Source of the DNA: Candidatus Oxydemutatoraceae bacterium
GTDB taxonomy: Bacteria > Pseudomonadota > Gammaproteobacteria > Poriferisulfidales > Oxydemutatoraceae
Assembly (NCBI GenBank): GCA_965219575.1
Contig: OZ244779.1
Location: 716,769 to 780,768, forward strand
Length of the DNA: 64,000 nucleotides
Direction of reading: 5' to 3'
Position 1 is the stretch's first letter; each line of letters starts with the position of its first letter. Shown in pieces: positions 1-64,000 of this stretch. The position numbers and the translations under genes are program-made. The notes beneath the pieces are model-generated. The model was not told the origin of the DNA. It saw only the letters and a list, made by a program, of their open reading frames with translations, and searched no databases.

Positions 1-507
1 ATGAGCGAGCTCATTCGTTTTAGGATCATCCAAGTCGGCACGAATTTGCGGGAGGTTTGAGCGATGAATTGCGCCCGTATGAAAATCAACACCGTGAGTG
101 CACTGATCAATGATTTCGGTCATAAACGTATGAGCTAATTGACCGGCAAGCGAACCTTGCTCTGATCCCGGAAAGTGACGGTTCAGATCTCGTCGATCAG
201 GCAAATAACGCGATTTGGTATTGTAACCGAATACATTAACAATTGGCACGGCAATAAGAGTGCCTTTTATGTTCCTAAGTGCCCTATGTTTTAGCAGACG
301 CTTTATGATTTCAGTGCCATTAATTTCATCACCATGTATCGCTGCACATACAAATAATCGAGGTCCATCTTCGCGACCTCTCATGACTTCCACAGGGATG
401 TTCATCTCTGTAAAGTCATAAAGGCGGGCAACATTTATGTTGATCTTTTTGCGCTCCCCGGCTTCGATACAAATACCATCTATTTGCAAAACACTATCTG
501 AATTCAT
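1..507 (-). CDS. Succinylglutamate desuccinylase/aspartoacylase family (M14-type) protein; runs off the window start
   Basis: Manual translation from ATG at 507: MNSDSVLQIDG...GPRLFVCAAIHGDEING...PDRRDLNRHFPG...VDFHTG. Contains the HGDE, DLNR and DxH motifs of the AstE/AspA family. Confidence 0.85.
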   Translation of the reverse strand, partial: MNSDSVLQIDGICIEAGERKKININVARLYDFTEMNIPVEVMRGREDGPRLFVCAAIHGDEINGTEIIKRLLKHRALRNIKGTLIAVPIVNVFGYNTKSRYLPDRRDLNRHFPGSEQGSLAGQLAHTFMTEIIDQCTHGVDFHTGAIHRSNLPQIRADLDDPKTNELAH

Positions 508-592
508 ATCAAAACCATTAAACTCGTCTAAAGATCATCACTTGTACTAAAACGATTACCGTCAAAGCCATATGCTAATAAAATATGTTCAT

Positions 593-1555
593 TCATTTAG
601 GAACCTGTGCATTTTTTATATGAAGATCCCTTTGTGGGTAAGGGATGGCAATATCGTGATCTTTGAATTTCTTCCAAACACTTCGCAGCACATCACTCCG
701 AGGTTCAAAGCGCCCTTCGGTGACATCCGCAACCCAGAAAAAGAGTAAGAAATTAACGGAGCTATCGGCAAACTCTCTTAAATAGCAGGTAGGCTCAGGG
801 TCATCGACACAACGAGGATGCTCTCTAGTAGCCTCGAGGATTAGTTCCATGGCTTTTTCGATATCGGATTCATACGAAACACCGATGTTGATTTCCACGC
901 GTCCTTTGTTGTTGCTAAATGTCCAGTTTGTGACACGGCTGGTGATAAAATCTTCGTTGGGGATCATAATTTCTTTTCCTTCAAAGGTTTCAATCAATGT
1001 GTAGCGTGCACTTGTGTGCCGTATGAAGCCATAAGTGCCATCGGCAAGTTCTACCAAGTCATCATTCTCAACTGATTTTTCAAATAATAAGATCAAACCG
1101 CTAATGAAGTTAGATGCGATTTTTTGCAGGCCGAGACCAATCCCGATACCAACGGCACCACTAAAAATAGCGAGGGCTGTCAAATCTATGCCCAGCACAT
1201 CAAGTCCGATAATGAATCCAAAGAAATATATAGAGACCTGAAGTGCCCTAGTGATAAGTATTTTATTACTGGTTTTGATGCCTTTAATGGTTTTGATGCG
1301 TTTTTCGCAAAATTCAGAAAATATAACAGCAAACCAAAAGAGCATCATCACAGTGATCGCTGCTTTAATCACTAGGTACGCAGAGAAGCGTGCTTCTCCG
1401 ATTTTGAAAGAGAGATCATCCGAGTCCAAAAATGTCTTAATTGGCTGGAGGTAATCCAAAAAAACAAGTGAAAAGAAGCCAAAAACAAGAAAGGCTAGTA
1501 AAACTTTTGCAATCCATACCTGTGGCTTTAATAGCAATATCCATAATTTACTCAT
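593..1555 (-). CDS. Small-conductance mechanosensitive channel (MscS family)
   Basis: TM segments followed by GAVGIGIGLGLQKIASNFISGLILL, IMIPNEDFIT..VTNW, VSYESD and IPYPQRDLH motifs. Confidence 0.9.
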   Translation of the reverse strand: MSKLWILLLKPQVWIAKVLLAFLVFGFFSLVFLDYLQPIKTFLDSDDLSFKIGEARFSAYLVIKAAITVMMLFWFAVIFSEFCEKRIKTIKGIKTSNKILITRALQVSIYFFGFIIGLDVLGIDLTALAIFSGAVGIGIGLGLQKIASNFISGLILLFEKSVENDDLVELADGTYGFIRHTSARYTLIETFEGKEIMIPNEDFITSRVTNWTFSNNKGRVEINIGVSYESDIEKAMELILEATREHPRCVDDPEPTCYLREFADSSVNFLLFFWVADVTEGRFEPRSDVLRSVWKKFKDHDIAIPYPQRDLHIKNAQVPK

Positions 1556-1572
1556 TTAACTCTCTCCTCAAA

Positions 1573-1831
1573 TTATGAAGCCTTTTTCAGAGGTTGCTTT
1601 TTTAATCTCACCCCAATTCCGGAACCATTTTCAGGTATAAAATCTACTCCCGCATCATCCGGTGCTTTCCGCACAGCTTCAACATTTTTTGCAGATGCTT
1701 TGTCTGTGCCGTGATCTTGCTCCATCCTTTTGAGTGGAAGCGAAGCTTAGCCCTGCATGTTCGGCAAGGTCGGAAGCTCACCACTTTAATAAAGCACGAA
1801 CTGCACGAATTTGTTCTGGTTTAATAAACAA
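1573..1831 (-). pseudogene. Degraded XRE-family HTH transcriptional regulator
   Basis: AGGAG RBS then TTG start. Reads MFIKPEQIRAVRALLKW*ASDLAEHAGLS.. (in-frame TGA at 1778-1780), then continues in another frame ..VEAVRKAPDDAGVDFIPENGSGIGVRLKK*. Matches the 'EQIRAARALLxW...AGVEFIPENGGGxGVRL' XRE type. Confidence 0.75.
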
Positions 1832-2023
1832 ATTATTCTCCTAAAAGCAACATTAAATAGCATATTTGAAAATAAAACGACTTATTGACTTGATGTTACA
1901 AGGCCGTTCAAGCTGTATGATACCTCATATGCGCTAATTTACAATGCCATGTACGATGCCATGACATATTGGACAAATCAGTGCAAAAAGAGCATAAGTT
2001 TACTTGCTCGAACGAGCCATCGT

Positions 2024-2803
2024 TTATTTATGGTGGGGTAGACGAGCCGAGAATAGTAGGATCTCGTAGCTGGCAGGCACTAAATTTTGTATGCCGTAGT
2101 GCTTTTGATAATAGTCTTTCATCCGTTGCAGTTTAGACGACGGTGTTAATCCTTGTCGTTGGTCGCTGCGTTTATTTTGTGCCCCCAAACCTTTAAGATT
2201 ACCGAGTAAGGCATCGACGCCTTGGTAATAAATAATCTCCATGCTACGTCTGCAGTTGTAGACTATGAAGCCGCTCATCGCAAGTATCTTTCTTAGTTTT
2301 GCAGCCGATGGAAATTCCAATGTATGCGGGAAGTCGTCTACCTCCGCCCAACTCGTTTTTAATTCATGCAGGGTTTTAGGACCGTAGGTAGAAAAAATGA
2401 ACCAGCCACCGGGAATGAGCAATTCCGCTAAGTGTGCAAACAGCTGTTTAGGTGTATCGCACCATTGCACGAAAGAACTCGAATAGATTAAGTCGGCACA
2501 GGTACGCTTAAACGGTAGTTGGTTTGCGTCGGCACAGACTTTATGTACACCGGAAGATCGTTGTATCATCGCCGGTGCTATATCTACGGCAACCACCATC
2601 GCATCGGGGAGCTTGTTATCGAGTAGCCGTACACCGTAGCCTGTTCCCGAGCCTACATCGATAGCAATACGCGCATCCGGCGCATACTCCTCTACCAAAG
2701 CGATTAAGTCGCAAGCGGTCTTTTGTTGCAAGCCTGCGTGACTGTCGTAATTTTCGGCAGCGTTGTTAAAAGAGCGACCTACTCCCGTTTTATTGATATG
2801 CAT
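2024..2803 (-). CDS. bioC: Malonyl-ACP O-methyltransferase BioC
   Basis: SFNNAAENYDSHAGLQ, SAM motif DVGSGTG, STYGPKTLHELKTSW; overlaps bioH. Confidence 0.9.
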   Translation of the reverse strand: MHINKTGVGRSFNNAAENYDSHAGLQQKTACDLIALVEEYAPDARIAIDVGSGTGYGVRLLDNKLPDAMVVAVDIAPAMIQRSSGVHKVCADANQLPFKRTCADLIYSSSFVQWCDTPKQLFAHLAELLIPGGWFIFSTYGPKTLHELKTSWAEVDDFPHTLEFPSAAKLRKILAMSGFIVYNCRRSMEIIYYQGVDALLGNLKGLGAQNKRSDQRQGLTPSSKLQRMKDYYQKHYGIQNLVPASYEILLFSARLPHHK

Positions 2804-3563
2804 CGGTTCTATCCAGATATTCGATTAATTGCTCGCTAAACTCCTCGAAGTGAGAGATCATCGGGGCATGTCCCGCTTTTGCAATAATATTAACTTCTCC
2901 TCGAGGGGCGAGCGTAGAGGATGCTTTAAGGTTGTTTGCACTCACCAATCTATCGGCATCACCGCCTACGAATAATACCGGACATTTATAATTTGTAATC
3001 GCTTTACGCATATCTTGGCTGCGCAGTAGCTCGAGGGCAGCGATTAATTCCCTAGGTTCGTAGTTATTCGCCAGCAGTAGTTTTAATATCCTGAAAGTTT
3101 CATTTGCGTTTTCGGCGTCCACGACTTGCAAAGTCAGAAATTGTTCTAGTGCAATGGAGTTATCGGCCTTGAAGATTTTCAAGAATTGGTTAAAGTTCTC
3201 TTCCGAGATTCCCTCTGCCCAGTCGTTCTTCTGCAAAAAACAGGCTGCGCTTCCGACACAAATCAGGCGTTTGACTTTATGCGGATATATTTGTGCAACA
3301 CGTTGTGCGAGCAGCCCGCCCAGCGACCATCCGATCCACGTAGCCTCCGCTTCGCATAGATCGGACAGTTCGGTAATCAATTCGTCCATTCTGGAAAAGG
3401 AAAAGCAACTACCGCAGCCGTCGCCGTGTCCGGGTAGATCCACCCGTATCGTTTTATGGTGTCTCTCCAAAACCGGTATCAACCGATGCCAACAATAACG
3501 AGTCATCGCCCAACCGGACAATAAAACTATATTCGGTCCTTCGCCACTACGCTCTATAAACAT
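2790..3563 (-). CDS. bioH: Pimeloyl-ACP methyl ester carboxylesterase BioH
   Basis: Alpha/beta hydrolase: VDLPGHG, GWSLGG nucleophile motif, AGHAPMISH; adjacent to bioC. Confidence 0.85.
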   Translation of the reverse strand: MFIERSGEGPNIVLLSGWAMTRYCWHRLIPVLERHHKTIRVDLPGHGDGCGSCFSFSRMDELITELSDLCEAEATWIGWSLGGLLAQRVAQIYPHKVKRLICVGSAACFLQKNDWAEGISEENFNQFLKIFKADNSIALEQFLTLQVVDAENANETFRILKLLLANNYEPRELIAALELLRSQDMRKAITNYKCPVLFVGGDADRLVSANNLKASSTLAPRGEVNIIAKAGHAPMISHFEEFSEQLIEYLDRTDAYQ

Positions 3564-3718
3564 TGCTTTATATTCTTCCGATCAAGATATGATTTATGTA
3601 GGATACCCGTATGCTCTAGGTTGTTTAAGTTATCAAACAATACGGACATATTTTACATGAATTATCGCCTGTGTTTGCCAACCTCAAAAGTAGCAGTATA
3701 ATCCTTTGAAAATCGGAG

Positions 3719-4300
3719 TTGAATGTGTGGACTGAAATAGCATATATAGTCGGGGCCTATCTGATAGGTTCCGTTACTTTTGCCGTTATAGTGTGTAGAT
3801 TGTCGGGTGCGGAGGATCCTCGGCGTGTAGGTTCGGGTAATCCCGGTGCCACTAATGTAGTGCGTGTAGGGGGATGGCCGGCAGCGGTGGCGACATTCGT
3901 AGGTGATGCGGCAAAGTCTGCAATACCTCTAGGTATTGCCGTCCATTTGAGTATGGACGATTCGGTTATAGCCGGGATTGCTTTGGCTGTATTTTTGGGT
4001 CATCTCTTCCCTATTTATCATGGCTTCAAAGGAGGTAAGGGTGTTGCAACTTATTTGGGAGTTTTAATCGGCGTGCAACCTTTGGCGGCGTTGATGTGGG
4101 TAGGAGGGTGGCTTGCCTTGGTCGGTATCTTTAGACATTCGTCGGTAGGCGGTATGACGATGTGTGCCGCAGCCCCGTTGCTACTAGGGTGGCAATCCGC
4201 CGCCTATCAACTGATTGCCATATCGGTTCTAATGTCGGTCTTGGTTGTTATACGCCACCGGCAAAACATAAAAAACTTAATCGCCGGCACGGAGGGATGA
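3719..4300 (+). CDS. plsY: Glycerol-3-phosphate acyltransferase PlsY
   Basis: DPRRVGSGNPGATNVVR and FLGHLFPIYHGFKGGKGVAT motifs. Confidence 0.95.
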   Translation: MNVWTEIAYIVGAYLIGSVTFAVIVCRLSGAEDPRRVGSGNPGATNVVRVGGWPAAVATFVGDAAKSAIPLGIAVHLSMDDSVIAGIALAVFLGHLFPIYHGFKGGKGVATYLGVLIGVQPLAALMWVGGWLALVGIFRHSSVGGMTMCAAAPLLLGWQSAAYQLIAISVLMSVLVVIRHRQNIKNLIAGTEG

Positions 4301-4332
4301 AACCACCCCATAGAAAGGCTTTACATTTTGTA
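4299..4332 (+). repeat. Short dispersed repeat, second copy at ~42955-42988
   Basis: gaaaccaccccatagaaaggctttacattttgta vs gaaactaccacatgaaaaggctttacattttgta. Confidence 0.6.
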
Positions 4333-4475
4333 GTGACATCACCCCATTTTTAGAGTCGCCTGCAAAGTCGGTTTTCATGCTATTGCCTCCGCAAATACAC
4401 TGGAGAGAGTTATGTACGATTACGATTTCTCAGTTGTAATGACTATAATAGTAAACATTATAAATACAGGAGTAA

Positions 4476-4829
4476 ATGAAGGCGTCAGAAATCGCACTAT
4501 ACAGCGCATTGACTAAATTAGGACTGAAGTATGACGAAGCAAAGGAGGCCGTAGCCGATGTTGCTAGCTCAAAGGATGTAGCAACTAAGATAGATATAAT
4601 AGAACTAAAAGCAGAAACGAAAGCGGATATCAAAGATATGGCGACTAAGGCTGATATAGCTGAGGTAAAGTCTGATATAACCGAGGTAAAGTCTGATATA
4701 ACCGAGGTAAAGTCTGATATAACGGAGGTAAAAACCGACATACGAGAGATACGAATTGAGTTGAAGTACTTGCGTTGGCTGATTGTGATTGTAGTTAGCA
4801 TTGCCGTCGGGGTAATTAAATATCTCTAG
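4476..4829 (+). CDS. Small coiled-coil protein with C-terminal membrane anchor (DUF1640/CCDC90/Bdr-like)
   Basis: AGGAG RBS, ATK(A/I)D motifs, heptad repeats (KSDITEV)x3, C-terminal hydrophobic helix; paralog at 37782-38003. Confidence 0.75.
   Translation: MKASEIALYSALTKLGLKYDEAKEAVADVASSKDVATKIDIIELKAETKADIKDMATKADIAEVKSDITEVKSDITEVKSDITEVKTDIREIRIELKYLRWLIVIVVSIAVGVIKYL
4662..4724 (+). repeat. Intragenic 21-bp tandem repeat, 3 copies plus degenerate flanks
   Basis: gaggtaaagtctgatataacc repeated at 4662, 4683 and 4704 (last base g in the third copy). Confidence 0.95.
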
Positions 4830-4839
4830 ATGAGCTATC

Positions 4840-4934
4840 GGAACCTGCTAACTATTTTGTGTAACTTCGTTCTCTTTAATATCAAATCTACCTTCGTATT
4901 CAATAGCTAATCGGTTCATAGTCATAGCCGCGAT
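4840..4934 (-). mobile_element. Possible IS256-family right-end remnant
   Basis: Minus strand reads ..MNRLAIEYEGRF.., similar to IS256 transposase C-termini, followed by GTTACACAAAATAGTTAGCAGG, similar to an IS256 right end. Judged from memory of the family only. Confidence 0.35.
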
Positions 4935-4936
4935 GT

Positions 4937-5233
4937 GGGGCTGTTGAAAAAATATTTTATGCACCGTAGGGGCGGACTTCATTAAATTGCCGATTGACCT
5001 ACCGGCTTAATCGGCGGCTCTGTTCTGCCCGTAACGCGTTACGTATGCACGATTTATACATTCATTCACTCGATTTATGGAAACCAAACCCATACGGCGC
5101 AAGCGGTTACAGCTGTGCAGAACGGCACTTAAGGGCAGACATATAAGTCTGCCCCTACGACTCGGTGGTTATCGTAAATTTAATAGCGCGAAGCGGTTAC
5201 GATTTTGCAGAACAGTACTTTTTCAACAGTCCC
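4937..5233. mobile_element. MITE-like element, copy 1
   Basis: Terminal IRs GGG(G/A)CTGTTGAAAAA..TTTTTCAACAG, internal REP-like hairpins (gggcagac-atataa-gtctgcccctac), no credible CDS; homologous in inverted orientation to 42623-42945. Confidence 0.85.
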
Positions 5234-5250
5234 ACGCCGATTGGCCTACT

Positions 5251-7830
5251 TTACCGTATGGCCAGTCGGTTGTTCTCGACCTCGATTCTAATGACATCAT
5301 CGGCAATATAGTCGCCTTTGAGTAGTTTTTCCGATAGCAGATTCTCTAATTCGTGCTGTATCGTGCGTTTGAGAGGGCGCGCACCGTATACCGGGTCAAA
5401 GCCGCGTTGAGCGAGCCAGTCTATCGCCGCATCGTTGATCTCTAATCCGAGTTCGTGGTTGCTCAAGCGTTGCTTTAACTGTTCAATCTGTATGACGCAG
5501 ATTTTCCGTATATCTTCCATATTCAACGAATGGAAAACTAAAATCTCGTCGATACGATTGAGAAATTCCGGTCTGAAACTTTTCTGGACAATCCGCATTA
5601 CATCTAGACGAATTTCGTCGTAGTCGGCACCGGTTTTTTCTTGTATCAAATCGCTACCCAGATTGGAAGTCATCACGATCACGGTATTTCTGAAATCTAC
5701 GGTTCGGCCTTGTCCGTCGGTTAGGCGTCCGTCGTCTAAAACTTGCAAGAATATATTAAAGACTTCGGGATGCGCTTTTTCAATTTCGTCCAGCAGGATG
5801 ACCGAGTAAGGTCGTCTGCGCACCGCTTCGGTCAAATAACCCCCTTGTTCGTAGCCTACATAGCCGGGTGGCGCACCGATCATGCGGGCGACCGAATGTT
5901 TTTCCATGAACTCGGACATATCAAGTCTGACCACCGCGTGTTCGTTATCGAATAAAAAAGCTGCCAACGCTTTGCACAACTCGGTTTTCCCTACACCGGT
6001 AGGACCTAAGAACATGAAAGAACCGCTTGGATGATTAGGATCCGCCAAGCCTGCACGGGCGCGACGGGTCGCTTGCGATATTGCCGTTATCGCTTCTTGT
6101 TGCGAGATTACTCTGCGGCTCAATTCTTGTTCCATATTGAGTAATTTTTCTTTTTCACTTTGTAGCATACGGCTCACCGGTATACCCGTCCATTTGGATA
6201 CCACATCGGCTACTTCGTTTTCCGTCACTCGACTGCGTAATAGGCGCGTTGTTTGCGAGTCGGATGATTGCGGTTCGCTACGCGCAGTCTCCAGACGTTT
6301 CTCCAGTTCCGGAATCGTCCCGTATTGGAGTTCGGACATTTTTGCCAAATCCCCTTCGCGGTGGGCGGCATCCAAAGCGATGCGCGCTTGTTCCAGTTCT
6401 TCTTTAATTGTCGTCGTGCCTTGCATCGCGGCTTTTTCGGATTTCCATATCTCTTCCAAATCAGCGTATTCTTTTTCAAGTTCGGTAATCTGCTCGTTTA
6501 AGTCCTTGAGGCGTTTCTTAGAGGCTTCGTCGCTCTCTTTGTTCAAGGCCTCTCGCTCTATCTTAAGCTGTATCAATCGGCGATCCAGTTTATCCATGCT
6601 TTCAGGTTTGGAATCAATTTCCATACGGATGCGAGAAGCTGCCTCGTCTATCAAATCTATCGCTTTGTCAGGTAATTGGCGATCGCTGATATAACGATGC
6701 GAAAGGCGCGTCGCTGCGATGATGGCAGGGTCGGTAATCTCGACACCGTGATGTACTTCGTAGCGTTCTTTTAATCCGCGCAAAATTGCAACGGTATCTT
6801 CTATGCTCGGTTCGTCTACTAAAACTTTTTGAAAGCGACGTTCTAGAGCGGCATCTTTTTCTACATAAAGACGGTATTCGTTTAGCGTGGTTGCTCCCAA
6901 ACAGCGTAGTTCTCCGCGTGCCAGTGCCGGTTTTAGCATATTACCGGCATCCATAGATCCTTCGCTTTTGCCGGCACCGACCATCGTGTGTAGTTCGTCT
7001 ATAAACAGAATGACATTGCCGGCTTCTTGTTGCAATTCTTTTAGCACCGCCTTGAGCCGCTCTTCGAACTCACCGCGATATTTGGCACCGGCAATCAATG
7101 CGCCCATATCCAAGCTCAGTAGTTTTTTGCCTATTAGACCCTCGGGTACTTCTCGGTTGACGATACGCAACGCCAATCCTTCGACGATGGCGGTTTTCCC
7201 GACTCCCGGTTCACCGATTAAAACCGGGTTGTTTTTGGTTCTACGCTGCAGTACCTGAGCGACGCGGCGTATTTCGTCGTCGCGCCCGATCACCGGATCT
7301 AGCTTGCCTAGTCCGGCACTTTCGGTGAGGTCTTGCGTATAACGTTGTAATGCTTCGCGTTGATCTTCGGTGTTTGCATCGTCAACCGACTCGCCGCCCC
7401 TGACTTGTTGCAATGCTTGTTCGTAGTTGGTAATTTCCAACCCCGCTTGAGAGAGCAAGCGGCTTTCCTTGACCTTGGCTTTTAATAATGCCAACGGAAA
7501 TAATTCGGAAGCAATATAGCTGTCTTTGTATTGCCCTGCCAGTTGTTCGCAGACATTCAGCACTTTGGCTAAATCCTGAGAGATATGGACTTCGCCGGGC
7601 ACACCTTCGACGGTAGGCAACCTGTCGATTTCATCTTCGGCCTTTTGCTGCAGCTGTTCTATGTCGGTGCCGCACTGTGCCAACAGTCGCGTCACCGTGC
7701 CGTCGTTTTCATTCAACATGTGATGCAACAGATGCAAAGGTTCAATGAACTGATGGTTATGATTCAACGCGTACGATTGGGCATCTTGCAACGCCGTTTG
7801 GAACCGATTTGTCAATTTATCGAAACGCAT
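5251..7830 (-). CDS. clpB: ATP-dependent chaperone ClpB
   Basis: Two AAA+ modules ([16 protein letters not shown]) and coiled-coil M domain. Start placed at MRFDKLT (ATG 7830) behind a GGAG RBS. Confidence 0.98.
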
Positions 7831-7849
7831 ATTATTCTCCGACAATTTA

Positions 7850-7877
7850 ATATGGCGTTCGGATTATTGTTTTCAAG
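7850..7877 (-). promoter_or_regulatory. Sigma-32 (RpoH) promoter of clpB
   Basis: Minus strand CTTGAAA-N13-CGCCATAT matches the RpoH consensus CTTGAAA..CCCCATnT. Confidence 0.75.
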
Positions 7878-7921
7878 TGAGATTCGATATTCCTCTCCTA
7901 TAGAAGAGAGTGCATCACATC

Positions 7922-8695
7922 TTAACGAGAGGTTGACAAATAGATCAATGCAACGATACGCCCGGTATCGGTTTCGCGCCGATAGGAAAAAAAATGTTTG
8001 TGGTCGTAATAGGTACAGTGTAGACCGCCGCTGATGTTTCGCACACCGATGCTTCGTAGCTTTAGTTGTGCCAAGCGGTATAAATTCGCGCGCCATGCAC
8101 CGCGGTTATCAGGCAAAAAACAGAGTGTGTATTGATCGTGCCGGCTTAGGAATGTGTCGCGCACCGTATCACCGACTTGATAGGCATCCGGACCTATCGC
8201 CGGACCTAGAAAAGCATGGAGTTGTGCAGGATCGCAATCCAGTGCCGCAACCGTATTTTCTAAAATGCCCGAAGCCAGACCGCGCCAGCCGGCGTGTGCG
8301 GCACCGACACGGGTTGCCGATCGATCACAAAATAATACCGGCAGACAATCTGCGACCATAACGGCACATATATAACCTGTCTCGAAGCTGACGGTGGCAT
8401 CGGCTCGGCAGGGGAAATGACTTTGTTCGGCTACAACGACCTGATTGCCGTGGACTTGTTCCAACCAAGCAGGCTCGGAGGGCAGATTGAGGCACTTTTT
8501 AAGTTGGCAACGGTTTTTGATCACATTGAGTTCGTCGTCTCCTACATGCAAAGCGATGTTCATGGTGTCGTAAGGAGGTAGGCTATGCCCGCCCAATCTC
8601 GTGCTGATGCATGCTTTTACGCGTTCCGAGACCGGCCAATTCGGCCACAGAAAACCGTCGGAAAAATAATCGTCAGTCCGTTGTGCTTTTTTCAT
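7922..8695 (-). CDS. pgeF: Peptidoglycan editing factor / purine nucleoside phosphorylase PgeF (YfiH)
   Basis: WLEQVHG, VADCLPVL, AAHAGWRGL, FFSYRR; lies between rluD and clpB. Confidence 0.95.
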   Translation of the reverse strand: MKKAQRTDDYFSDGFLWPNWPVSERVKACISTRLGGHSLPPYDTMNIALHVGDDELNVIKNRCQLKKCLNLPSEPAWLEQVHGNQVVVAEQSHFPCRADATVSFETGYICAVMVADCLPVLFCDRSATRVGAAHAGWRGLASGILENTVAALDCDPAQLHAFLGPAIGPDAYQVGDTVRDTFLSRHDQYTLCFLPDNRGAWRANLYRLAQLKLRSIGVRNISGGLHCTYYDHKHFFSYRRETDTGRIVALIYLSTSR

Positions 8696-9635
8696 TTTCG
8701 TCGAATAATCCGAATAGGTTTTTCATATCGTCGGGCGGATCGGATTGGTAGTGGCACAATTCACTGCGCTGCGGATGTTTTAAGCTCAATCGGCTTGCAT
8801 GTAAAGCCTGCCTGTTGAAATTTCTTAGTATGTTTAGGTGTTGTTGTTGCCACCCTTTAATCGGACGATAGGCACCTCCGTATAGTGTGTCGCCGAATAA
8901 CGGATGGTGTATATGCGATAGATGAACACGAATCTGATGAGTGCGCCCGGTTTCAAGCGTGATATCAAGTCTGGTATGCGAGGTATACCTATGTGCGATA
9001 CGGTAGTGAGTGATTGCAGCTTTGCCGCCGGTTTTCACTACCGCCATGCGCTTGCGATCTACCGGATGGCGACCAATTGCAGCCGCTATGCTTCCACCGC
9101 TGATAAATTGCCCTCGTGCCAAGGCAATATAGCAACGTCCCATCTCTTTATTTTGTAACTGCTTGACCAATTCCCAATGTGCTTCTCGGGTTTTTGCTAC
9201 TGCCAATAAGCCACTGGTGTCTTTATCCAGCCGATGAACTATGCCGCAACGAGGCAACATTGCTAATTCCGGACAGTGATGCAACAGTGCATTTAGTAGT
9301 GTCCCGGAACGGTGTCCGGCAGCGGGATGCACTACAACCCCCGCTTGTTTGTCGACAATTATCAGGTGTTCGTCTTCAAAGACTATGTTTAGGGGAAGTG
9401 CTTCGCCCACCGGTCTCTCGGGGGGAGATGTAGGCAATTCAAAAGAGATCTGCTCGCCACCCGATACTTTATCGCTCGCTTGTGCAGTATGTCCATTCAC
9501 TAGAATCAAGCCTTTTACCAGACAATGTTGCAAAAAACTTCGCGAATAATCTGCAAACAATTCGGACAATGCCTTGTCTAGCCTTAATCCTGTACAATGT
9601 GCCGGTAATGTGGCGGTTAATTTTTTATCGGACAT
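8673..9635 (-). CDS. rluD: 23S rRNA pseudouridine synthase RluD
   Basis: S4 domain, IVHRLDKDTSGL, LETGRTHQIRVH, RQALHA; divergent from bamD. Confidence 0.95.
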   Translation of the reverse strand: MSDKKLTATLPAHCTGLRLDKALSELFADYSRSFLQHCLVKGLILVNGHTAQASDKVSGGEQISFELPTSPPERPVGEALPLNIVFEDEHLIIVDKQAGVVVHPAAGHRSGTLLNALLHHCPELAMLPRCGIVHRLDKDTSGLLAVAKTREAHWELVKQLQNKEMGRCYIALARGQFISGGSIAAAIGRHPVDRKRMAVVKTGGKAAITHYRIAHRYTSHTRLDITLETGRTHQIRVHLSHIHHPLFGDTLYGGAYRPIKGWQQQHLNILRNFNRQALHASRLSLKHPQRSELCHYQSDPPDDMKNLFGLFDENEKSTTD

Positions 9636-9683
9636 AGCAAGAAGCGATATAATACAACTATTAATATTATTCTACCGTGAGAG

Positions 9684-10544
9684 ATGCGATTATCATATCT
9701 ACTTTTTATAGTTTCACTGAACCTGGCTCTGATTGTTTCGGGTTGTTCTTGGTTCGACGAAAAGAGCGAGGACGAAGAAGCCGAGGTTATCTATCGCACG
9801 GCTAGAGAGAGTTTAGAGAAAGGTAATTACCCCGCTGCGTTGGAGAAATACCAAAGACTGGAAAACGATTATCCTTTTAGTCCTTTTGCAAACGCGGCGT
9901 TGCTCGAAACGGCTTATGCAAGTTATAAATCCGACGATGCCGAAACCGCTGCGGTGATGGCCGATCAGTTCATAAAAAATAATCCCAACCACTCTTATTT
10001 GGATTACGCTTATTATTTGAAAGGTTTGGCACATTTTAATTACGGCAAGCATTTTTTGGATTTTATTATTCCTCGCGACCGCACCGCAAGAGACACCAAA
10101 CCTTTAGAGGAGTCTTTTGAAACTTTCAAAACCTTATACGAACGTTTTCCCGATAGTGCGTATCGCGAAGAAGCTAGAAGACGCCTGGTCGTACTACGCA
10201 ACATGTTGGCGGTTCACGAGATTCGCGTCGCACTTTTTTATTACAGACAAGGCAGTTATGTAGCAACGATCAATCGCATGAAATATATGCTCGAGAGATA
10301 CGACGGTGCCCAGCATACACCCGACGGTCTGCTACTCATGGCGCAAGCTTATAGGCAGATAGATGCCGACGACCTCGCCGGCGATACGCTTAGAGTTTTG
10401 GAATACAACTACCCGAGTTACGCTGCCTCCAACTTAAGAGAATTGGCGCAAGTTAGCGAGCAGGAACAAAGAAATTGGATGTCCGGATTTGGCGACCTGA
10501 CCGATGTGATTCTAGAAAAATTGCGCATCAAGAGGAGATATTAA
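9684..10544 (+). CDS. bamD: Outer membrane protein assembly factor BamD (ComL)
   Basis: Lipobox VSGC, TPR pattern YPFSPFA..DYAYYLKGL; conserved position next to rluD. Confidence 0.93.
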   Translation: MRLSYLLFIVSLNLALIVSGCSWFDEKSEDEEAEVIYRTARESLEKGNYPAALEKYQRLENDYPFSPFANAALLETAYASYKSDDAETAAVMADQFIKNNPNHSYLDYAYYLKGLAHFNYGKHFLDFIIPRDRTARDTKPLEESFETFKTLYERFPDSAYREEARRRLVVLRNMLAVHEIRVALFYYRQGSYVATINRMKYMLERYDGAQHTPDGLLLMAQAYRQIDADDLAGDTLRVLEYNYPSYAASNLRELAQVSEQEQRNWMSGFGDLTDVILEKLRIKRRY

Positions 10545-10562
10545 CGATACTATCGGTATTGA

Positions 10563-11738
10563 TTATCGGATGGTAGTTTGTGCGTCTACATACTCCTGTT
10601 TCATTTTTTCTACTAAATCCTTCTTAGGAATAGGAAGGTAATTAGGAATACGCTTAGCTCTGGGTTCCAAGCAGATAATTTTGATAGTAGGGTTTAAGAA
10701 TCTAATGATATCGGTGAAATTTGAACCCACCGTATATATTAATTCGGTTTTAGACAATATCAAAAGGTCGATAAAGGCGTCTTGTACTTGTTCAGAGTCA
10801 TAACCATGGTGTATAGGTTGATGGGTATACGATCGCTTGATACCTCTGGCAATGACTCTGCCGGCAAACGTTGTTTTCATTTGCGTGATAAATTGTTCTT
10901 TATCCGAGCATGCAAAAATATAGCTATCTTTGTCTAATACTTTTTCCAAATATGTGATGTAAGCCTCAATAGTCATTTTCCTCTGGAATAAGGCATCGGT
11001 TGCGCGATAATGCACTCCGATACAGTCCCCCTTAACATTCGTGTTGTACCACCGGTCGGCTTGCTGTTGTAGCTCTTGTTTTATCGATAATGCCGATATT
11101 ATTTTATGCCCGAATTCACTAGAAATTCTATTTCTTGAAAATTCGGCTAATATATCTCTCAAGTTCATTCTGTAGTGCTTTATTTGGCTTATATGCGTTA
11201 TCGGCTCTCTTGATTTCATAAACTCTTCACATTGACAATGCTCCGAGTAATTCAAGGTAGAGTTAAAGATATCGTAATAGCCGGAATTTTTCCGAAGAGG
11301 CTTGAGATTGATATTTAATTTTTCGCAAATCCATGCTATTCCGACTAAGGTAAATAGGGTGGTTCCCACATTGCCGTATTGTAATATTTTTGCGGTAATA
11401 CATCCGTATCTTATACCGTCTTTGAGATATCCTATAAGATATATATATGCTAAAAAGTATTTTTTTAATGAATTATATGTTGATGTTTTTGTTGTGAGTT
11501 TGGGTCTTTTCTTTTTAATTTTCTTTAGTTGCTCGGTTTTTTTCTTATCTTTAATGGGTTCTTTTTCTCGAGTGGGAATTTCATGGTGATTTAATCGGGG
11601 AGAAGGCTTATAAATAGAGCGTATTATCGTTAGAATTTTTTTAAGCAATGGTCTGTATATTCTACTCGGATGAAAAATATAAGTCAGCACCAAAGTGGCT
11701 TTCAGAGTATACCAATAAACAGAAATTCTTTTGACCAT
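10563..11738 (-). CDS. Putative fucosyltransferase-like (NodZ/GT23/O-FucT-type) glycosyltransferase
   Basis: IGVHYRATD (HxRxxD motif), IFACSD, DAFIDLLILSK..GSNF; AT-rich; paralog of 55523-56578. Confidence 0.6.
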   Translation of the reverse strand: MVKRISVYWYTLKATLVLTYIFHPSRIYRPLLKKILTIIRSIYKPSPRLNHHEIPTREKEPIKDKKKTEQLKKIKKKRPKLTTKTSTYNSLKKYFLAYIYLIGYLKDGIRYGCITAKILQYGNVGTTLFTLVGIAWICEKLNINLKPLRKNSGYYDIFNSTLNYSEHCQCEEFMKSREPITHISQIKHYRMNLRDILAEFSRNRISSEFGHKIISALSIKQELQQQADRWYNTNVKGDCIGVHYRATDALFQRKMTIEAYITYLEKVLDKDSYIFACSDKEQFITQMKTTFAGRVIARGIKRSYTHQPIHHGYDSEQVQDAFIDLLILSKTELIYTVGSNFTDIIRFLNPTIKIICLEPRAKRIPNYLPIPKKDLVEKMKQEYVDAQTTIR

Positions 11739-11746
11739 AAGATTTT

Positions 11747-13354
11747 TTATTTATCGGAATAATTGTAACAAGTAATAGGGTATCGTCGTTCTCTACCGAA
11801 AGCGCAAGGTGTGATTTTCGGTCCTATCGGTGCTTGGCGACGTTTGTATTCGCTGGCAAGCACAGCCTGCCATACCGTTGAAACCAACTCGTATCGGTAG
11901 CCTTCCGAGACGAGTGATTCTACGGTGGCATCGCAATCTATTATTTTTTCTAGTATGGGGTCCAGTATTTCGTAGGGTGGTAGGCTGTCGGTGTCTAGTT
12001 GCCCTTCGGCTAATTCGGCAGTCGGTGGTCTGTCTATGATACGTTGCGGAATGATAGTCTCGTCTTTATTGTAATCTTGCGCAAGTTCATAAACTAGAGT
12101 TTTAGATACATCCTTTAGCGGCGCATACGCACCTACCGAGTCACCGTAAAGCGTGGTATAACCCATTGCGATCTCGCTTTTGTTGGAAGTGCCTGCAACC
12201 ATCAATCCGTGCTTATTAGCGATTGCCATTAACAGGTTGCCTCGCAGGCGGGCTTGTATATTTTCTTCGGTTTTATCGGGAGGTAAATCCTCGAAGGCCG
12301 GTTTGAGCACTTGTTTCATCGTTTCGAATAAGTCTGTAATCGGAATTTCTTGCAAGGCGACCCCTAGGTTACTTGTCAAGATACGAGTATCTTCTATGCT
12401 ACTTGTGGCGGTAAACGGAGACGGCATCATCACGGCGCGTACCCTACCTGCGCCTAAGGCTTCAACCGAAACTACCAGTGTGACGGCTGAATCGATACCT
12501 CCCGATAATCCGATAACAATACCTGCGGCACCGTGATCTTCTACATAATCTTTGAGTCCCATAGTCAGTGCGCGTCGTATATTGACAATTCGGCTCGGTG
12601 TTCGGGCTTGGGTTTGCGACGATAACCGACCGTTGTCTATTTCCAAGAAATAAACATCTGCTTCAAAGGTCGGTGCGCGTAGTATGTTTCGACCTTGTGC
12701 GGAAATCACTCTGCTATCTCCGTCAAACACGAGTTCGTCTTGTCCGCCGACGCGATTCAGATACAAGATGGGTGTTTTCGTTTGAACCACTCGCTCTTGT
12801 AGTATTCGGTCGCGTTGGTCTTGTTTGCCGATGTCGAAAGGTGATGCGTTGATATTGATTATAAGGTCTGCGTTTGATCGTGCGGCTTCGAGCGCGGGCA
12901 TGGGATGCCAGATATCTTCACAAACCGTCACACCTATCGATAAATCGTTTATTTTGAATACATAACTTTTATCGCCGGGCTTAAAGTGTCGGTGTTCGTC
13001 AAACACACCGTAGTTGGGTAGGTGACGTTTATAGTAGCAAGCGATGATACGATTGTTCGAGATATGCACCGCTGCATTGTATAAATTATCGTTTTCTTGC
13101 CACGGTGCACCTACGATAATATCGGTATCGGAGGGTGATTGTTTTGCTAAAAACTCGAGTGCCTGCGTCGTCTTATTCAGGAAGTCGGCACGCAACAAAA
13201 GATCGTCGGCGGGGTATCCGGTAATTGCCATTTCCGGAAATACAACTAAGCGCGCATTTCGAGTATGCGCTTCTCGCATGGCTTTTAATATGCGTAGTGT
13301 GTTGCCGTCTATATCGGCCATTTTATAAGGATGTTGTGCTAAAGCGATACGCAT
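11747..13354 (-). CDS. nadE: Glutamine-dependent NAD+ synthetase
   Basis: Nitrilase domain (FPEM, LPNYGVFDE, CEDIW) plus GLSGGIDSA, ENIQARLRG, NKSE. Confidence 0.97.
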   Translation of the reverse strand: MRIALAQHPYKMADIDGNTLRILKAMREAHTRNARLVVFPEMAITGYPADDLLLRADFLNKTTQALEFLAKQSPSDTDIIVGAPWQENDNLYNAAVHISNNRIIACYYKRHLPNYGVFDEHRHFKPGDKSYVFKINDLSIGVTVCEDIWHPMPALEAARSNADLIININASPFDIGKQDQRDRILQERVVQTKTPILYLNRVGGQDELVFDGDSRVISAQGRNILRAPTFEADVYFLEIDNGRLSSQTQARTPSRIVNIRRALTMGLKDYVEDHGAAGIVIGLSGGIDSAVTLVVSVEALGAGRVRAVMMPSPFTATSSIEDTRILTSNLGVALQEIPITDLFETMKQVLKPAFEDLPPDKTEENIQARLRGNLLMAIANKHGLMVAGTSNKSEIAMGYTTLYGDSVGAYAPLKDVSKTLVYELAQDYNKDETIIPQRIIDRPPTAELAEGQLDTDSLPPYEILDPILEKIIDCDATVESLVSEGYRYELVSTVWQAVLASEYKRRQAPIGPKITPCAFGRERRYPITCYNYSDK

Positions 13355-13479
13355 TTTCGGGGGTCTTTTGAAGAATTAACTACCGTTCGTCGGAAATATA
13401 TGACCGTTTATTTTTATTGGGCTTCAAATAACCCTCTAAATCGGATAATAGGACTGTTGACTTTATGAGGAGATTAGGC

Positions 13480-13929
13480 ATGAAAATTAAAGGTTTTACA
13501 TTAATAGAATTGATGATTGCCATAGCGATAGTAGGCATACTGTTGTCTTTAGCTATACCGACATATCAAGATTATACCGTGCGAGCCAAAATTTCCGAAG
13601 CTATGAATGTTGCGAGTTCCTTAAAAGTAATGGTTTCCGAGTACTATATCACGATGGCAGAATTGCCGGAGAATGCCGATGTGGCAGGAATAGACACTAC
13701 TTTTAATACCGAATATATTTCTGCAATCGGCTATCGGAAGGAAGGAGACGACGATAGCAGGGCGATGATCGAATTGACTTTGTCCGAAAATGTTTCCGAA
13801 GCGGTTGCCGGTAAAGCACTATTGTTGACGGCGGTACCCGAAGCGGGATCCTTGCGTTGGGTTTGCAGCCACGATCAAAGCGAATCCGACCCTATAGACT
13901 CCAAGTATTTGCCGTCAAACTGCCGCTGA
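13480..13929 (+). CDS. pilA: Type IVa major pilin
   Basis: G|FTLIELMIAIAIVGIL N-methylation motif and C-terminal C..KYLPSNC; GAGGAG RBS precedes ATG 13480 (alternative start 13465). Confidence 0.92.
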   Translation: MKIKGFTLIELMIAIAIVGILLSLAIPTYQDYTVRAKISEAMNVASSLKVMVSEYYITMAELPENADVAGIDTTFNTEYISAIGYRKEGDDDSRAMIELTLSENVSEAVAGKALLLTAVPEAGSLRWVCSHDQSESDPIDSKYLPSNCR

Positions 13930-13933
13930 AGTA

Positions 13934-15124
13934 ATGCAAACACCGACCCGATTATTTAAGTGGCGGGGCATTAGTTCCGACGGCGGTACTATCGACGGTC
14001 TATATGTGGCAGAAGACGAGAGTGTGCTTTTGCAACACTTGGAACATCAAGGGATTATTTTGGTCAAGGCGCAAGCTATTCACTCGGTGCAACATCTGGA
14101 TACAAAGTTATTAGGCTTTTTGATGAAGCGGTTGGCAACATTGTTAAACGCCGGGTTGCCTATGGATTCGGCATTACAGCTGCTTTATGAACAAGCACCA
14201 TCCAAGCTCAAAGCGGTACTCGCTCGGTTGTTGCATTGCCTCAAGTCGGGGTTGAGTTTATCCGAGGGCTTAAAACCTCATTTGGATAGTCGACAGCAAT
14301 ACCTAGTCAACATGATTCGCATCGGAGAAGATAGCGGTAAATTGGTTGCATTGCTGAATGAACTTGCGGCACAAAAGGAAAAGCAAATTCTTGCATTGCG
14401 TAGCTTAAAGCGCGCCTTAGCGTATCCTTCGTTGATATTAGGTGTGGCAATAGCGGTGATGGTTTTGTTGCTGAAAACGGTGGTACCTCAGTTCGAGAAG
14501 AGCTATGCGGCACTCGGCGGTGCATTACCGAACTATACACAGTTGACTTTGGATTTTTCGTCTTGGTTGGAACAACACGGTGGTGCATTGCTGATTGTGT
14601 TGTTGTCGGTTTATATAATCGGTTTATTGCTACACCGTACGGTCGTGGCATTTAGATACATCACATCGTATGTGCTCTTGAGACTTCCTCTTTGTGGTTC
14701 TCTTAGGCGTAGCTATTTTCAAAGTTTTTTTGCGACCACCTTGGGCTTGGCTTATCAGGCCGGTGTTCCTATAGATAAAGTGATGGAATGGTTGCCGTCG
14801 GCAACGCGAGATGCCGTATTCAAAAGTGCTTTAGAGAAACTCAAACACGATATAGACCAAGGGGCAAGTCTATACGATGCGATTTGCAAAATAGATTTTT
14901 TTGAACAATTTATGAAGCAAATGATACGGGTCGGCATAGAGAGCGGTCAACTGGCGCAGTCCTTATCACAAATAGCGACTTATTATAACGACCGCTTCGA
15001 TGCTCAAATGCGCAACATGATGCACTGGGTGGAACCTGCATTAATTTGCTTGGTGGCAGCGATAGTCGGCTGGATTATTGCGGCAATGTACATCCCTATC
15101 TTTACGCTCGGTTTTGCATTATAA
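13934..15124 (+). CDS. pilC: Type IV pilus inner-membrane platform protein PilC (T2SS F family)
   Basis: LATLLNAGLP, IGEDSGKL, ALAYP, AMYIPIF; lies between pilA and pilD. Confidence 0.88.
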   Translation: MQTPTRLFKWRGISSDGGTIDGLYVAEDESVLLQHLEHQGIILVKAQAIHSVQHLDTKLLGFLMKRLATLLNAGLPMDSALQLLYEQAPSKLKAVLARLLHCLKSGLSLSEGLKPHLDSRQQYLVNMIRIGEDSGKLVALLNELAAQKEKQILALRSLKRALAYPSLILGVAIAVMVLLLKTVVPQFEKSYAALGGALPNYTQLTLDFSSWLEQHGGALLIVLLSVYIIGLLLHRTVVAFRYITSYVLLRLPLCGSLRRSYFQSFFATTLGLAYQAGVPIDKVMEWLPSATRDAVFKSALEKLKHDIDQGASLYDAICKIDFFEQFMKQMIRVGIESGQLAQSLSQIATYYNDRFDAQMRNMMHWVEPALICLVAAIVGWIIAAMYIPIFTLGFAL

Positions 15125-15199
15125 AAACAGAGCAGGCATGTATCCATACGATAGATTACACATTGTATAATGACCGAATGAAGTTTCGGTCTCCCGCCA

Positions 15200-16069
15200 A
15201 TGTATAAAGTAGCCCTTGTTCCCGACCTTGCGTGGTGGATTTCGATCGCCGTTTTAGGTTTGATTGTAGGTAGCTTTTTGAATGTAGTTATTTATAGATT
15301 GCCTTTAATTTTAAGACAACGGTGGCACGATGATGCGCGAGCAGTGCTTGCAGAGGCGGAGTATGAGCAGGTTTCACATAATTTTTCTTTACTCTATCCG
15401 AGTTCTCACTGCACCCGGTGTAAAACACCGATATTGTGGCGGCATAAAATTCCGATACTCAGTTTTATATTGTTAAGAGGATCGTGTGCATACTGCCATG
15501 AGTCTATTAGTATGCGCTACCCGTTCATAGAATTATCGACAATGGTTATTTGGTTAATCATTTTTGCGATATACGGCGTTTCGTATGTGAGTATTTTCGG
15601 TGTGTTGTTCGCTTCGAGTTTGATCGCATTGGCTTGCATCGATCAAAAAGAGGGTTATCTAGTAGATGAGATTACTATCCCTTTGATATGGGCGGGGCTA
15701 TTGTTAAATTGCTTCGATACCATCGTAGCGGCAGAGCAGGCGATCTTAGGTGCGGTGTTGGGATATTTGTCTTTTTTCCTGTTAAATCAAGCGTTTAAGC
15801 TGGTTCGTGGTCGTCACGGATTGGGCCGGGGTGATATGAAATTATTGGCTGCCATAGGGGCTTGGCTGGGTTGGGAAGTACTCCCCGCTTTGGTTTTGAT
15901 TGCATCGCTGAGCGGTTTGGTTTTCTATGGCATGATACGTCTGAGACAACATTATGCGCTCTCGGATGCAATTCCGTTCGGGCCTCACTTGGTTTTCTCG
16001 GGTATAGTATCTTTTTTATTTTATCCGCAACTCAAAATGCCTTTTGAGATCGTTTCTCCGATGTGGTGA
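15200..16069 (+). CDS. pilD: Prepilin peptidase/N-methyltransferase PilD
   Basis: GSFLNVVIYRLP, two CxxC pairs, GRGDMKL, IPFGP. Confidence 0.95.
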   Translation: MYKVALVPDLAWWISIAVLGLIVGSFLNVVIYRLPLILRQRWHDDARAVLAEAEYEQVSHNFSLLYPSSHCTRCKTPILWRHKIPILSFILLRGSCAYCHESISMRYPFIELSTMVIWLIIFAIYGVSYVSIFGVLFASSLIALACIDQKEGYLVDEITIPLIWAGLLLNCFDTIVAAEQAILGAVLGYLSFFLLNQAFKLVRGRHGLGRGDMKLLAAIGAWLGWEVLPALVLIASLSGLVFYGMIRLRQHYALSDAIPFGPHLVFSGIVSFLFYPQLKMPFEIVSPMW

Positions 16070-16076
16070 GTCATAA

Positions 16077-16658
16077 ATGTTGAAGGTAGCATTATACGGC
16101 GGAGCGTGTAGCGGCAAAAGTACCGTAGCCGAGCTATTTGCGAATTTCGGTGCACCGATTATAGATGCCGATATTATTGCCAGAGAACTTGTGACTCCCG
16201 GTAGTCCTCAGCTGCGACAAATTATGACTGCCTTCGGTACCGAGATCGTCAAGAATAATCAACTCGATAGAGCGATGTTGCGGCGAATTATATTTTTCGA
16301 TAAAGCGGCTAGAATACAACTCGATAACATTATGCATCCGCCCATCCGTATGGAATTGAAGCGGCGTATCGATGATACGGTGGCACCTTATTGCGTGGTT
16401 GTCATACCGTTGTTGCTGGAGGCACAAATGACGGATTTAGTCGATTGTGTCGTTGTGGTCGATTGTCCGCAACAAACTCAAATTGAAAGAATCGCTCTTC
16501 GCGATGATTTAAGTATAGAAGAAGCAACCCAAATCGTTAGTGTTCAAGCCACTCGCAAACAGAGACTGGAAGTTTCGGACAAGGTGATTGATAATAGCTT
16601 AGATATGAATCATCTAAAACAACAAGTGCATAAGCTACATAAAGAATGGACAAAATAG
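16077..16658 (+). CDS. coaE: Dephospho-CoA kinase
   Basis: GGACSGKST, IIDADIIAR, MHPPIR; follows pilD. Confidence 0.95.
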   Translation: MLKVALYGGACSGKSTVAELFANFGAPIIDADIIARELVTPGSPQLRQIMTAFGTEIVKNNQLDRAMLRRIIFFDKAARIQLDNIMHPPIRMELKRRIDDTVAPYCVVVIPLLLEAQMTDLVDCVVVVDCPQQTQIERIALRDDLSIEEATQIVSVQATRKQRLEVSDKVIDNSLDMNHLKQQVHKLHKEWTK

Positions 16659-17437
16659 AAGTCTCGGGACAAGAGCATAGAGCGACTACGATTTATGAGA
16701 TTCCACTCAACAGTAGAATGAGACATTTTCTACGCTATGAATACCTGATCAACGAAATTGAAACAAGGTTGTCGGCTGAGCACGATTATGCGGTAATAGA
16801 TATCCTGCGTTTGGTGCATAGTTTGATTGAAATTAATACGAACAATGATATGCGTAGCGAGATTATGCAACACTTAAACTGGCAGCACCAGCAGCTACGA
16901 GAACTGGAGAAGCAACCTCGGGTCGACCAAATTTTTTTGCAGGAAAAAATGCAGGAAAAAAAACAGATGCTGGCAGAAATGGAGAAATTATCTATTCCTA
17001 TCTCAATGTACCATAATCATTATCTATTGAGCACGACCAAATCGCATGTGAACATCATCGGTGGGTTGGCAAGTTTTCATTTACCTATGTTTGCGACTTG
17101 GGCTACATTAGCTCGCAACTACCGGCAAGCGGATTTGAATAGATGGTACGCACCTTTTAAGGAGCTCTACAAAGGTATACAAAATATTCTGTCGATGACC
17201 CGCAACAGTCAAGAATTCAAAGCGTATCAATCCGAGACCGGCTATTATATGGAGGATTTTTCTCCTCCTAGGAACTACCAAATGATAAGAATTTCGGTAA
17301 ATAGAGATATTTTTCCCAGATTATCCGCTAGTCCTTCGCGTTTGATAGTCTATTTCTTTACCGCCTCCGATTTTAGGGAGCCACCCCGGCAAGTTCAAAC
17401 TCACATAGACTTTGAAATGGCGTTTGCTAATTTGTAG
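16646..17437 (+). CDS. zapD: Cell division protein ZapD
   Basis: IYEIPLNSRMRHFLRYE N-terminus; conserved position after coaE; divergent sequence. Confidence 0.8.
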   Translation: MDKIEVSGQEHRATTIYEIPLNSRMRHFLRYEYLINEIETRLSAEHDYAVIDILRLVHSLIEINTNNDMRSEIMQHLNWQHQQLRELEKQPRVDQIFLQEKMQEKKQMLAEMEKLSIPISMYHNHYLLSTTKSHVNIIGGLASFHLPMFATWATLARNYRQADLNRWYAPFKELYKGIQNILSMTRNSQEFKAYQSETGYYMEDFSPPRNYQMIRISVNRDIFPRLSASPSRLIVYFFTASDFREPPRQVQTHIDFEMAFANL

Positions 17438-17447
17438 GTCATATCGT

Positions 17448-17530
17448 GGTTCTGTGCAATATCACGCCGATTGACCTACCGGCGGGCGGACATCAGAATT
17501 GCCGATTGACCCACCGGCTCAATCGGCGGT
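17448..17530. repeat. Composite copy of the GCCGATTGA..TCAATCGGC hairpin repeat with a REP half
   Basis: ggttctgtgcaatatcacgccgattgacctaccggc-gggcggacat-cagaatt-gccgattgacccaccggctcaatcggc; overlaps the 3' end of 17493-18290. Confidence 0.85.
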
Positions 17531-18290
17531 CTCTTCCGATAAACTCCTTGAATAGGAGTATTTTGCGCATCAAATCGGCTGCGAACAAAAGATATTTTGG
17601 ACTGGGGTGACCGATTTCTTGATTCAGCCTTTCCCTGTATATCGGATAGTACCTTGCTACTAAATCGTTTTGCATCATGCTCTCATATACTTTATCTATT
17701 ATTGCCCTTGCCATAGGATTTTGAGAATAGACTGTATAAATATCTTTTCTCGGAGGACGAAAATCAGATTTATCTTTTATATTTTGAAAAGTTTCTAATA
17801 AACCGGGATAACCTATTTTTATTTCCAGTTTTTTAATATCTTCGTCTAAATGTTCGTATCTGATTAAAAAATCGGTGACCAAACGATTTTTAATACATAG
17901 CAGATTATAATCTCCAAGCCTGTTTCTGAGCATCATTTCATTTAATACAAATAAGCTAAAATTATCTTTAGATTGTTTCCAGTAGTATCTGGAAATCATA
18001 GTATCGTAAGGGCAGCGAATAATAGATACTTTTAGGTAGTTATCCCATATATTTGAGAATTCTCTTTTTATGGCATGTGCAGAAAGATGACGACGGAATA
18101 TTTTTTTGCCTTTCAGGGTGATATTTTGATACTCCGGGATATTCCAAGATTGTCTGATGTTCTCATCTGTTTTTATTGAAGTGTAAATATCGTCCGCCCC
18201 ACAATATTTTGACAGTGCAAGTTCAAAAGATGAACCGGCGGTTTTATAGGTTTTTATAAATATAACTTTTAGTTTATGAGAGATAATCAA
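17493..18290 (-). CDS. Sulfotransferase family (Sulfotransfer_2-like) protein, paralog 1
   Basis: IISHK..FIK..KTAGSS (5'-PSB-like loop), IRCPYD..ISRYYW (3'-PB-like), IRYEHLDED; TTG start. Confidence 0.75.
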   Translation of the reverse strand: MIISHKLKVIFIKTYKTAGSSFELALSKYCGADDIYTSIKTDENIRQSWNIPEYQNITLKGKKIFRRHLSAHAIKREFSNIWDNYLKVSIIRCPYDTMISRYYWKQSKDNFSLFVLNEMMLRNRLGDYNLLCIKNRLVTDFLIRYEHLDEDIKKLEIKIGYPGLLETFQNIKDKSDFRPPRKDIYTVYSQNPMARAIIDKVYESMMQNDLVARYYPIYRERLNQEIGHPSPKYLLFAADLMRKILLFKEFIGRDRRLSRWVNRQF

Positions 18291-18309
18291 CGGATCACCC
18301 TATCAGACC

Positions 18310-19530
18310 TCAAATTGATTCTAATTGACGCCACTTATTAGGGATTAGTTTGAGGTCTGCTAAGGCTGCCAGCAGAGCTTTAGGAAAGCTCGCATCGTCT
18401 CCGTATAGAAGTTTATAGTAGCTGACTTTCATTGTCGTTGCCGAACCCAAGACAATAAAGGTGAAAGTGAGCAAAGCACCGAGTGCGAGTGTAGATGCAC
18501 CGCTAATCGCCTGTCCGAAAGTACAGCCCAAGGATAGTACCCCGCCGATGCCCATCAGCAAGCCGCCTACGAAATGGTTTGCAAAGTCTTTTAAGTCGGC
18601 AAACCATTCAATACGAAAGCTCTTGGTAAATATCGCATAAAAAAACGAACCTACGATAATTCCCGACGCTGCTATCAGTGCAAAAGAGAGATACTGAAAT
18701 GAAAAACCTTCTCGTATCCAATAATAAAAGTGTCCGCTCGGCTTTACGAAAGTAAGCGACTGCGCGCCCACATCGTACGGGATTTGATCTAGAAATTCTA
18801 CCTCCTCCAGTAATTCTTGACCGTGGGGTCCTGCCGTGACATACCATGCGAGTGCAACCGCACCGCCGATAATCGTGCCGCCGATGATGTTATCGGTGTT
18901 TTTAGAGAAATCGGTGGACTTAAAACACCATATAAAGAGTGCGATAGCGATAATCAAGGCAATAATAAGTTTGCCGTTTACGGTATTCTCCATGCCCAGA
19001 GGCAGTCCGTATAGCAGTATTGCACTAATACCTTGACTCGGTATACCGTAATCGTTGAAATTTATCGCCGGCATCCATTGCAAAAATACATAAAAACCGA
19101 AATCGGTATAAATCATTAAATAGGCACCTACGCCCATAATCAAAAAGACGAATATAGATTTTAGGTTGCCGCCACCTATGCGCACTAAAGTTTTGTTGCC
19201 GCATCCTGAACCTAAGGTCATGCCGATACCGAAGAGCAACCCACCGAGTATGTAGCGTAACCATACGAATTGCGGAGTTGTGTAGGGTGGTTTGCCGGTT
19301 TTACCGTCTTCCACCAGCGATAAATCTACTTGTGCCCATATTTCCAGCAATGCGACGATGGCGATTGCCGTGCCGATAGCAAACACCCACGCCCGCATTC
19401 GTCCGGTGTCGCCGGTGTTGACGCAGTCGGAAACCGCCCCCATCGTACAGAAATTGGTTTTGTTGGCAACCGCACCTACGAGTAATGCGATTAGGAATGC
19501 CCATAATAGGGTTTGTTGTACTAAGTCCAT
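18310..19530 (-). CDS. YeeE/YedE family sulfur-compound (thiosulfate) transporter
   Basis: Multi-TM protein with three conserved Cys motifs: NFCTMGA, GSGCG, LGCTFGQ. Confidence 0.9.
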   Translation of the reverse strand: MDLVQQTLLWAFLIALLVGAVANKTNFCTMGAVSDCVNTGDTGRMRAWVFAIGTAIAIVALLEIWAQVDLSLVEDGKTGKPPYTTPQFVWLRYILGGLLFGIGMTLGSGCGNKTLVRIGGGNLKSIFVFLIMGVGAYLMIYTDFGFYVFLQWMPAINFNDYGIPSQGISAILLYGLPLGMENTVNGKLIIALIIAIALFIWCFKSTDFSKNTDNIIGGTIIGGAVALAWYVTAGPHGQELLEEVEFLDQIPYDVGAQSLTFVKPSGHFYYWIREGFSFQYLSFALIAASGIIVGSFFYAIFTKSFRIEWFADLKDFANHFVGGLLMGIGGVLSLGCTFGQAISGASTLALGALLTFTFIVLGSATTMKVSYYKLLYGDDASFPKALLAALADLKLIPNKWRQLESI

Positions 19531-19546
19531 CTACCTGATATTTGTG

Positions 19547-20326
19547 TCAGAGGGTAATTATATCAGCATCTCTATATTCGTCTATGGCTTTTTCTAACCC
19601 GGATTTGTAGGCTGAAAAATATTTTTGTAACTCGTCTCGGCTGAAGTTTTCATGAAGTGCTTTATCGGTTTTTATCTTTACCTTGGGGTGTTCAAAATAT
19701 ATTTTATGACAGAGGGTGTTTTCTGTTTTAGGACGGAAGTCACCTTTTGTATGGATGTTTGATAAGGATTCTAGCAAACCGTCACAACCTATCCTTATTT
19801 CAAGTTTTTTAATATCTTCGTTTAAATTGTCATATCTGATCATAAAATTAATTACTAATTTCCCGTCAATTTGGAGTTTTTTGTAATTCTTAATAAGCCA
19901 TTTAATCCCTCGTTCTAATGCATAGTTCTCAAAGTCTTTGATTTCATTCTCAGGGAGGCGTTTAAGCCAATAGTAATGAGAAATTAACATATCGTATGGG
20001 CAACGGATGATAGCTACTTTTAAGTAGCTGTTCCAAACTTGCTCGGGAATTAGTCGTTGTATCTTTTTAGCACCACTATGTTCAACAAACCTAGGGGGAT
20101 CCATCAATATAATTCTACGATGCTTGAGTTTATACTCATAAGGTGCCGTGTAATTTTGTCCTTTGTTGTATCCAACCCTTTTTCTTTCATCAATTGTTTT
20201 ATCAACTGCAATCGGTGTAATGATGTCGTGTGGGCCACAATACTTTGTAAACGCCATTTCAAACGATGAGCCGGCAGTTTTCATTATTTTTACAAAGATC
20301 ATTTTATATTTGTGGGAAATAATCAT
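19547..20326 (-). CDS. Sulfotransferase family protein, paralog 2
   Basis: MIISHK..KTAGSSFE..YCGPHDI, IRCPYDMLISHYYW, IRYDNLNED. Confidence 0.75.
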   Translation of the reverse strand: MIISHKYKMIFVKIMKTAGSSFEMAFTKYCGPHDIITPIAVDKTIDERKRVGYNKGQNYTAPYEYKLKHRRIILMDPPRFVEHSGAKKIQRLIPEQVWNSYLKVAIIRCPYDMLISHYYWLKRLPENEIKDFENYALERGIKWLIKNYKKLQIDGKLVINFMIRYDNLNEDIKKLEIRIGCDGLLESLSNIHTKGDFRPKTENTLCHKIYFEHPKVKIKTDKALHENFSRDELQKYFSAYKSGLEKAIDEYRDADIITL

Positions 20327-20348
20327 GTTCTACATAATGAAGATTATT

Positions 20349-21050
20349 TTAGTAATAGCAAGTAGGGTCGGCAATACCGGCTTCCTTAAAACCTTGTTGT
20401 CTGAATCGGCAAGCGTCGCATATTCCGCAGGCTTTGCCTTCGTCGTTTGCTTGATAACACGAGACAGTGAGCGAATAGTCCAATCCCAGTTGTATGCCGC
20501 ATTTTATAATCTCGGATTTACGCATCGATATCAGAGGCGCGTTAATGTGAAATTCATTTTGTTGCACGCCGCTTCGGGTAGCTAATTTTGCGATGTTTTG
20601 AAAGTGCTTTATAAAATTCGGGCGGCAATCGGGATAACCCGAATAGTCTATTGCGTTCACGCCTATAAAAATGTTATGAATATTCAGAGTTTCTGCCCAC
20701 GCTAATGCAATCGATAAAAAAATCAGATTTCTCGCCGGCACATAAGTTATAGGGATGGTATTCTCTGCATGGGCGGCAGACTGTGGTGTGGTTGGTACTT
20801 CAATTTTTGAGTCGGTTAAAGCGGAGCCTCCTACCGAGTCGAGCGAGAGAGGAAATATCAGGTGTTTTTCTACTTTGAGGTGATTTGCAATTCGTCGGGC
20901 AGCGTCGATTTCGACTGCGTGCCGTTGCCCGTAGTCAAAACTCAGTGCACGACAAAGATAACCTTGCGACTTAGCGAGTGCTAATACCGTTGCCGAGTCC
21001 AGCCCACCAGATAGGAGCACCACGGCACTTAATGATGCATTGGTGTTCAC
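20349..21050 (-). CDS. queC: 7-cyano-7-deazaguanine synthase QueC
   Basis: [38 protein letters not shown]; start uncertain (GTG overlapping the queE stop chosen). Confidence 0.96.
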
Positions 21051-21697
21051 CTTCCGCGTGTTTCTCCCCACAGTATTTTGTGTAATTGCACTTGCATACG
21101 CACCGCGAGTCTATCGGCAAGTATCCATTCGGCGAGCTCGCTTGCGTCTTGGCGTTGCCACGCCGGCGAAAACAATATATTGCACCGTCGGTTCAATGCG
21201 TGTTTTTGTAGGCATGTCTTAGCCCAATCGTAATCTTCTCGGTTGCAAATCACAAATTTAACTTGATCGTCGGCGCGTAATCGGGTGATGTTGGCGTAGT
21301 GGTTGCGATCGACCTCTCCGGAACACGGTGTTTTGATATCCATCACAACCGTTACCCGAGGATCCACCTTCGCAATGTCGTGTGCACCGCCGGTTTCTAA
21401 AGAGACGCAATATCCTGCATCGCACAGCTTGCGTAATAAATCCAAGCAGCGATTTTGTGCCAAAGGTTCGCCGCCGGTTACCGTAACATAGTCGGTTTTA
21501 CTCTCTTCGGCACGCTCAAGGATATTGTCGATGGTCATCCATTCGCCGCCTTTGAATGCGTATTCGGTGTCGCAATAGCTACAACGAAGCGGGCAGCCGG
21601 TAAGCCTAATAAAAAGCGTCGGGATGCCGGTTGTTAGCGATTCGCCTTGCAGAGAATAAAAGATTTCGCTGATTTTCAGTGCGTCGGCCGGTGCCAT
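21047..21697 (-). CDS. queE: 7-carboxy-7-deazaguanine synthase QueE (radical SAM)
   Basis: [31 protein letters not shown]. Confidence 0.96.
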
Positions 21698-21700
21698 CGC

Positions 21701-22636
21701 TTAGCGTCCTTTGTTTCCCAGCTGTTCCAGTTGTTCTATTGCCAGTTTGCGCACCTGTTCGTCTTCGGCTTCATTTTTCAAACGTTCTAAGATCTTACGC
21801 GCGTCTTCCCACTGCTTTTTGTTGAGCCGTATATAAGCAATCTTGAGCAATGCCGGTTCGCGTTTTTCACTATCGCCGTAATTCTCGATGAGTTGTGTAA
21901 AATATACGGTCGCTTGTTCTAAGTCACCTTCTGCATAATACGATTCGGCAACCCAGTAGTTTGCGTCGTCGGCATAATCCCCCTCGGGATAATCTTGTAA
22001 AAAACGGGTTAGGTTGTCGCGCAGACGAATATAATCGGCACGGTCCAAGGCCCCCATCGCTTTGCTATAAGCGGCGTATTCATCTTCGTCGGGTAATCCG
22101 GCGGGTTCTATAAGTGAGGGCTTTTCTTCGGGTTGTAATATAGCTTGAGGTTGTTCGGGTTCTATAGGAGGTGCCTCGGATTCTACGACAGGTACTGCCG
22201 GTTCTATGACGGGTGCCGCCGGTTCTATGACAGGTACTTCGGGTGTTCGTAATTGCGGTTCCTCTACGACACGAGCGAGTTCATCTAAGCGATTATTTGT
22301 TTTAGTGATTTGCTGTTCTAACTTTTGAAAATTACTTTTTAGTTGCCCTAGTTGAGTTTCGGTGGGAGCAGTCTCCATAGATTTCACCGACACGGTCGGT
22401 GTCGTAAGCGATCGATGGATTTGAGATTTGAGTTCACCCAACTGCTGGTCTAGATTTTTTTGTAGCGTCTTTAGTTCAAATTGCGTAAGTTCGTTTTGAT
22501 TACGCAATTCGGTTATTTCGTTTTGCATTTGCTGCACTTTATCCAGTACTCTATTGAGCAGGGCATTGTTTTGTTCTTGCGCCGACACATCGATGCCGGC
22601 AAACAATGCAAAAACTAAAAGCAGGTATTTAACCAT
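21701..22636 (-). CDS. cpoB: Tol-Pal coordinator CpoB (YbgF)
   Basis: Signal peptide, N-terminal coiled coil, C-terminal TPR (ANYWVAESYY, ALLKIAY); lies between tolB and queE. Confidence 0.88.
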   Translation of the reverse strand: MVKYLLLVFALFAGIDVSAQEQNNALLNRVLDKVQQMQNEITELRNQNELTQFELKTLQKNLDQQLGELKSQIHRSLTTPTVSVKSMETAPTETQLGQLKSNFQKLEQQITKTNNRLDELARVVEEPQLRTPEVPVIEPAAPVIEPAVPVVESEAPPIEPEQPQAILQPEEKPSLIEPAGLPDEDEYAAYSKAMGALDRADYIRLRDNLTRFLQDYPEGDYADDANYWVAESYYAEGDLEQATVYFTQLIENYGDSEKREPALLKIAYIRLNKKQWEDARKILERLKNEAEDEQVRKLAIEQLEQLGNKGR

Positions 22637-22661
22637 TGTTTAATATTGCCGTCTAAGACCG

Positions 22662-23945
22662 CTATCGTACGAGTGGCGACCATGAAATCCCCCTGATATT
22701 ATCGGCTTCTATCTGAATCAGTTTTCCTAATGCCCCGTCTATGGTTAGCAATCCGAGTGCAGACTCACCGTCTTGGGTTGTGATATAGCTTAATAGATGT
22801 CCGTTGGGCGCAAAACGAGGTCTTTCGTCTAGGTTACCGAAACTCAAAGCAAGTTCGCTATCGTCGATTAGATCGCGTATGACTACGGAAAATCCGGCAC
22901 CGCGCTCGCTGATATAAGCGAGCTTGGTTTGATCGGGCGAGACATCGGCATCGGCGTTGTAGTTCCCCTCGAAACTTAGACGCGTAATATCATTGTCCGC
23001 AATCGATGCCCGATACAGTTGTGGTGTGCCGCTGCGGTCCGAGGTAAAGATCAAGGCATCGTTACCCATCCAAGCGGGCTCCGTATCTATTGCCAGACTT
23101 CGGGTTACCCTTATAATTCTTTGGGTGTCGAAGCGGTAGATATAAATATCGGAGTTGTCGTTGCGCGAAGCGACAAAACTTAATTGATTGTTATCTTCGG
23201 ACCAAGCAGGCGTGTTGGCAGGACCTATTATTTCGGATAGATTGCTACGCTCGCCACTGCTCAATACCTGTATGAATATCTGTGGTTCGTTGTTCTCGTA
23301 AGAGACATAAGCAAGGTTTTTGTAATCGGGCGACCACGCCGGCGACATCAGTGTCGCGTCTGCGGAATAAATGGCCGAGACATATTGTCCGTCGGCATCC
23401 GCTATGTTCAGGTTAAATCTTCGTTCTTTGGGACCCAGCCTCTCCGAACTGACAAATGCCAGTCGGGTACTGAAAATTCCCGCCACACCGGCAATTTCCT
23501 CATAGATCAAATCACTTGCATAGTGTGCAATGGTTTTGATTAGATTATCCTCAAGGCTTAATTTCCATTCCTTCGATTTAGTCGCTTTGACGGCATCGTC
23601 TAGGCGAACAATCAGAGCATCGTCGTCGACGGTACCCGATACTATTTTTTCGGCACCGTTTGTCAACCAAGCCTCGTAGTCGGTCGTATCGTTCGGGCGA
23701 GTCAGTTGGGAAAAGTTTTGTGCGTCTAAGATACTGAATAAGCCACTGTACGCTAGATTGGATGCGATAATTTGACTGTAGTTGCGAGGCACGTCTTGAG
23801 GTTCTCCCGTAAACGGCAGTATTGTAATCGGAACCCCACCGATCACACCTTCGGTGATTTCTATTTTTAATTCGGCTTGCGCGGTTGCAAAAGCGAACAG
23901 TAATGTCAGCAGGCTCGCTATACTATGTAGTATACGCATAATCAA
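22662..23945 (-). CDS. tolB: Tol-Pal beta-propeller protein TolB
   Basis: LKIEITEG, GIFSTRLAFV, MSPAWSPD, FTSDRSGTPQLY. Confidence 0.95.
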   Translation of the reverse strand: MIMRILHSIASLLTLLFAFATAQAELKIEITEGVIGGVPITILPFTGEPQDVPRNYSQIIASNLAYSGLFSILDAQNFSQLTRPNDTTDYEAWLTNGAEKIVSGTVDDDALIVRLDDAVKATKSKEWKLSLEDNLIKTIAHYASDLIYEEIAGVAGIFSTRLAFVSSERLGPKERRFNLNIADADGQYVSAIYSADATLMSPAWSPDYKNLAYVSYENNEPQIFIQVLSSGERSNLSEIIGPANTPAWSEDNNQLSFVASRNDNSDIYIYRFDTQRIIRVTRSLAIDTEPAWMGNDALIFTSDRSGTPQLYRASIADNDITRLSFEGNYNADADVSPDQTKLAYISERGAGFSVVIRDLIDDSELALSFGNLDERPRFAPNGHLLSYITTQDGESALGLLTIDGALGKLIQIEADNIRGISWSPLVR

Positions 23946-24982
23946 TAGTCCCTCTTAAAGGTAAATTCAATTTCCGAGTCAAACACTTCCGGTGAGGGTG
24001 CCGTCGGAAGCGGGTCGGCTTTCCATACCGCTGCTTCAACCGAGCGTACGAATAATTTATCGCCTTCGCAGCGTAAGAAGTCGACATTCAGTATTGCACC
24101 CGTTTCATTTTGACGTATCTTGAGTACACATTTGCCACCTTCGACACTGGTGGGAGGTTTCTTCCAATGCTGCTCTACGCTACTGCGAATCATCTGCTCG
24201 TATTGCCGTTGCCAAATTGCAATTTGGTTCTTGCGCATTTTTAATCGTTCGGCTTCTTCTTTTTTTCTATGCTCTGCCAAGCGTCGTTGCTCTTCTTCCC
24301 GCTGTCTCTTTTTCTCTTCCTCCAGGCGTTTCTTCTCCTCCGCTATGCGTTTTTGCTCTTCTTCCAGCCTTTTTTTCTCTTCTGCCATGCGTCTTTGTTC
24401 TTCCTCCAGTTGTCTTTGTTTCTCCTCTGCTATGCGCCTTTGTTCCTCCTCCAGTTGTCTTTGTTTCTCCTCTGCTATGCGTCTTTGTTCTTCTTCCAGC
24501 TGTTTCCTTTTCTCTTCGGCTAAACGTTCTTGCTCTTTGCGTTCTTGTTCCGCTTCCTCCTTACGCCTCAGTTCGGCTTGCCGCTGCTTTTCTTTCTCTT
24601 CCACACGCAGTTGTTCTAGTCGAGCTTCTTCCTGTTTTTTCTTTTCTTCTTGTAATTTCTTTTGCCTTAACAACTCCGCTTTTTTTCTTTCTTCGGCTAA
24701 ACGTTGCGCCTGTTTTTGTCGCTCTTTTTCAAGTTGCAGTGCGCGTTCTCTCGCCAATGCTTGTTGTTGTTTTTGTTCGTAATAGGTATTCACTTCCTCC
24801 TGTGTGATGACTTCCGCCTCTATCGATTCCATCGGCGGTGGCGGTGACTGTGTCGCCAAAGAGACAGGTCCGGCACAGGTTTTCAGGGAAATTGTGATCG
24901 TGAAAAAAAATATAAGATGTAGCAGTACGGAAAAAACCGTAGAACTTAAATATAAACCGCGCTGTTTGCGCATCGTAGTCAC
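23942..24982 (-). CDS. tolA: Cell envelope integrity protein TolA
   Basis: N-terminal TM, long E/K/R-rich repeats (EEEQRRIAEEKQRQL), C-terminal domain SVEAAVWKADPLP. Confidence 0.92.
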   Translation of the reverse strand: MTTMRKQRGLYLSSTVFSVLLHLIFFFTITISLKTCAGPVSLATQSPPPPMESIEAEVITQEEVNTYYEQKQQQALARERALQLEKERQKQAQRLAEERKKAELLRQKKLQEEKKKQEEARLEQLRVEEKEKQRQAELRRKEEAEQERKEQERLAEEKRKQLEEEQRRIAEEKQRQLEEEQRRIAEEKQRQLEEEQRRMAEEKKRLEEEQKRIAEEKKRLEEEKKRQREEEQRRLAEHRKKEEAERLKMRKNQIAIWQRQYEQMIRSSVEQHWKKPPTSVEGGKCVLKIRQNETGAILNVDFLRCEGDKLFVRSVEAAVWKADPLPTAPSPEVFDSEIEFTFKRDY

Positions 24983-25404
24983 TCGGCAGGAGGCTGGGTG
25001 ACCAAACCTATTTTTTCGGTTCCCGCTTTCTGCAGTGCAATCATTGCCTGCATTACGTATCTGTACGGTGCATTGCGATCGCCGCGCACATAGATTGTGC
25101 TATATCGATTTTGTTCGAGCAGCACGGCAGCTTCCTTGATCAAAATTTCTTCTTGCAGTGCTTGATTTGCGCGATTGCCCTGGTTGATAAAAAAATTGCC
25201 GACTTTGTCAACGGTAATAATCAGTGGTTCCTGTTCGGTGTCTTGCGGGAGCGTTTCGCTATTGCTCTCGGGTAGTTCTATTTCCACGCCTTGCTGTATC
25301 AACGGCACCGTAACCATAAATATGATCAACAATACCAGCATCACATCTATATACGGAACAACGTTAATTTCGGCAATCGCTTTGTTGCGGGCTAATATCC
25401 TCAT
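24979..25404 (-). CDS. tolR: TolR
   Basis: AEINVVPYIDVMLVLLIIFMVT motif. Confidence 0.95.
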   Translation of the reverse strand: MRILARNKAIAEINVVPYIDVMLVLLIIFMVTVPLIQQGVEIELPESNSETLPQDTEQEPLIITVDKVGNFFINQGNRANQALQEEILIKEAAVLLEQNRYSTIYVRGDRNAPYRYVMQAMIALQKAGTEKIGLVTQPPAE

Positions 25405-25408
25405 GGCA

Positions 25409-26092
25409 TCATTCCGAAGTGTTTTTATGTAAAGCCTGACGATGTAATATCGCAGTAAACTCCTCTATAAAATTATCGTAGCGCGAGATCAATAAATTGC
25501 TATGCTCGCTGAAACGATTGTATGCAACCACTGCGGGAATTGCTGCAAATAAACCTAGTGCGGTTGCCACTAAGGCTTCGGCAATCCCCGGTGCAACCAA
25601 AGAGAGCGTTGCTTGTTGCACATCTTGCAATGCGAGAAAGGCGTGCATAATGCCCCAAACAGTACCGAACAGACCTATATACGGCGAGGTAGAAGCCACC
25701 ACCGATAAAAAGTTCAAGTGTTTATTCCAACTATCGACCTCTCTGGACAACGCAACCTTCATGGAACGCACCGCAGTATCCGCAATGGCAAGCGGTGATA
25801 ACGAACCCTGTTTGTGCAAGCGTATATATTCGTCGAACCCGGTGTGAAATATTTTTGCCATGCCGCTTTGTTCATGAATGTCGATCTCCTTGTAAAGTTC
25901 GCTCAGCTCCATGCCCGACCAAAAACGCTCCTCAAATTGAATAGCCTGTCTCCTTATATGCCGAAACTCGCGCCACTTTGCAATAATTGCACTCCAACTC
26001 AAAACCGAAGCTATGATCAATACGAGCAAAACCAGCTGCACGATGAAAGTCGCATCGCTAATCAATGAGAAGAAGCCAATTTCAGATTGCAT
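25409..26092 (-). CDS. tolQ: TolQ
   Basis: FEERFWSG, SPYIGLFGTVWGIM, VAPGIAEALVATALGLFAAIPAV. Confidence 0.96.
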   Translation of the reverse strand: MQSEIGFFSLISDATFIVQLVLLVLIIASVLSWSAIIAKWREFRHIRRQAIQFEERFWSGMELSELYKEIDIHEQSGMAKIFHTGFDEYIRLHKQGSLSPLAIADTAVRSMKVALSREVDSWNKHLNFLSVVASTSPYIGLFGTVWGIMHAFLALQDVQQATLSLVAPGIAEALVATALGLFAAIPAVVAYNRFSEHSNLLISRYDNFIEEFTAILHRQALHKNTSE

Positions 26093-26312
26093 TTCTTAAT
26101 TCTCCATAAAGTCTGACAGATATTAATACCGAATATCACAGGCTAGACATCTAAATAAACTTAAATTATAGGTACTCCAACTGCCTATAATACCCTATTC
26201 TGCATGATTGACAATGTAGCATTGTCCGAATTGGAGTTAGTGTAGTCGCTTCCAATCACCCTAAATGCACAAGCGTCTAAGGTCAATGCGAGTTTGAGAT
26301 TTACCGAAAAGA

Positions 26313-27362
26313 TCAAAACAGGCTCTGTTTGGAGGTTTCGGCTTGTGGTGTGGAAGGAGGCACTCGATAACCTAGATGTCGGTATGCCGATCGGGTTGCC
26401 AATCGGCCGCGTGCGGTACGGATTAAAAATCCACTTTGTATTAAAAAGGGTTCTATCACATCCTCGACGGTGCCGCGCTCCTCGCTAATCGCTGCCGCTA
26501 AGCTGTCTATGCCGACCGGACCTCCCGAAAATTTTTCTATGATCGTTTCCAGTAGTTTGCGGTCCATCGAGTCAAAACCGTGTGTGTCCACACTGAGCAT
26601 ATCGAGTGCCTTATCGGCAATCGGTTGATCGATGACTCCGTCGGCTTTGACCTGCGCGTAATCGCGTACCCTACGCAGCAAGCGATTGGCAATACGCGGC
26701 GTACCGCGCGAACGGCGGGCAATTTCAAAGGTGCCTGCTTTGTCTATGGTTACATCGAGTATATTTGCACTACGTTTTACGATTTGTGCGAGTTCTTCGT
26801 TTTGGTAAAAGTCCAGCCGCTGAGTTATGCCGAAGCGGTCTCGCAGAGGTGAAGTGAGCAGACCGGCGCGTGTTGTTGCTCCGACTAAGGTAAACGGTGG
26901 CAACTCAAGTTTAATCGAGCGTGCTGCCGGCCCTTCGCCGATAACGATATCCAGCTGAAAATCTTCCATTGCAGGATAGAGTATTTCTTCTATGGCAGGA
27001 TTGAGGCGGTGGATCTCGTCTATAAACAATACCTCTTTGGGTTCCAAGTTGGTCAATAGGGCGGCGAGGTCGCCGGCTCTTTCTAAAATCGGCCCGGCGG
27101 TTTGTCGAATTTTGACATCCATTTCGTTGGCGACAATATGCGCGAGCGTTGTTTTGCCTAAACCGGGAGGTCCGAAGATTAATACATGGTCTAATGCGTC
27201 GCCTCGTTCTTTAGCCGCCGAGATAAATATATCCATCTGTTCTTTGACCGAGGATTGTCCTATATAGTCTTTTAATCGACGAGGACGCACATCGTCGTCA
27301 ATTTGTTTTTCTTCGTCTATCGGGTCGCCGCGCAATAACGATTTGTTCGTTTCTGTATCCAT
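26313..27362 (-). CDS. ruvB: Holliday junction branch migration helicase RuvB (intact)
   Basis: [42 protein letters not shown]-terminal winged helix (GGPVG..EPFLIQ). Confidence 0.98.
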
Positions 27363-28957
27363 TGTTCAAGTGTATAGTATCATTTAGGCTTTTAATCGTA
27401 GTGCTTCGCGGATAATCTCTTCCACCGTTTTGCCTTTGGTGTCCACCTTTTTAATCAGACTTTTTGCTTCGCCGGATTTGTAGCCGAGTGCGATTAAAGC
27501 CCCGGATGCAGCTTGCGATTGGTCGCTACGAGCGTCGGTCGCGGTTGCAGCGGAACTTTGCCAAAACTCGTCCTTAAAGCGATCCTTCATCTCGACAATC
27601 AGTCGTTGTGCCGTTTTCACACCTATCCCGGGCAAATCGGACAATGCGCCTACATCTTCGTTTTCTATCGATTGTCTGAATATATCCTCTTCCATGCCGG
27701 AGAGAATTGCCAGTGCCATTTTAGCATCGACACCGCGCACCTTGCGCAATTCTTTGAACAAGGGTTTATTGAGTATATCAAGTGCCCTCTCTGCAATCAT
27801 CTGATCGATGATTCCGTCGGCTTTGACCTGTGCGTAATTGCGTACCCTACGAAGCAGGTGTTTGGCGATACGCGGCCTGCCGCGTGAACGGCGGGCAATT
27901 TCAAAGGCACCTGCTTTGTCTATAGCCACATTAAGTATATTTGCATGGCGTTTTACGATTTGCGCGAGTTCTCCTTTTTGGTAAAAGTCCAGCCGCAGGG
28001 TTATGCCGAAGCGGTCTCGCAAAGGTAAAGTACGCAAACGGTTGCGCCAACGGTTGAGTGTTGTTCCCCCGACTAAGGTGAATGGTGGCAACTCGAGTTT
28101 AATCGAGCGTGATGCCGGACCTTCGCCGATAACGATATCCAACTGAAAATCCTTCATTGCAGGGTAGAGTATTTCTTCTATGGCAGGATTGAGGCGGTGA
28201 ATCTCGTCTATAAACAATATCTCTTTGGGTTCTAAGTTGGTCAGTAGGGCGGCGAGGTCGCCGGCTCTCTCTAAAATGTAGCCGTCGGTTTGCCGAATTT
28301 TAACATCTATTTCGTTGGCGATAATATGTGCGAGCGTTGTTTTGCCTAAACCGGGATGCCCGACAATTAATACATGGTCTAATGCGTCGCCCCGTTCTTT
28401 AGCTGCCGAGATAAATATATCCATCTGTTCTTTGACCGAAGATTGTCCTATATAGTCTTTTAATCGATGAGGACGCACATCGTCGTCAATTTGTTTTTCT
28501 TCGGCTATCGGGTCGCCGCGCAATAACGAGTTGTTCGTCTCTTCATCCATCGTTCGAGTGTATCGTATTATCTAGGCTTTTAATCGTAGTGCTTCGCGGA
28601 TAATCTCTTCTACCGTTTTACCTTTGGTGTCCACCTTTTTAATCAGACTTTTTGCTTCGCCGGATTTATAGCCGAGTGCGATTAAAGCCCCGGATGCAGC
28701 TTGCGATTGGTCGCTGTGGGAGGCGGTAGCGGTGGTAACGGAACTTTGCCAAAACTCGTCCTTAAAGCGATCCTTCATCTCGACGATCAATCGCTGTGCC
28801 GTTTTCACACCAATCCCCGGCAAATCGGACAATGCGCCTACATCTTCGTTTTCTATGGATTGTCTGAATATATCCGCTTCCATGCTGGACAAAATTGCCA
28901 GTGCCATTTTAGCACCGACACCGCGCACCTTGAGCAATTCTTTGAACAAGGCTTTAT
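26594..28957. repeat. Diverged tandem duplication (copy A 26594-27769, copy B 27770-28957)
   Basis: ruvA 3' part + intergenic + ruvB 5' part occurs twice with a 1188-bp offset (1176 beyond a 12-bp indel); intergenic spacers are also similar. Confidence 0.92.
27384..28550 (-). CDS. Chimeric RuvB(~1-256)-RuvA(~68-195) fusion protein
   Basis: Residues ~1-260 align to the neighbouring RuvB, and the remainder ([11 protein letters not shown]...EALRLKA) to the neighbouring RuvA; single uninterrupted 388-aa ORF. Confidence 0.9.
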
Positions 28958-29159
28958 CGTATTCGTTGATAAAGGCGTATAGGGTATGCGCATCTTCGCG
29001 CACAATCAGATGGGTTAATACGACAACCGGCGTACCCACCTCGGGAAGTTTGTAAAAAGTCGACATCGGGGCTTGCAGTTCGTATGTGAGACCATTGACT
29101 TCAATCAATAGATAGGGTGGTGATTTTAGAATGAGTTCACCACTTAGCCGAGCAATCAT
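28572..29159 (-). CDS. ruvA: Holliday junction branch migration protein RuvA (intact)
   Basis: MIARLSG, THLIVREDA, HhH motifs VRGVGAK and [11 protein letters not shown], domain [11 protein letters not shown]. Confidence 0.97.
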   Translation of the reverse strand: MIARLSGELILKSPPYLLIEVNGLTYELQAPMSTFYKLPEVGTPVVVLTHLIVREDAHTLYAFINEYDKALFKELLKVRGVGAKMALAILSSMEADIFRQSIENEDVGALSDLPGIGVKTAQRLIVEMKDRFKDEFWQSSVTTATASHSDQSQAASGALIALGYKSGEAKSLIKKVDTKGKTVEEIIREALRLKA

Positions 29160-29653
29160 TGGCGTAGTTTAGGTATTCCGTCGGATGGTGTTACGAAAGC
29201 ATGGCATAAAGCAATCGCGAGTGCATCGCTTTCGTCGTTTTGGTCTCGCTCGGCAATGCTAAGCAATCGGCACGCCATGTATTTGACTTGTCTTTTATCG
29301 GCGGCACCGTTGCCGGTAATGGTCTTTTTAACAAAACGCGCACTGTATTCATGCACCGCAAGTCCGGCCTTAACACCGGCGCAAATCGCAACGCCGCGTG
29401 CTTGTCCTAATTTGAGTGCCGAGTCGGCATTTTTTGACATGAACACCTTTTCTACTATCATCATCGAGGGTTGATAAGTCTCTATAATGTCGGCGACACC
29501 GTCGTAGATCGTAGCCAGCCGTTCCACGGAATTTAACGAGGCGGTATTAATTTGACCGCTGGCAATATAACGGTTCGTATGCCCGTCGCTTTCTATAATC
29601 GAATAACCGGTGGATATCGAACCGGGATCTATACCTAAAATACGCTGCATCAT
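29156..29653 (-). CDS. ruvC: Holliday junction resolvase RuvC
   Basis: ILGIDPGS, EKVF..NADSALKLGQARG, DESDALAIALCH; start moved to the ATG overlapping the yebC stop. Confidence 0.96.
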   Translation of the reverse strand: MMQRILGIDPGSISTGYSIIESDGHTNRYIASGQINTASLNSVERLATIYDGVADIIETYQPSMMIVEKVFMSKNADSALKLGQARGVAICAGVKAGLAVHEYSARFVKKTITGNGAADKRQVKYMACRLLSIAERDQNDESDALAIALCHAFVTPSDGIPKLRQ

Positions 29654-30396
29654 TAATCTGCTTCCCGGTTCACGACCGAGTCTGCAAAACTCGCATTGCA
29701 ATAGATATTCTGTACATCGTCGCAGTCCTCCAGTGCTTCCAAAAGACGCAGTAATTTACCACTATCGTTTTCGTCCAACGGCACTAAATTTGTAGGGCGC
29801 ATTTCTATCTCGGCAGAATCCGGTTCCATGCCCGAGCTTGTCATTGCCTGCTTGAGTTGCAGTAGATTTTCGGGATTTGTCAAAACTTCTATATGATTTT
29901 CGCTTTCTATATCTTTTGCGCCGGCTCGTGTTGCAGCGTCTAAAATCGCTTCCTCGTTCGCACCTGCAGGGTAGCTTAACACGCCGCACTGCTTGAACAA
30001 ATAGGAAACCGATCCCGAGGTTCCTAAATTACCGCCGAATCGAGTAAAAGCGTGTCGTATTTCGGATACACTTCGGTTTTTATTATCGGTGGTACACTCT
30101 ACCAATACGGCAACACCACCGGGACCGTAACCTTCGTAGCTGATATTTTCATAGATTGCGCCTTCTATTTCTCCGCTACCGCGTTTGACGGCACGCGCAA
30201 TGCTATCTTTCGGCATATTTGCAGCGAGTGCTTTGTCTATTGCGAGACGCAATCTAGGGTTGCTCTCCGGGTTTGCGTCTCCCATGCGCGCAGCGACGGT
30301 GATTTCACGGATCAGACGAGTAAATAATTTACCTCGTTTGGCATCTTGTGCTTTTTTCCGGTGTTGTATATTTGCCCATTTGCTATGCCCTGCCAT
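29653..30396 (-). CDS. yebC: YebC/PmpR family protein
   Basis: MAGHSKWANIQHRK, YEGYGPGGVA, TDNKNR. Confidence 0.96.
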   Translation of the reverse strand: MAGHSKWANIQHRKKAQDAKRGKLFTRLIREITVAARMGDANPESNPRLRLAIDKALAANMPKDSIARAVKRGSGEIEGAIYENISYEGYGPGGVAVLVECTTDNKNRSVSEIRHAFTRFGGNLGTSGSVSYLFKQCGVLSYPAGANEEAILDAATRAGAKDIESENHIEVLTNPENLLQLKQAMTSSGMEPDSAEIEMRPTNLVPLDENDSGKLLRLLEALEDCDDVQNIYCNASFADSVVNREAD

Positions 30397-30441
30397 TGAT
30401 TACTCCTCTGCTATTGCGGTCTATTCTAAACTAATTGTAGG

Positions 30442-30894
30442 CTAGTCGGTTAATAAGTGCGCGATTGCGTCACGATTGGTATGGGAACTAATCTGCGTTA
30501 TGGCTTGTGATAAAGAGAGCCAGCGATATTCGCTGTGTTCTCTCGGATCCAGCACGACACGGCACGGTGCCTCTAGTTCTACGCTGAATAGGTGCTCTTT
30601 ATTGGAAATGACACCCGGCGCATATCGATGTCGCCACATGGGGTAAATCAAAAATTCATTATAACTATGTCGGTTGACCAGTAGGTCGGTATCGGACAAT
30701 CCAACCTCTTCGTAGAGTTCTCGTTGCGCAGCCTGTTCCGGTGTCTCGTCCCATTCCAAACTGCCGGCCACCGATTGCCAAAAATAATTCGGTTGTTTGC
30801 GTCTCAGTGCCAAAATCTCGTTATTGCGTGTATAGACCACAATCAGTACGGACTCGGGACGTTTGTAGTGTCGGTCTTTTTGGGGCATACGCAT
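30442..30894 (-). CDS. nudB: Dihydroneopterin triphosphate diphosphatase NudB
   Basis: YKRPESVLIV, FWQSVAGS, Nudix box RELYEEVG, WRHRYAPG. Confidence 0.93.
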   Translation of the reverse strand: MRMPQKDRHYKRPESVLIVVYTRNNEILALRRKQPNYFWQSVAGSLEWDETPEQAAQRELYEEVGLSDTDLLVNRHSYNEFLIYPMWRHRYAPGVISNKEHLFSVELEAPCRVVLDPREHSEYRWLSLSQAITQISSHTNRDAIAHLLTD

Positions 30895-30998
30895 ATTTAA
30901 TCGCAGTTTTATTTTTAATTTCCTTATTCGGGTAATGTATTATAAGCGTCTATGCTTCCGAGTTGGATAAATAAAGCGAAAATAAGGACACTCCGCTT

Positions 30999-31853
30999 AT
31001 GAAATTTTCCGTTATTATCCCGGTACGAAATAACCGTTCCGAGTTGATCGGCTTGCTACAGACGATTGAACGGCAAAGTTATGCAGAGCCTTTTGAAACA
31101 CTTATCGTCGATCAGTCGGATAACAAAGAAGCACCTATAGAGGTATCGCGTGGCCCTTGCCGATGGTTGCGTATGGAAGGTGCCGGCGCTTCCCGTTCGC
31201 GTAATTTGGCGATTAAACATGCAACCGGAGATTATTTGGTCTGGGTCGATGCTAATGCTCGTTTTAAGAAGCATACGCTGCATCGGCTAGATGGGATTAC
31301 CGAGGATAATCCGGATTGCGATGTGATTTGTGGCATTTGCCTTAATATAGAGGACGGCAAGCCTTATTCGCGTTATTCCGGCCCTGAACCCGAAGGTGTA
31401 AATTTTAGAAATTACGATTGCTGTTTGGCATCTGCAATGGCAATCAAGCGGACTGTCTTATCCGAGGTTGGTTTGTTGGATGAGCATTTGGGTACCGGGA
31501 CGCGTTATGGTAGTAGCGAAGAAACCGATTTAGTTTTGCGTATACTTGAACACGGTGGCAGGTTGCTCTATCAGCCACGCTACGAGGTGTTGCATCCGAG
31601 TCTCAAGCCGGAAGGAATGTCGCTGCATGCTTGGATACGCAAGCATTATCTTTACGGTATGGGACGCGGCGCAATGTTGCGAAAGTATCTACGCATTAAA
31701 CCGGCGTGGGCACTTAAAAACTTGGTACTCGCATTATCGAAGCCGGTAGCAGGAATTTTGATAGAAGTTCTACGACTGCAAGGACGACAGGCACTGCGTT
31801 ATACCGTATCGATTATCGGCAGGCTTCATGGTTTTGCATCTTATAAGCCGTAA
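30999..31853 (+). CDS. Glycosyltransferase family 2
   Basis: FSVIIP, IVDQS, SRNLAI, VGLLDE, EETDL; inserted antiparallel between aspS and nudB. Confidence 0.85.
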   Translation: MKFSVIIPVRNNRSELIGLLQTIERQSYAEPFETLIVDQSDNKEAPIEVSRGPCRWLRMEGAGASRSRNLAIKHATGDYLVWVDANARFKKHTLHRLDGITEDNPDCDVICGICLNIEDGKPYSRYSGPEPEGVNFRNYDCCLASAMAIKRTVLSEVGLLDEHLGTGTRYGSSEETDLVLRILEHGGRLLYQPRYEVLHPSLKPEGMSLHAWIRKHYLYGMGRGAMLRKYLRIKPAWALKNLVLALSKPVAGILIEVLRLQGRQALRYTVSIIGRLHGFASYKP

Positions 31854-31874
31854 GTACCGAACCCGGTATGTTAA

Positions 31875-31926
31875 GGTTCTGCACAAGGTCACGCCGATTG
31901 ACCTACCGGCTCAATCGGCGGTTCTA
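31875..31926. repeat. Hairpin repeat copy overlapping the aspS stop codon
   Basis: ggttctgcacaaggtcac-gccgattga-cctaccggc-tcaatcggc-ggttcta. Confidence 0.9.
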
Positions 31927-33686
31927 TTGCCGAGTTTTAGGTGAAGTTCTTTTAATTGAGTCTCGCCAACCGAAGTGGGCGCATCGGTCAACGGACACGA
32001 TGCGCTCTGGGTTTTCGGGAACGCAATCACATCACGGATTGAGGTGCTATCGCTCATCAGCATCGCAATACGGTCTAAGCCGAAGGCGATACCGCCGTGC
32101 GGCGGGCAGCCGTAGTTTAGTGCTTGCAGGAAAAAGCCGAATTTCTCTTCGGCTTCGGCTTCGTCAATACCCAAAACCTTGAACACCTTGCGCTGTGTGG
32201 ATTGTTCGTGTATGCGTATAGAACCTCCGCCTAATTCTATACCGTTTATCACTACATCGTAGGCACGCGACAAGCAATCGCCGGGGTTCTCCAGCAAGCT
32301 ATCCGAGTTCGTCGCCGGGGCAGTGAAAGGATGATGCACGGAATCCCATCGTTTAGCCTGATAGTTGTATTCAAACATCGGAAAATCAATAATCCACAAC
32401 GGTTTCCATTTAGGCTCTTTAGCTACGAGGTCAAGGTCGTGGGCAATCCGCACGCGTAGCGCAGCCAGCGAATCGTTGACTATGTTTTTATGTCCGGCAC
32501 CGAAGAATATCAAATCTCCGTCGTGGGCTTGTGTTCGTTCGATAATTTGCGCAACCACCTCGTCGGAAAGGAATTTCAGTATAGGAGATTGCAAGCCTGC
32601 TCTGCCCGATGCGATGGACTCACATTTAATGTAAGCGAGTCCTTTGGCACCGAAGCGTGCGACATACTCGGTGTAATCGTCTATTTGTTTGCGGCTTAGG
32701 CGACCTCCCTGCGGGATTTTTAACGCCGCAACGCGTCCTGCTCGATCCTCGGCAGGTTTGGAGAACACTTTGAATTCCACACCGCGCATCAAATCCGTCA
32801 ACTCACTGAGTTCCAACGAAATACGCAGATCGGGACGGTCGCAACCGTAGCGAGCCATTGCGTCGGCATACGACATGCGCGGAAAATCGGCGAGTTCTAC
32901 ATCCAGCACACAACGGTATAGGTCTTTTAGCATCTGCTCTATCAGTTCAATAATAGAGGTTTCATCCATGAACGAAGTTTCTATATCAAGCTGGCTGAAT
33001 TCGGGTTGGCGGTCGGCGCGCAAGTCCTCGTCGCGAAAACAACGCGGCATCTGGTAATAGCGGTCTAAACCACCCATCATCAATAACTGCTTGAATAATT
33101 GAGGAGATTGCGGTAGCGCATAAAAACTCTTGGGATGGACGCGGCTCGGAACCAAATAATCGCGTGCGCCTTCGGGTGTGGCACGCGTTAGCATCGGTGT
33201 TTCAATTTCTATAAAACCGTGTCGGTCTAAAAATACTCGCAGTGTTTTCAAAATCTTGGCACGCATTTTCAAATTTTCAAGCATTTGTGGGCGTCGCAAG
33301 TCCACATAACGATAGCGCAGGCGTATTTCATCGTTGACATCCCGGTCTTCCAGCTGAAACGGTGGTGTATCGGCTTCGTTGAGAATGATCAAAGACTCGC
33401 ATAGCAACTCAACCTTTCCGCTTTTGAGGTCGGGGTTCTCGGTTTCTTCAGGGCGCGCTCGCAACACCCCCTTTGCTTGTAACACGAACTCGTTGCGCAC
33501 CTTTTCGGCAATCGCAAATACTTCGGAATTAGAGGGGTCGGCAACTAATTGCAATAGGCCCTCGCGGTCGCGTAAATCTATAAATATCACGCCACCGTGA
33601 TCGCGGCGACGATTGACCCAGCCGCAAACACTGATCTCTTCACCGATTGAATGTTGGTCGATTTCTCCGCAATAATGACTTCGCAT
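31911..33686 (-). CDS. aspS: Aspartate--tRNA ligase
   Basis: MRSHYCG start, RRRDHGGVIFIDLRDR, PEGARDYLVPSR, PPHGGIAFGLDR. Confidence 0.98.
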   Translation of the reverse strand: MRSHYCGEIDQHSIGEEISVCGWVNRRRDHGGVIFIDLRDREGLLQLVADPSNSEVFAIAEKVRNEFVLQAKGVLRARPEETENPDLKSGKVELLCESLIILNEADTPPFQLEDRDVNDEIRLRYRYVDLRRPQMLENLKMRAKILKTLRVFLDRHGFIEIETPMLTRATPEGARDYLVPSRVHPKSFYALPQSPQLFKQLLMMGGLDRYYQMPRCFRDEDLRADRQPEFSQLDIETSFMDETSIIELIEQMLKDLYRCVLDVELADFPRMSYADAMARYGCDRPDLRISLELSELTDLMRGVEFKVFSKPAEDRAGRVAALKIPQGGRLSRKQIDDYTEYVARFGAKGLAYIKCESIASGRAGLQSPILKFLSDEVVAQIIERTQAHDGDLIFFGAGHKNIVNDSLAALRVRIAHDLDLVAKEPKWKPLWIIDFPMFEYNYQAKRWDSVHHPFTAPATNSDSLLENPGDCLSRAYDVVINGIELGGGSIRIHEQSTQRKVFKVLGIDEAEAEEKFGFFLQALNYGCPPHGGIAFGLDRIAMLMSDSTSIRDVIAFPKTQSASCPLTDAPTSVGETQLKELHLKLGNRTAD

Positions 33687-33702
33687 CGTTAATTGAGTCG
33701 TA

Positions 33703-34044
33703 TTAGGTTGAGGTCTTAGCCGACTGAGTGGTCTGTGGTTTAGGCGTGCTATTCTTGGCATTCGCAGTTTTATTCGGTGTGCCGTCGGTCTTTTTAGAGG
33801 CATCTTTAGCTTTACTCGTATCAGCCTTAGGTTCTTGAGTTTTTGCTAAATTACGCTGATTTTTGGTCTTGAAATCGGTTTCATACCAACCTTGACCTGC
33901 CAACCTAAAACTTGCCGCCGAGACAAGTTTTTTTAATGTGTCTTTGTGGCACGCCGGACATTTGCGCAAAGGTTGGTCCGATATTTGTTGCAATACCTCT
34001 AGACGTTCCTCGCAAGACTCGCAGATATATTCGTAAATCGGCAT
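33703..34044 (-). CDS. FmdB-family zinc ribbon protein
   Basis: MPIYEYICESC..CPAC..FRLAGQGWYETDF; usual neighbour upstream of aspS. Confidence 0.9.
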   Translation of the reverse strand: MPIYEYICESCEERLEVLQQISDQPLRKCPACHKDTLKKLVSAASFRLAGQGWYETDFKTKNQRNLAKTQEPKADTSKAKDASKKTDGTPNKTANAKNSTPKPQTTQSAKTST

Positions 34045-34239
34045 CAGAGATATCCCCTTGGTTTTAGTAAGTTCATAATCGTAGATAGAAAACGCCATTA
34101 TAGCCGAGTTTCGGCTTATAGGGGAGAGCTAACATTTCCTCCCGGATTATTATTTTCATACATACCCAACCGTTTGAGGCAATAGGTTAATCGGTGGTTT
34201 TGTTGACTTTATATCTATTTTGTCGGACAATTTAGATAT

Positions 34240-35415
34240 ATGTTCCAAAGATTACTTAAATGTTCAAAAAATAAAAGTTTTTTCCTCTTCGGGGCAAGGG
34301 CTACGGGAAAGTCGAGCTATCTGGAGAGTTTCTGGAGCAGAGGCTTTAGAGGCAAACATAGCCTTCTGTGGATTGACCTGCTTGAACCTGAGAGAGAGCG
34401 CACACTATCCCTTAATCCGTCTGCTTTAGAACAAGAGATTGAAGCCCTGAAAGAAAAGCCTCGTTTCGTAGTGATTGACGAAATTCAAAAGGTTCCCAAA
34501 CTATTGGATGTAGTCCATCGTCTTATAGCAAAAAAGAAGTTAAATTTCGCTTTGACCGGGTCGAGTGCCAGAAAACTAAAATCGGGTGGAGCCAATTTGC
34601 TTGCCGGACGAGCTTTTCTATACAAGCTCTATCCTTTAACCTTTTTAGAATTAGGTGAAAAGTTCGACCTCCATGAAGTACTACAAAGAGGAAGTCTGCC
34701 CGAGATTTTCAATCTAAAAGATGAAAAGGAAAAAAATCGCTACTTAAATTCTTATGTGCAGGTTTATTTGAAAGAAGAGATTATTTATGAACAGATTATC
34801 AGGAATATCCAACCGTTTAGATTTTTTCTGGATGTGGCAGGTCAATGCAACGGGATGATTCTTAATTACTCCAGAATTGCCGCAGAAGCCGGCATCGATT
34901 ATAAGAGTTGCCAACGATACTTTGAGATATTGGAAGATACCTTTTTAGGCTTTCATCTATACCCTTACGCCAAATCAATTAGAAAAAGGCAAATCAAAAG
35001 CCCCAAGTTTTACCTCTTTGATGTGGGCGTAGCTAGAGCCTTGTCGGGGTTGCTCGCCGAAACCATAACACCTTCAAACTATGCTTTCGGTAATGCTTTT
35101 GAACATTTGGTTATTTCCGAAGCGTATAGGATTAACGAGTACTCCGAAAGCGGATATAAGTTTTCTTATTTCCGCTCTAAAGACGGCGTGGAGATCGACC
35201 TTATCCTTGAAAGAGGGAAAGAAGTTATACTCGTTGAGATCAAATCAAAAAACAAAGTTTTAAGCCATGACCTTAAAAGTCTTAAATCGGTGAGAGAAGC
35301 GATAAACTCTAAAAAGGAGTATGTGCTTTGCTTGGAAAAACGAGCTAGAAAAGTAGACGGTATAGAAATTATTCATTGGCAAGACGGCATAAAAAACATT
35401 TTCGACCAACCGTAG
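34240..35415 (+). CDS. AAA_14 ATPase with C-terminal DUF4143 / PD-(D/E)xK-like domain
   Basis: GARATGKS, IDEIQK, LTGSSARKL, PKFYLFDVG, EIDLIL..VEIKS. Confidence 0.85.
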   Translation: MFQRLLKCSKNKSFFLFGARATGKSSYLESFWSRGFRGKHSLLWIDLLEPERERTLSLNPSALEQEIEALKEKPRFVVIDEIQKVPKLLDVVHRLIAKKKLNFALTGSSARKLKSGGANLLAGRAFLYKLYPLTFLELGEKFDLHEVLQRGSLPEIFNLKDEKEKNRYLNSYVQVYLKEEIIYEQIIRNIQPFRFFLDVAGQCNGMILNYSRIAAEAGIDYKSCQRYFEILEDTFLGFHLYPYAKSIRKRQIKSPKFYLFDVGVARALSGLLAETITPSNYAFGNAFEHLVISEAYRINEYSESGYKFSYFRSKDGVEIDLILERGKEVILVEIKSKNKVLSHDLKSLKSVREAINSKKEYVLCLEKRARKVDGIEIIHWQDGIKNIFDQP

Positions 35416-35423
35416 GGGTAGTT

Positions 35424-35471
35424 ATTCCCCTCCTGTGGAGGGGTGGCAGGCGAAGCCTGACGGGGTGGTTG
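35424..35471. repeat. GC-rich palindromic element (CCCCTCC..GGAGGGG type)
   Basis: ttcccctcc-tgt-ggagggg-tggcagg-cgaagcctg-acggggtggtt: two adjacent hairpins just after the ATPase stop. Confidence 0.6.
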
Positions 35472-35806
35472 ACAAGTGCTCTGTGCCACATGATTACTAA
35501 AACCACCCGTCTGATCTTGCACAACCCCAATCGCCTCGTACCACACAATTACGAAGATCATGATTTCCATAAAAATTCATGGTTATGCACGCTAACCATA
35601 TCTCCACAATAGTCGCAAGCGGATATTGTATTTTGTGATGTATGCGTTATTTAATGATTGAAGTTAAGCACAAAATTACCCCACTTATGCAGACATGCTA
35701 CTTTTCGAGTGTAAGCGCAAAGTAGTAATGTCACCTTTCGCCAAAGTAGAAATGTCACCTTTAGGGGACAATAAAGCATTTTTAACCCAGCTTAGGAGAA
35801 GATGCA

Positions 35807-37117
35807 ATGAACGAAGGAACTTACTCTATGTCAGACAAAGAAATAGAACGCCACCATGTCCTCAAGCGATGCTTGGAGGAAAAATTACCGAGAGCCAAGG
35901 CCGCACAGATGCTCAACATCAGCGTCCGCCATGTGAAGCGATTATTAAGTGCCTATCGCAAGCAAGATATCAAGGCACTGATATCTAAACGACGCGGTAA
36001 GCCTTCAAACAATAAAATACCGGAGACAATCAAACAACTAGCCGTTAAGCTCATTCGTGAGAACTATCACGATTTCGGACCGACTTTTGCACATGAGCAG
36101 TTGTTTGAATGTCATGGGCATTTATTTGACCGCTCATTCAGCGTTGAAACCTTGCGCAAGTGGATGATTGCAGAGGGGCTACACCAGGGTAAGCGACGCA
36201 ATGCAATCAAAACGCATCAAAGCCGTCCCAGACAAACTGGCTTCGGCAAACTCATACAGATTGACGGTTCGACCCACGATTGGTTTGAAGGGCGAGGCGA
36301 CCCCTGCACGCTCATTATATTTATTGACGATGCCACCTCACAGATTACCGCATTGCATTTCTGTGCTGCCGAGACCACCTTTGATTATATGCGAACACTC
36401 AAACAGCATATCCAACGCCATGGCTGCCCGTTGTGCCTGTATTCCGACCGCCATAGCATCTTTAGCAACAATGCCAAAGAGCAACACATCTTTCAACAAC
36501 CGACCCAGTTCCAAAGTGCTTTGCAACAAATGGAAATTGAACTATGCCTGGCACGCACACCGCAAGCTAAAGGACGCGTTGAACGCGCATTCAAAACCCT
36601 GCAAGACCGATGGGTCAAACTCATGAGGCTTCACAACATCTGCTCTATTGAGGAAGCTAACCAGTTTGCTCAATGGTATCTCCCAAAACACAATCAGCAG
36701 TTCGCCACGAAGCCTCTAGACAGCCACGACTATCATCGCAAAATGCCTCTCACCCAGCGAGAATTAGCACTGGCTTTGTCTAAACAGAGTACTAGAAAGT
36801 TATCGAAAAACCTCATCTGTCAGCATCATAATATACAGTATCTTATCAAAACCAAGAAACCCGGTTATGCGATGCGTGGCGCATCGGTCACCGTGTGCGA
36901 GCTACTCAATGGCGAGATTGTCATACTCTACAAAGGGCGGGAGTTGGCGCATGATATCTACTGCGAACACCCCCCACTGTCTCAACCGTACAACGACAAA
37001 ACAATCAATCTAGCGGTAGATGAGATTGTGGCAAAACACCGTCGCGGTCATAAGCCGAAGCCGACCCACCCGTGGAGACGCTACAATAAGGATTATCTCA
37101 GTGCCAAGCAGAAGTAA
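35807..37117 (+). CDS. DDE transposase (IS1202/ISNCY type)
   Basis: HTH N-terminus, YHDFGPTFAHE, IQIDGSTHDWFEGR, YSDRHSIF, PQAKGRVERAFKTLQDR, C-terminal HPWR. Confidence 0.93.
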   Translation: MNEGTYSMSDKEIERHHVLKRCLEEKLPRAKAAQMLNISVRHVKRLLSAYRKQDIKALISKRRGKPSNNKIPETIKQLAVKLIRENYHDFGPTFAHEQLFECHGHLFDRSFSVETLRKWMIAEGLHQGKRRNAIKTHQSRPRQTGFGKLIQIDGSTHDWFEGRGDPCTLIIFIDDATSQITALHFCAAETTFDYMRTLKQHIQRHGCPLCLYSDRHSIFSNNAKEQHIFQQPTQFQSALQQMEIELCLARTPQAKGRVERAFKTLQDRWVKLMRLHNICSIEEANQFAQWYLPKHNQQFATKPLDSHDYHRKMPLTQRELALALSKQSTRKLSKNLICQHHNIQYLIKTKKPGYAMRGASVTVCELLNGEIVILYKGRELAHDIYCEHPPLSQPYNDKTINLAVDEIVAKHRRGHKPKPTHPWRRYNKDYLSAKQK

Positions 37118-37213
37118 TCAGAACCGGTGTTTTCCCAGACTTACGCACAGGCTGTCTAACATGCCTGTGCCACTGCAAACGCATCATTCGTCAAACCACG
37201 AGATAGCAACCGA

Positions 37214-37480
37214 GCACCACACACGCTCTAAAATGCTTGGGAATTGGAAGGTAGTAGAGTTCATCTCAACTAGAGATCGTCTCTTAACGGCACGCTATAG
37301 AGCTTGTTTTTTAGTCGGCAAGCCTGATTTAGGCAAAAACAAGCACTGGCACCGCATACGCTCTAAAATGCTTGGAAATTGGAAGGTAGTAGAGTTCATC
37401 TCAACTAGAGATCGTCTCTTAACGGCACGCTATGGGGCTTGTTTTTTAGTCGGCAAGCCTGATTTAGGCAAAAACAAGCA
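37214..37480. repeat. Two near-identical ~132-bp units (period 135 bp) inside the IS right arm
   Basis: Units 37214-37345 and 37349-37480, each ending in the hairpin gcttgttttt..aaaaacaagc. Confidence 0.93.
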
Positions 37481-37781
37481 GTATTAGCCAATTTATCACC
37501 TAGTCGAATAATCAACTAACGGACATAAAGTAATCTTAGATATCTAGTTTCCTGAAGGTTTTATCGGCATCAAGGGTGACATTTCTACTTTGGTCAAGGG
37601 GGTGACATTTCTACTTTGGGTTGACACATGCTACTTTTCGAGGAGGAATATTAGCCCCCCCCTGCCAGTGATCCTAAAAATGGGCTAAGGTCAGTGCAAC
37701 TGCAACGAACGGCGATTCTCTTTTCATTGGCTCTATGTTAAGATAGCATAAAATTAAACTTTTAACTAGGAGTAAACAGAG

Positions 37782-38003
37782 ATGTCAGAAATAGCCTTAT
37801 ATAACACACTAACTAAATTAGGTGTGGAGCTGGATGAAGCCGAACGAGCCGTTGCCGATATAGCGAACACCGGTGATTTGGCAACAAAGGCAGAGTTAAA
37901 GGCAGAAGTGGCGAAGATAGAGACGGAGCTTAAGTATATGCGGTGGGTGCTAGGTCTAATCTTCGTTATGAATATCGCTATACTGATAAAATTGTTTTTT
38001 TAG
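37782..38003 (+). CDS. Small coiled-coil membrane-anchored protein, paralog of 4476-4829
   Basis: SEIALY..LTKLG...DEA..AVAD.A...D.ATK and ELKY.RW shared with the paralog; similar AGGAGTAAA leader. Confidence 0.75.
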   Translation: MSEIALYNTLTKLGVELDEAERAVADIANTGDLATKAELKAEVAKIETELKYMRWVLGLIFVMNIAILIKLFF

Positions 38004-38083
38004 TTTTTATTTCAAGGGAACATACCCCTCAGTCCTTGGGTTCAAATTACTTACTTGGTTTTATAAAATAAAAAAGCCGGCTT

Positions 38084-39016
38084 TTGTCGATGTTATTAGC
38101 CATTCGTCATTACTTGGAAAGCCATCGCTTGGCATTGCGTCAGACGGTGCAAAACCTAAAAGCAAGTCCTTTGCTGACCGCATTATCGGTTGCGTTGATC
38201 ACTATTGCGTTGTCGTTGCCGGGGATTTTGTTGGTGATATTACAAAATACTCAGGGGATCGTCTCGGATTTAGAGCGTCCTGCTTCCGTATCGGCGTATA
38301 TTGCGCCGCGTACTTCGGATGCGACTATAGCGGAATTGACTAGTCAAATATCGGCAATGGAGAGCGTTGCGCAGGTGCAGCTCATCAGTGCCGAGGAGTC
38401 GTTGGATTATTTCAAAAACCAATACGGCATGGAACAGAGTTTGGTGTTATTCGATGAAAATCCTTTTCCTGCGGTTATTGAAATATCGGCAAAATTAGAA
38501 CATAGCCGTGGCATTGCCTTGGACACACTACTTTTTAATCTTGAACAACAAAGATATATAGAAAGAGTAGAAACGAACGTTGTATGGCTCGAGCGTATGG
38601 ATGCGCTGGTTGCTTTTATCGGCACTTCTGTTTGGTTATTGGCAATTTTGTTTGCAAGTGCCGCAATATTGATGATTTCTACGCTGATGCTAACGGAAAT
38701 AACGAGACGATTAGATGAAATAAAGATTCTCAGGTTATTGGGGGCAACCGCAATGTTTATCAGACGCCCTTTTCTCTATACGGCTTGGGCTTACGGCTTA
38801 TTGGGTGGTTTCGGGGCTACGCTTGTCATCGCTATCGTATGTACTTTGGTGCATGCAAAACTACAAGAACTGATTACGCTTTATTACGGAGGGAGTCTGG
38901 CGGGCTTAAATTATCTTATAATAGGTGTGGCAACTTTAGGTGTTGCCGTTACGATATGTCTGTCGGGTACGGGAATCGCACTGGTCAGACAGAGAAGGAA
39001 GTTATTAGACGGTTAG
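38084..39016 (+). CDS. ftsX: Cell division permease-like protein FtsX
   Basis: N-terminal TM, periplasmic domain with ENPFPA, EIKILRLLGATAMFIRRPFLY. Confidence 0.88.
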   Translation: MSMLLAIRHYLESHRLALRQTVQNLKASPLLTALSVALITIALSLPGILLVILQNTQGIVSDLERPASVSAYIAPRTSDATIAELTSQISAMESVAQVQLISAEESLDYFKNQYGMEQSLVLFDENPFPAVIEISAKLEHSRGIALDTLLFNLEQQRYIERVETNVVWLERMDALVAFIGTSVWLLAILFASAAILMISTLMLTEITRRLDEIKILRLLGATAMFIRRPFLYTAWAYGLLGGFGATLVIAIVCTLVHAKLQELITLYYGGSLAGLNYLIIGVATLGVAVTICLSGTGIALVRQRRKLLDG

Positions 39017-39021
39017 CAATA

Positions 39022-39510
39022 ATGAAAAAGGCAATACTCATTTTTACTTTCGCCATCTTATCAACGATAGGAGGATCGGTGTCTGCACAAAACGAGGTCA
39101 ATGCGATTTGGGTAAAGAAATCGGAGCGTAAACTGCATTTGTTGACAAATTGGACAATCACCCACACATTTGCAATTTCACTGGGACAAAACCCGATAGG
39201 GCATAAGCAAAAATCGGGAGATCTTCGCACCCCCGAAGGACTTTATTATATAGATCGGCGTAATCCCGATAGTCGCTTTTTCCGTTCGCTCGGCATTTCT
39301 TTTCCGAATGACACCGACAGTTTTTTTGCCCGACTTAGAGGCGAAGACCCGGGCGGTGATATTATGATACACGGAGAACCTAACGACCCGATCAAAAGGA
39401 GAAATCTCGCAGACGACTGGACCGAGGGATGCATCGCTATGAAGGATGAAGATATGCAGATAGTTTGGCAGCTTGTAAAGGAAGGCACTCCGATATTGAT
39501 AATGCCTTGA
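39022..39510 (+). CDS. L,D-transpeptidase (YkuD) family protein
   Basis: Signal peptide, VKKSERKL, GDLRTPEGLY, IMIHG, WTEGCIA; start moved to MKKAIL. Confidence 0.9.
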   Translation: MKKAILIFTFAILSTIGGSVSAQNEVNAIWVKKSERKLHLLTNWTITHTFAISLGQNPIGHKQKSGDLRTPEGLYYIDRRNPDSRFFRSLGISFPNDTDSFFARLRGEDPGGDIMIHGEPNDPIKRRNLADDWTEGCIAMKDEDMQIVWQLVKEGTPILIMP

Positions 39511-39591
39511 GGGTTGTTGACACTTTTAAGCAACCACTGCCGTTATAATAGTATTATGAACAAGATCTTAGAAAAGGAGGAATAAATAGCA

Positions 39592-39984
39592 ATGACTAAA
39601 AGAACATTTCTTGAACTTTATGCCTTTGCGGTTTGCTTTATCAATGTGCTGATAGGTAGCGTCGCCCTCGGGATTCTTATTTATGCTATGACGAGCATAG
39701 CCGCACCCGAGTTGACCTTGGCTAGTTGGGAACATTCAAAATACCAAAGTAACGACGAATTTATCGCAACTCGTCCGGATACCGAAAGTTTTGCCGACAA
39801 ATTAAAAAATATGTCGGAGCAAGAGATCACGCAAGCACGTGAAGCGGCGTATCGCATTGCACTCAAAGGAGAACAAAGAGAAGGCTTGCAGGACATCGTG
39901 CAGTATTCCATTGTTTTGTTGATTCAGGTCATCTTGTTTATTGTGCATTGGAGATTGATAAAAAGAAAAAGTCTGTCCGGCTAG
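39592..39984 (+). CDS. Hypothetical membrane protein (two TM helices)
   Basis: Strong AGGAGG RBS; hydrophobic N- and C-terminal helices, ends ..FIVHWRL. Confidence 0.75.
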   Translation: MTKRTFLELYAFAVCFINVLIGSVALGILIYAMTSIAAPELTLASWEHSKYQSNDEFIATRPDTESFADKLKNMSEQEITQAREAAYRIALKGEQREGLQDIVQYSIVLLIQVILFIVHWRLIKRKSLSG

Positions 39985-40002
39985 AGTTTTCTACTGCACA
40001 GA

Positions 40003-40530
40003 ATGGATGTTTCCACCGATACCGCCCGACAAGCATTATTGAAAAATTACCACTATAAATGGCTCGGGGTTGTCTTATTCATCGTATTGTTAGATCAAAT
40101 CAGCAAAGGGTTTGCGGAGTCGTGGCTACTCCAAGGTCAGCCTTATCCTGTTATGCCGTCGTTTAATTTGACTTTGTGGTACAACACCGGTGCCGCTTTT
40201 AGTTTGCTCAGCGAGGCGGGTGGATGGCAACGATGGTTTTTCGTTGTAGTGACGGTGGTCGTATGCGGTATTCTTTGGTCTCTACTCAAAAAGTTGAAAC
40301 CCGGAGAGCCGGGTGCGGTTATGTCGGCTATCGGCATAGTGATGATAATGGGAGGTGCGTTGGGTAATTTGGTCGATCGTTTGTTCAGAGGCGCGGTTGT
40401 CGATTTTCTAGATGTTTATTATCGGTCGTATCATTGGCCGACATTTAACATAGCGGATATAGGCATCACCGTCGGTGCGCTGATGATTATAATCGTAGCC
40501 CTTTGCGATAAGGCTCCGAATAAGCAATGA
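40003..40530 (+). CDS. lspA: Lipoprotein signal peptidase
   Basis: [34 protein letters not shown]. Confidence 0.96.
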
Positions 40531-41501
40531 AAATTCTTTTAGCCAACCCCAGAGGTTTCTGTGCCGGTGTAGATAGAGCCGTCGAGATAGTAGAGCGTGC
40601 ATTGGCTATGCTCGGTAAGCCTATCTATGTGCGGCACGAAGTCGTGCATAATCGCTATGTGGTGACGGAACTTAGAAATAAGGGGGCTGTTTTTGTCGAG
40701 GAGTTAAACGAAATACCCGAAGAATCGGTTGTCGTTTTCAGTGCGCACGGTGTTTCTCGGGATGTGCGAGCGCAAGCTCGCAGCCGCCGACTGCGAGTGA
40801 TAGATGCTACCTGCCCACTGGTTACCAAAGTACATCTAGAAGTATTGAAAAATCAACAAGACGGTTATGAGACGATTCTGATAGGGCATCGCGGGCATCC
40901 GGAAGTCGACGGGACGATGGGGCAATACGACACAACCTCAACCGACGCTATTTTTTTAGTGGAATCCGCCCAAGATGCCGAACGGGTACAAGTTCGCAAC
41001 ATAAATAAAGTTGCGATGGTGACACAAACGACATTGTCGTTGGACGATACTGCCGAGATCATAAAGATATTGGTGGAACGTTTTCCGGGCATACGCAAAC
41101 CTCGCAAAGACGATATTTGTTATGCGACTCAAAACCGCCAAAACACAGTCAAGAAACTGGTTGAAGTATGCGATTTAATGTTAATCGTAGGTTCCAAGAA
41201 TAGTTCAAACTCCAATCGCCTACACGAAATTGCGGTTAAGCGAGGCGTTGAATCTTATTTGATTGATATGCCCGACGAAATCCTCCCGAAGTGGTTGGTC
41301 GGTAAAAAATGTATAGGGCTTTCGGCGGGTGCATCTGCACCCGAGACTTTGGTCAGGCAGGTTGTACGGAAACTCAAAGATTACGGAGCAAACGAAGTTG
41401 TAGAACAAGCGGGCATTGAGGAAACGGTGACATTTAGATTGCCCAAGGAACTTTGGGATCTTTCGGTTACTGCCATCTTACTCGGAGGTCATAATCAATA
41501 G
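40527..41501 (+). CDS. ispH: 4-hydroxy-3-methylbut-2-enyl diphosphate reductase
   Basis: [41 protein letters not shown]. Confidence 0.98.
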
Positions 41502-41522
41502 TTTTATAAATTAAAGCATATT

Positions 41523-42332
41523 ATGTTCAATCTGATAAAGATAACAAATCTCAATAATGCGCATTTCCGAAGACTGTTAGTAAAAAATTTAATAAATTTG
41601 GAACATCAAGCTAAGATGCTGAAATGTTTGTATAGATCGGGCTTCAGGACCTTTCCTGCATATTGCGATATAGATATTTCTCATAGGTATAGATTTATTT
41701 CTTTCCCAATTCCTAAAGTTGCCTCAACTACACAACTCAATATAATGTTGACCTTGCATATGGACTCGGAAAAACAGCGAAAAACCAGATTATATGAAAG
41801 GATTAAATATTTAGATTATTTTTTATATCGTTCAAGGTACAAGCATGATTATTATTCATGGACATTTGTTAGAAATCCCTGGGATAGATTATTTTCTTGT
41901 TACCGTTTTCTGATTCACGATCGTATTCGCAATAATGAAGAGCCTTATGCGCTTAGTAGCCCTTCAATTTGGAGATATTGGATGTATGGGAGGCATACCA
42001 TGGCATTGAATACGATGACATTTGAAGACTTTGTTAAGTACATCGTGAAAACACCCGATTGGTTTTTGGATAATCATTTTTCACCCCAACATTACTTTTT
42101 TGATGCAAAAAAAATAGACTTTATAGGGCGTTTTGAGAATTACGAAGCAGACATGTTAAAGTTGCTGACCATTATTGCACCGGGGCATAGAATTAACCGG
42201 ATCCCGAAAACTTATCAGAGTAGTAACAGCCTTGAAAAGAGAAATTACAAAGACTATTACACCGATGAAATGCGAGAAATCGTTGCTCGCAAATACGCAC
42301 GCGATATAAAATTATTTAATTATCAATTCTAG
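41523..42332 (+). CDS. Sulfotransferase family 2 protein (CHST/HNK-1 type)
   Basis: IPKVAST, FVRNPWDRLFSCY, HFSPQ, DFIGRFEN, YARDIKLFNY. Confidence 0.85.
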   Translation: MFNLIKITNLNNAHFRRLLVKNLINLEHQAKMLKCLYRSGFRTFPAYCDIDISHRYRFISFPIPKVASTTQLNIMLTLHMDSEKQRKTRLYERIKYLDYFLYRSRYKHDYYSWTFVRNPWDRLFSCYRFLIHDRIRNNEEPYALSSPSIWRYWMYGRHTMALNTMTFEDFVKYIVKTPDWFLDNHFSPQHYFFDAKKIDFIGRFENYEADMLKLLTIIAPGHRINRIPKTYQSSNSLEKRNYKDYYTDEMREIVARKYARDIKLFNYQF

Positions 42333-42459
42333 TAGTATGCGTTGGTATGCTACATGTACTTATGGCTAGGCGATGGACATTGCGCAATACTCGGTTACCG
42401 GTGTCGGGATAAGGCTAGACCTACATATCAGATCGTCATACAATACAAGAATGACTCAC

Positions 42460-42535
42460 GGGGCCGTAGCTCAGTTGGGAGAGCGCGACATTCGCATTGT
42501 CGAGGTCGGGGGTTCGAATCCCCTCGGCTCCACCA
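42460..42535 (+). tRNA. tRNA-Ala (CGC)
   Basis: GGGGCCG/CGGCTCC acceptor with G3:U70, anticodon arm CGACA-TTCGCAT-TGTCG, GGTTCGAATC T-loop, encoded CCA. Confidence 0.96.
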
Positions 42536-42622
42536 ATACCATAATCATAATGTAGGCCATGATAGGTGACCATCAATTTGATAGATGAATATATTTATTG
42601 TGCGAGTGCAGCGCGTTTGAAA

Positions 42623-42945
42623 CTGTTGAAAAAGTACCGTTCTGCACGAACCCAACCGCTTTGCGCCACATAATTATCCAACCCACCTGTAGGGGCAGTA
42701 TAAAGCCGCCGATTGAGCCGGTAGGTCAATCGGCAATATAAAGTCGCCGATTGAGCCAGTAGGTCAATCGGCAATTATGATGTCTGCCCTTAAGTACCGT
42801 TCTGCACAACCGTAACCGCTTGCGCCGTATGGTTTTGGTTTCCATAAATCGGGTGAATGAATGTATAAATCGTGCCGACCAACGCGTTACGGGCGGACAT
42901 GCAAGTCCGCCCGCCCCTACATTGTATGAAATACTTTTTCAACAG
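42623..42945. mobile_element. MITE-like element, copy 2, with two nested hairpin repeats
   Basis: IRs CTGTTGAAAAAGTA..TACTTTTTCAACAG; inverted homolog of 4937-5233; hairpins at 42708-42734 and 42746-42772. Confidence 0.85.
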
Positions 42946-42996
42946 CGCGTGTTTGAAACTACCACATGAAAAGGCTTTACATTTTGTATATGCCGG

Positions 42997-43048
42997 GGTT
43001 CTGTACAATGTCACGCCGATTGACCTACTGGCTCAATCGGCGGTTCTA
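42997..43048. repeat. Hairpin repeat copy overlapping the pgsA stop codon
   Basis: ggttctgtacaatgtcac-gccgattga-cctactggc-tcaatcggc-ggttcta. Confidence 0.9.
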
Positions 43049-43599
43049 TTACGCATCGATTTCCATGCTATTTTTAGATAGTCAAACATGGAAATCAGCG
43101 TGAGTATTGCGGCAAAATATAGAAGTATCAACCCCAGGCGATGTATATCTACGCCGAGTATCGGATAGTGCCATAGTAGTGTAGCGATTGCGGCAGCCTG
43201 TGCGGCAGTCTTTATCTTGGCGATAACCGAGACTGCGAGCAAAGACCTTTGCCCTAACTCGGCCATCCATTCGCGTAGCGCGCTGACTGCGATTTCTCTG
43301 CCTACGATAACCAATGCCGGCAGGGTGACGACCCAGTCCTGTTGTCGGCTGACGATGAGGATTAGCGCAGTGCTGATTACCAGTTTGTCCGCAACGGGAT
43401 CCAAAAATGCCCCGAAAGAACTTTGTTGATTAAAGCGTCTTGCTAGATAACCGTCCAGCCAATCGGTCAGCATTGCGAGTATGAATATCAGCGTACAAAA
43501 ATATAAACTCCAGCGATAGGGCAGATAAAAAAACAATATCAACAGCGGTATTAGCAAAATACGCGATAATGTCAAAATGTTCGGTAATTTAGCGTTCAT
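43033..43599 (-). CDS. pgsA: CDP-diacylglycerol--glycerol-3-phosphate 3-phosphatidyltransferase
   Basis: PNILTLSR, TDWLDGYLAR..FGAFLDPVADK, SALREWMAE; follows uvrC. Confidence 0.97.
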   Translation of the reverse strand: MNAKLPNILTLSRILLIPLLILFFYLPYRWSLYFCTLIFILAMLTDWLDGYLARRFNQQSSFGAFLDPVADKLVISTALILIVSRQQDWVVTLPALVIVGREIAVSALREWMAELGQRSLLAVSVIAKIKTAAQAAAIATLLWHYPILGVDIHRLGLILLYFAAILTLISMFDYLKIAWKSMRNRTAD

Positions 43600-45420
43600 T
43601 CACTCTTCGTGCAATCTTTGATATACGGATTCCGCTAGTTTTAGGCTGATCCCCGGCACCTTCCCGAGTTCTTCTATGCTCGCTCTATTGACACCTTGCC
43701 ATCCACCGAAATAGCGTAATAAAGATTGGCGTCGTTTCGTTCCTAGCCCCGGTATATCCTCCAGCGGTGAGTGCCGTCTGGCTTTGTCGCGTTGCCGACG
43801 ATGCCCGCTGATGGCAAAACGATGCGCTTCGTCTCGTATCTGTTGTATCAGATGTAATGCCGGCGAATCCGCGTCTAGTTTTATGTCTATGCCGAGGTCG
43901 CCGTGTATTAATGTTTCTAATCCGGGTTTTCTTTCAACTCCCTTAGCGATGCCGACGATAGTTACATCGGGCAGATTAAGTTCTTTTAGAACTTTTTGTG
44001 CTTCTTTGGTTTGTCCTTTGCCTCCGTCTATAAAAAGTAAATTAGGTACTTTACCATCGTTTGATTTGACGCGCCGATAGCGTCTTTGTAGTGCTTGTTT
44101 CATCGCTGCGTAGTCGTCGCCGCCGATGATGTCGGTGATGTTAAAAAGTCTATATTCCTGTTTGAGTGCACCGGTTTGATCGAACACCACACAAGCACCT
44201 ACGGTTTTTTCACCCATAGTATGACTGATGTCGAAGCATTCCATACGCACGGGAAGTTCCGATAAATTGAGTGCCTCTTGCAGGCTTTGTAGCCGTTTGT
44301 GCATGCCGGCTCGAGATAGTAATTTGGCTTTCAACGCAATATCGGTATTCTTAGTCGCAAGTTCCAGATATTTTTTCTTCTTGCCACGCACCGTTTGAGT
44401 AATCAATTTCACTTTACGACCGGATTTTTTGCTTAGCATGTTCGCTAAAGTTATTTGGTCATCCGGTTTATGGCTGAAAATAACTTCATCCGGGATGGGG
44501 TGCTTGAGATAATACTGTCCGGCGAATGTGGTCAGCAATCTCGCCATACCGATATCGCTATTCGGCAAGTTCGGATAAAAGGCTTTATTGCCTATATTCA
44601 TTCCACCGCGAATGTTGAACACTTGCACGCAAGCATGTGTTTCTTTGATTCCTCCGGCGATGATGTCGGTATCTCCGCCTTCGCCGGTAATGAGTTGTTG
44701 GTCGGAGACTTGTCGCAGCAGGGCAACTTGATCTCTGTAGTGCGCCGCCTCCTCGTAATTTAAGGCTTGTGCAGCCTTGTCCATACGTTTAATTAAGGTT
44801 TCGATGAGGTTTCGGCTATCACCCTCCAAAAACTGTATAGCGTGAGATAATTCTTGTTGATAATCTTGTCGAGCGATATAGTTCACACAAGGTGCGCTAC
44901 ATCTTTTGATTTGATATTGCAGGCACGGGCGGGTACGGTTCTTAAAATACGAGGGCCGGCATGTGCGCAGCTTGAATAGTTTCTGGAGCAGGTTGATCGT
45001 GAGTCTTACCGCAGCGATGCTGGGATACGGTCCGTAGTAATGTTCGTCTGTATTGCGGGCTCCGCGATAAAAAGCGATGCGTGGAAATTTCTCGTTATTC
45101 GATATATAGATATAAGGATAACTTTTGTCGTCGCGCAACAGCACGTTATAGCGCGGCATGTATTTTTTGATTAAGTTATTTTCCAGTAATAAGGCTTCGG
45201 CTTCGGTTTGGGTTACCGTAATCCTGATATCGGCAATTTGATCGACCATACTTTTGGTTTTTTGCGACAAACCGTGTTTCCTAAAGTACGAGGCGACACG
45301 CTTTTTGAGGTCTTTTGCTTTGCCTACATAAAGCCGTTCTCCCGTGGTATCGAGCATTTGATAAGTGCCCGACACATGGGGCAGGGTGGCTATGAATTCT
45401 TTGGCATCAAACTCACTCAT
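43600..45420 (-). CDS. uvrC: Excinuclease ABC subunit C
   Basis: GIY-YIG YVGKAKDLKKRV, ECFDISH, IDGGKGQ, RDEAHRFA, HhH. Confidence 0.98.
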   Translation of the reverse strand: MSEFDAKEFIATLPHVSGTYQMLDTTGERLYVGKAKDLKKRVASYFRKHGLSQKTKSMVDQIADIRITVTQTEAEALLLENNLIKKYMPRYNVLLRDDKSYPYIYISNNEKFPRIAFYRGARNTDEHYYGPYPSIAAVRLTINLLQKLFKLRTCRPSYFKNRTRPCLQYQIKRCSAPCVNYIARQDYQQELSHAIQFLEGDSRNLIETLIKRMDKAAQALNYEEAAHYRDQVALLRQVSDQQLITGEGGDTDIIAGGIKETHACVQVFNIRGGMNIGNKAFYPNLPNSDIGMARLLTTFAGQYYLKHPIPDEVIFSHKPDDQITLANMLSKKSGRKVKLITQTVRGKKKKYLELATKNTDIALKAKLLSRAGMHKRLQSLQEALNLSELPVRMECFDISHTMGEKTVGACVVFDQTGALKQEYRLFNITDIIGGDDYAAMKQALQRRYRRVKSNDGKVPNLLFIDGGKGQTKEAQKVLKELNLPDVTIVGIAKGVERKPGLETLIHGDLGIDIKLDADSPALHLIQQIRDEAHRFAISGHRRQRDKARRHSPLEDIPGLGTKRRQSLLRYFGGWQGVNRASIEELGKVPGISLKLAESVYQRLHEE

Positions 45421-45454
45421 CGGTATATACTTCGTCGTTGCGTCTAAAACATAT

Positions 45455-46096
45455 TTAATCGTGGCGAGAGATTAGTTTAACAACCTTTGCAAAAATAGCC
45501 TCGAATTGCCTCTGGGTCAAACGCCGGGTCTGAATGTTATAGCGACTGCAGTGGTAAGAGTCTATTAACTTTTTGTTATCGGGGAGTGCACATACACGAC
45601 CGTGCTCGAAGCGATATTCGGATTGCTTTAAGCCATAGGCGCGCATGATTGCCGAATGTGCGACATGCCCCAAGGCGAGTAAAATCGTATTGGGTCGCAA
45701 CGCCCGTATTTCCGCTTTGAGGAAACGGTTGCAAGTTTTAATTTCTTCAAGATTGGGTTTATTGTCCGGTGGCAAGCATTTGACGGCATTGGTAATTCTA
45801 CAGTTGTTTAATACGAGAGAGTCGTCATGAGAAATTGATGTAGGTTGATTGCTGAATCCGTATTTATAGAGTGTTTTATAAAGCACCACGCCCGCATAGT
45901 CGCCGGTGAAAACCCTGCCGCTACGGTTCGCTCCGTGTTTGCCGGGTGCTAGACCGACGATAACCAGCCGAGCATCCAGAGGTCCTAAAGGTGCTACCGG
46001 TGCGCAATGATAATCGGGATATATTTTCTTGGTTCGCATCAGATACTCGCTGAGGCGACTACACCGTCTACAGCTAGGGCTAAAAAAGCGAGTCAT
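45455..46096 (-). CDS. Uracil-DNA glycosylase, family 5 (UdgB-like)
   Basis: CxxC N-terminus, GLAPGKHGANRSGRVFTGD, NAVKCLPPDNKP, SYHCSRYN. Confidence 0.88.
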   Translation of the reverse strand: MTRFFSPSCRRCSRLSEYLMRTKKIYPDYHCAPVAPLGPLDARLVIVGLAPGKHGANRSGRVFTGDYAGVVLYKTLYKYGFSNQPTSISHDDSLVLNNCRITNAVKCLPPDNKPNLEEIKTCNRFLKAEIRALRPNTILLALGHVAHSAIMRAYGLKQSEYRFEHGRVCALPDNKKLIDSYHCSRYNIQTRRLTQRQFEAIFAKVVKLISRHD

Positions 46097-46109
46097 GATC
46101 TATATCGGC

Positions 46110-47060
46110 TTAAAACTTTAGTAGTGCGGACCCCCAAGTAAAACCGCTACCGAAGGCTTCCAGCATCACCGTGTCTCCCGACCGTATGCGTTGATCTCTG
46201 ACTGCCTCGTCAAGTGCTAATGGTATTGACGCAGCCGACGTATTTGCGTGCTTGTCGACGGTGACGACGACGCGTTCCATCGGTAGTGCGAGTTTTTTGG
46301 CTATTGCGGCAAGAATTCGTAAATTAGCTTGGTGAGGCACCAGCCAATCTATAGCACTGCGGTCTAAATTATTCGCCTCCAGTGTTTCATCTACGATTTG
46401 TCCCAAAGTCTGAACCGCGGTCTTGAACACTTCGCTTCCTTTCATTCTGATGTAACAATGGTCCGATGCCGGCATCCCGTCTACATACAATAATTCCTCG
46501 TACCGACCGTCTGCGTGTATGTGAGTTGAATAGATACCCGGCGCGGTATCGGCTTGCAATACGACCGCACCGGCACCGTCTCCGAAAAGCACGCAGGTTG
46601 AACGATCACTCCAGTCTAGGATGCGAGACAATATCTCCGATCCGACTACCAAAGCACATTTGGCACTGCCCATTTTAATGAAGCGATTGGCAATATCCAG
46701 AGCATAAATAAAACCGGTGCAGACTGCTTGTATATCAAAAGCCGGACACCGATGCACACCTAATCTGCGCTGTATTACACAGGCGTTGCTGGGAAATATT
46801 TTATCGGGGGTGGTTGTTGCGCAAATTAACAGATCAATGTCTTTGTTGGTGACCGATGCCATTTCCATCGCCTTGCGTGAGGCGTAGTAGGCGATTTGAC
46901 TGCCGGTTTCTTCATTTGCCGCAATATGTCGTTGTTTAACTCCGGTACGCTCGCGTATCCACTGATCGGAGGTGTCGACGACTTTTTCCAAGTCCTTGTT
47001 GCTTAGAATTTTCTCGGGCAAATAGGACCCGCTACCGGTTATTTTTGTATAAATGGTCAT
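46110..47060 (-). CDS. fabH: Beta-ketoacyl-ACP synthase III
   Basis: [34 protein letters not shown]. Confidence 0.96.
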
Positions 47061-47064
47061 AGTC

Positions 47065-48081
47065 TTAGTCGACGAGCATCTCTTCGAGTTGTTTGTCTAT
47101 CATTTGCGGTACCTGTTTCATAGCTTCCAATCGTGCCACCTCTATCGCTTTTTCAAAAGCTAATCGGTCGGCACTGCCATGACTTTTGATTACGACACCT
47201 TGCAAGCCCAGCAAACTGGCACCGTTATAACTACGCGTATCCATGGTTTGGATAATCAGTTTAAGCGTAGGCTGAGCGAGCATGGCACTGAATTTGGTCA
47301 TTAAGTTACGCTTAAATGCTTGCTTGAGAGAATGTGAAATAAAAGCAGCCGTACCCTCGGCTGTTTTCAAGGCAACGTTGCCGACGAAACCGTCGGTGAT
47401 GACTACATCTGCGACACCTTCGTAGATGCGATTAGCTTCGACATAACCTATATAGTTAAGTTTACTGGCGCGTAGTTGACGATTGGCTTCTTTGATCTGA
47501 TCGTTGCCTTTGATAGTCTCTTCTCCTATGTTGAGTAGACCGACACGAGGAGTCTCCAATCCGTCTACCGCCGAAGCTAGTACTGCACCCATGACCGAAA
47601 ATTGGAATAAATGTTCCGCTTTGCAATCTACGTTTGCCCCCAAATCCAGCATGTAAGTATGCCCTTCGGTTGTCGGCAAAGCGGTAATGATTGCCGGCCG
47701 GTCGATACCGGCTAGAGTGCGCAATATATAGCGTGATATTGCCGTTAATGCACCGGTATTTCCCGCGCTCACGCAGGCTTGGGCGCGGTTTTCTCTGATC
47801 AAGTTGATCGCGATGCGCATAGAGGAATCTTTTTTCGTGCGTAGTGCAACGGTGGGTGGTTCGTGCATTTCTATGATTTGCGTACTATGGACGCAATCTA
47901 CGCGTTGTCTAGTGTCTATATCGAGCCCGGACAACTTCGATTCTATCAAATTGGTATCGCCTACCAGTAATAGATGCAAATCGTTGTATCTGGCAATCGC
48001 AGAAATTGCTGCCGGCACGGTCACATCTAAACCGTGATCACCGCTCATTGAATCTATGGCTACATTGACGCGATCGTTCAT
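47065..48081 (-). CDS. plsX: Phosphate acyltransferase PlsX
   Basis: [35 protein letters not shown]. Confidence 0.97.
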
Positions 48082-48120
48082 AATTTCAGGATATGAACAA
48101 AGAAGGCAATACTCGCTTGC

Positions 48121-48324
48121 CTATTCTTTTTCTTCTTCCTCTTCGCTATATATTTCTTGAACGATCACCTCTTCACCGCGATAAAAACCATCGTCGCTGA
48201 TATGATGACGGCGATGTTTGGTACCGGTCGTAGAGTCGATCGATAAAGTGGCAGGTTTAACTTTATCGTGCGAGCGGCGCATATCTCGTTTGGCACGAGT
48301 TTTTCTGTTTTGCTGTACAGCCAT
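48121..48324 (-). CDS. rpmF: 50S ribosomal protein L32
   Basis: [33 protein letters not shown]. Confidence 0.97.
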
Positions 48325-48343
48325 GTTTATCTCCTAAAAATAA

Positions 48344-48844
48344 TTACTCTATTTCTTTAACGTTTTTCCTTTTGCTCTGACTACGGTAGCGACTTAAATA
48401 ACCGATAAACTCCGGGTTGCACTCGTCCTTGCTATTGTGCATCGGGTTTTGCGGTATCACCAATAATAATTCGTCTTCTATTAAATCGGCTATGGATATT
48501 TTACCCGAAGTACAAACATAATAGTCCGTACTATTCGGCAAGCGACGCGCGTGTGCATCGCTTTCAACAATACACAGTCGATTTTCACACCGAGTTTTCC
48601 ACTGCATCGGTGATAAACATCGCTGGCATTCCAAAATCAATGTTGCCGCAATCTCTATTTTTAGCGACACGCAATCGTAAGCTTCATTCAACCCAAAATC
48701 AAGTATTGCCTCTATAGGCGTTCGGGAAGACGGACATACAAGCGACAATCTGGGTAATTTTTCTAGTGCCAAATAGCCTTTAACCTTTGTCCTATTTTGT
48801 GCCAACGTGCCGGGCCGAACCACCAAGGGAAGTTTTTCAACCAT
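48344..48844 (-). CDS. yceD: YceD/DUF177 family protein
   Basis: ECQRCL and LIEDELLL..P motifs; upstream of rpmF. Confidence 0.88.
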   Translation of the reverse strand: MVEKLPLVVRPGTLAQNRTKVKGYLALEKLPRLSLVCPSSRTPIEAILDFGLNEAYDCVSLKIEIAATLILECQRCLSPMQWKTRCENRLCIVESDAHARRLPNSTDYYVCTSGKISIADLIEDELLLVIPQNPMHNSKDECNPEFIGYLSRYRSQSKRKNVKEIE

Positions 48845-48930
48845 TAAGTTGCTTATTTTATATGTTAGAATGATATAGGTCAAAGAGCTTTACGATATTT
48901 TGTTTTTAATAAAGCCGGTATCTACATAAT

Positions 48931-49821
48931 ATGTCTATTCCTCCAATTTATATCATCAATCTAAAACGCGCACCGGAAAGAAAGTTAAATATTCAAAGAC
49001 AGTTAGATGTGTTTGATTTAAGCTACCAATTTATAGACGCCGTTGATAGATTTGAACTATACGACAAAGATTATCGTACGGCGGTTGCCGATCAGGCAGG
49101 TATTGATAAATCTAAGATGGAATATCTATTTAATAATTGGTGTTGTGGAAAATTAGCATGCCAATTAAGTCATCTAAAAATCTACAATTTGATGATAAAA
49201 AACAATATTCCTGTCGCTTGCGTATTAGAAGATGATGCTTATTTAACGCCTACTTTCCCCAAAATGTTAACTGCTTCAGATGAATTTTCTTATGACGTAC
49301 TGATGTTTTCTCATTATTCAAAAATGCTCCTCGACCTAATTAAACCTCTAAAATCAGGCTATTCTCGTACCTTCTCCCTTTACAAATTAATGCACTATAA
49401 AAAATATTATCCACAATTAAACTCATATATTGTTCGTTTAATGATTTTGAAAGCTGTGGCTTTTTATTTTGAAAGACTTTTTACCGGTCAAGTAAAATAT
49501 TCTTATACATCTCGGATAGGAGCAATACCCGAGACAGAAAAATCATTTTGGTACAAGACTTCATTTAAGCACTATACTGCCCGACCACATAGGTCGAATA
49601 TTTTAATGGGATCGGGCATGGGGTACATGCTGACACTTGACGGGGCAATTAAATGGAAAAAAGCAGGATTGCTCTGCACTATAGATCAAATACCTTATTA
49701 CTTATACCAAAAGCGAGAGATAAATCTCCACATTCTTGTTCCACCCTGTGCTTTAATGATAAATAAATACTTGAAGTATAGTTCTAACAAGCCTCTTGAT
49801 CATACCGATCACGTTGGTTGA
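48931..49821 (+). CDS. Glycosyltransferase family 25
   Basis: IYIINL..APERK, FIDAVD, ACQLSH, VLEDDA, GYMLT; AT-rich. Confidence 0.88.
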   Translation: MSIPPIYIINLKRAPERKLNIQRQLDVFDLSYQFIDAVDRFELYDKDYRTAVADQAGIDKSKMEYLFNNWCCGKLACQLSHLKIYNLMIKNNIPVACVLEDDAYLTPTFPKMLTASDEFSYDVLMFSHYSKMLLDLIKPLKSGYSRTFSLYKLMHYKKYYPQLNSYIVRLMILKAVAFYFERLFTGQVKYSYTSRIGAIPETEKSFWYKTSFKHYTARPHRSNILMGSGMGYMLTLDGAIKWKKAGLLCTIDQIPYYLYQKREINLHILVPPCALMINKYLKYSSNKPLDHTDHVG

Positions 49822-49856
49822 TTCTAGAGAAATTAATTTAATCGTATAGGATAAGT

Positions 49857-50639
49857 TTATGCTTCGTCGGATGTCGCAATAACATCATTCATCGTATAGA
49901 TTCTTCCCGGTTTTGGTCGGGTTTCGACGACCCACCCTGCGGCATGCACTGCGCCGTTGGCAAACGGAGAACGATCCGTGGCTTCGTGTTTCAGTTCTAT
50001 ACGCTCGTTGTTTGTGGAAAAAAAGACTTTATGTTCTCCCATTATTTCGCCTTCCCGATAAGATTCTATAGTGATGTCACGTAAATCAACACCTTTTTTT
50101 TCGGCAATAATCTCGCCCATTCTAAGTGCGGTTCCCGATGGCTTATCTTTTTTGTTTCGGTGATGTGTTTCTATAATTTCAACCTGTGCGTTTTTACCCC
50201 AAGCTGTTTGCGTTATACGCGCCAGTAGCGCAAAACATAGATTAACACCGATGCTCATATTCGGCGACACTAATATGGGAATTTCTTCGGCAAATGTTTG
50301 CAACTCTTCTTTTTGGGTATCGTTAAAACCGGTTACACCGATAACCATAGGCCGTTTAACTTGCAGGCAATGTTGCGCCGAATCGATTACCGAGGAAGGT
50401 ATAGAAAAATCAATCAATACATCAAAACGACCTTTGCTTATCGTATTGGACGGCTCTACGAGCACTTGAGATTGACTGCCGAAGATATCACCTAAGTGTT
50501 TAGCTATAGCCTTAGAACCGGGGCGGTCGTAGGCATGGCTAATAATTATATCTTTGCGTCCGTCTATCACTTCGGAAATCGCATGCCCCATACGGCCTGC
50601 CGCACCGTTGATCGCAACTTTGATTTGTTTTTTTTCCAT
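49857..50639 (-). CDS. dapB: 4-hydroxy-tetrahydrodipicolinate reductase
   Basis: GAAGRMG, PNMSIGVN, ETHHRNKKDKPSGTAL; follows dnaJ. Confidence 0.95.
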   Translation of the reverse strand: MEKKQIKVAINGAAGRMGHAISEVIDGRKDIIISHAYDRPGSKAIAKHLGDIFGSQSQVLVEPSNTISKGRFDVLIDFSIPSSVIDSAQHCLQVKRPMVIGVTGFNDTQKEELQTFAEEIPILVSPNMSIGVNLCFALLARITQTAWGKNAQVEIIETHHRNKKDKPSGTALRMGEIIAEKKGVDLRDITIESYREGEIMGEHKVFFSTNNERIELKHEATDRSPFANGAVHAAGWVVETRPKPGRIYTMNDVIATSDEA

Positions 50640-50680
50640 TTTTATAGAGAAGTCGTATCGTTGTTATTAAAATTATAACC

Positions 50681-51811
50681 TCATATATTGAGGTCAAATT
50701 TATTCAAGAACTTCTTGATGCCGTCTAACCAGTTTTCCGAGCGAGGTGAGTGTTCGGCACCCGATAACGAACCGTTGAGCTCTTCTAATAATTCTATTTG
50801 ACGAGATGTTAGGTTAATCGGTGTTTCTACATTTATACGACAAATCAAGTCGCCGCTACCACCGCCGCGTAAATGTTTAATCCCTTTTCCTCTCATTCTA
50901 AAGTTCTTTCCACTTTGTGTGCCTTTGGGTATCTTGAGTTTAAGTCTTCCTCCCAGAGACGGTATTTCTATCTCGCCACCTAAGGCAGCGGTAGGAAAAG
51001 AGACGGGAACTTCAATAAACAAATTACCGTTGCGACGTTTGAATACTTCGTGCGGGCGTATTCGTGTCCGTATAAATAAATCGCCGGGAGATCCGCCGCC
51101 CATGCCTGCTTCTCCTTCGCCCGACAATCTTACACTATCACCGTCGTCTATTCCTGCGGGCACTTTAACCGACAGCGTTCTGGATACTTCTATTCGTCCT
51201 TGCCCATGACATTTTATACATGGGTCGGCTATTATTTGACCGCGCCCTCCGCAAGTCGGACAAGTTTGTTGGAACGATATAAAACCTTGTTGCATATTAA
51301 TCCGACCGCTACCACGACAGGTCCCACAGGTTTTTAAGCCGCTACCGGGTTCTGCGCCTGTGCCGTCGCAACGGTCACAGGCCTGCATGCTTTTTATTCT
51401 GATTTTTTTCTCCGTGCCGTAAGCACTCTCTTCAAGCGTTAAATCAAGCGCGTACTCAAGATCGTTGCCGCGATATGCGGTGCTACCGCCACCACGTTGC
51501 CCGAACGAGGTGCCGCCGCCGAAGAAATTTTCAAATATATCACCGAATATATCTTGGTAATTACCGCTTCCGCTTGCTGCACCACTATTGCCTAAACCTG
51601 CATGCCCGAATTGATCATACGCAGCGCGCTTTTGGTCGTCCGAAAGGACATCATAAGCTGCTTTAATTTCTTTGAATTTCTGTTCGGCTTTTTTGTCGTC
51701 TTTGTTACGATCGGGGTGGTATTTCATCGCCAAACGGCGGTACGCTTTCCGTATTTCATCAACATCGGCTTGTCGAGAGACACCCAGTGTTTCGTAATAT
51801 TCTTTTGCCAT
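50681..51811 (-). CDS. dnaJ: Chaperone DnaJ
   Basis: J domain HPD, G/F region, four CxxCxGxG repeats. Confidence 0.98.
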
Positions 51812-51896
51812 CAACTTGCTCCCGTTTAACCCGTCTGCTTAATCAAAAACCGAGCAGGTTCAAAACGGTGGGGATGTTTGATATCTGCAAGCGGCT

Positions 51897-53843
51897 TTAT
51901 TTTTTGGAGTTGTCAACTTCCTCAAATTCGGCATCTACCGTATTATCGGATTTTTTATTCGAGTCATCCGATGAGTTGTCCGATTCGGCTTGAGACACGG
52001 GTTCTTCGGTTTGTTTTTCTTGTTGTGCCGCATAGACTCGCTCGGCAAGTTTGCCCGATGCTTCGGCAAGTTTTTGTATGCCGTCATCAATCGCGGCCTT
52101 GTCGTCATTTTTAACGAGTTCTTTTAATTCACTTATTGCACTTTCTATGCGCTCTTTTTCGCCTGCCTCAACTTTGTCTCCCAGTTCTTTAATGGATTTC
52201 TCGGTCGCGTGTATCAGTGCCTCGGCTTGGTTGCGCGTGCCGACGAGTTCTTGGAATTTTTTATCTTCCTCTGCGTGTAGTTCGGCATCGCTAACCATTT
52301 TTTCAATCTCTTCGTCGGACAGACCGCTCGATGCTTTAACGATTATAGATTGTTCTTTTCCGGTCGCTTTATCTTTGGCCGAGACATTGAGTATTCCGTT
52401 GGCATCTATGTCAAAGCTGACTTCTATTTGTGGAATGCCTCTAGGTGCCGGTGGTATATCGGTCAAATCAAAACGACCGAGCGATTTATTTGCCGCAGCG
52501 CGTTCGCGCTCACCTTGCAATACATGTACGGTTACTGCCGATTGTTGGTCTTCGGCGGTCGAGAAAATCTGCGAGGCACTTGTCGGGATCGTGGTATTTT
52601 TTTCGATCAGTTTGGTCATCACGCCACCCAGTGTTTCAATACCCAAGGATAGCGGTGTTACATCGAGCAACAACACATCTTTAACGCCGCCGCCCAGAAC
52701 GCCGCCTTGTATCGCAGCTCCTATAGCAACCGCCTCATCGGGGTTGACATCTTTGCGCGGTTCGGCAGCGAAGAAATCGGCAACATATTTTTGTACCAAC
52801 GGCATACGGGTTTGCCCACCGACTAAAATCACATCGCTGATGTCCGATGCTTTGACTTTGGCATCGCTTAGGGCTTGTTTGCACGGTTCTATGGTTCGCT
52901 TTACTAAATCTTCTACTAGGGATTCGAGTTTGGCACGAGTCAATTTCATATTGAGGTGCTTCGGTCCGGATTGATCGGCAGTGATATAGGGCAGATTGAT
53001 TTCGGTCTGTTGGCTCGATGATAGTTCTACTTTTGCTTTTTCGGCAGCTTCTTTGAGACGCTGCAGAGCCAGTGGATCGTTATGCAAATCTATGCCTTGA
53101 TCCTTTTTGAACTCGTCGGCTAAATACTCCATCAAACGGGTGTCGAAATCTTCTCCACCCAAAAAAGTATCGCCGTTGGTAGAAAGCACTTCAAATTGTT
53201 GTTCGCCCTCGACGCTGGCGACTTCGATGACGGAGATATCGAAGGTGCCGCCGCCTAAGTCAAAGACGACTATTTTGTGGTCGCCGGCTTTTGCTTTGTC
53301 GAGACCGTAAGCGAGGGCTGCCGCAGTCGGTTCGTTGATGATACGCTTCACCTCCAAGCCTGCAATTTTGCCGGCATCTTTGGTCGCTTGTCGTTGCGAA
53401 TCGTTAAAATACGCAGGAACCGTGATTACCGCTTCCTTTACTTCTTCCCCCAAGTAATCTTCGGCGGTTTTTTTCATTTTCATCAAAATACGAGCCGATA
53501 CTTCCGGCGGGGCCATTTGCTTGCCGCCGGCATCAACCCAAGCATCGTTATTTTTTGATTTGACGATTTTATAAGGAACCATTTTTAGGTCTTTTTTAAC
53601 GGCTTCTTCGTTGTAGCGACGTCCGATTAGCCGTTTGATTGCAAATAGCGTATTCGACGGGTTCGTGACCGCTTGCCGTTTTGCGGATTGCCCTACTAAA
53701 ACTTCGCCTTCTTTAGAAAAAGCAACGATTGAAGGGGTGGTGCGACCACCTTCGCTATTTTCTATGATTTTTGCACTTTCGCCTTCCATGACTGCAACAC
53801 ACGAATTGGTTGTGCCTAAGTCAATACCTATAATTTTACTCAT
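51897..53843 (-). CDS. dnaK: Chaperone DnaK
   Basis: [26 protein letters not shown]-terminal DAEFEEV. Confidence 0.99.
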
Positions 53844-53877
53844 GTTCGCTTTTCTCCATATTGAATAATGAACCTAA

Positions 53878-53903
53878 ATATGGGCTTAAATGAAACTTTC
53901 AAG
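53878..53903 (-). promoter_or_regulatory. Sigma-32 promoter of dnaK
   Basis: Minus strand CTTGAAA-GTTTCATTTAAG-CCCATAT. Confidence 0.75.
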
Positions 53904-53904
53904 G

Positions 53905-54615
53905 TTACGAGCTTGTTTTAACTTTGTTTTTATTATTTTTTACCGTGTTTTCTGCTTTTTCCTCGGATTGTTTCTCCGAAATCGGATTTTCCGAGGGTGC
54001 CGATACTTCGGGTTGATTGGAGACGCAGACCATCGCCGGTCTCAACAGGCGGTCGTTCATTAAGTAGCCTTTCTGTAACACATTTAATATCGTATTGGGT
54101 GGTTTAGTCGTATCGGTCTGCGTCATCATGGCTTGGTGGTGTTCCGGATTAAAAATCTCTCCCTCGGGATTAATTTCTTTGATTCCGAATTTTTCAAAAG
54201 TCTGTCGGAGTAGTTTTAATGTCAACTCTATACCTTCGTGTAGTTTTTTGGCATCTTCCTTGATATTGACCTGCAAACCCATTTCCAAACTATCTTTGAT
54301 TGCTAGTAGTTCGACTGCGAATTGCTCGTTGGCATAATTACGTATTTGTGTAATTTCTCGTTCCGTGCGTTTCTTGAAATTTTCTAATTCGGCGCGACTA
54401 CGCATTAATTGGTCATAATATTCCGCTATTTGACCTTCCAGTTTCTTTATTTCGGCAGTGAAATCGGGTTCGGGTTGGGTCAGTGTCTCCGGGTTTTGTT
54501 GTTTTTTTAGATCTGCACCTTTCTGTGGTTGCTTGTGCGGATCAGCTTCGTCGGAATTGTTCGCCTCAGGTTGATCGCCGACCTGTTCACCAGAGGATGA
54601 TTTTGTGTCTTCCAT
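53905..54615 (-). CDS. grpE: Nucleotide exchange factor GrpE
   Basis: RAELENFKKR, FNPEHHQAM, QKGYLMNDRLLRPAMV. Confidence 0.97.
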   Translation of the reverse strand: MEDTKSSSGEQVGDQPEANNSDEADPHKQPQKGADLKKQQNPETLTQPEPDFTAEIKKLEGQIAEYYDQLMRSRAELENFKKRTEREITQIRNYANEQFAVELLAIKDSLEMGLQVNIKEDAKKLHEGIELTLKLLRQTFEKFGIKEINPEGEIFNPEHHQAMMTQTDTTKPPNTILNVLQKGYLMNDRLLRPAMVCVSNQPEVSAPSENPISEKQSEEKAENTVKNNKNKVKTSS

Positions 54616-54658
54616 TTATGTGGTTCCTTTTTGATATTAACGATGTTTGCCTACTACT

Positions 54659-54684
54659 ATATAGGTGGTTTTGTTGCTTTCAAG
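54659..54684 (-). promoter_or_regulatory. Probable sigma-32 promoter of grpE
   Basis: Minus strand CTTGAAA-GCAACAAAACCA-CCTATAT. Confidence 0.6.
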
Positions 54685-54726
54685 TTGAATATTAAAGATT
54701 GTTTTCAAAGGTAATGTATCGTGTAA

Positions 54727-55470
54727 CTATTGTGGGGTGTCTGTGGCGTAGTTTTGCATAGCTTTTTCCAAATCGGATTTATACAGAGGCCAGTATTTTT
54801 GGAAGAATTCATACTCGTCGGCCAGTTCGGAGCATCGTTGGTCTATTGTTAATTTTGCATTCGGATATTTAGAATATATTTCATAACTGGATGCCTTCTC
54901 TTCAGGGCGCATATTTTTTTTGGCGGTGATACTTTGAAATGTTTCTAAAAGTCCGGGGCAATCTATTTTTGTCTCCAGTTCTTTTATATCTTCCGCTAGA
55001 TTTTCGTATCTGATTAAGAAATCGGCTAATATATCTCCATTTTCATGCAAACCACATAATTTTTCTAATATTTGTTTATCTTCAATAACAACTTCCTCAA
55101 AATTTTTATTGAGTGGTTTTTTTCTCTTTTCCTGAAGTCTATGTTTTTTGAAATAATAAAACGAAATATACGCATCGTAAGGACAGCGAATAGTAGCTAT
55201 TTTCAAGTAACTATCCCAAACATCTTTTGGTATAAGTTTTCTCACCGTTGACCCTTCAATATGGGCAGCTTGTTTAGGTTCTGATATTATATTTTTATAA
55301 TTCTGCGCGCCACGGTAGTATCCCATCGATTTCCATAGCCTCCCTTCGGGGTATATAGGGGTAAGAATGTCGTCCGGCCCGCAGTATTTTGAAAGTGCAA
55401 TTTCAAAAGATGAACCGGCAACTTTGACTAGTTTTATATATATTACTTTTGTTTTATGAGATATAATCAC
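54727..55470 (-). CDS. Sulfotransferase family protein, paralog 3
   Basis: IISHK..KVAGSSFE..YCGPDDILTP, IRCPYDAYISFYY, IRYENLAED; GTG start. Confidence 0.75.
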   Translation of the reverse strand: MIISHKTKVIYIKLVKVAGSSFEIALSKYCGPDDILTPIYPEGRLWKSMGYYRGAQNYKNIISEPKQAAHIEGSTVRKLIPKDVWDSYLKIATIRCPYDAYISFYYFKKHRLQEKRKKPLNKNFEEVVIEDKQILEKLCGLHENGDILADFLIRYENLAEDIKELETKIDCPGLLETFQSITAKKNMRPEEKASSYEIYSKYPNAKLTIDQRCSELADEYEFFQKYWPLYKSDLEKAMQNYATDTPQ

Positions 55471-55522
55471 TTGAAATTAGAACTTAATCAATAGCTTAAG
55501 TATAACAAGCATGTAGCTATTT

Positions 55523-56578
55523 GTGAAAAACTACTTCTACCTTATTTATAAATACAGCATGATACTTGGGAGGGAAATGACATATCTCTGGAGAAAGCTG
55601 AAATTCAGAATACTTACTTTTTATTTATTTAGTGTTCTTTATATTAATATTCAGAATTTTCGTAGGCGAAACAGCTGGACCTTTAAGAAGTGGGTGTTAA
55701 AGCATTATAAAAAAAGCAAATTATTAGAGGATGTTTTTGTTTATAGAAAATGTGTCATCATAGAATTCTCGGATTTTGACCGTAGTACTACGGCTTTATT
55801 TCGTTATTCAATCGGTTATGCATGGCTTTGTGAAAAATTTAAAGTAAATTTTGAATTTACTTGTGATAGTAATGCTAAGGGAACAGAAACTTTTTTTGAG
55901 AATTATATCGATGTAGAGCAACATCGCAAAAAACACCCCGAATTTTATAAAATGGAAGCAAATATTTTCGATGAGGGCTTTCGTAAGATAAATATCACTC
56001 GTATCGGAGCATATCTAGTTCCTCCTCAATTCGGTCATAAAATATTATCAAAACTATCAATTAGATCCGACTTTGAGAAACATGCGGATGAGTATATTGA
56101 TCTTAGTACTAACGAGGACTGGGTTGCAGTTCACTTTCGTGGTACCGATATAATATCATGGGACAAAGCATCGTTCAGATACGTGATAACTCTTGAATCT
56201 TATATTGTTTACTTAAAAGAGGTATTAGATAATCACTGCCGTATATTTGCGTGTTCCGATCAAGCACAATTTATAGATAAGATGAATGTTGCATTTCCGG
56301 GCAGGGTGTTCGCAAGAGATATTCAACGATCAATCGATTATGAACCTCTACATAAAAGTAAAAATGATCGTCGGCAGAAAAAAGATGCCTTTATGGATCT
56401 GTTAGTCTTGGCAAGAGCCAAGCTGATATATACAACAGGTTCTGCTTTTGTAGATATAGTAAGATTCTTTAACCCTAAAACTAAAATCGTATCACTAGAC
56501 GGAAGGAAAATGGCGGGGAATAATTACATGCCTATTCCTAAAAAAGATTTATACGATAGTCTTTCTCGTAAAAAATAA
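55523..56578 (+). CDS. Putative fucosyltransferase-like glycosyltransferase, paralog of 10563-11738
   Basis: VAVHFRGTD, IFACSD, DAFMDLLVL..LIYTTGSAF, NYMPIPKKDL. Confidence 0.6.
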   Translation: MKNYFYLIYKYSMILGREMTYLWRKLKFRILTFYLFSVLYINIQNFRRRNSWTFKKWVLKHYKKSKLLEDVFVYRKCVIIEFSDFDRSTTALFRYSIGYAWLCEKFKVNFEFTCDSNAKGTETFFENYIDVEQHRKKHPEFYKMEANIFDEGFRKINITRIGAYLVPPQFGHKILSKLSIRSDFEKHADEYIDLSTNEDWVAVHFRGTDIISWDKASFRYVITLESYIVYLKEVLDNHCRIFACSDQAQFIDKMNVAFPGRVFARDIQRSIDYEPLHKSKNDRRQKKDAFMDLLVLARAKLIYTTGSAFVDIVRFFNPKTKIVSLDGRKMAGNNYMPIPKKDLYDSLSRKK

Positions 56579-56657
56579 TTTCGGTATTTAATCGGCAGTG
56601 AGGCCATATCATCGGAGGATTTACACCGAGCAAATTTATGTAAAGTGATGTCGGTAA

Positions 56658-57389
56658 TTAGGTCTTGGTCAACCGATATGCTTCGATATCTCTCTCTAAT
56701 TTAGATTTATATGGAGGCCAGTATTTTTGGAAGAATTCATACTCGTCGGCCAGTTCGGAACATCGCTGGTCTATTATTAATTTTGCATTTGGATATTTAG
56801 AATACATTTCACAACTGGATGCTTTCTCTTTAAAACGTAAATTTTTTTTGGCAGTGATACTTTGAAATGTCTCTAGAAGTCCGAGGCAATCTATTTTGGC
56901 CTCTAGCTTTTTGATATCTTCCTCTAGGTGTTCGTATCTGATCAAGAAATCTGCTAGTATCTCTCCATCTTGGTGCAAACCACGTATTACATTGAAGCAT
57001 GGATTAGTTATAGTTAAGTATTTTTCGAAGGCTCCTTTTTTTGCTCTTTTTCCCTTACTGTTAAAGAAATAGTACGCCGATATTAACATATCATAAGGGC
57101 AACGAATGGTCGCAACTTTTAGATAATCATTCCAAATAGGTTCCGGTACCAATCTTTTTATTTTTCTTGCCGAAGTATGGTTTACAAACTTGGGTGTTTG
57201 CGTTTCGGGATCCATATAATTTTGTGCTTCAAGCAATCCTAAACGTCCTCGATATTTTTTACCGTCTCCTTTTATCGGTGTGAGAATGTCGTCGGGACCA
57301 CAGTATTTCGATAAGGCCAGTTCAAACGATGTGCCGGCAACTTTGACTAGTTTTATATAAATAACTTTTAGTTTGTGTGAAATAATCAT
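56658..57389 (-). CDS. Sulfotransferase family protein, paralog 4
   Basis: MIISHK..KVAGTSFE..YCGPDDILTP, IRCPYDMLISAYY; start moved to MIISHK (57389). Confidence 0.75.
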   Translation of the reverse strand: MIISHKLKVIYIKLVKVAGTSFELALSKYCGPDDILTPIKGDGKKYRGRLGLLEAQNYMDPETQTPKFVNHTSARKIKRLVPEPIWNDYLKVATIRCPYDMLISAYYFFNSKGKRAKKGAFEKYLTITNPCFNVIRGLHQDGEILADFLIRYEHLEEDIKKLEAKIDCLGLLETFQSITAKKNLRFKEKASSCEMYSKYPNAKLIIDQRCSELADEYEFFQKYWPPYKSKLERDIEAYRLTKT

Positions 57390-57412
57390 TCGTACAATTA
57401 TTCTATAAACTA

Positions 57413-58603
57413 TCAACTTCTGCACAATAGGATACGACAAAAATTACGCTTGCCGACTTGATATATATGTTCGGTTCCTACCTTAATCTGTACATCTCTG
57501 GATATTACTTTGACCCCGTCTATACGCACGGCACCTTGTGCAATCATGCGATTAGCTTCGGATGTAGAGCGCATCATAGACGATTCTTTTAATAATTTTG
57601 GGAGGGTCAAGCTGTCGCTGTCGACATGAACTTTGCAATGTTCAATATCGTCCGGTATTTGTCCGTGGCTGAAGCGCGCAAGAAAATCGGTTTTGGCATC
57701 AACGGCGGTAGCTTTGTCGTGAAAACGAGCAACGATTTCCTCGGCTAGCGTCATTTTAATATCTCTCGGATTTACTCCGTCGGCTACCGATTTCTTCAAA
57801 TCGTCAATTTCCGTTTTAGACTTAAAGCTCAATAGTTCAAAATAACGCCACATTAATTGATCCGAGACCGACATCAGTTTCCCGTACATTTCTTTGTGCG
57901 ATTCGGCAATACCGATATAGTTATTGAGCGACTTGGACATTTTCTGTTTACCGTCCAACCCCTCTAGAATGGGCATCGTCATGACAATCTGCGGTGCGAG
58001 TTCCCAGTCTTTTTGTAGCTCCCTGCCTACCAGTAGATTGAATTTTTGATCGGTGCCGCCGAGTTCTATATCGGCTTTCAATTCAACCGAGTCGTAGCCT
58101 TGAAATAGCGGGTACAAAAACTCGTGGATGCCTATAGCGTGTTCTTTGCTATAACGTTTTTTGAAGTCGTCGCGCTCCATCATCCGAGCGACCGTATGTT
58201 TGGCCGATAGTTTGACTATCTCCGCCGCCGATAACTTCCCGAGCCATCGAGAATTGAAAAGAATTTCTGTTTTGTCGGGATCGAGTATCTTATAGATCTG
58301 CTTTTTATAACTCTCTGCGTTTTCTTTAATCTGCTCCGCGGACATAGGTTTTCGGGTTACATTCCTGCCCGACGGATCGCCGATTAGCGCAGTGAAATCT
58401 CCGACGAGGAACTTTACGATATGTCCGTGTTTTTGGAAATAGCGTAGCTTATTGATTAGCACGGTATGTCCCAAGTGTAAATCGGGCGCAGTCGGATCAA
58501 AACCAGCTTTTACGATTAAAGGTCTGTTAAGTTTAAGACGTTGTTTTAGTTCCTCGAGGGATATGATTTCCTCGATGCCGCGTAATAATTCTTTAATATC
58601 CAT
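57413..58603 (-). CDS. tyrS: Tyrosine--tRNA ligase
   Basis: [29 protein letters not shown]-terminal S4 domain. Confidence 0.98.
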
Positions 58604-58641
58604 CGTTCTCTGTTATAATCTGAAAAAAATTATTCAGTCTA

Positions 58642-60105
58642 ATGATTAATAAACGAATTCTACAGCATCGGCACCAAAAGGACAAAGGCGCAACGAGGTT
58701 TTTTATTACGCTTACACTATTGTTGTCTCTAACCGTGTTCATACTCGCGATGAATTCATCGGAATCCAATTTTGAGAAGCATGCATTCGTCGCTTTGCTC
58801 GACAATCAATTGGTAGAAGCATTGCCGAACATCATGGGTCCCACACCGGCAATGGGCGGCGGTTTGTCGGATATAGATATAGTAGAATCACCGGCAGACG
58901 AACAAACCGTGTATACTGCAGAACAAGCGAATGACTCTCGGGCTTTGGCATTGGCACAACCCGCCTTGTCGAAATCATCGAAAACACGCACGGAAACCAA
59001 ACCCGATATCGTATATTCACACACCGTTAAAACCGGTGAGACTTTCTCGCACATATTGGAGGAATACGGAAACTACGGCGTGATCAGAAAACTCATGGAA
59101 ACTAACACAAAATTAGGGCCTTTTAATTCTTTGATAGTGGGCCGAAAAATAATATTCACGAAAAAGGGCGAAGTTTTATCGGATATCGATTATCAAATAT
59201 CCCCTCTGCGGAGTTATAAAATTAGCCTACAAAAAGACGGTAGCTATAAAATCGTCGAAGAGATATCGGAAATTGAGAAATTAGAAACACACGCCACCGT
59301 CGAAATTGCCGACTCTTTATACTTATCTGCAAAGCGCATAGGTTTATCCGACAAACTGATTATCTCTATTGCCAACATTATGGAATGGGATATAGACTTT
59401 GCCTACGACATACGCAAAGGCGATCATTTTTCGGTTATTTACTACGAGAATTACGCGAATGGCAAAAAAATAGACGACGGCCCTATACTCGCTTTGCGCT
59501 TCACGAATAACGGCAAAGATTATCGTATCGTTCGTTATACCGACTCCGAGGAATACACCGATTACTATTTTCTTGACGGGAGAAAGGTGCGCAAGGCTTT
59601 TTTGCGCAACCCGCTCGAGTTTGCCTATATCAGCTCGCGTTTCAACCCCAGGCGCATGCACCCCATACTGCATAGAGTACGCGCCCATAAAGGTGTAGAT
59701 TATGCGGCGAGACGAGGAACTCCGGTGCGTGCTTCGGGAGACGGAAGAATTTCTACCCGGCAATTTCATAACGGTTACGGTAATACCGTTGTCCTACAAC
59801 ACGGCGGTGGTTATAGTACGCTTTATGCCCACCTTTCAAAGTTTGCCGATAGGCAACGCATAGGTTCTTGGGTTAAGCAAGGACAGGTTGTCGGTTATGT
59901 GGGTTCAACCGGTGTTTCAACCGGACCGCATCTACATTATGAGTTTAGAGTCAACGGTGTACATAAAAATCCGTTGACCGTAAAATTACCGGATGCCGTA
60001 CCGCTGGCAAAATCGGAAATGCCTCGCTTTAACGAGCATATCGAACCTATTATAGAAAAACTGCATCTTTTAGACGACGCTTATATAGCCGGCAAAAATC
60101 CTTAG
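58642..60105 (+). CDS. M23 family peptidoglycan DD-metalloendopeptidase (MepM-like)
   Basis: LysM/OapA-like region, HKGVDYAA, YAHLS, TGPHLHYEF; in the conserved tyrS/M23-anmK context. Confidence 0.92.
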   Translation: MINKRILQHRHQKDKGATRFFITLTLLLSLTVFILAMNSSESNFEKHAFVALLDNQLVEALPNIMGPTPAMGGGLSDIDIVESPADEQTVYTAEQANDSRALALAQPALSKSSKTRTETKPDIVYSHTVKTGETFSHILEEYGNYGVIRKLMETNTKLGPFNSLIVGRKIIFTKKGEVLSDIDYQISPLRSYKISLQKDGSYKIVEEISEIEKLETHATVEIADSLYLSAKRIGLSDKLIISIANIMEWDIDFAYDIRKGDHFSVIYYENYANGKKIDDGPILALRFTNNGKDYRIVRYTDSEEYTDYYFLDGRKVRKAFLRNPLEFAYISSRFNPRRMHPILHRVRAHKGVDYAARRGTPVRASGDGRISTRQFHNGYGNTVVLQHGGGYSTLYAHLSKFADRQRIGSWVKQGQVVGYVGSTGVSTGPHLHYEFRVNGVHKNPLTVKLPDAVPLAKSEMPRFNEHIEPIIEKLHLLDDAYIAGKNP

Positions 60106-60119
60106 CAGCTGCGGACACT

Positions 60120-61235
60120 TTGACGGTTATGAACGAAGTGTTTATAGGCGCATTGTCCGGTACCAGCATGGATGCGATTGATATCGCTGCGGTTGATTTC
60201 TCTGCCGAGTATCCTTTGTTGTCGGCACATGCGAACTATCCGATTGCCGAAGATTTAATTGCGCATGCAAAAAGTATGCAATCCGATGCGTGTCGTCTAA
60301 GCGAATATGTGCAATTGGATTATAAATTCGGGAAATTATTTGCCGATTGCATCAACGACTTTATAGCTCGCCAAAAACTTCCGAGGCCGGCGATTGTGGC
60401 GATAGGATTGCACGGGCAGACGGTTTTGCACGACACTCGGCATGCATCGCCTTTGACACTGCAGATTGCCGACCCGAATGTTGTCGCCTATCAAACCGGG
60501 GTCACCGTTGTTGCGGATTTTCGGCGAGCCGATATCGCTGCCGGAGGGCAAGGGGCTCCGCTAGCTCCCGCACTGCACGCACAACTATTTGCAGAAATCG
60601 ATAAAAAGCAGGCTGTCGTCAACATAGGTGGGATTGCCAATATCACCGTACTCGACGGCGAGCAGGTAGTCGTCGGTTTTGATACCGGTCCCGGGAATTG
60701 TTTGCTGGATGCTTGGTGTTGGAAACATAACGAGCAAGGTTACGATCAAGACGGTCGATGGGCTGCTGCGCATGTTCCCGACACGAAATTGTTAGAGGCT
60801 ATGTTGACAGATCCTTTTTTTGTTAAGACTCCGCCTAAAAGTACCTGCACAGGTTATTTCTCTCTAGATTGGTTGGAGGGTTATATCAAAAAAAGTGATT
60901 CGCCGAGCCTCGGTGATATCGCTGCAACCCTGACCGAGCTTACTGCGATTACGATTGCCGATTCACTAAAAACATGCATGACCGAAAACGACGAAGTGCT
61001 GGTTTGTGGCGGCGGAGTACACAATAGGCATTTAATGGATTGCCTGCGTAGACATACCCGAATGAATGTCATTAGCACAGCGGATAGGGGTGTCGATCCG
61101 GATTGGGTTGAAGCGATATTGTTTGCGTGGCTTGCCAAGCGGCGCATAGAAAATCGTAGCGGGATCATCTCGGCACTTACGGGGGCGCATGAGGCGACAT
61201 TATCGGGTGCTATTTACCGCACCCGGCAAGCGTAA
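60120..61235 (+). CDS. anmK: Anhydro-N-acetylmuramic acid kinase
   Basis: SGTSMDAID, HGQT, DFRRADIAAGGQGAPL, FDTGPGN, EAILFAWLA. Confidence 0.96.
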   Translation: MTVMNEVFIGALSGTSMDAIDIAAVDFSAEYPLLSAHANYPIAEDLIAHAKSMQSDACRLSEYVQLDYKFGKLFADCINDFIARQKLPRPAIVAIGLHGQTVLHDTRHASPLTLQIADPNVVAYQTGVTVVADFRRADIAAGGQGAPLAPALHAQLFAEIDKKQAVVNIGGIANITVLDGEQVVVGFDTGPGNCLLDAWCWKHNEQGYDQDGRWAAAHVPDTKLLEAMLTDPFFVKTPPKSTCTGYFSLDWLEGYIKKSDSPSLGDIAATLTELTAITIADSLKTCMTENDEVLVCGGGVHNRHLMDCLRRHTRMNVISTADRGVDPDWVEAILFAWLAKRRIENRSGIISALTGAHEATLSGAIYRTRQA

Positions 61236-61243
61236 AATACTAT

Positions 61244-61582
61244 TTAAGCGGGCGAGAAAGACGAACCGCAACCACAGGTCGTTGCCGCATTCGGATTGCG
61301 GATAACGAATTGCGCTCCTTCTAAACCTTCGCTGTAGTCAATTTCCGCACCCCTTAGATATTGGTAGCTCATCGGGTCTACCAGTAAAGTGACACCGCAT
61401 TTTTCGAACGAAGCGTCGCCTTCTTGAAGGTTCTCGTCAAAGGTAAAGCCGTATTGAAAACCGGAGCAACCGCCGCCGGTTATAAAGACACGCAACTTCA
61501 ATTTGTCGTTTTTCTCTTCTTCTATTAAATGCTTTACCTTAGTAGCAGCTGCTTCGGTAAATACTAAATTTTGTTCTGCCAT
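61244..61582 (-). CDS. erpA: Iron-sulfur cluster insertion protein ErpA
   Basis: [31 protein letters not shown]; start moved to MAEQNL. Confidence 0.96.
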
Positions 61583-61639
61583 CTCGGATACTCCATATTT
61601 AAGATAGATATAGTAGCACAGAACCGTCACTTGTTGCAT

Positions 61640-61766
61640 AGAACCGCCGATTGAGCCAAATAACCGTTCCTTGTTGCAGTAGCACAAGGAACGTTACGTT
61701 ATACGAGGTTTAATTATTTATGGCTATTAGAAATAACCCGAATGTCAAAGGTCAATCGGCGGTTCT
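61640..61766. repeat. Expanded form of the hairpin repeat (15-bp IRs around a ~90-bp insert), abutting the tRNA-Arg 3' end
   Basis: agaaccgccgattga(gcc)...(gg)tcaatcggcggttct, with internal hairpin cgttccttgt..acaaggaacg. Confidence 0.8.
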
Positions 61767-61767
61767 G

Positions 61768-61844
61768 TGGTGCCCCTGAGATGATTCGAACATCCGACCC
61801 ACGCTTTAGGAGAGCGTTGCTCTATCCAACTGAGCTACAGGGGC
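61768..61844 (-). tRNA. tRNA-Arg (CCT)
   Basis: Reverse complement GCCCCTG..ACGCT-CTCCTAA-AGCGT..GTTCGAATC..CAGGGGCACCA. Confidence 0.96.
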
Positions 61845-61851
61845 ATCGTGG

Positions 61852-62247
61852 TTATTCTATAAGAGATTGGTTTGTGGAGGGTACATAGCCGTCTTGACAA
61901 TGCTCTACCGTCACCGAAGTTTGTATGCCGCCGCGCACGTTAAAATCGGCAATAAGTTTCATAAACCGAGGTTCGATCGCCGAGCGGAGATGATCTAGAA
62001 TCTCGTTGCTAACCGCTTCGTGAAATGCCGGTTGATCCCTGAAAGTCCACATATAGTTTTTTAGGCTTTTTAGTTCTATGCACAATTTGTCGGGTATATA
62101 ACTCAGATATAAATGGGCGAAATCGGGTTGCCCACTGAGCGGGCATAAGCAGGTAAACTCGGGAATATCTATATCAATGGTATAATCACGGTCAACTCTA
62201 GGGTTTTCAAAAGTTTCTATATTTTTGGTGGGCTTGCGATTCGACAT
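61852..62247 (-). CDS. queF: NADPH-dependent preQ1 synthase QueF (type I)
   Basis: [32 protein letters not shown]. Confidence 0.96.
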
Positions 62248-62286
62248 AATTCTTAACCTTTGGTTATCTATTTTAATACAACGAAA

Positions 62287-64000
62287 ATGAAACTTGAAAA
62301 GATAAAGTTAGTGGGGTTTAAGTCTTTTCCCGATCAAGTCACAATTGATATTCTATCAAATGTGACCGCCATCGTGGGTCCTAACGGCTGCGGTAAATCC
62401 AATATCGTCGATGCGGTGAGTTGGGCATTGGGACACGATGCACGCGAAGTACGGGCAGCTTACGCAGACGATGTTATTTTTAGCGGCACCGGTGCCCGCA
62501 AGGCGATGGGCTTGGCTTCGGCGGAATTATTATTCGACAACGCCGACAACAACGCCGGCGGACAGTACGCTTCGTATAATCAGATTTCGATACGCCGTAG
62601 TGTCGATCGTAACAGAGAATCGAAGTACTTTATAAACAACACACGTTGTCGCCGACGCGACATACACGATATTTTTGCAAACACCGGTTTAGGCACACAC
62701 GGCTATGCGATTATAGAACAAGGCATGATATCTCGTATCATAGAAGCTAAACCCGACGAAATGCGACTGTATATAGAAGAGGTAGCGGGCATATCTAAAT
62801 ATCGCGACCGTAAGCGTGATGCCGAAACTCGCATGCGTCATACCCGCGAAAATCTTGCACGAGTACGCGATATTCGCGAAGAGATCGATAAGCAACTGAG
62901 AAAACTTAAACGCCAAGCCGGAGATGCCGAGAGATTTAAGAAGTTAAAAGATACACAGCATAAACTAAGTATCCGGATGCTTGTTTTGGAATATCGTCAA
63001 TACGACAAACAGCGTTTGCATCACGAAAAACAGCTATCCGAATTTCGGCTGCAGCTGGAGAGCAATCAAACCGAGATTACTGCATCGGAAACCCGAACGC
63101 AAGAATTTCGTTTAACGCAAGACGAATGGAACGAAAAGCTCAATCAAACCCGCGAACGTTTCTATGCGCTCAACGCAGACATCGCCGGCGTAGAGCAAGA
63201 TATCGCAAATCGCCGCAAAAATGCCGAGCAACTTTCTCAAGAGCGGGGAGCGATAGAACAGGCAATGCAGAAATGCGAGGCGCGTGATGAAGCGCAAGCG
63301 CGAAGAAGGTCGCAATTACGGCAGAAACTACAAGCCGTGGAGGAAGCTATCGTACAAGCAAACGATAAGATGGCGGCGTATCAACGGCAACTCGACGAGG
63401 CCGAGCAAAAGCAAAGCCAACTCAGATCCGAATGGGATAGTCACCACAGCAGTGGCAAGGAAGTATTGGATAATGTAGAGGTCTATCTCGTCAAGATAGA
63501 CTATTGCGTCAAAGAACTCGATAATACACGAAGCCGAATATCGGAGATAACCGAACGGCGGGCGGCGATACAGCCGGATACCGCAAAAGCGCAACTCGCA
63601 CAAGAACGGCACGAACTACAAACTTTAGAACAAACTTTATCGCTATACGAACAAGATATTCGCGATCATACCGACGACGTTACACAACTGCAATCTCGGA
63701 TTGACGGCACTTTGAAAGATACCCACGAAGCCGGTATTTATGTGCAGAATCTACGCGGCAGACTCGCGTCGCTGAAAGCACTACAAGAAGAAGCGGTGGG
63801 ACAAGCACCGGAGGGTTTTACCGATTGGCTGAAAAAAAATAATCTATCCGATATCAAAAAGGTAGTGGATTATTTAGAGGTAGAAGCGGGTTGGGAGAGA
63901 GCTGTGGAACAAGTACTCGGTCATATGCTAAGCGGTATAGAGGTAGATGCGCTCGATAACTATACGAAGACTTCTTCGCAAATAAAGTCCGGACGATTGA
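62287..64000 (+). CDS. smc: Chromosome segregation protein SMC; runs off the window end
   Basis: Manual translation [52 protein letters not shown], followed by long coiled coil. Confidence 0.95.

Follow-up and report, generated by a model that had tools for sequence, protein, structure and literature searches.

A RuvB-RuvA junction chimera between ruvA and ruvB as a candidate accessory subunit or modulator of RuvAB

In textbook descriptions, the RuvAB machine is built from two subunits regarded as invariant partners; an open frame lying between their genes and composed of parts of both raises the question of what such a gene is and whether it is kept for a function. We examined this frame, which lies in a DNA-repair operon of an uncultured gammaproteobacterium, within a window of 64,000 nucleotides (i.e., the whole stretch of DNA that was analysed). 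A sequence-only reading had given the gene order as ruvC, ruvA, a 388-aa chimera, and ruvB; the ORF list agreed with this minus-strand operon and placed tolQ/tolR/tolA after ruvB in the same stretch. The genes, in order of transcription, are these:

29156-29701, minus strand: ruvC, encoding the crossover junction endonuclease, at the head of the run (ORF list, with orthologous ORFs in the congeneric genomes G001-G004)
28572-29159, minus strand: ruvA (P0003), intact, 195 aa, RuvA_N + HHH_5 + RuvA_C
28551-28571, minus strand: spacer before the chimera, 21 nt, a copy of the ruvA-ruvB spacer with 4 differences
27384-28550, minus strand: chimeric ORF (P0001), 388 aa, without stop or frameshift
26313-27362, minus strand: ruvB (P0002), intact, 349 aa, RuvB_N + AAA_lid_4 + RuvB_C

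The listed TTG start of ruvC overlaps an upstream yebC-like ORF, and the true start is therefore probably the Met of MMQRILGIDPG, ∼16 codons further in. Because the spacer ahead of the chimera is a copy of that between ruvA and ruvB, the chimera begins behind the translation-start region of ruvB itself. A sequence scan returned 6 promoter-like sites (6.6 ± 2.6 in shuffles) and 11 terminator-like sites (6.0 ± 2.4 in shuffles), none of them convincing between the genes. The chimera is presumably co-transcribed with ruvA and ruvB; no RNA dataset was among the sequencing runs listed for this sequence, a result that speaks neither for nor against expression.

The repeat structure of the locus and the parts of the chimera were resolved as follows:

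27770-28957: tandem repeat unit 2, 1188 nt; ruvA codons ∼68-195, the 21-nt spacer, and the 5' portion of the chimera (from RuvB)
26594-27769: tandem repeat unit 1, 1176 nt; the 3' portion of the chimera (from RuvA), a spacer of 21 nt, and codons 1-256 of ruvB
27768-28550, minus strand: RuvB-derived part, codons 1-261; large and small ATPase domains, head/winged-helix domain absent
28032-28058, minus strand: remodelled loop between sensor 1 and the Arg finger; 12-nt insertion, codons 165-168 (LNRW)
27766-27771, minus strand: duplication junction, within a 13-residue junction sequence; crossover in a 2-nt microhomology
27384-27767, minus strand: RuvA-derived part, codons 262-388 and stop; HhH domain II, flexible linker, and domain III

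Direct repeats were detected between 26594-26870 and 27770-28046 (85%, spacing 1176) and between 26855-27154 and 28043-28342 (89%, spacing 1188), and the 3' two-thirds of ruvA (28572-28957) lies inside unit 2. Two head-to-tail units, one novel in-frame junction, and two intact parent genes were thus found together, as in a tandem-duplication junction chimera. The two units coincide exactly with the duplication proposed in the sequence-only reading, but the join, which had been placed near RuvB residue 256 and RuvA residue 68, had to be moved. The Asn preceding the junction is ancestrally that of RuvB (..MLN followed by VD in G001, G003, and G004), and the chimera therefore consists of RuvB residues 1-257 with a 4-aa insert, joined to RuvA residues 69-195. 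By BLASTP, chimera residues 1-261 were 85% identical to RuvB 1-257 (with one 4-aa gap), and residues 261-388 were 91% identical to RuvA 68-195.

Pfam searches gave the domain order RuvB_N (PF05496; residues 25-187, full profile, E = 1.4e-70), AAA_lid_4 (PF17864; 190-260, E = 4.9e-27), HHH_5 (265-323, E = 2.6e-12), and RuvA_C (PF07499; 350-386, E = 6e-10). The chimera had no match to the RuvB_C head (PF05491) or to RuvA_N (PF01330, OB domain I), for which the RuvB and RuvA of the same genome scored 9.4e-25 and 4e-21, respectively, and its alignment to RuvB stopped at residue 261. The full domain sets were present in both parents. These results agree with the proposals that the genes were fused at domain boundaries, that both parents stayed intact, and that the RuvB winged helix was exchanged for the HhH region and domain III of RuvA with loss of the RuvA tetramerisation domain; as domain I is lacking, the known RuvA tetramer cannot form. 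Residues 1-261 resemble the large and small ATPase module of RuvB (the AAA+ branch-migration motor; PDB 7PBL, 9DX3, and 1HQC), and they matched 9dx3_A at E = 1e-92; the chimera differs in the 4-aa insertion and clustered changes before the Arg finger and in the missing head domain, which is the DNA-binding domain (PMC9477746). Residues 262-388 resemble domain II, linker, and domain III of RuvA (the Holliday-junction binding protein; PDB 1BDX and 1CUK).

The motif cores named in the sequence-only reading were all present (Walker A GHPGLGKT, Walker B DEIH, the Arg finger, the sensor 2 Arg, and the presensor-1 hairpin), as was that of sensor 1, but several residues in and around them have changed: P65H in the Walker A loop, A89D, P91Y, E133K, and T225R, which adjoins sensor 2, all fall at sites that are invariant or nearly so in 21 orthologues. 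Of the 31 positions that differ between the chimera and its own RuvB, 20 are columns invariant in 19 orthologous RuvBs. Residue E133 may correspond to the trans-acting Glu128 described in PMC9477746, a position mapped by its spacing to the Arg finger only. The 21-residue presensor-1 β-hairpin was kept with one change (A147S). In the RuvA-derived part, HhH motif 1 reads GVDAK rather than GVGAK, the altered Gly being invariant in 18 of 18 aligned RuvA rows, HhH motif 2 (PGIGVKTA) is intact, and domain III (residues 345-388) is identical to the inferred ancestral RuvA sequence. The in-frame 12-nt insertion noted earlier was also seen in the alignment, where it converts RAGLLTS to an 11-residue segment and is the sole indel of this chimera; the inserted LNRW codons look like a diverged tandem copy of the following 12 nt (RNRL), and the clustered substitutions of this loop form a 6-bp quasi-palindrome (28047-28032). 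An AlphaFold2 model of the chimera had a mean pLDDT of 70.4 and pTM of 0.53, with pLDDT <50 at residues 162-185; a control model of genuine RuvB 1-256, made from an equally shallow alignment, fell below 50 at 129-174 and 176-182, and because the control was as poor as the chimera, these models are uninformative on the 4-aa insertion.

We assign a probability of about 0.5 to the reading that the chimera is a retained accessory subunit or modulator of RuvAB, predicted not to bind DNA. A tandem duplication of ∼1.18 kb in ruvA-ruvB joined the RuvB ATPase core to RuvA domain II, linker, and domain III, and selection would have retained the product as a real gene. Every protein-protein surface of RuvAB (the RuvB ring interfaces, the presensor-1 hairpin, and the chimera's own RuvA domain III) appears to be kept, and the DNA-gripping surfaces appear to be lost or damaged (no RuvB head, no RuvA domain I, and Gly to Asp in HhH motif 1). 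According to PMC9477746, RuvB binds DNA through head-domain arginines, four of which make its DNA staircase, and oligomerises through its large and small domains, with helix α3 and the presensor-1 hairpin forming the docking site of RuvA domain III; PMC10272136 describes RuvA domain I as required for junction binding as a tetramer. The chimera might enter RuvB rings as a subunit unable to hold DNA, or its tethered domain III might cap the RuvB hairpins, and in either case branch migration and fork reversal would be tuned or attenuated. A RuvAB modulator or inhibitor, one of the functions suggested at the outset, fits the data.

Isolated RuvA domain III and mini-RuvA constructs from Escherichia coli and Thermus thermophilus are reported to show in vitro that domain III, once separated from the junction-binding tetramer, is still able to contact RuvB. 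Those constructs are laboratory fragments, whereas the domain III of the chimera is naturally encoded, sits on a flexible linker, and is tethered to a RuvB-like ATPase core. If the accessory-subunit reading is true, the chimera, which links the ring-forming RuvB core with the RuvA domain controlling RuvB and has dropped both DNA-binding modules, would regulate branch migration naturally, perhaps as a "poison subunit," and would be a tool at hand for studying how the RuvB nucleotide cycle is driven by RuvA domain III.

The alternative that survives best, quite possible and well short of even odds, is a slowly decaying relic: drift or hitch-hiking would have fixed the duplication, the unneeded junction ORF has stayed open for lack of time, and its reduced ω reflects early constraint or chance. 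We polarised the changes on the chimera branch with G003, G001, G004, and G002. The RuvB half carried 24 synonymous and 33 nonsynonymous changes (ω 0.43, compared to 0.10 on the parent ruvB branch), and the RuvA half carried 7 and 9 (ω 0.38, compared to 0.15 on the parent ruvA branch). These values are 3-4 times those of the parents, as expected of a relic; the radical substitutions at the five invariant functional sites listed above and the remodelled loop before the Arg finger also favor it, as do ω values of 1.5 in the segment from sensor 1 to the Arg finger and 0.65 in the lid, neither distinguishable from neutral. The chance that 74 random substitutions leave no stop codon was 0.12, which is not small, so the intact frame alone is weak evidence. 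On the other side, neither half is near the ω of 1 that the sequence-only reading had named as counting against a functional gene, and only 37 codons had changed their amino acid compared to 50.6 ± 3.8 under neutrality (p = 0.00025; 20,000 simulations of 74 substitutions). Neither of the marks of a pseudogene was found, the frame having no stop or frameshift and its amino-acid changes lying below the neutral simulation. Two regions showed the clearest constraint, namely the core from Walker A to Walker B (ω 0.24, p = 0.003) and helix α3 with the hairpin (residues 122-160; ω 0.15, p = 0.03). A comparison of the interfaces (hairpin and domain III) with the rest of the chimera was not significant (Fisher p = 0.39). 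Special constraint on RuvA domain III was considered from its pairwise ω of 0.07 and rejected, since this domain had no changes of any kind on the chimera branch once polarised and is uninformative on selection.

The window is 90% coding, the genome has recA and mutS, and such a compact, recombination-proficient genome should delete a useless 1.2-kb tandem repeat. Given the instability of duplications, a young perfect repeat of this length should collapse within a short time if no selection opposes its loss. No chimera was detected in any of the four other species of the genus (G001-G004), as a relic would predict, or in the other 14 family genomes searched (19 family genomes in the set), and it is therefore dispensable or often lost. 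Were it a relic, the chimera would show how long a junction ORF can stay open in a genome of this kind.

A second species provides further evidence. Among 5.8 billion proteins, the junction was spanned by only one other, P0004 (459 aa), which comes from a species with its own RuvB (P0008) and a genome outside the set of 19 family genomes; nothing similar was found in the literature, and the initial impression that the architecture is undescribed therefore stood. P0004 joins ALDMLN to KALYKEL at the same residues and in the same domain order, and the two chimeras are 76% identical. Both carry the identical Gly to Asp change in HhH motif 1, acidic substitutions in the loop after strand β2, an altered version (DGY and EGH) of the otherwise invariant A/S-G-P loop, a loop after sensor 1 remodelled by insertions (+4 aa and +2 aa), and changes in the residue or residues directly before the sensor 2 Arg. 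Seven changed sites were shared compared to 3.1 expected (p = 0.02), and every indel seen where the two chimeras align with RuvB and RuvA keeps the reading frame; this observation and the keeping of the same junction speak against a relic. In favor of one, P0004 lacks the RuvB N-terminus and a start of its own and reads in from an upstream RuvA-C fragment, in an arrangement that looks untidy. P0004 could be found only because its frame is open, which is an ascertainment bias. No RuvA was detected on its 2,610,925-nt contig among the best 120 RuvA matches.

Fusions in the natural order were also encountered. A search of genome contigs for related loci returned at least 80 ordinary ruvA-ruvB loci among the matches listed, and none of the 14 multi-stretch matches among the 150 best cluster representatives had RuvB followed by RuvA. 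Nine metagenome ORFs (P0123, P0124, P0397, P0399, P0412, P0444, P0474, P0495, and P0496) have both parts in one frame, as in the chimera, but with the RuvA part N-terminal, and none has RuvB_N followed by HHH_5/RuvA_C. Of those checked, P0123 and P0124 lie on contigs of about 2.5 kb, and P0474 and P0495 appear to end at a contig edge; these ORFs look like read-through, deletions, or truncated calls. Long ruvB frames in genus g7 (536-542 aa) were considered as RuvA-RuvB fusions and rejected, as locus L021 shows ruvA in another frame, overlapping a spurious high-GC frame.

The age of the chimera was approached through its phylogenetic signal. In the protein tree, the RuvB half of P0004 grouped with P0008 (90% support), and that of the window's chimera grouped with G000/G003 (84% support). 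The informative sites were mosaic: seven join the chimera with the ruvB of G000, and four, which include a double change at nt 751-752, join that ruvB with G003 and leave the chimera ancestral. Such a pattern is produced by gene conversion after an older duplication. Together with the same junction in a second species, it suggests an older gene evolving in concert with its parents rather than the young one-off assumed in the sequence-only reading. The notion of a young gene in transition, also raised in that reading, fits the data.

A fuller version of this idea, offered tentatively and in our view somewhat unlikely, is that the chimera is an old third subunit of RuvAB. It would be shared at the level of the genus, have arisen once before the two species split, and have been kept by selection for a long time while gene conversion held it close to its parents. 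A few diagnostic changes that would abolish DNA contact (HhH motif 1 Gly to Asp, the acidic loop after strand β2, and the remodelled loop after sensor 1) would have persisted, and the product would serve as a built-in brake on, or adaptor for, branch migration and fork reversal, lost repeatedly in sister lineages by collapse of the repeat. Two independent and recent duplications, each chimera being young in its own species, are an improbable account. The clustering of each RuvB half with the RuvB of its own genome and the mere 76% identity of the two chimeras are what this account predicts; the joining of the same residue pair at a 2-nt microhomology, which chance would almost never repeat, the identical Gly to Asp at an invariant glycine, and the seven-to-four mosaic of informative sites all oppose it. 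Truly separate events would make the case for selection stronger still, since the shared changes would then have arisen in parallel.

In the innovation-amplification-divergence view, new bacterial genes can be born as tandem-duplication junction chimeras. Genes of that type share with the present one two units, a novel junction ORF, intact parents, and a raised but sub-neutral ω. A literature search found no natural bacterial junction chimera that fuses two interacting subunits of one machine, and such chimeras appear not to have been described before. The locus is a rare and datable bacterial case of gene birth at a tandem-duplication junction, apparently evolving in concert with the parent genes.

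A self-loading or self-tethered DNA motor, which the sequence-only reading had also put forward, does not fit the data and is very improbable. Such a protein would form its own rings, with the RuvA HhH region taking over from the RuvB winged helix in DNA gripping and translocation, consistent with the presence of the Walker A Lys/Thr, Walker B, sensor 1, Arg finger, and sensor 2 Arg and with the intact HhH motif 2. The chimera lacks, however, the four head-domain arginines of the RuvB DNA staircase (PMC9477746) and the RuvA domain I required for tetrameric junction binding (PMC10272136). Both chimeras also carry Gly to Asp in the HhH1 hairpin and acidic substitutions after strand β2, and in the window's copy E133K probably strikes the trans-acting catalytic residue, as mapped by spacing.

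The chimera structure is real and not an assembly artefact. The sequence-only reading had asked that reads support the duplication, and Logan contigs from four runs of four studies crossed the new junction near 27770 without a single difference (X1 and X4, 27639-28194; X6, 27668-28194; X7, 27680-27926); the junction was thus present in all four runs compared, which also speaks against a relic. The assembly itself may have been built from one of these runs. The depth of the junction piece matched that of its flanks in the three deeper runs (X1, 365 compared to 379/372; X4, 34 compared to 27/33; X6, 50 compared to 60/59), X7 being too shallow for this comparison. Run X6, with 40 differences over 943 nt of ruvC, represents another strain, and its junction piece is nonetheless identical. 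That a false tandem repeat was built by merging the reads of two co-occurring strains is hardly credible: repeats can be mis-joined in metagenome-derived assemblies, of which this single-contig genome appears to be one, but short-read contigs of four studies cross the junction exactly with single-copy depth in the three deeper runs, the extra copy is unlike the RuvB or RuvA of any relative and has unique changes at invariant sites, and the same junction occurs in an independent assembly.

Two minor records were seen in the same contig sets. In X4, a single low-depth joint (26990 to 28312; depth 3.3, side 29 nt) did not keep the register of the repeat and was present along with loose ends, and we read it as the ruvB of another organism. 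In X1, a 284-nt record at 27385-27668 with 9 differences is probably a misplaced ruvA copy.

The ORF list of the window gave a minus-strand order of yebC-like, ruvC, ruvA, a 388-aa ORF, ruvB, tolQ, tolR, and tolA, in which the 388-aa chimera (P0001) lies between the genome's own ruvA and ruvB.

Minus-strand features of the ruv locus (window positions, from the ORF list)
29653–30396, minus strand, yebC-like ORF, upstream of ruvC
29156–29701, minus strand, ruvC
28572–29159, minus strand, ruvA, 195 aa
27384–28550, minus strand, chimeric ORF, 388 aa
26313–27362, minus strand, ruvB, 349 aa

A repeat search of the window revealed two families of direct repeats, 26594–26870/27770–28046 (85%, spacing 1176) and 26855–27154/28043–28342 (89%, spacing 1188), and the two head-to-tail units (26594–27769 and 27770–28957) differed in length by a 12-nt insertion. 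Protein alignment matched chimera residues 1–261 to residues 1–257 of RuvB (P0002) with 85% identity and a single 4-residue gap, and residues 261–388 to residues 68–195 of RuvA (P0003) with 91% identity. Pfam detected RuvB_N, AAA_lid_4, HHH_5, and RuvA_C in the chimera, with no match to RuvB_C or RuvA_N, and full domain sets in the genome's own RuvA and RuvB. The sequence-only reading had described this gene order, a ∼1.18-kb tandem duplication that left both parents intact, an in-frame 12-nt insertion, and the replacement of RuvB's winged helix by RuvA's HhH and domain III with loss of RuvA's tetramerization domain, all of which these data bear out. The duplicated segment consists of the 3' two-thirds of ruvA, the 21-nt spacer, and the 5' three-quarters of ruvB, a classical tandem duplication; DNA alignments placed the crossover in a 2-nt microhomology, and the spacer ahead of the chimera is a copy of the one before ruvB, differing from it at 4 of 21 nt. 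The proposed RuvB-RuvA join was confirmed with the refinement that the Asn before the junction was ancestrally RuvB's, as three other species of the genus (G001, G003, and G004) read ..MLN/VD. The insertion (LNRW, within 28032–28058, minus strand) resembles a diverged tandem copy of the next 12 nt (RNRL), and substitutions beside it create a 6-bp quasi-palindrome (28047–28032), a pattern reminiscent of template-switch mutation. Upstream, ruvC in its longest form, from a TTG at 29701, shares 49 nt (29653–29701) with the 3' end of the yebC-like ORF; the true start is probably internal, ∼16 codons in, where the conserved RuvC N-terminus begins. Downstream of tolQ/tolR, a TolA-like ORF (23942–24982, minus strand) has a long repetitive Glu/Lys/Arg/Gln-rich middle with EEQRRIAEEKQRQL-type repeats, which spurious long ORFs cross on the opposite strand.

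When the whole chimera was compared with 5.8 billion proteins by word-indexed search, the only other protein spanning both halves among the best 120 of 8000 scored matches was P0004, from another species (459 aa, 74% identity, 96% coverage), whose 2.61-Mb contig also encodes an ordinary RuvB (P0008). With residues 215–325 as query, only P0001 and P0004 spanned the junction among the best 120 of 332 matches. P0004 has the same four domains in the same order, joined at the same residue pair at the protein level (..ALDMLN/KALYKEL..); it lacks the RuvB N-terminus and start, the called ORF entering from an upstream RuvA C-terminal fragment. In a search of 1.84 billion cluster representatives the chimera was its own representative, and when all 14 multi-stretch matches among the best 150 were scanned against Pfam, none placed a RuvB part before a RuvA part; they were internal RuvB_N duplications, natural-order RuvA-to-RuvB fusions, intein-bearing RuvB, and an unrelated multi-AAA protein. 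The chimera was not found in the four other species of the genus (G001–G004) or in the other 14 family genomes searched. All of these encode ruvA and ruvB, directly adjacent in G001–G004 and, in the other 14, adjacent, split by an unrelated insert, or apart. The chimera unites two well-known families by a well-known mechanism, and its RuvB-then-RuvA domain order is seen in only two proteins of the databases searched; full-text searches of the literature, mostly at abstract level, found no description of it, in keeping with the earlier view that the architecture is undescribed.

Several other arrangements were encountered. In three genomes of a neighboring genus (G010, G013, and G016) the ruvA-ruvB gap is 0.9–1.8 kb, and that of G013 (L010, 530–1500) is occupied by an unrelated ORF of 192 aa, whose hydrophobic tail is rich in Gly and Ala. 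Three RuvB-like cluster representatives from other metagenomic assemblies (P0361, P0362, and P0363; 476–1230 aa) have two RuvB_N matches each and are internal or tandem duplications of the ATPase domain. In the "reciprocal" fusions P0474 and P0495, the RuvB ATPase core follows immediately on RuvA_N or on RuvA_N plus HHH_5, and RuvA domain III and the RuvB N-terminus are missing; their abrupt ends may be contig-end cuts. P0454 is an 846-aa RuvB with an intein splicing domain within RuvB_N. Two RuvB proteins of close relatives (P0005, 292 aa, its tail apparently frameshifted, and P0011, 285 aa) end inside the head domain with no RuvB_C match, and these may be sequencing errors or truncated genes.

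Compared pairwise with its parents, the chimera had dN/dS values of 0.25 (RuvB half) and 0.23 (RuvA half). Differences were polarized by parsimony with orthologues of G003, G001, G004, and G002, and omega was obtained by Nei-Gojobori-type counting with these four outgroups rather than a codon model. On the chimera branch, the RuvB half had accumulated 24 synonymous and 33 nonsynonymous changes (omega 0.43) and the RuvA half 7 and 9, respectively (omega 0.38), compared to omega values of 0.10 for parental ruvB and 0.15 for ruvA. In 20,000 neutral simulations that placed 74 substitutions (50 transitions, 24 transversions) randomly on the inferred ancestor, 50.6 ± 3.8 codons changed amino acid versus 37 observed (P = 0.00025); the probability of no stop was 0.12. 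The branch values and this deficit indicate purifying selection during at least a good part of the chimera's history, relaxed three- to fourfold relative to the parents. Constraint was uneven, being evident in the Walker A to Walker B core (residues 25–121; omega 0.24, P = 0.003) and in helix alpha3 plus the presensor-1 hairpin (122–160; omega 0.15, P = 0.03), with omega 0.34 (P = 0.07) for the HhH domain. The lid (omega 0.65) and the sensor 1 to Arg finger segment (omega 1.5) were indistinguishable from neutral; in the latter, the clustered changes, insertion copy, and quasi-palindrome mean that a few complex events were perhaps scored as many. RuvA domain III had 0 changes of any kind on the branch and so is uninformative about selection. 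An independent argument for retention by selection comes from the genome, which encodes recA and mutS and of which the window has a coding share of 90%: under such conditions a 1.2-kb tandem repeat that is young and perfect collapses far faster than 11–15% divergence could accrue. The main rival reading, somewhat less likely, is that the chimera is a decaying relic, which would explain its raised omega, the changes at invariant neighbors of catalytic sites, the lack of a chimera in sister species, and why P0004 starts so untidily. Decay does not easily explain the deficit of amino acid changes, the in-frame indels, persistence in a compact, recombination-proficient genome, or a second species with a chimera, although P0004 was findable only because its frame is open.

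When the ATPase cores were placed in a protein tree, P0004 grouped with P0008 (support 90%), whereas the window's chimera joined the RuvB of G000, its own genome, and of G003 (84%); identity between the two chimeras is only 76%. This pattern would fit independent duplications in the two lineages, or a single old one after which the parents converted the chimera. Two duplications fit the tree but appear unlikely, and a single origin is favored, by roughly 9 to 1, since the chimeras share a junction residue pair despite a microhomology of only 2 nt, an identical Gly-to-Asp change in the HhH motif 1 hairpin at a glycine that all 18 aligned RuvA rows share, and, in the window, mosaic informative sites. 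Seven sites join the chimera with G000 ruvB, and four, including a double change at nt 751–752, join G000 ruvB with G003 and leave the chimera ancestral. The DNA tree dates the duplication, or else the latest conversion, to near the split of G000 and G003. One origin requires at least two losses (G003, and G001 plus G004), and these come easily, since a scarless ruvA-ruvB pair is regenerated whenever the two units undergo unequal crossing-over. By modest statistics, positions changed in both chimeras numbered 7 versus 3.1 expected (P = 0.02), and for invariant columns alone 4 versus 1.7 (P = 0.08). Among these shared places, the A/S-G-P loop that follows strand beta2 and is otherwise invariant reads DGY and EGH in the two chimeras, the loop after sensor 1 has insertions of +4 and +2 residues, and just before the sensor 2 Arg one has T-to-R and the other has lost a Gly.

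According to PMC9477746 and PMC10272136, the large and small ATPase domains hold the RuvB ring, four arginines of the C-terminal head domain grip DNA in four staircase subunits, RuvA domain III binds RuvB at helix alpha3 and the presensor-1 hairpin to drive nucleotide exchange and hydrolysis, and a RuvA tetramer binds the junction through domains I and II. On these assignments the chimera keeps every protein-protein surface (ring interfaces, hairpin, and a tethered domain III) but lacks both DNA-binding modules, having neither the head domain nor RuvA domain I. The remaining candidate DNA contact, HhH motif 1, has Asp in its phosphate-binding hairpin in both species. The window's chimera also has E133K, where P0004 keeps Glu; by alignment to 9dx3_A (constant offset of 3 for the Glu, Asp, Arg finger, and sensor 2 Arg), we infer that E133 is the trans-acting Glu128 of PMC9477746. 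We put at about one half the probability that the chimera is an accessory subunit blind to DNA. It would be made from the ruvA-ruvB operon and would either enter RuvB rings unable to hold DNA (in this species also unable to fully activate its neighbor), use its own domain III to occupy the hairpins of RuvB, or both, and in each case would tune or attenuate branch migration and fork reversal. The proposal of a self-loading, autonomous DNA motor is very improbable given the missing head domain and RuvA domain I, the HhH motif 1 Asp, and E133K in the window's copy.

We compared Logan contigs from four sequencing runs of four studies with positions 25800–29800, in which the only sequence exclusive to the duplicated form is the junction near 27770. 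Contigs bridged it with 0 differences in all four (X1 and X4, 27639–28194; X6, 27668–28194; X7, 27680–27926), which corroborates the structure read from the sequence and makes an assembly artifact scarcely credible. One run is perhaps the assembly's own source, so that at least three are independent; X6 comes from another strain, with 40 differences across 943 nt of ruvC. Junction-piece depth equaled that of the single-copy flanks (365 versus 379 and 372 in X1, 34 versus 27 and 33 in X4, and 50 versus 60 and 59 in X6; X7 was too shallow), indicating that essentially every genome copy there has the junction. The genome is a single 2.37-Mb contig, 98.9% complete, with exactly two RuvB-like places, ruvB and the chimera. 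In X4, one low-depth contig (3.3) joined 26990 to 28312 out of repeat register, with loose ends at 26962, 27119, 27158, and 28346; it most likely represents ruvB of another organism in the same metagenome.
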